A stretch of 63,923 nucleotides of DNA, counting the filler, from Ministeria vibrans ATCC 50519 (Eukaryota > Protista > Filasterea), in assembly GCA_943704425.1 (NCBI GenBank). It is 6 parts of 6 records of this genome, joined end to end, with 100 filler letters (N's around TTAATTAATTAA, not from the genome) between each part and the next. Parts side by side here need not be neighbours in the genome. Positions count along the whole stretch, not along the records: positions 43,958 to 60,812 come from CALSCP010001833.1; 5 more parts are not named here. One strand, 5' to 3'. A model generated the notes under the pieces. The model made no database searches, was not told the origin of the DNA, and saw only the letters and a program-made list of their open reading frames with translations. Every line of letters begins with the position of its first letter. Positions within the stretch are counted from its first letter, which is position 1. The translations under genes were made by a program, and so were the position numbers. Below are positions 1 to 63,923 of this stretch, piece by piece.

Positions 1-1212
1 CCCCCCCCCATTAATTATGAATGAGAAAAAGAAACAAAACAGAATTATGGGCACAAAAATATAAATAATCGCTTTCTCTCTAATTCTCTCACCTCCAACT
101 GCTGCAAAAAGATCGCTTTGTTACCACGTGGCGCGTCCGTCGTCTCTTCAAAGCGAAAGACTTGAGCGCGCGGAGTGTCCACAAAGAACCAAACTTTGAC
201 GCGCTCGGCACTGCGTGCAATGGCACTAAGCTGACCAATCACTGCACTCTGTTCGCCCATTTCCTGTGTTTCCCGCAAATGAAATGCGCGTCGTACGTCC
301 AGCTCCACCTTTGTGATGATCCCCTGTGACCACAACAACAACATCAACAGCATCATCAAATGGCACTCGTGAGATCTTACGCAGGCGCCTGAGCTCACGA
401 CACACGCGTGAAAAGCGTTGCGCGTTGCACTGTCGCTGCGCGAGAGATTCAAAAGTGATCCATCGCCCTTGACAAGCTCTATGGATCGCACGAGGGTTGC
501 TAAACTGCCAATACCAACCCCCGTGCCATGCGTGCCAGTTGAGATGGCACCCGCAATGCTCTGGCGCACAACTCTATATAGAAAGGTTGGCGTGAAGTGT
601 TGGACGGACACGGAAAACCACTTACGAGCCCAAATTAATCATGTCCAAGCCGTTCTGGTCCAACACGTCGACCAGACGCTCAATTCGACAGCCTACGCAA
701 AACGGGTTGAGATGAGAGCAGTGGATCGTCGTCTGTGGCTGTTACCCCCTTCCACAACGACACGCAGACCCTCTCCATCCACTTCCAGCACACGCTGCAT
801 TCTGTCAAGCGACACCTGCACCGCTCCGTCGTTGGGCCGGGCCGCATCCGACCACGAGTGGCCTCCACCGACCACCTGCACACAGGAGCACACAGGTGAG
901 CAAGTCGCGCCGCTTCTCTCTGTCCCCTACGCACCTTCAGAGTCCCTCCAGCGCTGTTCGTCCGCTTCACCAGATCAACAACCGCGTCGACACTCGTGGG
1001 GAACGCATGCGAGCCCGCCTTGAACTCGATGAAGCCCTCTGTACGGCCGATAAACACTCCATCGCGGAAACAAACGTTGAAAACTCAAACTTACCCCAAT
1101 TGCGACTGATCACATCTCCTTCCGGCGGCATTCCATCGCCACTGTTCACTATTTTCATTCCAATAGTGATGGCGATGACAAGAGTCACCAGTGAGCAGAA
1201 ACCACGAAGCAT
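1..1212 (-). CDS. FAD-linked aldonolactone oxidase (L-gulonolactone / D-arabinonolactone oxidase family), multi-exon, 3' end outside the window
   Basis: Spliced N-terminal 'NW-EG', 'VVGGGHSWSD' (FAD-attachment His), 'QSIAGAISTGTHGTG' and 'GIITKVEL'. The start is either ATG 1212 or a downstream ATG. Confidence 0.85.
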
Positions 1213-1654
1213 ATCGAAATGATAATAATGAAGTAAATGACACAGTGTGAACTTGATATTCAATTAATTTTTTGAATTTTTAGTCGAACACTAGAATTGA
1301 AATTGAACTCATCACTCGGTGGTTGACACGGAGACTGACAGGTTCTGTCATCTGAGTGAGTGATCTGCGTGATCTGCGTGTATTGTGTAAGTTTTACTAT
1401 TGATTATATGATTTCTAAAGTAGCACATTACGTCTTCATCTTCTTCGCGGTGACTGTATCATTAATAAATGGGTTGTATTCTTCTTCTTCATCATCTTTA
1501 ATAATAATACTAATAATAATAACAATTATTATTATTTTATTATGTGCTGCTCTTAACTTTGTAAATAGTCTTGTTTTGACATTGAGTACAGGTCTCGATT
1601 TTCGGTTTATTGTCTTATTATTATTATTAAAATGCAATAATAAATTATATATAT

Positions 1655-4600
1655 CTACACTTGAACAACACCATTGCCCTCACGATACAACAAAATATCG
1701 CCATCATTGTCGGCATCCTCCCAATCGTCCCAGATGCGCCCCACCTTCATCCCCGAGAAGGTGTTCGACTTGTCTGCATTGACAAGCCACTGCCGCAGCT
1801 GCACTGCCGTCAGCATGTCATTGGCGTCGTGCCCTCGAAACGCCCCCTTGCCTTCCCCAAGGCCTTTCGCAAGCAGCTCGCTCATACGTGTCAGTCCCCC
1901 GTCAAGAGTCATGTACCCTTTCGACCTGTCAACAGCAGTAATTGTTAGTAAACTGATTCAACAATAAACGCTAATAATATACAAACTAATTTAGTAAATT
2001 TACCCGCTCAGCGAAGAAGTGATGATCTGGCGAGCAAAGCCTCGCTTAGGCGCACCCGTCAACATACTCTGATCCTTGGCCGGCAACAGCGACCCCGAAT
2101 TGCAAAAGTCGGCCAGCACAAGGATATTACAGGCGCGCCATCCAGCCAGCGACGACACAATACCCCGCAACACATGTAGGTCAAACCGCGCCAAACGCCC
2201 CGATCGAGTGGACACTGTGTCGCTCAGAAGCAGTCCTCCCGCCCCATCCTCCGCCCCATGGCCCATCAAGTCTATACAATAAAAACGCAATCCCGTACAC
2301 ATACACACCACAAAGACATAAATACACACAAGACAAAGACACACACACACACACACACACACATACATACATACATACATACATACATACAAACATACGT
2401 ACATACAATCCATCAGTCACAACTATGCATAGCACGTCTGCGGCGTACGAATGATAAGAAGTGCATCGTGACTCGCCGCAGCGCCAATATCATCCAACAG
2501 CAAACGAGCCTAAAATAACAAATACATACGTTCTCAATAAGCTCTAAACAAAGAGACAAATGAGCTATTTCCTTACACCCCGGAGAATCTTCGCCGGCGT
2601 TACTTTGTCCGTCGCATTCTCGTCGACTACAGTTCGCACAGCAAAATTGCGCTCTGTCCATAGGTCTTTCATGAGCTGCACACTTGCACGCACTCCAGGC
2701 AGATCAGGCCAATTATTGAGGTACGGATTTTTGGTGTTGCTCGCGTAGCGACTCACTCCAACAATCAGTGCTGCGTAGAAACAAACAACAACAATTTCAT
2801 CAATCATATCGGTCAAAACGCAATGAAGCAGTGTACCAGCTGCGTGCGAGTAGGGCGCAGGAAGACGCATCGCTGAAAGAACAACAATACATGAATATTA
2901 TTATCTTTTGCTCGCTTGTATCTCTCTTGTACGTGTTTGTGGAGTCCACCATGATTCTAGGCGGAAATTGCACAGTCGCGTGGCAGTGGCATAGTCGGCG
3001 AGTTTTGCATCGACAGTCGACTTGCAGCGGTACTCGTCGAGTGAGGCGGAGACGAGTGCGGGGGCGAAGAGGGGCACCGACAGGTTGTAGGGATGGGCGG
3101 GCACAGCGACTGCCTTGCCTCTCCAGCCCCACCGTAACCGACGCGTGCGGTCGCACACTGCCCCACACACACGCTCAACTGTCCGCATCACTCTTTCCAT
3201 CTGCACAGGGTCTTGGGTATCGTTGCACTGCAGTTCGAGACGCACAAACGGCTCTTTGGATTCCAGGCGCACGCGCACCTTCACATAGTCGCCCTTGAGA
3301 GTCAGCACTCCACTGCGTCGCTGTGTCGCACGAATTCCTTCGAGCGAACTTTCGTTCCACAGCGCCACAAGCAAAGCATGAAACTAATACCGCAACGCGA
3401 CATCAACTTCACATCAGCAGAGTTCCACCAGCACAAGAGTATTTCTTACCGTGGCAATGGTGACGGAAAGAACCTCGTCCGTCTTCGTGCCCGCCTTGCG
3501 CACCATTTGATAGACAAAAACCTGCTCGGTCCGGAGTGCCGCGTGCTCTGCAACCAACGGAGCACTGGCCGGCAGCAACATTGGCACAAGCAGTCGCGCA
3601 CCGTTGCGAAAGACCAGCCCCAGTTGCTCAAGGGCACGCAGAAAGGCCTCGGGGTCGGGCACCGCAGCGCCCGACAACTCCTCGTGCAGGGTCGCTTGGG
3701 CCGCGGCCGCTTGCCACACAAGCCATGTTGCAATCTCAATGGGGAACCCTTCGTACGACTCGCTGCTCGCGTCATCTAGCTGACGTAAGAGTTGCTCTGT
3801 GCGCTTGAGGTCCACCGCGTGACCCGCTTGTACCACCAGACGAAACATGTTCTTTGCTCGCGAGCTCTCCCTCTGATTCCACCGCGCCATCACAACTGAG
3901 CACAGCAACTCGACCGACTCAATGAGACGCCGCACATTGAACACAACACCGTCTGCGGGAGCAAGCGACGACGCACTGGCATTTTCGCGGCACACGACAA
4001 TGTCGGCGGCTGCCTCGAGGTACGGTACAAACACCGTGCGAAGTCGCACTGGGTCTGGGATGAGCTGGCCAAGCGTGAGGCCCGTTGCATCGTCAAGCAC
4101 AAGCGACTCAAGTTGGTCCACTCGATACACCATGTCGAGTGAACGGACCTTTTGTGTTGGGTCGTTTGTGTCTCTTGTGTCCTCCGCCTGATGTACGCGA
4201 CGACTCAACAGATCTTGGGCACAGACAAGCTCTAGAGGCCAAGTGTGCGTCTAACACAGAGAACACATAAGGGGGAATAAAGACCGTAAGACAGGCGAGA
4301 GAAGAAACTCAGAAAGTGTGCATACCCCAACTTGACCGCGAATGGAGGCACTGACGTCGGTAAGGCCAGTGCCATCAACACTGCTCACCTCAAAGTAGGG
4401 CACTGTGCTGTTGTCCGGGCGAATCAGGTGGTTTCCAAGGTGAGGACCCACCAAGTGCAGGAGTGATTCGGCAATGTGCTCGCGCAGAGGCGAGGGGACA
4501 CAGTTGTCAGGGAACTTGTCGACGTGCGTCCCAATGATCATGACACGGAAGGTAGGGGCGGTGGTGGTGGCAGTGGGACTAGACACCTGCGATATTGTGT

Positions 4601-7600
4601 TGGCCCACTTGGTGACCGCCGTGTACTGTCGCTCCGCCTGCACTGTATCTTGCATGCTGTGCAGGTCAAAGACAATCAAGTAAAGAGTATCTATAAAGAG
4701 AAGTCTATTAAGACTCTTTCCTGCTATTGTTTGTTCTTATAATTGTTATTACAGGCGCCGGCAAAGAGAGCTGGAAGCGACTCGAATATTTCTTCACCTG
4801 CAGCAAAAACATGAAACGGTTGAGTGCAACAATGAATCCTCGGTGACTAAATAAATCACCTGCAAAGTCAAAGGCATCAATGTGAATGCCCCCTTGCTTG
4901 ATTGTAGAGTTGAGTATTGCACCCGCTGTGATTACAGCGTTCGGTATTGATGTCGGTGTGGGGGAGGGACCGAGCGTGGCGGAGACGGAGGAAGCATGAG
5001 CAGGTGCGAAAGTACATGAGGAGTCAGAGAAAGAGGAGGAAGGGTGGTGGGAGTTGGTCTCGTTGCGAAGCAACGCATCGTAAGAAGGGTCGTTTGATGC
5101 GTCAGAGCAGGATGCGTATGATGCTGTGCCGTCTGTAGGTTGAGACGGTGGCGTAGTGGGAGTGTTGGTGACAAGTGTGTTGGGTGATGAGAGGGTGTCA
5201 AGGAAGGCAATGACAGGATGAGTAATAGGAGTGGAGGGAGCAGCAGTGGAAGTGGTAGTGGTGGTGGCGGCGGTTGTGGTGGCGGTGTCGTTAGTGGCGG
5301 TCATAGCTGCACTGATGAGACTGGCAATGTTGTACTCGGTGTGCGGCACAAGCGAGAAGAGGCCGGTGCGGTCGCCCTCAACCGCATCGCCCAGTCGCAT
5401 GCGGTGGATTCGCGCTGCAATTGAGCGGTCGGAAAGGTCCGGCAGTGGTTGACCCAGTAGAGCACAGAGAAGGGCTGTTTTTCCAGCACGAGCTAATCAA
5501 TGAGAAATCAATAATAGAAAATAAATGAACAATACAATAATTCGATAATAACACGTACAAGCGCCCAGAAGGAGCATTTTGAGAGAGCGGGAGACGACTG
5601 TTCCACGAGAGAGCGCCGCATTAAACTCTGTTTCGTACAGAATGCGCTGAAGAGTCCTGAACAAGAAAAGTGATAAGATAAAGAGTAAAGTAATGAGAGG
5701 AGGGGCTTTTTCTGACCCTCGAAATTGATCAATAGTGCGAATGCACTCCTCATCGGCGACCAACCACACACGCACAGTCGCGGGAGTCTCGTCAGTGCGC
5801 GTCACAACATATCGGTCATCGGAAGTGAACTGAACCTCTCTGAGGGGACTATGAGTTGTACAATATTATGAATCGCAACAACAATAAAATGAGAAATAAT
5901 TAAACAACAAACAACAATGATACGTTTGGTCTGATCCTTTGAGAATGTGCTGAAGCTCTCCCCGAAGAAGGGACCACATTTGAAGGTTACGATTCCATGA
6001 ACTGCTGAAAAGAGTCTGTCCATCGCGAGTGGCAACGACAGACGCCACAACACTATACAGATACAAAAAAGATAACATGAACATTATTCACATAGTCATT
6101 GTATAGAATGTCAAAAAGTCACGCGACCACTCTTTCTCACTCATTTAATTTATTCTCACTTGTTCAATATTACTCATTCGACCTCTCTCACTGATACACC
6201 CACACTCGCTTAATAAAACTCTCGCACATTCAATATATCGTACCGATCACTGTCAGACAATGTTCGCTCACATGTCCACTGACACTCTGGGAGAATTGCA
6301 GACCACACTTTGACTGTCGAGTCCTGCGAACTACTCACAATATGCGATCCGCCCTGCGTAAATATCGCAGAAAATACAGTACTAGAGACACGAAACAAAA
6401 ATGAGTTCACTCTCACTCTCTCTTTTGTCTCCATTAGAGCCCTTTGTTTTCTTTCTCTATCACTTTGTTTCTTTCTCCTCTGTCTCTCTATCACTTTGCT
6501 TCTTTTCCCTCCTTTCTCTCTCTATCACTTGTTTTTTTCTCCCTCCTCTCTCTCTCTATCACTTTGTTTTTTTTCTCCCTCCTCTCTCTCTCTCTCTCCT
6601 CTCACTCTCACTCTCTCTATCTCTATCTCTCTGTTCCTTACTCGTCGTGCCCTTCGATGACGGCAAGACAGGTGGCAGTGGCAAGATTCCACACGCGTGC
6701 TGTCCTGTCGCTCGACGAGCTCACCAGACGCTTACCGTTTGGCGCAAAAGACACGCAGGTGACCGATTGTGTGTGCCCCGTCAGCGTCAGCTTGTGGTCG
6801 CCATTCTGAGGATTCCACAGCTTCACCGTCGTGTCTTTTGAGCAGCTTGCAATCAAATTGCCATGGGGTGAGTAGCGCACACACATGACGGCCCTGGCCA
6901 TGGGGAGACACAAAAACAGCATTTGTTAGACACATTGGCTTCCATCTCCATTGCACGAACCGTTCGTGACCATAGCGAAAGAGGATGGTGCGATTGATCA
7001 TGAAAAGACATTTATCCCTCGTAGTTGACCACACTCTGATGGACTTGTCCGCAGATGCACTCACAAACGATGCTCCGTCTGGTGAAAAGTCGCAGGAAAA
7101 CACTTCACTATATATAAATTGCGAGTGTAGTTTAGTCGCACCAAAACCATAAACACAACACATACAATAACCTGTGTATGTGTGTGTGAACCATACCCTG
7201 TGTGTCCAGTGAACGTGCGCAGGCAACTGTCGTGTGTGCGATCGTCAATCGACCAAAGTTTCAACGCGCTGTCAACGGAGCAGCTTAAAAGTGTCTTGCC
7301 GTCCGGAGAGAAGACAAGGTCCCTGACGTACCTGCGCAGAAGACAACCAAGGAGAGGGGAGAAAATAAAATACAATTAGAGAATCGAGAGCTGTACAATG
7401 TCAAAACACGACTATAATAATAATTATTATACAACAGTAATAAAACCATAATAATAATAATAAAAATAATCATAATAATTATTATTATAATAATAACAAT
7501 CATAATAATAATAATCATAATAATAATAATCATAATAATAATAAAGATCATAATAATGATACATTCTTACTCGTCGTGTCCTTGGAAGCGGAAAAGACAC

Positions 7601-7794
7601 TCTCGCGTCGCTGTACTCCACAAGTTGATCTTCTTGTCCACAGACGCACTTGCCAGCAGCCGCTCGTCCGGAGAGAGCGCAAGGCCTGGCGTACAGTTCA
7701 AGGGACCAAACGACAAGGGACACTCGAACTTGTCGCGTCCCTCCTGCGCCTCCTTGACAATGTGAACGTCTCCGCGTTGCGCGCACGCCACCAA
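1655..7794 (-). CDS. Multi-exon WD40-repeat + Roc-COR (Roco GTPase) + C-terminal caspase-family (peptidase C14) protein; 5' end uncertain
   Basis: About 8 WD40 repeats (GH..SPDG..LASxSxD..W). P-loop LLLGASRAGKT (spliced at about 5490-5560), FDFAG, IIGTHVDK and VSS. COR-like 'FLRALEQLGLVF..LLVPMLLP'. C14 motifs ALIVGVSRY, LMGHG (His 2258-2260) and LADFCNSG (Cys 2102-2104). Splice phases checked from the last WD40 exon to the stop codon. Confidence 0.82.
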
Positions 7795-8619
7795 CTGCGT
7801 GTTACGATAGCCTCGAATCATCAAACGGTGTGCGTGCGTGTGGCTGTGCGTGTGAATTGGCTGCAAAACGAAAAGACGTAAAGGGTAAACAAAGTTGCGC
7901 CGCGCATTGTCCCAAACGAATAGAATTGGATAGTGGGGAGCAGCCACGAGAGGAGGTACCTCAAGTCCTGAGTCTCCGACTCCTCGAACAGGTTCGAGGC
8001 AGCAGAAACAACCGATATGTGGAGAAGAAGAAAAAAAATTGTGTCATGATTCGGTCATTGGTTTAGAAACAATGATCAGTCGACTGTCGCTGATCCGTAC
8101 GATGAGCGATCTGTACGATCTGCACGCAAATTTGTAAACGACAATCTCATTCTCTTACGACGCTTGAACTTGCAAAGATGCAACCGAACTTATTAAACGG
8201 AACTGTCGAGCGACAAGTTACAATTTACAAAACAATTACTCATAATTATTTTGTTATCTCGTTCGCCTAAACACAAGTAAGCGCACGTGTCGCGCAGAGA
8301 GAGCCTCACTGCCCCCCCCCTGCGTGCCTCGGCATGCGTGTGCGTGTCTCCCGCCCGCTCTTTCCCTCTCCAACACCAAAGCGACGCACCCGCTCTCGCC
8401 CCCTCCTCCGCATTCCCCTTTCCCGCCCCTCTCCTCCCCCGTTCACCGCCCCACGCCACCCACACCATCGTCCTCTACGCCTCCATGCGTCGTCCAATCC
8501 CCATGGACCCCTACAAGTCCCTCAATCGTTTGCGTTTTTTTTATCCTGAAGCGACTGAGTTAAAATGGAGCACGATTGTTGCGGCATGATGTGATTGAAG
8601 TCAATGTGTTCGACATACT

Positions 8620-8719
8620 NNNNNNNNNNNNNNNNNNNNNNNNNNNNNNNNNNNNNNNNNNNNTTAATTAATTAANNNNNNNNNNNNNNNNNNNNNNNNN
8701 NNNNNNNNNNNNNNNNNNN
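8620..8719. other. Artificial contig spacer
   Basis: N44-TTAATTAATTAA-N44 (stops in all six frames); identical at five positions in the window. Confidence 0.97.
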
Positions 8720-9147
8720 GTGTGGACAGGCGACGGGTGCGGCGACACAGTCAGACGCAACATGTGCCGCCATCGCCTGTGCTCGCCCGGTCCAGCTGCA
8801 CCCCGCCTCGCGATGGGCACATGGCGTCCAATCACAGCCGGGCAAATGGTCCGTCAGCAGATTGCTGCGAGGCCCAACCCAGTCGCATCCGCTGGCTTTG
8901 TTCGAGCAGTACACTTTGGACTTGCCCAGTAGTTTGAGGACGGTACTCACCGCAGGCTTGACGTCTTCCTGCGGCACGACGGGCTTCCGATCGACGGGGC
9001 ACGCAAGCTTCTGGGCGAGGGCGCTTTGCAGACACACGGCGCAGAACATGTGCTCGCAGGCGAGCATTCGCGGGTCAACGAGCGGCTGATGGCAAATGTG
9101 GCACAGAAGCTCGTCATCGACTGGATTGCGCGAAACGTAGTCAAACG
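8720..9147 (-). CDS. RING-HC + TRAF-type zinc finger protein (TRAF/PDZRN3/RNF41-like N-terminus), truncated by the contig end
   Basis: CHICHQPLVDP..CEHMFCAVC..CPVDR followed by CSNKASGCDW..HL..C and C..H..GCSW..H..C repeats. Confidence 0.85.
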
Positions 9148-9427
9148 CTGCAAAGCGAGCAAGAGCGAGAGAGAGGGACGAACAAGAAGAAAACAGAGAC
9201 GAGTAAGTAAACGGCAGAGGAAAGAGAGTGACGCGGAAAAAACGAAAAGAATCGAAAATGAAAATGAAAAACACCATTCTCAGTCTGTACAAAATTTTGA
9301 AGGATTCTTTGAAGAGCTCATGATGTGTTATGCCCAGGACGACACCTTCTCAAGAAAATGATTGATAAAACTTTAAAAAAAAAAAAACGATCAAGTCGAT
9401 TTCTATTTTCTTTCAGTTTTTTTCGGC

Positions 9428-12426
9428 ATGCCCCGCGGAGAAAAGCGCAAGGCTGCAGCGGAGAGCGACGAAGAAGAGTACACGGTAGATGCAACTGCAG
9501 TAGAATCCGACGACAACGACGACGAAGACGACTTCTTTGAAGAGGCGCGTACGAATGTGATCGTTGGGCAACGAACTCGCTCGCTCTCTCTCTCAACCTG
9601 TCTCTCTCTCTCTCTCTCTCTCTCTCCTCGCTTCTCGCTCCACTCTTTTCACAGCTCCCAAACCAAAGAGGAAGCGCGTCGTCGTGGACGCCTCCGAGTC
9701 GGATTCGGCGGATGAGGACGAGGAGTATCCGGTCGAGAGCGACAGTGACGACGCCGACTCGGATTCCGACGCAATTGTGGGCTCTGAGGACGACGATGTG
9801 ATCGACTCGGAGGCGGATGATCCCGACGAAGATTCTATCGATGGGTCTGAGGCAGAGGTACACCTCGTCGCGACCTGCGAAGGTGCACTATTCACACTGG
9901 CACTTTCTTTTTTAGGAGGACAGCGATCCCGAAGGTCTCAAGAAGAAGAAGAAGAAACGAGCGCCAAAGAGTGGCAAGGGCGCCGGACGAAACGGTGCGA
10001 CGTCAAAGCCGCGTGGCAAGAAGGCCAAGCTACTGGCGGCAGCGGCCGAGCAAGACGCCTTCAAGGACTACCGCCATCTCAAGTTGAAAAAGGACCACCG
10101 TTCGCGGCCCGTGTGGGTCGGCGACGACGGCAGCATCTTTCTCGAGGCCTTCTCGCCCATCTACAGCACTGCCTACGACTTTCTCATTGCCATCGCGGAG
10201 CCGGTGAATCGCCCGCGCTTCATCCACGAGTACCAACTCACGCCCTACTCGCTGTACGCGGCCGTCTCGGTCGGACTGACAAGTCACGGGATCATGACGA
10301 GCCTCGAGAAGATGAGCAAGGTCGAGTTGTCGAAGGAGATCAAAGACTTCATTCTGGAGCACACCGAGTCGTATGGCAAGGCCAAGTTGGTACTTAAAAA
10401 CAACAAGTACCTCATTGAGAGTCGCTACCCGGATGTGCTACGCATGCTACTAAACGACGAGGTGGTCCAACGCGGCAAGGTGGAGGTGACGGGCGAGCAG
10501 CTGACCGTGAGCGATGCGCCCACTGCCGCGTTTGTTGTGCCCGGCACGAGTGAGGCGCTCAAACAAAAGGAAAAGAAGGAGGGAGCGAAGAGCGGCAAGA
10601 GTGGTATGGCAGGAGGAGTAGGGGGCGATCCGAGCGATGAGACAACGAAGATGGTGGAGGATGTGCCGGACGATCTGAAGGAGATGATGGACCGAGATGA
10701 CACGGTGGGAGCGGAGGAGGGGGATGGAGAGGGAGCGGGGGGCTCGGGGGCTGCTCAGGAGCAAGTGCACTCGTTTGAGATTGAGCGGTCGCACGTGGCC
10801 AACATCAAGGACTACTGTTTTGCGCAGCTAAACCATCCACTGGTGGAAGAGTACGATTTCCGCAACGACCGATCGACACCACAACTGGACATTGACCTGA
10901 AGCCACTGACGACGCTGCGCCCGTACCAGGAGAAGGCGCTGAACAAGATGTTTGGCAATGGGCGTGCGCGGTCCGGACTGATTGTGCTGCCGTGTGGCGC
11001 GGGCAAGACCCTTGTGGGCGTGACTGCGGCCTGTACGGTGCGCAAGCGAGCGTTGGTGCTTACCACCAACGCCGTGAGTGTCGAGCAGTGGCGCTCCGAG
11101 TTTCGCAAGTGGGCCAACATTCCGTACGAGAAGATTGCACGCTTCACGTCGACGGTCAAGGATGAACCGGCCGAGTGTGGCATTGTGATCAGCACGTACA
11201 CCATGTTTTCCTATGGCGGGACGCGCTCGGCGCAGGCACGGCGCATCATGAATTTTATTCGGGAGCGCGAGTGGGGCATTTTGATTTTGGACGAGGTGCA
11301 TGTGGTGCCGGCCGAGACCTTTCGCAAGGTGATCCACGAAGGGGTCGGGGCGCACTGCAAGCTGGGCTTGACGGCGACGTTGGTGCGCGAAGACGACCAC
11401 ATCACCGACCTCAACTTTCTGGTGGGCCCCAAGCTGTACGAAGCCAACTGGATGGATCTACAGCGCGCCGGGTACATTGCGCGCGTGTCGTGTGCCGAAG
11501 TGTGGTGCCCCATGACGGGCGAGTTCTACCGAAAGTACCTGGAGATCAAGGGACGCCACCGCACTCTGCTGTGGACCATGAACCCCAACAAGTTTCGCGC
11601 GTGCCAGTACCTCATCCAGTACCACGAGGAGCGCGGCGACAAGATCATTGTGTTCAGCGACGATGTGTTTACGCTCAAGGCATACGCCATGCGGCTGCAG
11701 AAGCACTTTCTGTACGGCAAGACGAGTCAGGCGGAGCGTCTTGAGGTCCTCGAGAAGTTCAAAAAGGACAGCAAGATCAACTGCATCTTCTGCAGCAAGA
11801 TTGCCGACAACGCCATTGACCTGCCCGACGCCAATGTGCTCATCCAGATTTCGTCACACTACGGGTCGCGACGACAGGAGGCACAGCGACTGGGGCGCAT
11901 TCTGCGGGCCAAGCGCGGCCACATTGCCGATGAGTTCAACGCCTACTTTTACACGCTCGTGTCGCAGGACACGCAAGAAATGTCGTACTCGCTGCACCGA
12001 CAGCAGTTTCTCGTGGATCAAGGGTACGCCTTCCAGGTTGTGACGTCGCTTCCGCCGCCTGGCACGCGCAACCTGTACTACGGTACGGCCGAGGAGCAGC
12101 GCCAGTTGCTGCGCGATGTGCTCGCCGCCAGTGACGAGCTTGTGGATGACAGCGACGGCGACGACACCGCCGGCCTGGACGTTGTCAACCACCAGACAAG
12201 CAAGAGCCGCGAGCGCAAGCAGGCCAAGCTGCTCGCTGACATGTCGGGCGGCAACTCGGCCGTGTACATGGAGACGAGTGCCACGGCGGGCGGCGCCGAC
12301 GCCAAGAAACGCGCAGCTGCCGGTGGTCGCAAAGCCCTAGAGGAGTCGTCGGCGATCAAGAAGATGATGATGAAGCAGAATCGTGTCGAGAGACATCAAA
12401 AGTCTGTTTTCCGTCCCAAAAAGTAG
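9428..12426 (+). CDS. ERCC3: TFIIH helicase/translocase XPB, with two 5' introns and an acidic N-terminal extension
   Basis: DHRSRPVWV, FLEAFSPIY, LRPYQEKAL, ARSGLIVLPCGAGKTLVG, LDEVH, KLGLTATLVRED, SRRQEAQRLGRILR. Confidence 0.97.
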
Positions 12427-12663
12427 AGTGTAACATAATAATTATTAAGTTTTTATTATTATACCTGTGATGCAACAGGGATCGAGAATAATCGAGATAC
12501 AACGCAATAAGATTTATAAGAACAACTTTAGAACATGGGCCAGCTAGCAGCTACCTTTATATTTCTCTTGAGCGCTCAAATTTAGAACTGACTAAGTGTG
12601 ATTTTTTTTTTTTACTATTGAATTGACAAACTTTTCGTATTCTCGTTGATACCTCTCGTTGTC

Positions 12664-12911
12664 ATGAACTCCGTCTCCGGCTCGACAGTTGCCATTGCAG
12701 TGGGCGCGTTTGTCGCCTCGTACTGCCTCTACTGGGACTACCGACGCCGCTCATCGCCTTCCTACCCGTCGCAGCTGCGCGAGAGTAAGCGTGTGTCCGC
12801 CTGCTGCCTCTCAATGGCCCTCGCCTAGAGTCTCGTGCGCTGTGGCCCGTGTCTCCCGCCCTTTTGCGCCGCGGGCACTCCGGCACGTGGAAATCAAGCC
12901 ATGACAAAAAC

Positions 12912-12948
<37 letters not shown>

Positions 12949-13467
12949 AATCGCTGTTCGTTCGACTGCGCTCTCCCCATCCCTCGGCATGCGCATCGCA
13001 GCTAGCCACTGAATGCTGATTTGGGTGTGTGTGTGTGTGTGTGTGTGTTTTTTGTCTGCGTAGAGCGCTTGCGACAGAAGGTGGAGAAGCGCAAGGCAGA
13101 GAAGGCAGCGGCCAAGGCCAAGGCAGACATGCAGCAGTCAGTGGGAAATGTGCCGGCAGGTACCACCACACTCAACAGTGCACGGGGCGCACGCTGAGCC
13201 CCCTCCACACACTTACACACACTCACATGTTTGTGTCTTGTAGAGGCCAGCTCGATGAATGAGCAAGAGCTGCGTGCCTACTACATGCAACAGATGGCCA
13301 AGGCCGAAGAGAAGCTGTCGACCAACGAGTTTTCGGCGGCTGCACGACACATTGCCAATGCCGTGCGTGTCTGTGGCGACGCCCAGGCGTTGCTGCAAGT
13401 GCTGCAGGAACACCTTCCTGCAAACGTCTTCCAGATGCTTATTCAGGAGCTCACTCAGCAAATGTGA
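12664..13467 (+). CDS. TOMM20: Mitochondrial import receptor Tom20 (N-anchored opisthokont type), 3 exons
   Basis: N-terminal TM then YCLYWDYRRRSSPSY; 'HIANAVRVCGDAQALLQVLQEHLPANVF'. Confidence 0.92.
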
Positions 13468-13534
13468 GCGATCGACCAAAAAGAAACTGTACACTATTAT
13501 TGTTTTCCATCACAAAAGCGCGTTTGGTTGTGGT

Positions 13535-14879
13535 TCAATGCATTTTGGAAAGAGAAGAAACGAGACGCGAGAAGAATACGGGAGCCTGGTCGAGGTCAAA
13601 CGAAATGTCTTCTTGCAGATAGACGGGCAGCGAGGGATGCGAGCGCAACGAATCTACACGCAAATCACCGTGTTTGCTTAGTGTTTCTTTTTTTTTTTAT
13701 TTTTTTTTTTGCGCGTGGACCTAGTTCGTACCTTGCGACGGGGAGTATTCCACCTCCTCCGAGTCGACCATGAGTGAAAAGTCAAAGGGACGCGCTGAAA
13801 GTGTGTTTCGCGCGCGCATCAGCACCAGAGTGTCTCCTGCGTCCGTGCGAGACACGCTCAAAACAGACAGACCGCTCAGGGACGTCACTGTATTAAGCTA
13901 TCGTTTGCGTACAATGACACACACGCACACAAAGAGGGTGAGTGAGTGACAGAAAGAGAATTAAGGAGGGACAAAGTGACAGAAAAAGAACGACGTGATA
14001 CAAAGTGACAGAGGGAGACCAACGTGATACAAAGTGGCAAAGAAAGAGCAGAGAGAGAGAGAGACGAGTCAGGAAGAATGTGCGTTCTTTCGTACCTTGA
14101 GTTGCACTTGGTGTGTCTCTGCCACCTGCTTTTCATTTGCCTTTATCTCGCCCCTTCTCACTGCGAAAGTCACAGTTGTGAGCATTGTGATGACTAAACA
14201 TAGTAAGGTGAACAATACCTTCGGCCTTTTGAGCCTTCATCTCTTGTCTGAGCGTCTCCATTTCGCGTTGCATCTTTGCAATGTCTCTGTCGCGCTGCAT
14301 CAGCTGTGCCTTCATCCCTTCTAGCGCTGCCCGTGCCCGCTCTTCCATAAGCGCCGCCTCCTCCAGAGACTCCTGCAATCTCGCTTCAGGCTCTGACACT
14401 CGCAAGTTGAGGAGTTCTTCAAATCGCTGAGCGAGAGGCACTGAAACAGCCTAAACGAGTTGTTTTGAATGATCAGTCGCGCGCGCTCTTTCTCGCTCTC
14501 CCTCTCGCTCTATTGCATCCTACCGTTGATCTTGAGTTTGCAGGGGCTGTACGAACAAATGTTTTCACATATGACTGTTGCTGCGGCAGAAAAAGCGGTC
14601 AGTGGGAAGTGTAATGGGAGAGAGGGACAAAAAGTGACAGGAAAGCAAAATTCAAAAAAGTCAGACTTGTCAAAACAAAATATCCCGACTCAAACTGCCG
14701 CGACTGCTCTTACTTGTTGGCTTTGAGGGTAATTTTCGTCGGTGTTCTGCAAAAGGCGACACAAACGGGGGTGTGAGGGCCGAAGACGGAACACTACAGA
14801 ATTCATAGTTTTTTTTTGTTGTTTTTGGTTTTACCTGTCGCGTTGACGAAACGTCTCCAAGGTCGTCTTGATAGTACAT
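13535..14879 (-). CDS. CSM1: Monopolin subunit Csm1/Pcs1-like (coiled coil + RWD domain), multi-exon
   Basis: 'RFEELLNLRVSEPE' coiled coil, 'LSGLSV', 'FDFSL..VEYSP' and C-terminal 'LPVYLQEDISFDLDQAPVFFSRL'. The last splice junction is in phase; the internal 5' exons are less certain. Confidence 0.75.
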
Positions 14880-15060
14880 CGGAATCAAATGTGTTTTGAA
14901 TACTGGTCAATGTTGCAAAGTTATTTCGAATTGATCTGAATTCTGATTCTGAATTCGAAAATTAAATTATTAATGAAATGACAAATGATTTTTGAAAATT
15001 ATCATTTGTTTTTCCCTCTCTTCGCTCTCTTAGCGCCTCTCAACCGATTTGAACCTCACT

Positions 15061-16219
15061 ATGAGTAGCCTGTTTCACCTGTTTCGAGACATCCCCGACA
15101 CATTCAAAGCAATCGTCTACACGCCTGGTAGGCGAAACCATCCTCAGCGCGAGTTCACTCAACCCTCACCCCCCGCACCCACCCCATCGCCCTTCTCGCA
15201 CCCTTGCAGCATACAACATCTCCTTTTTTGGTCTCGAGCGCCTGCATCCATTTGATTCGTCCAAATGGGGCCGTACGTACCAGATGCTTTTGGTACGGAC
15301 GTGGTGTCGAGAGGTGATGGGAAACTTCATTTTTTTATAATTGTAGGATGCCGAAATTCTGACTCAAGATGAAACTCCTGCGCCGGAAAAAGCCACCGAC
15401 GAGGACTTGTTGCGGGTCCACTCTCAGAAGTACCTCAATTCGCTCAAATGGAGTGCTGTCGTGGCGAAAATCGTCGAAATTCCGCCGGTTCTTTTCCTAC
15501 CAAACTCAGTCGTCCAAAAACGAGTGCTCGACCCGCTACGCTATCAGGTGGGCGGCACAGTGCTCGCGGGTAAGCTTGCCCTTGAACGCGGTGCCGCCGT
15601 CAACCTCGGCGGCGGCTTCCACCACTGCTCAGCAGCCGACGACGACGGCGGCGGCTTCTGTCCCTACGCCGACTTGACACTGTGCATTCGGGCGCTGCGG
15701 GAGGCCAAACTTGTCGATCGTGTGATGATCATTGATCTTGATGCTCACCAGGGCAACGGACACGCGCGCGATTTTATGGATGAGAAGAGCAACACCTTCG
15801 TGCTGGATGTGTACAACACAGAAATATACCCGCAAGACAGGTGGGCGAAGCGCGGCATAAGCCGCGACTTGCCGGTGCGTAGCGGCATCCGCGACGCTGA
15901 GTATCTGAATCTGCTACGCGACAACATTCCTGCTGCCCTCGACGACTTTCAACCGCAGCTCATTGTGTACAATGCGGGCACAGACATCCTCGACAACGAC
16001 CCCCTTGGGGGCATGTGTGTCTCCGCAGAGGGTGTCATTGCGCGCGACGAGCTTGTCTTCTCTGAGGCCCGTCGTCGCAGCATCCCCATTATCATGGTCA
16101 CGTCGGGTGGCTACCAGCGCGTCACCGCACGCGTCATCGCCGACTCACTCATCAATCTCAACGCAAAGGGACTGCTAAAAGAAGAATCCACAACACTTGC
16201 AACAGACGACACACTGTAG
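15061..16219 (+). CDS. HDAC11: Histone deacetylase 11 (class IV), 3 exons
   Basis: YNISFFGLERLHPFDSSKWG, NLGGGFHHC, GGGFCPYAD, IIDLDAHQGNG, YNAGTD, TSGGYQ. Confidence 0.95.
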
Positions 16220-16278
16220 AGACACAAACACCCCCCCTAAAGACAATAAACTACACATCATCTCATTTTGTGTGTACT

Positions 16279-17813
16279 TCAATGAACTACACCACCTCAT
16301 TTTGTTTACGTATCTCTAGGGCAAGATCGCGACTAAGAAGTTGCCGTCGTGTCATGACCTCTCCATCCTCCGTCATCTCCTTCTTGTTGTACTCCGGAAC
16401 AATCGATCGCGGTCGACGCGAAAACGTCTAAAGAAAAACAGAGGATGAGAGAGGGTTCTTTGCGTTCACTTACACAAACACGCATAAATTATTATTATTG
16501 TTATTATTAGACAGACAAACACACCACAATGTGTGATACCATGACAAGGAAGTCTTCCTCCTTCAGCACCACGAGCCCGTACTTGCGTGCCACATCCCGC
16601 TGGAACCGTTCATCAATCCCATACCCAAGCACCATGTGCGTCGCCTTATTCACATCCTTCTCTGTTGTGCAGTATGTGTATGTGTGTGATGAATAAATAA
16701 TAATAATAATAATTATTAGTATTATCAAAGTGAAGAAGAATTAAAAGTCTATGTCTGTCTGTCTTACGTTCAACAACCATTCCATTGATGTGCGCCGTAA
16801 TGAGTTTCAAGTCGCGGTCACTCACGCTGAGCAGTGTACCAGCCACGTAGAATGTCGGACTCGGATATTTCTACACCCCAATACAGTCAATAACATACAC
16901 ACACACAATATTTTCCTCGTACATTGCCGTCCGGCAACACAGGCAAACCAATGATGCCATCATCATCCTCCTCCTCTTTCTTCTTCTTTTCCCTCTCCTC
17001 CTCCGTCATTTCCTCCTCTAGTGGCACAGTCTCCACACGCAGACGCGTGCTGTCATTCTCGTCCGGCATCTCCAGCCGTGGCTGCGGCTTTCGCATTCTC
17101 TTCCAGACGTCAAACCGACGCTGCTCCTCTTCCAAGTACTCCTTCTGCTCCTCCTCCGACAGTACATCCAACGGCTCAAACGACACCAGTCCAAACTTTT
17201 CATCATACTCATCCATGACGGGCGTGCCAAACTGGTCCACAGCGACTCCTTTGCGCGACTCCATCGCACGCGCATACATCTTAAGCATGACAGTACGCCC
17301 AAGAGGTGGGTCATCCATGCTTGCGGGTCGTACCGCATCGCGGTAGTGTTCCACCACCGCCGGATTGGTCAGAAAACGCGCCGTTTCCACACCAACAACG
17401 CGAAGTCCCTCACACGAGCGCAAGCGAGACAATGCCACGTACGCCTGGCCCTCCGCAAACACCTTACCCAGGTCAACCTCAGCCTTGTCAATCGTCGACC
17501 CCTGGGCCCGGTGGATCGTAAGCGCATACGCCGGCGCAATCACATAGTCAGACCGCATTCGAATTGCTCCATCCGGCAACTCCTCGTCCTCATCCGCACA
17601 CTCTACACAGCACATGCATATTGTCAAGTTCACAAGTCAACTAGAGCAAATGCTCGCCAAGTAGCGACTCTCTTACTCTCTCTATATATAATAATAATTA
17701 TATTATATCACTTCTCTCCAATTCATTTCTACCTCTATATAATATTCTGTCCTCCTCTCACAAAATATGACCATGTTCGTTCTCCCTCTCTCTCTCTCTC
17801 CCTCTCTATCACT

Positions 17814-17909
<96 letters not shown>

Positions 17910-19517
17910 AACTCTCTCGATCGCTTACCTTCTTCGACGTAATCCGCAAACGCGTAGGTTCCATCGTCAAGGAAGACCAACGGATAGTACTCTTCCGAGT
18001 TAGTCGCGCGCGTGTACATATCGACAACTACACCACGCTGACCATTCTTGAAGAAGTCATTACTGCGCACCGCAATCACCTTTGTTGAGGGAGCAGATAC
18101 ATTGTGGTATGAGTACTATCCATATGAGTGTGTGCATGGTAATCCTCCTACCTGAACCCCTACTCGCATGGTCACGCCAGGGCCCCACCGCAGACTGTTC
18201 TCGCCGGGCGCCAGTCCATTTTCAATCTCCTCAACGTACTGATCGAACACAACGACGGGTGACGACGTCAGCTGTCGGTCCGTCACTTCCTCGTTGATGT
18301 TGTCCACGTCATGGCGGTGCGACAGCAAGTGGATCGGGCTAAACTCCCCCTTTACATAGCCCGGTCGCTCCTCAAAGGGCACCGATAGTGACTGTAGGTC
18401 GCGAATCACGCTGGGCGACACCAGCCCAAATCGTACATGGAGAAGAATTCTATTGAAGACCAGAAGGTAGTGAGGACCAATTAGACCAGAGTGTGAGAAT
18501 GAAAAAGAAAGACAAAGGTGAATAGACGGGCGGGTGATAGGTAGTGTACCGACTGAGTTTGGGGTCGGACTGGCGAAACTGCCGACCGAGTTCGAGTTGG
18601 TCGTCAAAACAACGCTCCCACATAGGCGACTGGAAACAGAATCCCGTAATGCGGTCGTCGGGTTCGACAGGCGGAAGCTGAAAGAAATCTCCGCTATGGA
18701 GAGAGAATGGGACATAAAACAGAAACAGAAACAAAAACAAAAACAAGTGAGAAACAAATAATAGAGAAAGAGAAACAAAAGGACATAAAAAAGGAAGGAA
18801 AAAAGGTGAGAGACAGGTGTGTGAGTCAGTGTGTCAAGAATGAAGCTAAAACGTACCAACAAACTAGTTGGATTCCGCCAAAGGGCTTGTCGCTGTCGCG
18901 AACGATACGCGCAACACGCTCTACCACCTCAAAGAAAGCACGACTCATCATAGAGACTTCGTCAATCACCAAAATTCGACAGCTCCGCCAACGGTACTAC
19001 ACAGCACAATGATAGTCAACATTAGGATACCTTTAATATAATAATACTAATGCATACCAACGAAACTGCGTTGCGGCGAACCATCTCGGCCAATTCGTAC
19101 GGATCATTCGCGTGAAAGCCAAACCCTGCAAACTCGTGGAGCGTGGTGCCGCCGATAAGCCGTCCCGCATTGGAAGTCATTCCGGTCGTGTAACAGTACT
19201 CGCGAGGACACAGTCGCTGGATTTCTCGTATCACAAAGGACTTTCCGGTCCCTGCACCACCCGTAAAGTACACCGACCTTCCCTTGACCAGCACGGCACG
19301 CAGCACTGCCAGCTGACTCAGAGAGAACTTGTGTTCTGCAAAAAGACGAGTTTTGTAAATCGAAAATGCGCTCTCTCACCGCAAATCAAGCGAGCTTACG
19401 GTTGAGCGATGGATACATCGCAAACATCTCTCGGTCAAACGGTGCGGTGGCTTTCGTCTGCGGCGCTTTCGCTTCCACCAGTCTCATTGGTGTCGTCGAA
19501 AGTTCTCGAGACATCAT
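16279..19517 (-). CDS. PIF1: PIF1-family 5'-3' DNA helicase with a probable C-terminal BRCT-like domain, multi-exon
   Basis: FTGGAGTGKS, GGTTLHEFAG, IDEVSM, PFGGIQ, GDFFQLPPV, FRQSD, YALTIHRAQGSTID, GQAYVALSR. Confidence 0.9.
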
Positions 19518-19739
19518 AACATTGCAAAGTGCGCCTGAGCCCCGCGCACGTCGTACAGCGCCAAGGCGCAACCTCGGACACGCAAATGTACGGAGAATTG
19601 TGAAAGTAGGCAGAAAATATATTGATGGGGACTTATTGGGGAGTATGACTTACTAAGGAGTAAGTCATGACTCATAATCATTATAACGAATAGAATATAC
19701 ACTACACACTACACTATAGTAAAATTGTATACTTTCCAC

Positions 19740-22700
19740 TTAAAACGTAACCCCTTTGCCGCGTCGCATCTTGTCGTGCCCTTGTGTCGGTGGAGGTGCT
19801 CGCATCAAGCCAGATGGTGAAGCCAGAGGAAGTCTGCGCGCTGCACTGGCTCCGGCTCCGGCTTCCGCACCAGTGCTTGCTCCTGCTCCCGCCCTCTTTG
19901 CTACATTTCCTCGACCACGACCTCCTCCTCCTCCGTCAAAGCGACGCCAACTACCGCCGCGACCGCGACCGCCACGACCAAAGCCCTTGGGGAAGTGCTT
20001 GCCGGCGCTCTTGACCACATCAGTGCGCGCTCGCTTGGCCACGGGCGCACCCGACTCGTCATCGTCATTGTCCTCATCAATCGCATCATCATGACCGTGA
20101 CTTTGTGCGTGTACACGCTTCTGAGCACCTGTAATGGCCGCATGACGACGCAACACCTCCAACATGTCGTCACCAAACCGCTCCCGTTTCGCCTCGGTCA
20201 CGCCCACAACGCTGCAGAGTGCCTCGTCGTCCGTGGGCAGCACAGTCGCCATTTTGACCAATGTGGCGCGCGGGAAAACGTGTTCGGCACGAAAACCAGC
20301 GTGCCCTTTCTCACGCTCACCCGCAGCAATACTCTCGCACAAAGCCTGTAGCTCGCTGAGACACTGTTGTGGCGACCCCGAGCGCACTGGACTCGTGCCC
20401 GACACGTTCAAGCTTTTGCTGCTGCCGCGACCACCAGCTGTCTTTTTCTTGGCAAAGTCCGCATATACTTGTTTGTGACCACTCAAGAGCTTAGCGGATT
20501 CAGAACCATAGCCATCGACACACCCCACGACTCCGCCATAGACATTCATCATGACGTGCTCCTGCAGGAAATCCTCTGCGACGAGCTGATGTGCCAGACG
20601 TTCCAACTCGTCCTTGGTGTACGCTGAGCCCTTGCCGTGTCCCGCCAGCGTCCCGTGTCCGTTATCCGCAATCTTCTTGTTGTTGTACCCCTTAAACACC
20701 TGTGTCAAGTAGTCGACCGTGAGATTGTCGCGCTTGTTGCCATGTCGCATCTGGCCGGCGTCGCGCACCAGCTGCACAAACTCGCGGGCGAGCGCCGTCA
20801 CGTCGCGCTTCTCCACCTCAACCCCCGACTCGCAGCAGTCGCACATGTTGTTGCAGCGCTGCACGTCAAACGACTCGCCAAAGTAGTGCAAGACGGATAC
20901 GCGACGGCAGTGCATGGTGTCTGTGCAAAACGTCACCATGCGCCGCAGATTCGACAGTTGGTTCGCCTTGGTCTCAGGACTACCCGACTCGGAGTCCTCG
21001 ATGAGCGCGCGTACCCGTCGGTAGTCGCCTTGCGAAAAGTACAAGATGCATTTGGCCGGCTCGCCGTCACGACCCGCTCGGCCCGTCTCCTGGTAGTAGC
21101 CCTCGAGGCTCTTGGGCACCGAGTTGTGCACGACAAAGCGCACGTCGGCCTTGTCGATGCCCATGCCAAATGCAATGGTGGCGCAAATGACCTGCACACG
21201 ACGCGAAATCCATCGTTGCTGTACCTGCGCACGTACCGTGGCGTCCAAACCCGCGTGGTACTGTTCGGCCGAGACGCCCAACGACACAAGTTTGGCGGCG
21301 AGTGTCTCGCAGTCACGCCGCGACAAACAATAGACAATGCCGCTCTGGCCGGGGTAGTCGGTGCGCGCCAGCTTAGCAATATCCTCGAGCGCCTTGTTGG
21401 ACTTTTTGCGCACTTCGTAGTAAAGGTTGGGACGATTAAAACTCGAGCGAAACACCGTGTGACAGTTGGGGTCGAAGAGGAGCTGTGAAATGATGTCGTT
21501 CTGGACGGTCGCCGTGGCAGTGGCAGTGAGCGCAATGATGGGCACGCCTGGCAACTGCCGTCGCAGTGTTTTTCCCACAAGGACGTAGTCGGGTCGAAAG
21601 TCGTGGCCCCACTGACTGACGCAGTGTGCCTCGTCGACCACAAAACGACAGAGAAGATTGCGTGCGTTGAGAGTCTTGAGCATTTGCATGAGCTGCGGGC
21701 TCTTGGTGACCTTTTCGGGCGTAACATACACCAGTTTGATCGTCTGCGATTCGGCCGGCTGCGACAGCACCATGCGAATGCGCTCGTTAATGGTAGCGGC
21801 ATCCTGATCACCACAGAGCGACAGTGCCCCAATACGCTGAGCTGTCAAGTGTAGCACCTGGTCCTGGACGAGCGAGAGCAGTGGCGAAATGACCACGGTA
21901 AGACCACGACTAGCGACAGCCGGACACTGGTAGCACAGCGACTTGCCGCCGCCTGTAGGCATGAGCACAAGACAGTCTTCGTTGGCCATGGTGCAGTTCA
22001 TCACTTCCATCTGATGTCGACGGAACTGTTGCAATCCAAAATTCTGACGAAGCACCTTGCGCAAGAGTGGCGTATGTTGCGTCTCGGTTGCCCAGCGCTT
22101 CACTTGTGCTGTGTCCTCCAGTTCGCCATCACCATGACTGCCAGCCGCAAGCGACAGCAGTCGTTGCGGTCGCATCGGCACCTGTTCGGACGCTTTGAAA
22201 TCTGCAATCCGTCGCTTCTGGGACGCATCCAACGAGCCTTGCGAGTCGAGGCCAGCCCCATACGTCTGTTGCAGCTGTTCATACGTTGGCTGCTGTGGCT
22301 GTTGATGTTGGGAGTCGGAAGGCACATTCTCAAAGAGTTGTTTCATTGCAGACTCGTCCAAGTTGTCCACAAAGTCGTCGTAGGCGTGAGACAATTGCGA
22401 GTCTACGGGAGCAGTCGACGACACACCCTGTTGTTGTTGAGAATACTGTTCTTGGTGTTGCTGTTGCTGATGAAGCGACTCTTGTTGATGTTGAAAAGAG
22501 GATGGGAGAAGGCGCGACGAAGACGACTCGTGCGGAGTTTGGTGTTGCGTGTGGCAAAGCGGGGCAGCGGTCTTTGAAAAGTCGACGGAGACTGGAGGCA
22601 GTGCCAAACGACGGGAGGAAAACCACTCAGCAAGACTTGCGCGGGTCGCCTGCAGCATGTGATACTCTTCGACAAGGGAGAGAGCGTTGGGCGCAACAAG

Positions 22701-24338
22701 GCGCAGTTGTGTTGGATCGACAAGGGCACAAATGTTTTGTGCGAGACTGTGCAAACGTCCACACGTGTCGATCCAATTGGCTGTGACAGCCGTGGCACTA
22801 GTGGGCGTGCCGACACGCGACGTTGGTGCTGATTTTGGTGGGGGCGGCGATGGGTCTTGGGTGACACATTCGACAATTTCATCCACGACCTCACAAACGT
22901 CCTTGCCTTCATCACCGTCTTCGCCCACATCAAAAACGGGCGCAATGGCCGCAGCGCGTCTCAAAGGCTTCTTTGGTTCCGTCGCCGTCACCTCGTCGTC
23001 AGTTTCAAAATCGTCTTTGGACTGATGTTGTTGTCGTTGTCGTCGTCGCCGTTGTTGTTGTTGTTGTTGTTGTTGCTGTTGTTGTTGTCGACGCTTTGAT
23101 GTTGAAAACACTACTGCGATGTCCTCGTCGTCGTCGTCGTCGTCGTCGTCATCATCATCATCATCATCATCGTCGTCGTCTTCGTCAAGGTGGAGTTTGA
23201 ATCGACCTTTGGCGCGCGGTTTGGGCGTCGCTCTTGTTGTCGTTGACGTTGTTGGAATGGTGGTGGTGGTGGGTTTGTTGTGGAGAGGTGTTGGTGGGAC
23301 GCACGCAGGCGAATGGGATCGATGCGGCGACACCTCGTTGTGAAGGCCTTCGCCTTCGTCGGACGACTCAGACACGACCAAATCAACCTTTTTTCTTCGT
23401 TTCGGGGGAGGCACGGGAGGAGAAGGGGTGGAAGACGACGACGACACGATGGGCTCTTGGTCAAAAAGATGGTTTGAAGACGAGTGCGAGTGGGAGACCG
23501 GTCGAGTGTTTGTCGAGGTAGAAGGAGGAAACTGAGTTTCGGCGACATAGTCGCGATCATGAGGATGCGATGAAGCCGACAGTTCTGGTTGTGGTGACAT
23601 GTTCTCGTCTTGTCGACAAGTGTATTGCAAGGACGGTGATTGCTGCTGTTGCTGCGACACATTTGACTGCCGTTGAGGTTGGGACGGTTGAGTGTCGGCG
23701 ACAAAGACCGATTTTGGCTTGCGTGACGGACGCTGCGATGGCTGTGACTCAGGAATACACACCGTCGTTGTCGCAGCAGTAGCAGCAGCAATAGTAGTAG
23801 TAGTGGTGGTGGTGGTGGTGGTGGTGGGTGCTAGTCTGGATGCGATGGTAAACGAGGAATAACCGAGGTCAGGGAACTTGTCCAGGGCATCGTCACTGTC
23901 ACTGTCACTGTCGACGGTGGGTGGGTCGACAACGGTATCTGCCCGCTTTGCCTTGGAAAAGACGTGGTTCCCATTCTCTTCGCTGTTGCAGCTGTTGTTG
24001 AGGTGGCTGTCGGTGAAGCTGTCGTCTTCGTCGACATCGAGACGTTTCTTCGTCGTAGATTTTGGTAGTTGACCGTCGCTTGACGACGAACTGGCACCGC
24101 TCGAGGATCGAGCGACATCGTTGGGACCATCTCGACTGATTGTACTGGGTGTGCGCACAAAGAGTGCGCTTGGTGCCGAGCCTGGCGTGACAACGGTCCG
24201 AGGTGGCCGAAACGACGCGGAGGGCGTTTTGCGCGACAGCGACAGCCGTGATGGTTTGCGCAGCTGTGGACTCTTCAAGTCACCCTCACCTCTTTTGGTT
24301 AGCCCGCACCCGACCTTCGCAGACGACGAAAGAAGCAT
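19740..24338 (-). CDS. BLM: RecQ helicase, BLM/Sgs1-like (disordered N-terminus, helicase, RQC, HRDC, RGG-rich tail)
   Basis: [81 protein letters not shown]-like helices. Confidence 0.93.
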
Positions 24339-24570
24339 CTGTGACAAAAAAGGGTTAAAAAAAAATCGTGTCGAGAACAAGTTTGAATCTTCACCTCAAA
24401 CCAGCGATGGGAGCCGGAAGAGGGGATGGGGGACAGACTGGCGACTAAGGAGAGAAATAGAGACTTGAAATGAAGGGCGAAACAGCCTTTTCCACACGCG
24501 AGCCAGTCGCTGTGGCGGTTTTCAATGAAAAAAGTGAATCTCTTTAGAAAGTAGAAAAAAAAAAAATCAG

Positions 24571-24589
24571 TTTCGGCGCGAAATTCGAA
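24571..24589. promoter_or_regulatory. E2F-like site adjoining a CHR-like TTCGAA in the BLM/TK1 divergent promoter
   Basis: TTTCGGCGCGAAATTCGAA; GGCGCGAAA is the reverse complement of TTTCGCGCC. Confidence 0.5.
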
Positions 24590-24778
24590 AAGTCGCTCGA
24601 TCAACCATTGAAAAGTCAAAAGTCAACTATCGGTAAAATCGTACATAAAAACTTTTACACGCGTCCACTTGTCCCCACCTATTCTTTGACGAGTGTACCC
24701 GTGCTTTGAGCTGCTCTTCCTCGCTCTCTCTCTCTTCTCTTCTCTTCTGCTCGACGACTTGTTTCTTTTTTTATTCCA

Positions 24779-25881
24779 ATGTCTTGTGTGACCGCCGCCA
24801 GCCTCACTCACATGCCGCCCGAAACGGGAATGGGCCACATTCAGGTATTACATGGGGAGGGTGGGCAGTGGCGCGCAGTACCGTGGCGCCTTTGAGCAAC
24901 GTCGAACTCTGTTCAAATTTCGGCGCGCAAAAAAATTTTTTTTTGAAGGAACAGAAACGACAAATTCATTTGCGTATACGTCACTTGTGTGTGTCGCCAG
25001 TCGTCGATGCATGTCCTCAACGATGCATGTTTTGGTGTGTGTAGGTGATTTTTGGTCCAATGTTCTCGGGAAAGACGTACGTGTGTCAGTGACTCGCGAA
25101 ACCGTTAGGCTTTTAACATTACTTTGTGTGTATGTGTGTGTGTGCGTGTGTAGGACTGAGCTCATGAGAAGGATTAAGCGATACCAGATTGCGCTTCGAG
25201 GGTGTGCTATGGTGAAGTACCACGCTGATCAGCGCTACAGCCAGACAGGGGTTGCCAGTCACGACAAGTTCGACATTGATCATTTGCGAGACGCACTAAT
25301 CAAACGTGTCCTTTTTGTCTGTAGGCAAACATTCCCTGCAATTTCTGCTCACGCACTGATGCCGTTGGTGGATGACTTATCAGAATCCAAGTATTCTGTC
25401 ATTGGAATTGACGAAGGCCAATTTGTACGTGAGAGCGAGCGTCCACACGAAGAATGGCTCTTCTAACCCTTTTGTAACTATCAATTCCTTTTGTAGTTTC
25501 CGGATCTGATTGAATTCTGTGACCATATGGCCAGTATTGGCAAAACTGTTATTGTGGCTGCGCTTGACGGAACTTTCCAAAGACAGGTAGGGAGAAAACA
25601 AAGGAAAAATTAATAATTTTTTTATTATTATAATAATGCTAATAATAATTATTATTATTTTTATCTTTTTGTTTGATTGATAGCCATTTGGGAATGTGCT
25701 TCAATTGGTACCGATGGCGGAGAGTGTGGTGAAACTGAGTGCAGTGTGCATGATGTGTTGCGGCGAGGCTGCCTTCTCGAAGCGCATTGGCTCGGAGACA
25801 GCCATTGAGGTCATTGGGGGAGCCGACAAGTATGTGGCGGTGTGTCGCGCCTGCTACGACAACAAGTGCGAGTCTCCTTGA
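24779..25881 (+). CDS. TK1: Thymidine kinase 1, multi-exon
   Basis: Spliced MSCVT..GHIQ|[11 protein letters not shown]|[15 protein letters not shown]|[37 protein letters not shown]. Confidence 0.96.
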
Positions 25882-26065
25882 ATATGAAAGCTATCTTTGT
25901 GTGCCTGTGTGTGTCTGTGTGCTTCTTCTTCTTCTTTTTTTTTTTGTGTGTATGCTCCTATTGTGTTGGATGAACGCTTCATTGACTTGAAAATTGATAC
26001 CGTGCGTACGTACGTACGGCACCCATTGGCAGGCACAAGGAGATACGAGTGTTGCAAGTCCCTTT

Positions 26066-27244
26066 TCAATCCTCAGGGAATACTGCGGTTCCGTCGAGAG
26101 GACAGTTTGGAGATGAGTCGCGCAGCCATTTCTTGATGCAGTTTGCATGGAAGACGTGCTGGCATGGCAGAGTTGTTGCCTGCTCGTCGGACAAGTAGGG
26201 TCCCAGGCAGACGGTACATACAATGGTAGAATCAAGCACGAGCGGATGACTGTCGGAGAGCTGTTCGCGTGTCAGCGAGTCGACCTTGTCGCTGGGCGCC
26301 GCGCGCTTTTTCACTGCCGTCTGGTCACTCAGGGCCAAAAGAAGATCATAGTCCTCGGGGATGATCTCTCGCGACTGCAATTCAATAAGCAGACGTGCCA
26401 ATCGTGCGTCGACACCAACTACTGCTTGCGCTGTGGTGGCCACAAGAGGTCGTGCTTCACGCGAGATGTTGAGTTGGTGCGGAACAAATGTCGGTTGCCG
26501 CACCGCACTTGAAGCGTAAGCGGTGACCCGTGAGGCGGCAATCGCTGCTTGAAGTTGTTCGTTCTCTTGTTGCTCGATAGAGCGGCGACTGGGCAAGGGA
26601 GCCCTGTAGTCGTACGGGTGCGAAGGTTGTGTTGGCGCAGGAGCGGGGTTCTTCCCCTTCTTCTTCTTCTTCCCCCTCTTCCCCTTTCCCTCGTTTTTCA
26701 GCTGAGCCAAGTGGAGGTTTCGTCGGAAGATTTTGCGCGGTTGAGCGCTCTCGCCGTAGTTCCAGGCTTGGGGGCGCCCGCCGCTCTTGGGCTTATGGAC
26801 GCGCGGTCGACTTTGCGGACTTGCATGGTAGTCGTCGGAAAGCCCCACCAAGCGAATCGTGGCAATGCTCAGGTCGTAGTCGTATTCGTCGTCACTGTCG
26901 TCCTCGTAGCGATCCTCGTAGTTGTTGTACGCGCCCGAAGGAACGAAATAGTCAACATTGTTTGGGTCGAGTTGATCTTGCGCAATTTCGCAAAAATCCT
27001 CATAAGAAGGCCCTGCCTCGCCGCTGGAGCGTCCATCGTGACTGTAGGTGATGTCGGAAAGTGTTTTGGTCAAGACGAGGTCCACGGTAGGCTCTGCTGC
27101 GACCGGCGGGCGTGATCGTCGACCCTTTCCTTTGCATCGGTCTTTGCGGAGCTGCTCGTTGGAATGAATCGCCAATGTTGTGCTGAAGGGATCCTCCATC
27201 AAGAGGGTGCACACACCGGGCGATGCAGGCTGAGAATCCGGCAT
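26066..27244 (-). CDS. RING-H2 E3 ligase with a UIM-like motif
   Basis: ENEQLQAAIAASR; EIIPEDYDLLLAL; CTVCLGPY..LPCQHVFHANCIKKWL..CPLD. Confidence 0.85.
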   Translation of the reverse strand: MPDSQPASPGVCTLLMEDPFSTTLAIHSNEQLRKDRCKGKGRRSRPPVAAEPTVDLVLTKTLSDITYSHDGRSSGEAGPSYEDFCEIAQDQLDPNNVDYFVPSGAYNNYEDRYEDDSDDEYDYDLSIATIRLVGLSDDYHASPQSRPRVHKPKSGGRPQAWNYGESAQPRKIFRRNLHLAQLKNEGKGKRGKKKKKGKNPAPAPTQPSHPYDYRAPLPSRRSIEQQENEQLQAAIAASRVTAYASSAVRQPTFVPHQLNISREARPLVATTAQAVVGVDARLARLLIELQSREIIPEDYDLLLALSDQTAVKKRAAPSDKVDSLTREQLSDSHPLVLDSTIVCTVCLGPYLSDEQATTLPCQHVFHANCIKKWLRDSSPNCPLDGTAVFPED

Positions 27245-27423
27245 GAGGAATATATATTTTTTCTCCTTGATGAAAAAATGAATGAATAAGAATTGATAAA
27301 AAAAATTCATACACAAAAATGTAATAATACACTGCATCGAAAATAATAAGGATTTTGGGTTGAACTTCATTCTTTGCTTCTCTCTCTCTCTCTTTCTCTC
27401 TTTCTCTCGCCCTCCTTTGAGTC

Positions 27424-29729
27424 TTAACACACTTCTTCAGCAGACTTGGTAAACTGAAACGCGGCGAGCTTGTCAAGACCCGAGCCGGTGGCAGAAGCAG
27501 TGGCAGTAGTCTCGCCCTCGGCCGGCTCGTCCACTTTCCCACTTGTTGCAATCTCGCTCGTGGTGGGTGTCTCGGCGTCCCCTTCTTCCATAGGGGTCCC
27601 CTCGGACTCGGGGAACTCTTTAGGTTTCATCGGTGCCAACAGAGTCTGCTTCTTGCCGGTTGCTGCCGCTCCCTTGGCAGCCGTCTTGCTTGGCGGTCGT
27701 CCGCGCGGCTTTGTCGTCTTTGTGGTTGTTGGCGACGTGGCTGCCTGGAGACGCTGTCCAAAGCTCGAGGGAGTTTCGGGCGTGGTCGGGGTTGCAGAGG
27801 AAGTCTTTGCAAACGGATTGGCTATCAAAAAGACGGTATTATATTATTATTATTATTATTATATCCTTGTTCATACCTTTCTTTTTCTTGACTGTGCTGG
27901 GTGTGTTAGCGTCGTCTTCGGAGGTCATGGCACGCTTGCGCGAGGCGGGGGCGGGTGTGGTGAAACTAGACTCGGGGAGTGCAGCAAGAACGGCATCCAT
28001 GTCGTCTTCGTCGGCATTGTGCGACACGGCCTGCGGTTGGTAGTTGTTGTTGTTGTTGTTGTCGTCGTCGTCATCGTCAGAGATTGCACCACTTGTCGAT
28101 GCATTCTTCTTCGTGGTGGCTGCCACCGATGACATGGTGGAGGCAGTTGCAATGGCGCGCGCACCCACTGCTTGACGTGCCACTTGACGGCGTGCAATTT
28201 GCACGGCTGAGCCTGGACGGTCCTGCTCGTCGTCACTGTCGTCGTCGTTGAGCATGCCGGCAGCCGCACGCTTCAGCTTGTCTTCGTGCACCTTGCGAAC
28301 AAAGTTGATGCGCTGTGCCAACGCCGACATGTGACAGTGCATGGCAATCTTGGCAGCCATGGTAAACGACTTGGGCAGCGACAGAAGAGTACACAAGTCA
28401 AGGGCACGCATGGCACGGTCACGCTTGCACGCTGCCTGAATGAGAGTCAGTAGCTTCTTGTCCATGCTCATGCGTAGCCGCAGCAGATCCTGGTCGGCGT
28501 CGCCCTCGACCACCCAGTGGCGACAGAAAGTGTCCTCACGCAGTACCTCCTCCTCAAGACGCACTGCCTCCGTCTGACCACCACACACGGGAATGTGCAG
28601 ATGGAAGGTAGACAAAATGGGTCGTGGCAGTGTCTGGGGGTAGTCGTCACCCTTACAGATGACAGCGAGAATCTCACTGCGCTCGTCGCTAATGCCCACA
28701 ATCCAGTGACGCTCCGAAGACGTCTTGCGCAGCGTCTTCATGTCCGCCATAGGCGACCAGTGGCGTCCAAAGCCACGCACAAGCAAGTACACCATGCCCT
28801 CTGAGTCACTCACTGCCGGAATGTCGCCGTCAGTAAACCCTGCCCAGGCCACGCGAGACTTGGGTGAAATACACAGCTGTCCGTCAAACACACGGCGTTG
28901 CTCTTCGCAGTCCAGCACAATACAACTATAAAAACAAAAAAAAAACACAAATAATAACCATTAATGTTCATTACTAATAAATTATTATTTTTGCATTGTG
29001 TTTTTTGGCATTATTTTTGTACCTGAGCTGTTGACCACTCTGCGCTGAAGGCGGACCGCTGTGGTAGACAATGAGCAAGAGATCACTGCCGCCAACAAGG
29101 CACACAACGGGGCCAGGAAGTGCCATCACAGCTGCACAGAGACACAAGGCAACACAATCATGTGTAAGAAAGAGCTCATCTATTCAAAATAATAAATGTT
29201 CGTTACTGCGCTGAAAGCCGGAAATGGTAAAAATTCGCAGAATCTGGCGGTCAGTGACAGCGGCCGCCCACTTGCGCCCAATCGCCACGGCCTTCACATT
29301 TTCACCCTACAAATGTCAACACACCCAAAAGTATGATTTTCTTCCCTATCTCGTCACGTTTCCTCTCTACCGCGTCCAGCTGGAGTGTCCAGTCGGCGTT
29401 AGGCGACCACGACTCAAACTTTTTGTAAAAAATGGTGCTGGGAGTGATCTCGCCCTTGCCCGCCTTGCGTTGTTCGCACGCAAACACAGCGCCCTAAAAA
29501 CACCAGAAAAGATGAATGAAATGTGTTATTTCTTTCTGTTCCTTACTTGGTCACTGAGTGCACCCATTGTAAACCCATAATGGTCTGTGACACGCACCGG
29601 CCGGTTCTTGGCCGAGTCACTAAACTCAATGTCGATGGTATTGTAGATGTGTTCGTCGCGCGAGGTGATCACGCCCACCATGTTCCACGCAAGGAAACGA
29701 CGACGACTCTCAATGGGCGTCGAGCTCGG
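27424..29729 (-). CDS. WDHD1: Ctf4/AND-1/SepB replisome hub (SepB domain and C-terminus; 5' WD40 part beyond the contig end)
   Basis: QPSSTP..RRFLAWNMVGVI, IDIEFSD, DHYGFTMGALS, HWIVGI, YPQTLPRP, RALDLC; ends KLAAFQF. Confidence 0.9.
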
Positions 29730-29871
29730 CTGAAAATACATAATAATATTAATTACCCAATAAAATAATTATAATCATAAGAGAAAATAAATAGAGAACC
29801 GAGAGCTGAACTCCATATCAAAACAAAACTATATACAAAACAAAGAGCAGCACAATACTTCCGCCGTAGAT

Positions 29872-29978
<107 letters not shown>

Positions 29979-29979
29979 T

Positions 29980-30079
29980 NNNNNNNNNNNNNNNNNNNNN
30001 NNNNNNNNNNNNNNNNNNNNNNNTTAATTAATTAANNNNNNNNNNNNNNNNNNNNNNNNNNNNNNNNNNNNNNNNNNNN
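29980..30079. other. Artificial contig spacer
   Basis: N44-TTAATTAATTAA-N44. Confidence 0.97.
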
Positions 30080-30349
30080 TGCAGGCAAGTCCTCGTCGAC
30101 TGACGCACCGACGAGGCGCAACGAACCACTCTCCGCATTGTACACTAAAAAGGCTTCAACGCCCTGCAAAGCAATCACACGCTCACACATGCCAGATGTG
30201 GGTACAACTCGCACTTTAGACGCAGTCTCTTGACCAAGGCGGTAGAGCAAAATCTCTCCAATGCTTGATAAAGCTGCCAGCTCGCCATTGCTGCTGATGT
30301 GCAAGTTATCCTCTCCATAACAGTTAGCAGAGACACGAGCAAGGCACAT
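30080..30349 (-). CDS. Unidentified coding fragment (possibly beta-propeller-like), truncated by the contig end
   Basis: Open frame with coding-like composition (NLHISSNGELAALSSIGEILLYRL...). No family recognised. Confidence 0.4.
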
Positions 30350-30405
30350 AAGGTTTCTAATCAGTATGAATAATAAATTAATAATGATTAATCTTATTTT
30401 TATGT

Positions 30406-33400
30406 TCAACACATTGTTAACAGCAAAGTGGAGGAATCGCCGACATCGCCATCCTCATCACTCCACACACTACACTCATCCTCCTCCTGCTCCTCGCTCT
30501 TGGTCATCTCGCTACCATCACGACTAGTGCAATCCACTGCCTCGGCCAAAAGACGATTGTTCTTCCCACGATCCTGTGCCTTAAACACTAGTCGGTGTGG
30601 CTCGAGTGCCGTCGACTCAGCGTTACTCTCCTCATCTGTCTCATTGTCTGTGTCCCCCACCGCCGTCTCCTCCCCCTCTTCATCATCACCATTCTCTTCA
30701 TCATCACCATTTTCGTCAACATCATCGTACAAGTTCATGCTCACACGACCCATGAGCTGCGCAATCAAGTGTTCCTTGGTAATAATACCCACAAGACGGC
30801 CTAGCCTGATGACAAACACGTACGGCAGCTTGATCATGGTAAAGAGGAAGTGCACCTCAAACGCCGGCGTCACCTTGACCACGTGAAAGGGGTTCTTGTC
30901 AATCCCATCGGCAGTCTCGTACACATCAACCGAGCGCGTGTCAAGATAGTCAAGCTCTTCCTCCGTGAGACGTCCCAGACACCGACACTTCTCATCGGCA
31001 AACTGGCAGTTGCGTCGCGTCTGCTTCAGCGCAGTGTACTTGCTAAAGAGTGCCTTGGGCGCTTTGCGCGACGTCGTCGTCGTGTGTCCTGCTGCGCTTC
31101 GTGGCAGTGAGCCTGTCTCACCCACCGCACGCGTGTCGCGGCTACTCGAGTCTTCTTCAATCTGCGGCGTGGATAGCATGGTAGAGGGCACAGAGTCATC
31201 GATCAGGTCCGGATTGAAGATGCTGGCAAAAGTCTGGTCGACAGACGCGCGGGGCCCAAGGCCGCGCAAACGCGACACGTCCAATAGGGCATCGGCATCG
31301 CACGGGCGAATCTGCTGTACACTTGCTCGTGGATCGTCGGCAATGCGCTCGAGTGCTAAAGGTCGGTGCCGTCGCCGTGACCGTTGTTGCCCAAGCAGCG
31401 AGCCCACACGCTGCTCTAACTGTATCGGGTCCGGCTGTGGCAGTCCGTCCGTCTCGTTCACAATCATTTTCTTTGCCTCGTGCGGTGATTTTACGACTTC
31501 CCCTGCCACAAGTTGACCGGGAGAGGACACATGCCCCTCTTCAACGACCTCCTCGACAGAGAATCGTTGAGGACTTGCCGCAGCTGCTTCATCTCCAACA
31601 CCTTCAACAACAGAAGTGCTAGGGCTCATCGCTACAACCGTCTCCCCCACCACATCCTCCACCGAAAAGCGATCGGGGCTTGCCACAACTGCTTCCTCTG
31701 CAATCACTTCGACAGAAAATCGCTTCGGCTCGAGGCTCGTCGCCGCGAGCCCAATACTCTCCTCAATTACATTTTCCACTGAGACGCGCGGCGAAGTCAC
31801 CACATTCGACTCTTTCTCCTTCCCTTCTTCATCCTCCACACGTTCCACCAAAAACAATTTGGGTGTGGCTTGCACTGCTGTGTCAGCGGGCGACTCGGTA
31901 GCAGCAGCAAAAGCAGCATCTACATGCACCCGCTCTTCATCGTGGAAGCCCACAATGCGCCGTGGCCGTATCTTGGCTACCACTGGTGATGTCGGGCTCT
32001 GCATTGAGACTCGTGCCTCACCGGGCGTATTCTCTTTGAAGCGTGAGTTGCGCAAGGCGGACACGCGAGGACGCTCGTTCTTGTTCGGAGGCTCCCACAT
32101 GGCCACGTCTGTGATGATCATCGACGAAGGCTCGCTACTCTTCTTGTGGTGGTGATGGTGGCGTTTGTCGTCGTTGTCGTCGTCGCCCGCCCCCTCCGCC
32201 GATTGCCTGGCTTCACCATGGACGGCAAGAGCGGCAGCAGCTTTGCTGGCAAGCGTGCTGTCGCCATCGGTGAGAGTGGGTTTGGGCGTGTTGAGCAGCG
32301 GACGATTCCAACCGGCAAAGGCGTCAGAGGTGAAGAGGGTCGCCTTGCTGACGGTGACATAGTTGGAATTGATGAGACGTGCCAAATTGACATTGTCGTC
32401 CTCGGCGGCTCCAATGCTGAGGCCTGTCGGTGCTAGTGTAATCTGTGACGTAAAGTAGATGGCTGTGCCTAGCACGGACTCTTGGCAGCTTTCCAGCAGT
32501 GGATTGGCCTCCAGTACGTCAACCATGCCGACTTCCTGGAGCACACACTCGTCGTGGACGAGTCGCTCGAGCGCCGTCCGGTCCACCGCCCCTAACAGCA
32601 AGTTGTCGTTGTCGACGAGCGGCAACGCAGCCAGGTGTAAAGCACTTGGGTCTTCGCGCAGCATTCGCGCCAAGGATCCGTACGTCGTAAAGCGATCGAC
32701 CACCTGCGGCATTTCAATCATGAGGTCGCCGGCCGTCTTGCTCGCCATCGAGTCGGTTAGCAAGCTTGGTAGGTAGGGCAGGCGTTTGGTGCGCGTAATC
32801 ATCTCGTAGACACCCTCGCCCAGCATATTTCCCACGCCAACACCGATGATGACGGCAAGGAGAATCGGCAGCAGATAGGCAAGCGAGGTGGTCATCTCAA
32901 AAAGCACGACGGCCGCCGAGACAGTGCGCGTCGTGCCGGCAAGCACTGCTGCAGCACCGACGGCTGCATAACCACCGGGAATAATGCTCGTGCCAAAGAT
33001 GTGACGAGCAATCTCACCCACAAAGCGTCCGAGCGCACCCCCCGTGACCAGGAGCGGCAGGACGAGACCAATGGGAACGGGTAGAGTGATAGAGACGGCC
33101 GCGAGAAAGAAGCGCGTGAAAAATATAACAGCAAGGTCGCCATAGATACCGGCCGAGGTGGTGCCCCAGTCGCCGGCGTTTGTTGCGTTGCTGTTGTTGA
33201 CAAGAGGCACTGGACGCAGAATGTCTTCAAAGAGTTGAATCATGGAAAGACGCGAAAACGCGCCCGGTGGGAAAAGTATCAGTCCTGTGGCCAGAGATAC
33301 GGCAATCGACAGACGGTGCGGGTGACGGAATATCCACCAGCTTTCGTACTTGCGACGAAGTACAATGACAAGATTCGACAGTCGCACAAACGCGTGGCCA

Positions 33401-33719
33401 AGCAGACCGCCACACACTCCGAGCAGGATAAAGGCGAAAAATTCAAGACGGATCCAACCAAGAGGATCGTACGGCTGCGCAAACAGCGACACATACTCCT
33501 CCTTCTGCGTCAGATACACCACGAGCGAGCCACAGACCGCCGCCACCGACGACTTCCAGTAGTTGGCCACCAGGTAGTAGATGGATGTCACCTCAATGCT
33601 GAACAGCACTCCTCCAATGGGCGCTCCAATTGCAGACGCAACTCCCACTGCCGCTGCCGCAGCAAGCACTTGTAACCTCGAAGACTATATCAAACAATTA
33701 ATAATAATAAAATAATAAA

Positions 33720-33818
<99 letters not shown>

Positions 33819-33822
33819 TATG

Positions 33823-33865
<43 letters not shown>

Positions 33866-34987
33866 TAATAGTAATAATAATAATAATAATAATAATAGTA
33901 GTAGTAATAATGATAATATTAACAAAGAATGCAACCCATTTATTGCCGATATAGTCATCACACAAAGACACATCTTTTAAAAAAATTATAATATTTAATA
34001 AAACTTTGGTACCTTTGAGTTTCGAACATGGTGAAAAAAGGGCAGTTTCATCAGGAGAGAACCCATGGCGGCGGAAATGTGCACAAATGGGCCTTCGCGA
34101 CCGCCCTGTATGCCACTTCCAAGCACAAAGACAACTCCAAGGACCTTACTGAGGAGCGTGCGAAAGCTGAGAAAGTCGGGAATGTCGACGCCGGTGAGAA
34201 TGGTGGAGATTTCGGGAATCCCTGAGCCGGCGGCCATAATGGAGATCAGGCGAACAATGGTGTAGCCGATGGTAAAGATGAAGGTGCCGTAAAAGACAAA
34301 GATGCTGTACTGGGCAACCCAGCTGGTGGTTCTGTCCATGAGAGTGATGCGGGATGAGATCAGACTGGAGATGGCGCGACTCAGACAGTAGTCAAGCAGA
34401 GCTGCAAGCGCACCAAGCAGCACCAGCAAGGCGGTCGTACCCACCTGGTGGTCGTAGAGCCACGCGAGGAAGCGATGCCAGGAACTATGGTTCAACTTTC
34501 CCGTTGACTCTGGCTCAGACAGCACGATTTTCGCTTCAGTACTCTTCATGCTACACATTAATTAATTTCATGTTTGTGTCGTTATACTCATTGCAAAGTA
34601 AACTTTTCATTGTGGTGGTACCTTGTTCCCGCAAGATAAGACTCGTAACGACGCTGGAAGGCAAGTTGCGAGGTGCCGACATCTTCGACACGGTCGCTGC
34701 AAAGTGGGGGAGGGTTCGTGGGGAGAAGAGTGCGCTGGAAAGCATGAATAGCACACTGCGTGGAGAGGAAGATGGGTGCCCACGTACATGTTGCGAGAGA
34801 GAGCGGCGCCTTCTCTGGCGAGAGCGTGTCGAAACGAGCCGTAGGCGGTCTGTTCAAAGTGGGGGTGTACAATCGGGGCCTCGCGCGCTGTCAGTGTCGG
34901 TGAGTCCGGTGCGCCCACCAGCGGATTTGGTCTTGTCCCATTCAGCAAGCGGACGGTGCTTCGTTTCCGTAATCTACCTGAAGACAT
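30406..34987 (-). CDS. CLC chloride channel, CLC-1/CLC-2 channel-type, with a very long CBS1-CBS2 linker
   Basis: GSGIPE, GREGPFVH, GAPIGGVLFSIEVT (Val at the Glu-in position), PGGYAAVGAAA, two CBS domains. Confidence 0.92.
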
Positions 34988-35282
34988 GTGAAAGAAAGTT
35001 CAAAATTATACTAAGCTTGGTCAGCAGCAAACTTGAAAGTGAAATGAAAATGAATAATTAATTTTAATCTTTTTATTGAATCAGATTCCAAACTCTACAA
35101 AATATTAATTATTTTTCTAGCGTAGGAGAGGGAGGGGGTCGGCAGGCACTAAACGGTAAACCTGATAATAAAAAATGATGAAGGCGTCAATAAACTCCTG
35201 TAATGACTAATGATGAGCAATATTTTGTTGTACAAGCTTGCGCACTTTCTTCATACTACAGGGTGAGTTACGAAAAGTCTCT

Positions 35283-36290
35283 TTACAATCCGTAGAGGGC
35301 AGCGGAAGAGACCATGACGGGCGAGTCAGCATTTCCTCCGCCGCCGGATGACGGCGCAGTGCCGCGTGTTGACGTAGCAGTGGCAGCTCCCGACGCGGCA
35401 TTCAAAGCTGTTCTTGTTGCACTTGCGGCAGGCGTAGTAGTTGTAGTAGTAGTAGTAGTAGTAGTAGAAGAAGTAGAAGAGGTTTGTAAGGGAAGTGTCG
35501 TTGATGGTGGAGGAGGTAGTCTGGTAGTCGATTGAGATGGGGGCATTCTCAATGCAGCAATGGGCCTCATGGGGTGTCGTGAGCGGCGACGGCGATCCGC
35601 TGCCGTCTCCTTTTCAATGTAAAATGCGGGTGGTTCTGAGTCCGGTGTGATCCCGCTTTGGAGCTGTTGCTGCTGCAGTGCGGCGCGCTCGGACTTGCTG
35701 AGAAAACGCCCTCCCTCGCCGCGCTGTCGCTTCATTGCATGCTTATGTCGCGAGTCATGTAAGTATGGCTGCAAGAATAACACCGTTAGCTTCGTCGACA
35801 TTTGAAAGACGTACCTTGCGTTCTTTGGAGATTCGCATTTCATTTTCCAGCTTGGCTCGCGCTTGTCGTCGCTTCAAAATGCGGTTGTACTGTTTCGCAT
35901 TGACGTACATGGGTTGATCGTCTTCGACAGGCGCGTCGCCGTACGCCGCCGTGTCCGGCCCTGCTTCGGCGTAGCCACTCGCCTGCAACGGGGAACCACA
36001 CCACAAAGTACACATGAGCAAGTGACGCCGACCAAGCTCACAAGGGGGTTGGTGGAAGGGTTGTACAGAGGGAGATGATAGAAATAATAAAAAAAAGCTC
36101 AACGTTTTCTTGTCCATACCGCTGCTGTGTGCTGCGTCATTGCAGCCCACATGGCATACATTGCTTCTTGGGACTGTACATCTACCCCAGGGGCAGCGGC
36201 GGCGGTGGAGAGGCCTGCGGCCTGCTGTACAGCGTACAGTTGCAATAGAGCGCGCTGTTGGTCTTCAAGCGTGCCATCGTGCGGGTCCAT
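35283..36290 (-). CDS. NFYA: CCAAT-binding factor subunit NF-YA/HAP2, 3 exons
   Basis: PMYVNAKQYNRILKRRQARAKLE..RK|PYLHDSRHKHAMKRQRGEGGRF. Confidence 0.95.
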
Positions 36291-36533
36291 TGTTGTACCA
36301 ACCGTGCCAACCCTCTCCCTCTATCTCTCGTTCTTTCTTTCTTCCTGAACGCGTGAGAGAAAGACTCAGAAAGTCGTAAGAACTGTCAAACTGTTATGAA
36401 AAATATGAATCAAAAATCAAATTAATAATTATCCAAGGGAGTTGAGAGATGGTGACAAACGTGGATAATTATTTTTGAGCACTATCAAAGACCCACGCCA
36501 ATGTCGCCAAAAGATAAACATACTCTTTTATTG

Positions 36534-38852
36534 TCATCGACGAGGTTTCGTCGATTTTGCTGCGCCTTTGCCCTTCTTTGCAGCCCCCTTGGTCGCCTGT
36601 GCGTCAGCGGGACGTTTCTTCGGAGGGTTCGCCGAGGGGAGCACCTTGAAGAAGCTGTCGAGACGGCCCTGAGGTTTGGTGTTGAATGATTTGGACAGCT
36701 TGGCGGCGCCCGCACGAATACGGTCCTCCTGAAAACCCTTCTCCTTGCACATAAACTGGATCAGTGGCTCCAGGTCAACATCCGTCCACTTGAGCTACGT
36801 ATCAAATGCGTGAGTGACGCAGCCTTTTGGGTGGGCGAGTGAGAGGATGTGTGGAACTCAAGCTGATTTGAACACACACGAATAAATACGTGCATACGCG
36901 TAGAAGCCAAACAAAATGATGTCAAACAAGTGCCCAGATGTGCAAATCAAACAAAGCAAAGAACATGCCAAACGCAACAAATGGGCCAACAAATGAATGA
37001 GCCAAACAAAATGATGTCAAACAAGTGCCCAGATGTGCAAATCAAACAAAGCAAAGAACATGCCAAACGCAATAAATGGGCCAACAAATGAATGAGCCAA
37101 ACAAAATGATGTCAAACAAGTGCCCAGATGTGCAAATCAAACAAAGCAAAGAACATGCCAAACGCAACAAATGGGCCAACAAATGAATGAGCCAAACAAA
37201 ATGATGTCGGTGCCAAAACAAGTGCCCAGATGTGCAAGTCAAACAAATACAGACAAAGAAAAATAGGGCAAAACCAGGGCACACAATATAGATGGGCCAA
37301 ACGAGTCCACAAATGTGTGTGTGAAACATGCATGCGATGAAAAACAATCTAATACAATTCGCACCTTGACATCGTCGGAGGGAGTCACTTCGGCCTCCTT
37401 AAATAGTAGTCGTGCCGCAGCAAACGGCTAAATGCACGTTCAATCAGACAGGGAATCACTTGGCATTTGGCTTTTGACGTTTGTCGCGCTTACCCAGTTT
37501 TCTGGCACTTTGAATTTGGTGCGGTCAATGTGCTCGAGAACCGTTTCAATGTTCTTGTACTTGCGAATAAAGTCAATTGCTTTGGCCGGGCCAATTCCTA
37601 ACGTACATACGCATGAGCGAGCCCCTTTTGTTTTCCGCCCAAAATTGTACCTTTGATGGAGTCGCAATAGTCGCAGCCAAGAAGTATACACAAATCAATA
37701 AAACTGTCCATTGTCAGGTCAAGCTCGGCCAGTGCTTTGGCAATGGAAAACTCCTGTATGACAGCGTAGCACACAGTTGTGTTATGCTCAGCTATTGGTG
37801 GTGCTACTTGCTACCTTAATGGGAAGCTTTCGGGCTTCGCTGAAGGTTAGATGGCGAAGGAGGACGGGACTGGCAAAGGTCAGGGCGTCCATGTCCTCCG
37901 TTGCCGTCGCAAATACCTTCCCGCTCTTGCACAGTTCCGCACATTGCGCTGCAAATACACGTCTATTTAGGCGCATACATGAAGATATACTCGTGTGATA
38001 CACACATACCCTCGGCCTCACAGGGTGCCTCAACAAACGGCACACCCATGAGTTTCAAGAGCTTCTTCACGTCGTCGTTGTGCTGACGCGTCACCTTCAC
38101 TAGACGCTTGTTGAATCGTTCAATATCATCGGCATTGCCAGCCTAAAGGTACATATACACACACACACACAGCTCAGATCAGATCAGAAAACACTCAGCT
38201 TCATCTCCACGGTCACCTCTTCCGCCTCCTTGAGTCCCTTTTCCGCCTCCGCTCGCTTCTCCGTTCGCTTTTCGAGCTCGCCGCTCTTCAACTGTGGCGG
38301 CTTTCCGTCAAAGACGTACACGGGCTTGAGGCCGTTCTCAATCATGCGAATGGTCCGGTAAAAGAATCCCATCAAGTGACTGGTGTTTGTGTGTCAACAG
38401 GTCTTTCAAGTGAACCTCCTTTTCCCCCTCACCTCGTCGTCTCCCCAGCGTCGTTTTGCAGGACAGACCCTTCGGAGCGTACCGCAATGAGAAACTGATA
38501 CAGCGACATGCTCGCGTCAATGGCAATCTTGCGTCCAAAGTAGTTCTAAAACGCACACACACAGACACACACAAAACCAGTCTCAATGAGTTCGCCACTC
38601 TCAGTCTCTCTGTCACGCCCCCGAAAATATCCCAACGCTGCTACTCGGGCACTCACACACGCTCAATATCGGCGGGTGTTACACAAACAGAGTCCGAAGG
38701 GCTTTCCGTTGTCTCTCTTGCGTTTCGCGCGCCATTTCTTTTTTTCTTTTCTTTTTTTTTTTCTTCTTTGTTTTTCAAACCTTCATCACGCCCTCTTTCA
38801 TACACCCTGGAGCATGATCCGCAAGCAATTTCGACAGTCCTTGAATCCCCAT
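36534..38852 (-). CDS. FEN1: Flap endonuclease 1, multi-exon
   Basis: [58 protein letters not shown]-terminal PIP box QGRLDSFF. Confidence 0.97.
36906..37250. repeat. 95-bp tandem repeat (about 3.6 copies) in a FEN1 intron
   Basis: Unit beginning GCCAAACAAAATGATGTC recurs at 36906, 37001, 37096 and 37191. Confidence 0.9.
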
Positions 38853-39002
38853 CGTATTTTAAGACTATGTATATATAAAAATGAAAAAATGAGAAAAATA
38901 CTATAAGATAAAATCGAACAACATTTCCAATATTAATTTATCACAAATTCACAATAATAATAATAATAATTATTATTATTATTCATCATTAAATTTGACT
39001 GC

Positions 39003-50745: not shown

Positions 50746-53700
50746 TTATATAAGACTCTCGAGCTCGAGTTCCGCACTCCTCGGTTCGACGTCGTCACCA
50801 TCGCCAATTATCACAAGACCGGCCGCCCAACCGCCAACAGGGGTCTTCTTTAGTACTATAGGGGGTAGTTCTTCGTCGTCCTTCGACATGTGCTCCCCTT
50901 CTTGGTTCTTCTTTGGGGTTGCGCTGCCGTTAATCTTTGACACCTCGTCGTCCTGCATCGACTGGGGCACAACGTCGACAACGGCGCTGCGACGCTTTGC
51001 GCATTGCGCCGCCAACGACTCCCCCAGCGTAGTTGCCATGAGGACGATTGCAATGAACAGGAACACCAAGTCCATAAGACCTCCAATCTCGCCCATAATG
51101 CCAAGGAGAGTAAGCGCATTCGACCGCGTTCGCTGAAACGACATGCTCGCCACGTTAAGCTCAGTCGCCCCTAACCAAACTCACTTTGAGTACGTTGTCA
51201 CAGTCACACCCTCACCAGCGTACATACCCTCAGTGAGTAGCTCCTGTCCTTCAATTTGCCACTGGTCGCTACCGTCCACTGTGTCCACCAGCCGCACCAG
51301 CGCCACGTCCTACACAAACGACACAGCGTGCGGTCATTGACCCATTTTTAATGAAGTGTTTTTTTCTTCACCTTTTGTCGACTCGATTGGAAGTACCGCC
51401 AATAGTACAAACGCGCCACAACACTCTCGCCAGTAGACATATAGCCCACCTCAAGACACTGACACGTTGTCCCGCCAAAGTCAAGTCCCTACTCACACAC
51501 ACACACACACACACACACACTGGTTAGGCAACCCTTCCCCTTCCCTTCCACCCGTTCTGCTCATATACGAAGAAGCGTACGACGTACATGAGTCGGGTCA
51601 CTGCACAGTCCACTGGTATTGGTTGGGATGGAAAAAGGACGGAAGTCAATCGGAGTGCCCAACTGCACTGGCACACTCTGCGTTTCGTCTTCCACATACA
51701 CGTTTCCATTGAAGTCCTCACACCCATCCACACAAACCTATAAACCCAACGGTTACTCACTTACCAATAAGTAAAAACCAACGCTTGAGACAACTCAGGC
51801 GTTTGACGCACACTTACGCAAGTAAACTGAAAGGTAGCAGCGACCCCTTTGGGCGCAAACGGCACTGTCACCGTCGTTGTCTGCGTCGCGTGTACGTAGC
51901 GGTGCAGCAGAATGCTCGTGTACACCACAACCACTACCACCCAGGCCACCGAGAGCACAAACCGAAACAGCGTTACACTTTTCGGGTCATAGTGGCCCTA
52001 TCAACACAGAAAATAAAAAAATCAACACAGAAAATCAAAAGGAAACGACGACAGGTCTCCTCCTAGCAAACAAACTCGCACCTTTCGGAATATGTCCAGA
52101 GTCCGCAATCGGTCGCAAATTGTCATTTTCTTTCGCACCAACTCCTCCTTGTCCTCACTCCCATGTCTCCTTCCACTCCACACAGTGCTTCGTTGTGATG
52201 CCATAGCCAGCGACACACCACTCTCACTCTGCGCCCGCCGCACTCCCGCAGTATCCTTTCCACTCTCGATCTCCCGCATTCCCAACTCTTCTTCCTCTTC
52301 ACAATCTTCCAAAACATCCGTCTCATCAAAATGCCGCCGTACCAGTCGCACCAGCGCCATCAACAGCTGCATCAGTGGCGCCAAGAACCCAATAAAGCCT
52401 CCAATCAGCCCAAACATCTCGAGCGCGTCCTTGTCGCGTGCAACAACCTCATGAAACTGCAAACAGACCACTGTCATCACAACAACAACACACACACACA
52501 CACATAATTCATATATATATATGCTTTTTTTTTATATATATGCACCTGCAACACCTCTGCCTTAACCGGACCCACCCCACCAAACGGCCCCAGGGCAGGC
52601 TCATTGAGCAGGTTCTCGCCTAACATCTCGTCGTATGTGTCGCGCGCATTCACCCTGTTCTCATGGTGTACCACCGTCACACTCGTTGTCAACATTCCCC
52701 GCAGCACATATGCCTGTAGTCGTGAGGGTGTGCTCACACTGTACACCTCACTGTACATATTGCAGAGACACAAAAAGGTGTGAGATGAGTGGGTGGTGGA
52801 TGTAGCTCGAGATCGAGTCTCACCCAAACGTGTCACAATGACACGCATTATCAGCAAAGGTGGTGCCATTGAGAGGACACGCTCCCGCACTGGGCACTGT
52901 GGCACCTGCAAGCGTGATCTCACGTGGATACACAATCTGCAAACAACCAGCTTCATTATTCAAAAGCCACTATCCCTTATAATTACGTCTCTTTTATAAT
53001 TACGTCTCTGCGCGCACTGGTGCCCCTTGCCAGCGGCTCTCCGTCAATTGTGCAGTTAAACACACAGCTGCACACAAAATCAAATTCGGCCGTCTCTCCG
53101 ACAACCCCCGAAGTCTGGGCACACACAAGGATACACCACCTATCAGTGTCGCGTACTACTTTGTTCTACTTACCTCAATGGTCAAGTCAGTGGCACTTAC
53201 ATACGCATAGATTTGCCAAGAGCCATAGGCCAGAACAAGAGCAAAAAAAACCAGTGACAAAACTGCACCCAGGAGCGACGCCGTCTGCGGACGCCCATGG
53301 CCGCGAGCCTACATGCACAGAACATTGTCATACCACAAAAACACACACCACAAAAGCACACATCACAAAGACACACACACCAAACATGCACACACCACAC
53401 ATACACACACCACACATGTACACACCACACATGCACACACCACACATACACACACCACACATGTACACACCACACATGCACACACCACAAGGACACACAC
53501 CAAACATGCACACACCAAACATGCACACACCACAAGGACACACACCAAACATGCACACACCAAACATGCACACACCACAAGGACACACACCACAAATGCA
53601 CACACCACAAATGCACACACCACAAAGACACACACCACAAAGACACACACACACACTCTTATCATAATTTTCTCCCTCAGCTTACATATCCATCGTATTG

Positions 53701-54880
53701 CAGCAGTCTCGTGAGCCATCCGTGCGCTCGTGGCTCCGCTAGCTTCACGGGCGTCTCCTGCGCCAGTCGATAGACAGGCTCGCGCTCACCCACACAGACA
53801 CCGAGTGTCCACACAAGGACAACAACAACAAAGAAGGACGTGCTGATCACATCAATGGACCCTCCTATCCCCCCAAGCAGCTCAAGTACCGTCTCATCGT
53901 CTTCTGTCCGCTCCTCCAGCTATATAGATTCAAGAATTACATTTCATGAAATTTAATTTCCCCTCACCTGAACAATATAGGATCTGAAACTAAAGACGCC
54001 TTCTGTAGCAAGACGGTCGCCGTCCAGCGTCCAATAGTCAGCGCCGTCAAATTCGTTTGTGCGGTGGAACAGGACGACAGGCTCTTCACGCCGCAGCACC
54101 CTCGAGTCCAAGTTGTGACGGTAGCGCAGCACCACCTCGGACACACCGACGCCATCCGAACGCACCGTACTGACCGTACTAGGGTATTCACACACGCAAA
54201 ACTGTGGCCCTGCAGTGCCAAGCTCCGTCACATTCACATAGCCAGGTGCACAAGGGGGAGCAAGGGTCGTTGGTGGAGAGCGAAAGTGGTACACGGCAAG
54301 CGCAACGACTGGAATGTCACGACTCTCGCCATCCGGAACATACTCGGCGGGAACACCCGATCCTACACACAGCAAGAGCAGAAGAGCGGGTGAGTTGTAT
54401 TGTGGGTGTGTTGTGAAGAGTGATTCAGCATGGAAATATTTGACATTGAACGACGTACTTAGCGCGAAAAACTGACAGCCTTCGGCACAATGACAGGCAA
54501 AGCGAAACACCGACGTCTGATCAAACACCGGCTCAATCTGAGTTGAGCCTTCGCGTGTCAGAAAGGCTGAAATAACAACACAAACAAACACAGCTGGTGA
54601 GAATTCGAATGGGACGAGTCGACATACACTGGACGAGAAAGGCGGTGTACGCAATGGCACACGGAACAAACACCACACTGAAAAACACCCCAAGATAGGT
54701 GCGAGTTGGGCGCAGAGGGATCTCTTCTTTCAGCAAGCCGTGTCTAAACGGAAACGGTGAGCATTTGTGGTTGGCGTGGCAACCGCAGCAGATCACAGCG
54801 CACCGAGAAAGGCTCTGTCCAACGCCCTTTATAGTCGCCACACGATGCGTACGACGATGTAGTATGCGTGGCAGATGCAT
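50746..54880 (-). CDS. About 940-aa membrane protein of three tandem homologous two-TM/Cys-ectodomain units (ENaC/DEG/PAC-like or ERGIC-like topology)
   Basis: 15 exons with GT-AG introns, all in phase: 54880-54804, 54743-54628, 54566-54459, 54362-53968, 53919-53686, 53308-53174, 53114-53004, 52936-52824, 52750-52546, 52456-52082, 51997-51818, 51737-51588, 51488-51372, 51309-51228, 51170-50746 (2823 nt). Confidence 0.8.
53325..53656. repeat. 15-bp CA-rich minisatellite in the intron joining units 1 and 2
   Basis: Variants of CACACCACACATGCA repeated about 20 times. Confidence 0.9.
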
Positions 54881-55147
54881 CACAGGTAATTTAGTGATCA
54901 GTTTGAGAATTGAATAACGCTCAAAAATGGAAATGGACTGAAATGGACCTCATGATTCTTTCATTACGGATTGCATTCGTCATTAAATCGTTATTGGAGA
55001 GTAAGTAGTATTGCTGTGAAAGGGTGGTTTTTGCGAAGTTTCTTAAACAATTTTCAGGGATACTTTTGAAAGGATGTCGATATGGTTATTATTATTATTT
55101 TTATGGCTGGATTGGAATTCGATTTGATAATTTTTTCCTTTCTTTTG

Positions 55148-55422
55148 ATGAACTGGCTTATCACCAAGGCGGACGCGGTCGTCGTGGCCTGGCAAAGCAC
55201 TTCAACGGAGCAGCGACGTGTCCTGGCGGGCGTCCTCGCTGCGACGACCATTGTGTTTCTTGCAGTGGTATTTGAAAATTTCGGCAAACAAAACGCGCAA
55301 GTGTGAATGCGTCTCTATTAGATATACGCCATGCGACGCAGACCGCACGCCCAGGGGGAGCCAAGCAGCACGGCAGCGGCTCCCGTCGAGAAGAAGAAGG
55401 TACGGTGGCAAGGGGGCGAGCG

Positions 55423-55457
<35 letters not shown>

Positions 55458-58193
55458 CTAAACGAACGGCAAAGGCGAACGGGCGACGGGAGAGCGACAA
55501 CGGCACCAGCTGCGCCTGGTTCAACGCCCTTCTGCCTCTCATCATGCCGCGCTCGCTCTTTTCCTGCTCGGACAAGTTCCGGACGCACATGCACCGCGAA
55601 CTCAAGAGGATAGCGTCGGCGGAACTGTCGACGGTACGCTCCTCGCACTTATAAAGTATTCTGTCGTCGTCGCTCACTCTCGCTGCGTTCCGGCCGCCAT
55701 CCTCCTCGTAGCGGTCACTGACCATCGAAGAAGTCACAGCCGGCACCTTTTTGCCGGAAATCAGCGACATGAAAATGACGAGGGGCGCAAATGGGACGGA
55801 GGAGGAAGGGGCGCTGGTAACCACAAGACACGGCGCGCTCTCAATGCCCTCACACGCCTGCCACCGCTGACTTTTAGACATTTACCTTTCGCCTTGAGTA
55901 CCGAGCGAACGCAAGTCTTAAGACGGGACAGGCGTTGACCTTTCAGATTGCAGACGATTGGGTCTTTGGACAGCTCGAGCCGTTCCGACAGGCAGTTCTG
56001 ATGCAAGTCGAGAGTTTTGAAGCGACCGTCCGGGTCACAGTGCCCCGCGAGACACTCGGAGACGCTTCGCTGTCACTGCTGAGTGTGCCCTCTCTGCGCA
56101 TTCGCGTGGTTGCTCCCGGCACTCTGGCGCACCTCCCTGAGATTCAAGCCCTGCTCGAGGAGCGCGTCACGGCCATCATCAAACGCCTTCTGATCGCACC
56201 CGCATCACAAAAGATCCCTCTGGAACTGACCGCATTCATGGCTCGCCCCGATACACTACTCTCTCGCAGCCCCCTGACCATGCCGACACTTACATCGTCC
56301 ACAGGACTCAACGTGCGCGTTGTCTCCGCATCGGGCCTCGTCGCAATGGACTCCAATGGTTTCAGCGATCCTTACTGCGTTCTTCACATTGACAACGGCC
56401 CTTCTTACCGCACAAAGACCAAGAAGAGAACTCTCAATCCAAAGTGGGACGACGAATTTTACCTGTAATCCGAAAAGCAAAAGCAAAGCGATCGACTCAA
56501 CCCCCAATCCTCACCATTCTATCCCTAACTCTGTAATTAATATTAATAATATTTATTTATTGTCTTTTTTTAGGCCTATTCTGCCTAAAAGTGAACAGCT
56601 GACTATCCAAGTGTTTGACCATGACCGAGTCAGTGCAAACGGTACTCCCATTAAACTTTAAATGCCGAACAAAACCCTTTACCACTCTATTTGAAGATTT
56701 TCTCGGGGAAGCGAAGATTCTTCTTGCCTCATTGCCACGAACCAGCCGATGGATGGAGCGCAAATTTCCTCTACAACCACGAGTGGGCCACCAGGATCGC
56801 GTGACAGGCCGGGTGCAGCTGGCTTTCTTTTTCGAGTCGCCCGACGCAGACCCCTTCGGGCCGTCCGCCGCAGTCCCACCCTACCAGCCCAGTTCCTCTG
56901 GTGCCTCTGCATCTGCCTCCTCTGGCCTCACGTCCACCATCTTCAACTCAGCTCGCCACATTGTTGATCGCATCAACCCCCTATCGCCCCCCACTGCCGC
57001 AAAAACACAACAACAACAACAACAACAGTCACATTCTCGTGACGAGCCACCCTCCTCGTACCCACTTTTTTTACTCCCCCACCCACTCCCTGACTTACTC
57101 ACTCTCGCCTTGCAGTCCCTCTGAGCCCTGTCTTCCTCCTACGACTACTCCTCGCATCAGTACTCTTCATTGTGTTGTGTCTTTTTTGTTTTTTTTTTAT
57201 TTGTGTGTGGTTTGCTTACCTTCTCTCTCTCTCTCCCTCTTTTTTTTTTTTGTTTCAGCTGTGAGTAACACTCAACAGCGCATTTCCATCACAAACACTC
57301 CTCTGGACATTGGTATGTTCACACACACAGTATGTAACAATCACTCACAAGGTATTTCTTGGTATAGCGAATCAAATGTCAATGCTTGAGGACGACCGAC
57401 TGTCTGTGGACACCAACGCAACAGAAATGCCCTCTTCAAGCACAGGTCTCGTTTTGAGTGTCCAGTGCATGTACCAACTTTGTCATTGTTCTTATTATGT
57501 TGCAATGCCATGACTGTCGTTACAATTGCGACCTATTGTGTGTATGTGCATTGGCTTTCTTCTATGACGCTATTGTTACAATTTGTTGTATTGATGATTT
57601 GAATTGCGATGGTGTGATTGTGTTTCTTTCTGACTTGTCTTCTCTGGTTTGCTGACAGTCGCTAATATGTCACTCGATTGCACTGCACTGCCTTACTCCT
57701 CCTCGCGCGCCTTTTTATTTATGTATTGCAGGCCATCGTTCCAAGTTACTGATGGAGCTCACTGTGGGAGGCGAGCTGCGACACTACGTGGTGGAAGGTA
57801 TTTCGCGTAGACACTTGAGTCTCACTGATATAATTGTTCAATTGTGTAGACGACAAGAAGATTCCGAAAGAACTCAAAGGCGGACAGAAGGTGCACTTGT
57901 TCCAGGGCCATGCATTTGTTGCGCGACATTTTCCCAAGCACGAACCTTGTGAAGTGTGTCGGGCGCTGCTGAGAGGCTACATTGGCAAGCAGGGCTACCA
58001 ATGCCGCGGTACTTTCCTTTTCTTGCGCTGTCGAACACTTCACGCTGACCCCCTCTCCTTCTTGTGGTGTTTTTTTTTGTTCTCTGTAGATTGTCTGATG
58101 GTGGTGCACAAATCGTGTCATACGCGCGTGACAACCCAGTGTTCCAAGAGCGATAGTACGCATTGGAACATCACTCAATCTGTATCAAAATGA
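55148..58193 (+). CDS. ER contact-site lipid-transfer protein, TM-SMP-C2-C1 (TMEM24/C2CD2-like), multi-exon
   Basis: N-terminal TM; SMP 'SCAWFNALL..LPEI'; C2 'SASGLVAMDSNGFSDPYC..TLNPKWD..VFDHD..DFLGE'; C1 'HAFVARHF..CEVC..KQGYQCR|DC..VHKSCH'. Confidence 0.8.
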
Positions 58194-58541
58194 ACGAAAG
58201 AGAGGCAAGGACAAAGATTACGGTGACGTGAAAACACTGTTCATTGTGAATTTGGGATATACTTTGGTGGTATTTCATGTGATGATCACAGACGAAAATG
58301 AAAAATTCGTCTTCTCATTCTAATTGTAATGATTGATCACAACAAAAAAAACAAATAATTATGATGATGATTGAAGCAAAGCAATTGGTGTGATACGGAA
58401 CAAACGCTGATTGATCGTGTAAGTGCCGAGCTATGAGCATGTTCAACACCTCTACAGCGCGCAAGGTGAAAAAGTGAAACTAATTAAAAATCGATATGCA
58501 TTATTCGATATACATAATTCTTTTGCTGTTTGTCGTTTGCG

Positions 58542-60646
58542 ATGAAACGCTTCACCCTGCGTTCCACGGAAGGCAAACACAACAAATCGATGGAGGAGGA
58601 TCTTGATCCCGCAGAACGATTGCGCATCAGTCGGTACGAATGTGAACTTCGAACCACCCGTCCCGTCCTGCGCCTCCCATTCGCAGCACTCCCTTTCCAA
58701 CCAGCTGTACACGCTCTGCAGCATTGAATTGGACGAACGCGGGGCAGTTTTAACCGCAGCACGCCCATTCTCAATGTATTTTTTCGGTGTAGTGCGGCAC
58801 AGTCCCTCTTGGGCGACGACGAGGACGATGGCGACGACAGCCCCGGACACACCGCCCCGGAGGCCGTTGCCTTGCCCCGTGCGACAAGTGCGACCGCCCC
58901 GACGGGCTTGCTGGCGCCTCCTGCGTCTATGGCGACGGGGTCGAGTCGCAGTCTGCCGTCATCGCCGCTCTCGTCGCCACTGCTGTCCCGCAAGCGAGAG
59001 ACAGACAGTCCCAGTGCCTCCGAAGACTGGTCCATTGTCCCCCCGGCACAGGGTGCCGATGTGTATGAGACGCAGTTGGCAATCATCGAGCAGCAGCTCG
59101 TGCAGGCGCTGCTCGAAAACAACGAGCTCAAGACCCGCCTCACTGCGCAGCCAGACACCTCTGCGACTGCCGCCGCAGCAACCACGCCAGAAGCGACGTC
59201 TTCGACTGAAATCACCACAGAAATGTCGATTTCCGATGAGCGTAAGCAGAGAAAGAAGCAATAGCAAACGTCGATCGATCATTTGTTATTGTGTTGTAGA
59301 CGAGCGCGTTGGTGCGCCTTTGCGACAGTGGAACCTTCCGTTGGTTGTGCGGGAGTTTCTTGACTTGTTTGACAACAGCGATTTGGACGCGGACTACAAC
59401 AGCGTGAGCCACGAGGACGTTGAGCCGGAGATGAAGATTAAGTTGCTCAAGCAAAATGTGAAGCGCTTCAAACGAGCATTCCGGCCTGTTGCGAATCTGT
59501 TTGGGGCCGTTGAGCATGTGCACGCCTGGCGGTCACCGGGCACGTCCGCACTCTGTGCTCTGGTGTACTTCTTCTGTGCACTGCGTGGGTGTCTGGTGAG
59601 CACACTGCTCTTTGCGTTGCTCTCCCTTTTGCTGTACAACTACACGCAGATTGGTCGCGCAGACTCGCGCATGTTTGGGTCGGGCGGCGTCTACGACGAA
59701 CCCGACACGGACTACAACCTACGCGAAAAGTTCCAAGTGGTGGTGTGGGTAGCACGTATTGTGCAGAATAGACTCGCCAAGTTTGCAGATGTCCTCGAGC
59801 GGGTTCGCAAGTACGAAATCCTATATAGATTATTAATTATTTTTTATTATTATTATTTTTATATAATTATTTTTATTTTTATATAATTATTTATATTTTT
59901 TGTGTTGTTTGGGTGGGTGTCATGTGTTGCACTCTCACTGTGTCATTCAGTACACCGCTACATACTTCGGCTCTTTCGTATTGTGTCATTTAACACATTC
60001 ACATATACACTGGCTCTTTCATGGTATCATTACATTCACACATTTACACCAATTGCCTTTGTCTCTTTTTTAGTCTGATTATGTGGCGTCAACCACAAAA
60101 GACACAGCGTATCACAACCGCCCTGACCGCGGCACTGGCCATTTCTCTGGTTGCCTCTTTTGATCTCTTTTCATTTCTCTTTGCACTGTTTGTGGGCTAT
60201 GAATTCTTTCTGCTCTCCTGGCTGTACCATTCCTTTCCAAAGACACTTCGCTTCAAAGGACGTTTCCTGCGCTCCCTTAAAACCGACGCTGAACTCACCG
60301 CACTGCAAAAGGCCCAAGAACAAGAGCAACAAAACCCAAGCACGCCAACGAGAGCCACAAGCGGAACCTCCACCCAAAGCGCATTGCGTCGTCGTCTCAA
60401 CCGCACACCAAACAACACTACCAGTGGTCGTGCTTCGTCGCGCACTCACAGTGAATCCGCAAGCAGTGCCCCTCTTGATCTCTCATTTATTCCCATTGAC
60501 TCGGATCTCGCTCTGCGTTTGGCCATTCCAGAAACAGAACTCAGTGCTCTCTTCGTCTGGAAATGTCTTCTCATTAATCCACAAAACAAAATGAAGTCCC
60601 GCAAAGGACGTCTTTTCCTCACGCACTCTTACGTCATTTTTCAAGG
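58542..60646 (+). CDS. GRAMD4: GRAMD4-like protein (coiled coil, TM hairpin, start of the GRAM domain), 3' truncated
   Basis: YETQL..QLVQALLEN, KQNVKRFKRAFRPV..W.SP.TS, LREKFQVV..VQN, WRQP, KGRLFLTHSYVIF. Confidence 0.8.
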
Positions 60647-60669
60647 TAAAACATAATAATAATTATTAG

Positions 60670-60812
<143 letters not shown>

Positions 60813-60912
60813 NNNNNNNNNNNNNNNNNNNNNNNNNNNNNNNNNNNNNNNNNNNNTTAATTAATTAANNNNNNNNNNNNNNNNNNNNNNNNNNNNNNNN
60901 NNNNNNNNNNNN
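60813..60912. other. Artificial contig spacer
   Basis: N44-TTAATTAATTAA-N44. Confidence 0.97.
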
Positions 60913-61278
60913 AGTTTAAGCTCGCAATCAAACTCAAAATTGACCTCGCTCTGGACCGTACTATATTGCTCTCCATTGAGTAATTATTCAGTAATTATTC
61001 TCTAGGGCTAAGTAGGTATGGTTGTTAGAGTTTGACGAGCCGTCCTGGTCTCTAACCCACTTGTTGAAGCACAGTGATATTCATATTCATTTGTTATATA
61101 TTGAACTATCCTCTGTATTAATCGGTCCTTGTGACCATGGTTATCAATTGATTAAGATAATCGGTTGGTAAATTGTAAATTGTGAGTCTTGAAAAAAGAC
61201 ATAATTTACTGCGGATTCCGTTGCGGCTTAGCAAGCGAGTTTCATTTTTCTTTCTATTGACTATTCACTTCTTCTAAT

Positions 61279-62143
61279 CTAACACGGGTCTTCAATGACA
61301 TCGATTGTCAGTAAGGAGGCGGCCAGTCCCTTGAGGCGGTTCAGAGTGGACGCGCAGATGTGAGCCAGCGGTTGGATAAGCTGGAGGTCTCCGCCGATGG
61401 ACGTGACGCTGGCGAGGCCGGTGAGGTCCGTCAGCGCCGAGTTGCTCTGGACTTTGAGGGATCCACCGATGGACGTGACGCTGGCGAGACCGTTGAGGTC
61501 GGTCAACACCGCCTGGCTCGAGATGTAGAGGTCTCCGCCGATGGACGTGAGGCTGTCGAGGCCGGCCAGTCTGGTCAGCGCATCGTTGGTTATGAAGAAG
61601 AGGGATCCGCCGATCGACGTGACACTGTCGAGGCCGGTGAGGTTGGTCAGCGCGTTGATTTGGGAGATGGAGACGCTTCCGCCGATGGACGTGACACTGG
61701 CGAGGCCGGTCAGGTCGGTCAGCGGGGTTGGCGAGGAGTAGAAGTACAGATCACCCGCAACCACAACATTTTGAAACCCCGCCACAGCATCCATCCCTGC
61801 TTGGCCCCTGATGTTGATGTTCCCAATCACCAGCTTCCCCCAGCGCCGGCACAATTACACCTCTCAACGATTTTCTCGTCCACTGCGGATTCTGTGGCGA
61901 CTTTCGCCCCGTCCGCGTAAACGGCGCCCTGCACCATGAGCGAACCATTCACAGATGGTGTCATGACGATGTCGCCGTTGACATTCGTGCTAGCGTGGCG
62001 TGAAAAAGAAGAGAGAAATTCGAGAGAAAAAAAAACGATTGTTGCACTCACATTTCAGCTTGCCCGGCACTCGCAACGCCACATAGGAGTGATAGGACGG
62101 TCAGGACGGTCAGAAACACGCAAACATAGCAAGCGACTTTCAT
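61279..62143 (-). CDS. Secreted receptor-L-domain-type leucine-rich repeat protein; 1-nt frameshift at 61837-61841
   Basis: Signal peptide MKVACYVCVFLTVLTVLSLLCGVASA, one intron, and about five 25-aa repeats L..LTGLxSVTSIGGxL. Confidence 0.7.
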
Positions 62144-62202
62144 TTTTTATTTTTGTTTGGTAAATAAAAATTAATTGCAAGTTTGCAAAGGAAACTTATT
62201 AT

Positions 62203-62302
62203 NNNNNNNNNNNNNNNNNNNNNNNNNNNNNNNNNNNNNNNNNNNNTTAATTAATTAANNNNNNNNNNNNNNNNNNNNNNNNNNNNNNNNNNNNNNNNNN
62301 NN
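62203..62302. other. Artificial contig spacer
   Basis: N44-TTAATTAATTAA-N44. Confidence 0.97.
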
Positions 62303-62321
62303 CTCTATCACTTTGTTTCTG

Positions 62322-62415
<94 letters not shown>

Positions 62416-62437
62416 ACTCGACTCTCTTTCTCTCAGG

Positions 62438-63428
62438 ACTGTTGGGACGGCAGCTGCCAGAGATGCTGGCGCTTCTTGCGGATGTTGCGATATACTACAA
62501 CGCATCAATAGAACTTCCCGCAAACATGGAGATTGTGTGGGTGACCAAGAGTCGAGCGCGCGGTGGAGTGGTGGAGACGAAAACGAAGAAGTACGCGCTG
62601 ACATTCGGCGCAGTGGAAGACGCGATGATTGCGGAAATGAGGCAAGAAGATAGAACACTTTCCCATGTCATGACGCTAATGCATATGCGTAGACGCAAGC
62701 ACACGCGACGCCGACCTGCCTCGGACATGCGACAGATCAAGACAGTCAACGATGGCAATGAGGATGCCTTTGATCGGATGTTTGACACGGACAGCGAAGC
62801 ACGCGAACTCCTTTATACAGTACCAACACACTCACACGACAGAGAGAGACGCAAAGACAGAAAGTATTTTATGTATTTTATATGAGAGCGGCTCACTACA
62901 CACACACACACTTTCATTGCAGACAAACGCACAAAGGGCCACTCACACTCACATGTTCTCTTCTTAGGACATTCTTGCGTTCTGCAATCGCTCTCTTGAG
63001 CCAATGAAAGTTACTGTGTCTAATCTCGAGAAACAGTTTCGCGACGGAACTCTATTTCTCTTTCTCTTAGGTTCTACTCAATCTCATCCTTACAATCCAA
63101 ACTTGTCTCATCCAAACTTGTCTCACTCTCTCCGTTTCTGTCTTTTCTTTCTTTAGCGATTTTGGGTAAATATTTTGTTCAAATGTCAAAGTATTATCTT
63201 GTTCCAGAAAACTCAACGCAACGCGTAAGAAAAATCCAAACCCTAAAGATAATAATAATAATCACTTGTAATTAACATGCTTAGCTTCACAATGTGACGC
63301 TGTTTCTGGATCAGTTTGAAGATATGGGGTTCAATGTGAAGCGAATGCGAGCGAGCGATATTGTTGCAGGAGATCTCAAGACGACAATGCGCGCACTGGC
63401 ACTGATTTATGAGACGTACTCGACATGA
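62438..63428 (+). CDS. Parvin (end of CH1, linker, CH2), 5' truncated, multi-exon
   Basis: [33 protein letters not shown]|[30 protein letters not shown]. Confidence 0.85.
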
Positions 63429-63923
63429 CACAGATTAACTCACGCACAGAATAAACGCATATTTTATTCATAAAAAGACGAAGAAGAAGACTCCAAATGC
63501 ACGTTGGAGCCCGCATTGGAAGGGACATTGAGAGGGCAAACCTTGTCCAGCCGGTGAGTTTGTCTGCGCGTCAAGCACTGTCAATGGATATTGAGGCGAT
63601 GCGCCGCCGCCACCGCCGCCGCCGCCATCATGCGTCCCAGTTGATCTCCACGGCTCCACCGACCACGCCGACACGAATTGGCTCCATGATGCGAAAGTAG
63701 AATAAATCTTTCGAATTTCAAAATTAATTACTCCTCGTAGTTAAGACTTTCAGTTTTAATTTTTGGCTTTTGTAATGGAACGACTCTCATTCGATTGCAA
63801 GTGCGCCATTGTCAGCTGGTGTACCCCACAAGCGGCTGTGGCTTTGTCGGGCGTCAGCCGCGAGTGGCGCGAAATTGTCGCGTACACAGGTTTCACAACA
63901 CTGCCACGGGCGAAGACCTCTTA

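What the first reader, a model, noticed from the sequence alone, without database searches (positions are those of the whole stretch)
50746..54880. Three fused two-TM channel-like subunits in one polypeptide: a candidate natural single-chain pseudo-trimer of the ENaC/DEG/PAC type
SEEN: the fragmentary ORFs join through 14 in-phase GT-AG introns into one ~940-aa frame containing three homologous units. Each unit has the same order of elements: an N-terminal amphipathic motif (SLSRHGLL / RLLQYDGY / RLRTLDIF); TM1 (TYLGVFFSV / SLLGAVLSL / TLFRFVLSV); FxFxCxCxxxC (FRFACHCAEGC / FDFVCSCVFNC / FQFTCVCVDGC); a later C...CxC (CVC / CHC / CQC); and TM2 starting LLGGIGGSID / MFGLIGGFIG / IMGEIGGLMD. TM2 of one unit and the N-motif of the next lie in the same exon with no stop (exons 5 and 10). 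Units 1 and 2 share a phase-0 intron exactly 20 codons before the end of IGG, which is a signature of internal duplication. KNOWN: ENaC/DEG/ASIC, P2X and PAC channels are trimers of two-TM subunits with cytoplasmic termini, and ASIC TM2 reads LLGDIGGQMG. INFERENCE: exactly three diverged copies matches the trimer stoichiometry and could hard-wire an asymmetric pore (D/G/D at the position of the ASIC 'MG' glycine). The ectodomains are much shorter than in ENaC and there is no GAS filter. The Erv41/Erv46/ERGIC family has similar terminal motifs and is the main alternative.
Basis: partly seen in the sequence, partly recalled or inferred. Interest (0 to 1): 0.9.

Follow-up and report, generated by a model that had tools for sequence, protein, structure and literature searches.

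The report
Three channel-like subunits in one chain
A spliced gene of a eukaryote encodes three diverged copies of a two-membrane-helix unit in one 940-residue chain, which likely folds into a one-piece version of the normally three-part ENaC/PAC-type ion channels, although neither the fold nor channel activity could be shown and a three-part cargo receptor of the Erv41-Erv46 type remains possible.

Summary
Fifteen exons on the minus strand (54880-50746) give one 940-aa frame with three homologous units (24-26% identical, z 9-17 against local shuffles), each TM1 - 164-181-aa six-cysteine domain - TM2 with G.IGG. RNA-like contigs show five introns spliced, including the unit 2-3 junction; the unit 1-2 junction is supported indirectly, introns 1-4 and the start are untested. 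The family label is not shown: no Pfam, PDB or homolog hit (underpowered, since only single exons could be searched), and both fold models were unusable (pLDDT 40, 42). GAS belt, E18'/D21' and PAC's filter lysine are absent; HG is inconsistent. 'Three copies' does not favour a channel over Erv41-Erv46, itself a 1:2 trimer (PMC7001479). The shared intron is weak evidence (p about 0.09). Best reading (0.45): a single-chain pseudo-trimeric channel of the ENaC/PAC architecture with an asymmetric acidic pore, possibly endolysosomal (C-terminal ExxxLI). Earlier scan notes describe single-unit protist proteins of this architecture on other DNA, not a fused triple. I found no natural precedent in print.

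The parts
50746..54880 (-). Whole gene model, 15 exons, 940 aa; start codon at 54880 uncertain
   Evidence: five introns RNA-supported
54804..54880 (-). Exon 1 (N-terminus; uncertain)
   Evidence: only in-frame ATG upstream of TM1 found; intron 1 untested
54744..54803 (-). Intron 1, 60 nt, in frame, no stop, GC 0.57: may be retained or wrong
54628..54743 (-). Exon 2: HG and TM1 of unit 1 (TM1 54629-54697, aa 42-64)
54459..54566 (-). Exon 3: unit 1 FxFxCxCxxxC
53968..54362 (-). Exon 4: rest of unit 1 lumenal domain (intron 3 upstream is in frame and stop-free; its removal is supported by homology to units 2 and 3)
53686..53919 (-). Exon 5: TM2 of unit 1 (53800-53880), 49-aa linker, N-motif of unit 2; no stop, no Met
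53309..53685 (-). Intron 5 (377 nt, holds a 15-nt tandem array of about 21 copies); unit 1-2 junction
   Evidence: acceptor indirectly supported
53174..53308 (-). Exon 6: TM1 of unit 2 (53204-53275)
   Evidence: RNA contig fits both exon ends
53004..53114 (-). Exon 7: unit 2 FxFxCxCxxxC
   Evidence: intron 6 joint
52824..52936 (-). Exon 8: unit 2 C..CxC
   Evidence: intron 8 joint
52546..52750 (-). Exon 9: unit 2 lumenal domain, C-terminal half
   Evidence: intron 8 joint; contig ends at 52546
52082..52456 (-). Exon 10: TM2 of unit 2 (52343-52417), 96-aa linker, N-motif of unit 3; no stop
   Evidence: X5 contig 52127-52355 unbroken
51998..52081 (-). Intron 10: unit 2-3 junction, spliced in RNA
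   Evidence: X2, side 66
51818..51997 (-). Exon 11: TM1 of unit 3 (51899-51970) and first strands
51588..51737 (-). Exon 12: unit 3 lumenal domain
51372..51488 (-). Exon 13: unit 3 CxC
   Evidence: intron 13 joint
51228..51309 (-). Exon 14: unit 3 late hairpin
   Evidence: introns 13 and 14 joints
50746..51170 (-). Exon 15: TM2 of unit 3 (51031-51108), 94-aa tail, stop
   Evidence: intron 14 joint
50749..50766 (-). C-terminal acidic dileucine-type motif ExxxLI (aa 935-940); no KKxx
50734..50739 (-). AATAAA just after the stop; none in introns 5 or 10

Best explanation
The gene encodes one 940-aa, six-helix membrane protein made of three diverged two-helix units, which likely pack around one axis as a single-chain pseudo-trimer and likely work as a gated ion channel of the ENaC/PAC architecture. 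SHOWN: one frame, three homologous units, unit 2-3 splice, six conserved cysteines and 1-2 N-glycosylation sequons per 164-181-aa domain, linkers of 49 and 96 aa. INFERRED: termini and linkers are cytosolic and the three beta-rich, disulfide-bonded domains face the lumen or outside; the three TM2 helices meet at G3' and line a pore whose face reads 0' G/L/E, 3' G/G/G, 6' D/G/D, 7' V/F/L, 10' T/P/L, so acidic and without basic residues, favouring a poorly selective cation pore rather than a Na+ or Cl- filter; fusion fixes subunit order and lets each third diverge; pH or a ligand acting on the beta-domains would open the gate; the terminal ExxxLI would route it to endosomes, lysosomes or food vacuoles.
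For: Frame and units. Splicing. Unit 2 cannot start on its own: no Met between residues 2 and 448; no stop in exons 5 and 10; no polyA signal in introns 5 or 10. Both fragment models, though of low confidence, contain only strands in the lumenal domain. ENaC/ASIC and TMEM206 share a beta-domain flanked by two helices and trimer assembly without discernible sequence homology (PMC7904269 section 9), so blank sequence searches are expected even for a true member of the fold. Engineered three-subunit ASIC1a concatemers conduct (PMC5449180 passages), so a single chain is feasible. G3', D6' and E0' lie on one helix face; acids in mid-helix fit an aqueous path. Deg/ENaC homologs occur in some unicellular eukaryotes (PMC10507113 passages).
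Against: No fragment or fragment profile hit ASC, TMEM206, P2X or ERGIC in Pfam or any such chain in the PDB at E<=10; the TM2 profile did not retrieve ASIC. No homolog in any collection. No usable structure. GAS at 10'-12', E18' and D21' (PMC5449180) are absent in 3 of 3 units; no TM2 lysine as in TMEM206 (PMC7904269); HG is not in a common position. The lumenal domain is far shorter than in ENaC/ASIC (recalled about 360 aa). Erv41-Erv46 is also a 2-TM trimer, and from recall the unit-2 N-motif plus TM1 is spaced like the Erv46/ERGIC3 N-terminus. One database fragment has N at unit-3 6'. Introns 1-4 and the start are untested.
Confidence: 0.45

Rival explanations
1. It is a single-chain pseudo-trimer, but works like Erv41-Erv46/ERGIC: a non-conducting, pH-dependent lumenal cargo receptor whose normally 1:2 heterotrimer is fused into one chain.
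For: Erv41 and Erv46 have two TMs, a lumenal beta-sandwich and an invariant disulfide (PMC7001479 introduction) and form a 1:2 trimer (section 12). The chain ends in two hydrophobic residues, as needed for COPII export of Erv41 (for the rule, for the end). From recall only: the xLxxxD N-motif, its spacing to TM1, a C-x-x-x-G strand and pre-TM2 IGG resemble Erv46/ERGIC3.
Against: No ERGIC_N or COPIIcoated_ERV hit for a 200-aa lumenal stretch or any exon, although this family is well conserved (28-38% between paralogs); no hit to the solved Erv41 domain; no KKxx, a 94-aa rather than short tail, no 60-aa CXXC/CCXXC insert, mid-helix acids in TM2.
Confidence: 0.2
2. The units have the trimeric-channel fold but do not close into one intramolecular ring: the chain is cut in its linkers, or several chains assemble unit-with-unit into clusters, or only some units conduct.
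For: Units are only about 25% identical; the second linker is long and acidic and holds three in-frame Met codons (558, 583, 609), so unit 3 could also be made alone; retention of intron 5 or 10 would stop the chain after unit 1 or 2.
Against: Exactly three units, all keeping six cysteines and G.IGG; linkers long enough for a ring (inference from concatemers); intron 10 is spliced in the one contig that covers it.
Confidence: 0.17
3. The motif likeness is convergent: the unit is an unrelated 2-TM, disulfide-rich surface receptor or adhesion module repeated three times.
For: All searches against known families were blank; G-rich TM starts and CxC motifs are common; the Atlas gave no family.
Against: Order, spacing and pore-face pattern of motifs agree with the 2-TM beta-domain trimers at several independent places (partly recalled); searches were too weak to see relatives even as close as the sister units.
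Confidence: 0.14
4. Three neighbouring paralogous genes or an assembly fault mimic a fusion.
For: No single RNA contig spans two TM2s; intron 5 is not directly bridged; 5' end uncertain.
Against: TM2 and the next unit's start share exons 5 and 10 with no stop; unit 2 has no Met of its own before residue 449; independent runs cover exon 10 unbroken and join it to exon 11.
Confidence: 0.04

Closest known systems
ENaC/DEG/ASIC channels (Pfam ASC)
   Same: Two TMs with inferred cytosolic termini, disulfide-bonded beta-rich outer domain, G.IGG at the start of TM2 (ASIC motif recalled), three units
   Different: Units fused in one chain; outer domain 164-181 aa; no GAS at 10'-12', no E18'/D21', HG not in a common place; no Pfam or PDB sequence hit
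PAC / TMEM206 proton-activated chloride channel
   Same: Compact beta-domain between two helices, trimer (PMC7904269); possible endosomal sorting
   Different: No TM2 lysine filter; acidic pore face; six cysteines per unit; fused; no sequence hit
Erv41-Erv46 / ERGIC2-ERGIC3 cargo receptor
   Same: Two TMs, lumenal beta-sandwich, 1:2 trimer (PMC7001479); N-motif and IGG resemblance (recalled); di-hydrophobic C-terminus
   Different: No KKxx, long tail, no Erv46 cysteine-rich insert, no Pfam hit, fused, acids in TM2
Unnamed protist 2-TM family with PAC/ASIC-like core (earlier scan notes e1-1923025, e1-671637, e1-631442; unchecked here)
   Same: Stripped-down or variant 2-TM units lacking the G/SxS filter in unicellular eukaryotes
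   Different: Those are single-unit proteins or separate tandem genes; homology to this gene could not be tested
P2X receptors
   Same: 2-TM subunits, trimer, disulfide-rich ectodomain (recalled)
   Different: No sequence hit; TM2 start is not P2X-like (recalled); shorter ectodomain
Internally repeated channels and carriers (Nav/Cav, TPC, K2P; SLC25 with three 2-TM repeats) and engineered ASIC/P2X concatemers
   Same: Fusion of subunits into one chain, allowing an asymmetric pore (recalled; ASIC concatemers in PMC5449180)
   Different: Different folds, or man-made; no natural fused trimer of the ENaC/PAC/P2X type turned up in searches

Membership tests
ENaC/DEG/ASIC | Two TM helices around a large outer domain | tested here: met
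   six hydrophobic segments, two per unit
ENaC/DEG/ASIC | Match to Pfam ASC or to solved ASIC/ENaC chains | tested here: inconclusive
   no hit for 21 exon-level queries or 7 PDB searches; fragments score only 0-18 bits even against sister units
ENaC/DEG/ASIC | G/SxS (GAS) belt at TM2 10'-12' | tested here: not met
   TSF, PLM, LFI; unit 1 has STS at 9'-11' (numbering from PMC5449180, anchor motif recalled)
ENaC/DEG/ASIC | E18'/D21' lower-pore acids (ASIC) | tested here: not met
   L/T, L/L, A/L
ENaC/DEG/ASIC | Pre-TM1 HG motif (PMC7308080) | tested here: inconclusive
   HG 14 residues before TM1 in unit 1, 23 and 7 before in unit 2, GH in unit 3
ENaC/DEG/ASIC | 12-stranded beta-domain fold and trimeric assembly | not testable with these tools
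   spliced chain cannot be folded here; fragment models pLDDT 40 and 42
ENaC/DEG/ASIC | Cation conduction, amiloride block | not testable with these tools
   needs electrophysiology
PAC/TMEM206 | Lysine anion filter near the inner end of TM2 (PMC7904269) | tested here: not met
   no Lys in any TM2; pore face acidic or apolar
PAC/TMEM206 | Sequence match to TMEM206 family or solved PAC | tested here: inconclusive
   none, but underpowered
Erv41/Erv46/ERGIC | Pfam ERGIC_N and COPIIcoated_ERV | tested here: not met
   no hit for the 200-aa unit-1 lumenal stretch or any exon; ERGIC_N region is split by introns, so weaker for that half
Erv41/Erv46/ERGIC | Short cytosolic tails with COPI dilysine (Erv46) or hydrophobic COPII signal (Erv41) | tested here: inconclusive
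   94-aa tail, no KKxx, ends in LI (rule)
Erv41/Erv46/ERGIC | Erv46 60-aa cysteine-rich insert with CXXC and CCXXC | tested here: not met
   cysteine spacing 2-4-(36-43)-(12-18)-2 in all units
Erv41/Erv46/ERGIC | Invariant lumenal disulfide (Erv41 C77-C162) | tested here: inconclusive
   conserved cysteines about 30 residues after TM1 and 50-65 later exist, but no alignment to Erv41 was obtained
P2X | Sequence match, ATP-binding lysines, ten conserved cysteines (recalled) | tested here: not met
   six cysteines per unit; no hit

The most novel reading that the evidence does not exclude
The first natural single-chain trimeric two-helix ion channel: a unicellular eukaryote fused three minimal ENaC/PAC-like subunits into one gene, hard-wiring an asymmetric pore as Nav/Cav channels did for tetramers, and its minimal unit, carrying motifs of both ENaC/PAC channels and the Erv41-Erv46 trimer, bridges those families into one superfamily.
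Probability: 0.4. Interest if true: 0.85.

Novelty: new variant of a known kind. Interest (0 to 1): 0.62.

Why it matters
ENaC/ASIC, PAC and P2X channels are known as three separate subunits; researchers build concatemers to fix subunit order. A natural fused trimer would show that this architecture can take the same evolutionary step as four-domain Nav/Cav channels, would give a ready scaffold for testing what each third of the pore contributes, and, with its 165-180-aa outer domain, would define the minimal core of the fold. If the fold also matches Erv41, it would tie a cargo receptor and these channels to one ancestor, a question left open by the reported lack of sequence homology between PAC and ENaC. 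If it is a fused Erv41-Erv46-like receptor it is still unusual but of narrower interest.

Tried and rejected
No whole genome is held, so paralogs and ordinary Erv41/Erv46 genes could not be sought; no paralog in the window. Homolog searches, all blank: unit-1 lumenal ORF against proteins of 351-2000 aa, 0 of 930 candidates; TM2 profile, 1 of 2469, the gene's own tail fragment P0001; TM1 profile, 0 of 2234; lumenal profile against 1.84 billion representatives, 0 at E<=0.001; JGI metagenomes, 0 of 594 and 0 of 596 pattern matches; viral contigs, 0 of 19; Atlas, no usable hit and unnamed short clusters only. These are weak: single exons score 0-18 bits against sister units while about 41 bits are needed (arithmetic), so I do not conclude that the protein lacks relatives. 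Whole-unit profiles could not be built from exon fragments. AlphaFold2 on unit-1 fragments: pLDDT 40.0 and 42.3; Foldseek on these gave 0 matches at E<=0.001, meaningless at that confidence; the wide structural search was never reached. Three-copy complex job: no answer, not evidence either way. My first guess for the last intron (51146-51184) was rejected by RNA. The shared-intron argument was downgraded (p about 0.09). An alternative non-GTR donor in intron 1 and an optional 39-nt in-frame intron in exon 4 were considered and left unresolved. One search listed no run on record as RNA; the joints are what show RNA. Scan look-ups by sequence, place and ERGIC words were empty. Paper searches listed nothing on natural fused trimers or on an Erv41-ENaC/PAC link; only titles and abstract starts were seen, no supplements were read, and most subscription papers are not in the library.
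Full report
Gene model. The window is gene-dense eukaryotic DNA (XPB, RecQ, CLC, pecanex, Ctf4, HDAC neighbours); no genome is held. On the minus strand 14 GT-AG introns of 48-377 nt join 15 exons from 54880 to 50746 into one frame of 940 aa. All donors are GT-purine. Contigs of three RNA-guessed runs laid on 50300-53340 show CT..AC joints at introns 6, 8, 10, 13 and 14, 5 of the 9 introns wholly inside that stretch, each in one low-depth contig; the DNA-like run carries introns 13 and 14 unspliced. One contig fits exon 6 end to end and then continues for 86 letters unlike intron 5, indirect support for the unit 1-2 splice. Introns 1-4 lay outside the laid stretch. Intron 1 is in frame, stop-free and exon-like in GC, and a TATAAA lies 47 nt downstream of the proposed ATG, so the N-terminus is uncertain. 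Intron 3 is also in frame and stop-free but units 2 and 3 lack the insert.

One chain, three units. The units align at 24-26% identity; all three pairs beat 500 of 500 shuffles (z 14-31; 9-17 with local shuffles), and a profile of any two finds the third at 43-55 bits. Each has TM1, FxFxCxCxxxC, a fourth cysteine, CxC, and TM2 with G.IGG 84-92 residues after the sixth cysteine. Lumenal domains are 181, 166 and 164 aa with four sequons among them; linkers are 49 and 96 aa; the tail is 94 aa. Exons 5 and 10 run from TM2 into the next unit without a stop, there is no Met between residues 2 and 448, and no AATAAA in introns 5 or 10, while one follows the stop. Three separate genes are therefore unlikely. 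The shared phase-0 intron of units 1 and 2 is real but such a coincidence arises in 9% of random placements; protein homology is the stronger sign of internal triplication.

What family. Only unspliced window pieces could be searched or folded. No exon or fragment profile hit ASC, TMEM206, P2X or ERGIC models or any such PDB chain at E<=10, and all homolog searches were blank apart from the gene's own tail. These blanks are weak, because single exons score only 0-18 bits against their sister units. Two AlphaFold2 fragment models had pLDDT 40 and 42 and gave no fold match; both are strand-only in the lumenal part. So the fold is inferred from anatomy and from motifs that I partly recall.

Motif tests. 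With ASIC numbering (L7', G10'-A11'-S12', E18', D21' from PMC5449180 passages; anchor motif recalled) the units have no GAS belt (TSF, PLM, LFI; unit 1 has STS one residue early) and no E18'/D21'. HG, part of the ASIC re-entrant loop (PMC7308080 passages), is at a fitting distance only in unit 1. TMEM206's filter lysine (PMC7904269 passages) is absent. Residues on the G3' face are 0' G/L/E, 3' G/G/G, 6' D/G/D, 7' V/F/L, 10' T/P/L: acidic and small at the outer end, apolar below. One database fragment of unit 3 has N at 6'. It is therefore not filed as a member of ENaC/DEG or PAC. TMEM206 and ENaC/ASIC share a 12-stranded beta-domain and trimer without discernible sequence homology (PMC7904269 section 9), so 'works like' is not excluded.

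The main rival. Erv41-Erv46 has the same topology, a lumenal beta-sandwich and an invariant disulfide (PMC7001479 introduction) and is a trimer of one Erv41 and two Erv46 (section 12). From recall, the unit-2 N-motif and TM1 spacing, a C-x-x-x-G strand and IGG resemble Erv46/ERGIC3 as much as ASIC. Against orthology: no hit to the well-conserved ERGIC models, no KKxx, a long tail, no Erv46 cysteine-rich insert, and acids in TM2. The chain ends in ExxxLI, which fits an adaptor-binding acidic dileucine signal (established knowledge; noticed after the fact) and also a di-hydrophobic export signal.

Mechanism (inferred). The chain crosses the membrane six times; the three disulfide-bonded beta-domains pack above three TM2 helices that meet at G3'; linkers of 49 and 96 aa can join neighbours, as in functional engineered ASIC1a concatemers. 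Fusion fixes order and lets each third diverge, giving a pore ring of D/G/D under G/L/E, probably a poorly selective cation path opened by lumenal pH or a ligand, in endolysosomal or plasma membrane. Odds: channel-type pseudo-trimer 0.45, fused ERGIC-type receptor 0.2, same fold but not one intramolecular ring 0.17, unrelated fold 0.14, separate genes 0.04.

Novelty. Deg/ENaC homologs in a few unicellular eukaryotes are in print (PMC10507113 passages). Earlier, unchecked notes of this scan describe single-unit protist proteins with a PAC/ASIC-like core on other DNA; none describes a fused triple, and look-ups by this sequence and place were empty. Paper searches for natural fused or pseudo-trimeric ENaC-type proteins and for an Erv41-ENaC/PAC link listed nothing relevant; only listings were seen. 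Verdict: a real and unusual architecture, a new variant of a known kind, with the family and function still open; interest 0.62, about 0.85 if the single-chain channel is confirmed.

Noticed in passing
window 50340-50610: A high-copy repeat just downstream of the gene: summed contig depth 4,000-10,000 in the DNA-like run against 346 for single-copy DNA, with many variants and loose ends; only a 23-nt echo elsewhere in the window. Possibly a short mobile element.
   Followed up: partly
window 47487-48374 +: 296-aa ORF with weak RNase H and zf-RVT hits: remnant of a non-LTR retrotransposon.
   Followed up: no
window 55322-57121 +: Divergently transcribed neighbour with a C2 domain and an upstream part that looks like an SMP domain (recalled): extended-synaptotagmin/tricalbin type; shares a roughly 450-nt intergenic region with the gene studied.
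   Followed up: partly
window 53342-53655: 15-nt tandem array, about 21 copies, inside intron 5; it creates long spurious ORFs on both strands.
   Followed up: yes
window 51090-51092 - (unit 3 TM2 6'): A database fragment of the gene's tail (P0001) has Asn where the window has Asp: allele, strain or error.
   Followed up: no
window 30409-33684 -: CLC-family ORF of 1092 aa with about 640 residues between the CLC domain and the CBS match, an unusually long insert.
   Followed up: no
window 58546-59883 +: 446-aa ORF without Pfam hit.
   Followed up: no
window 61282-61854 -: Receptor L-domain/BspA-type leucine-rich-repeat ORF next to an assembly gap.
   Followed up: no
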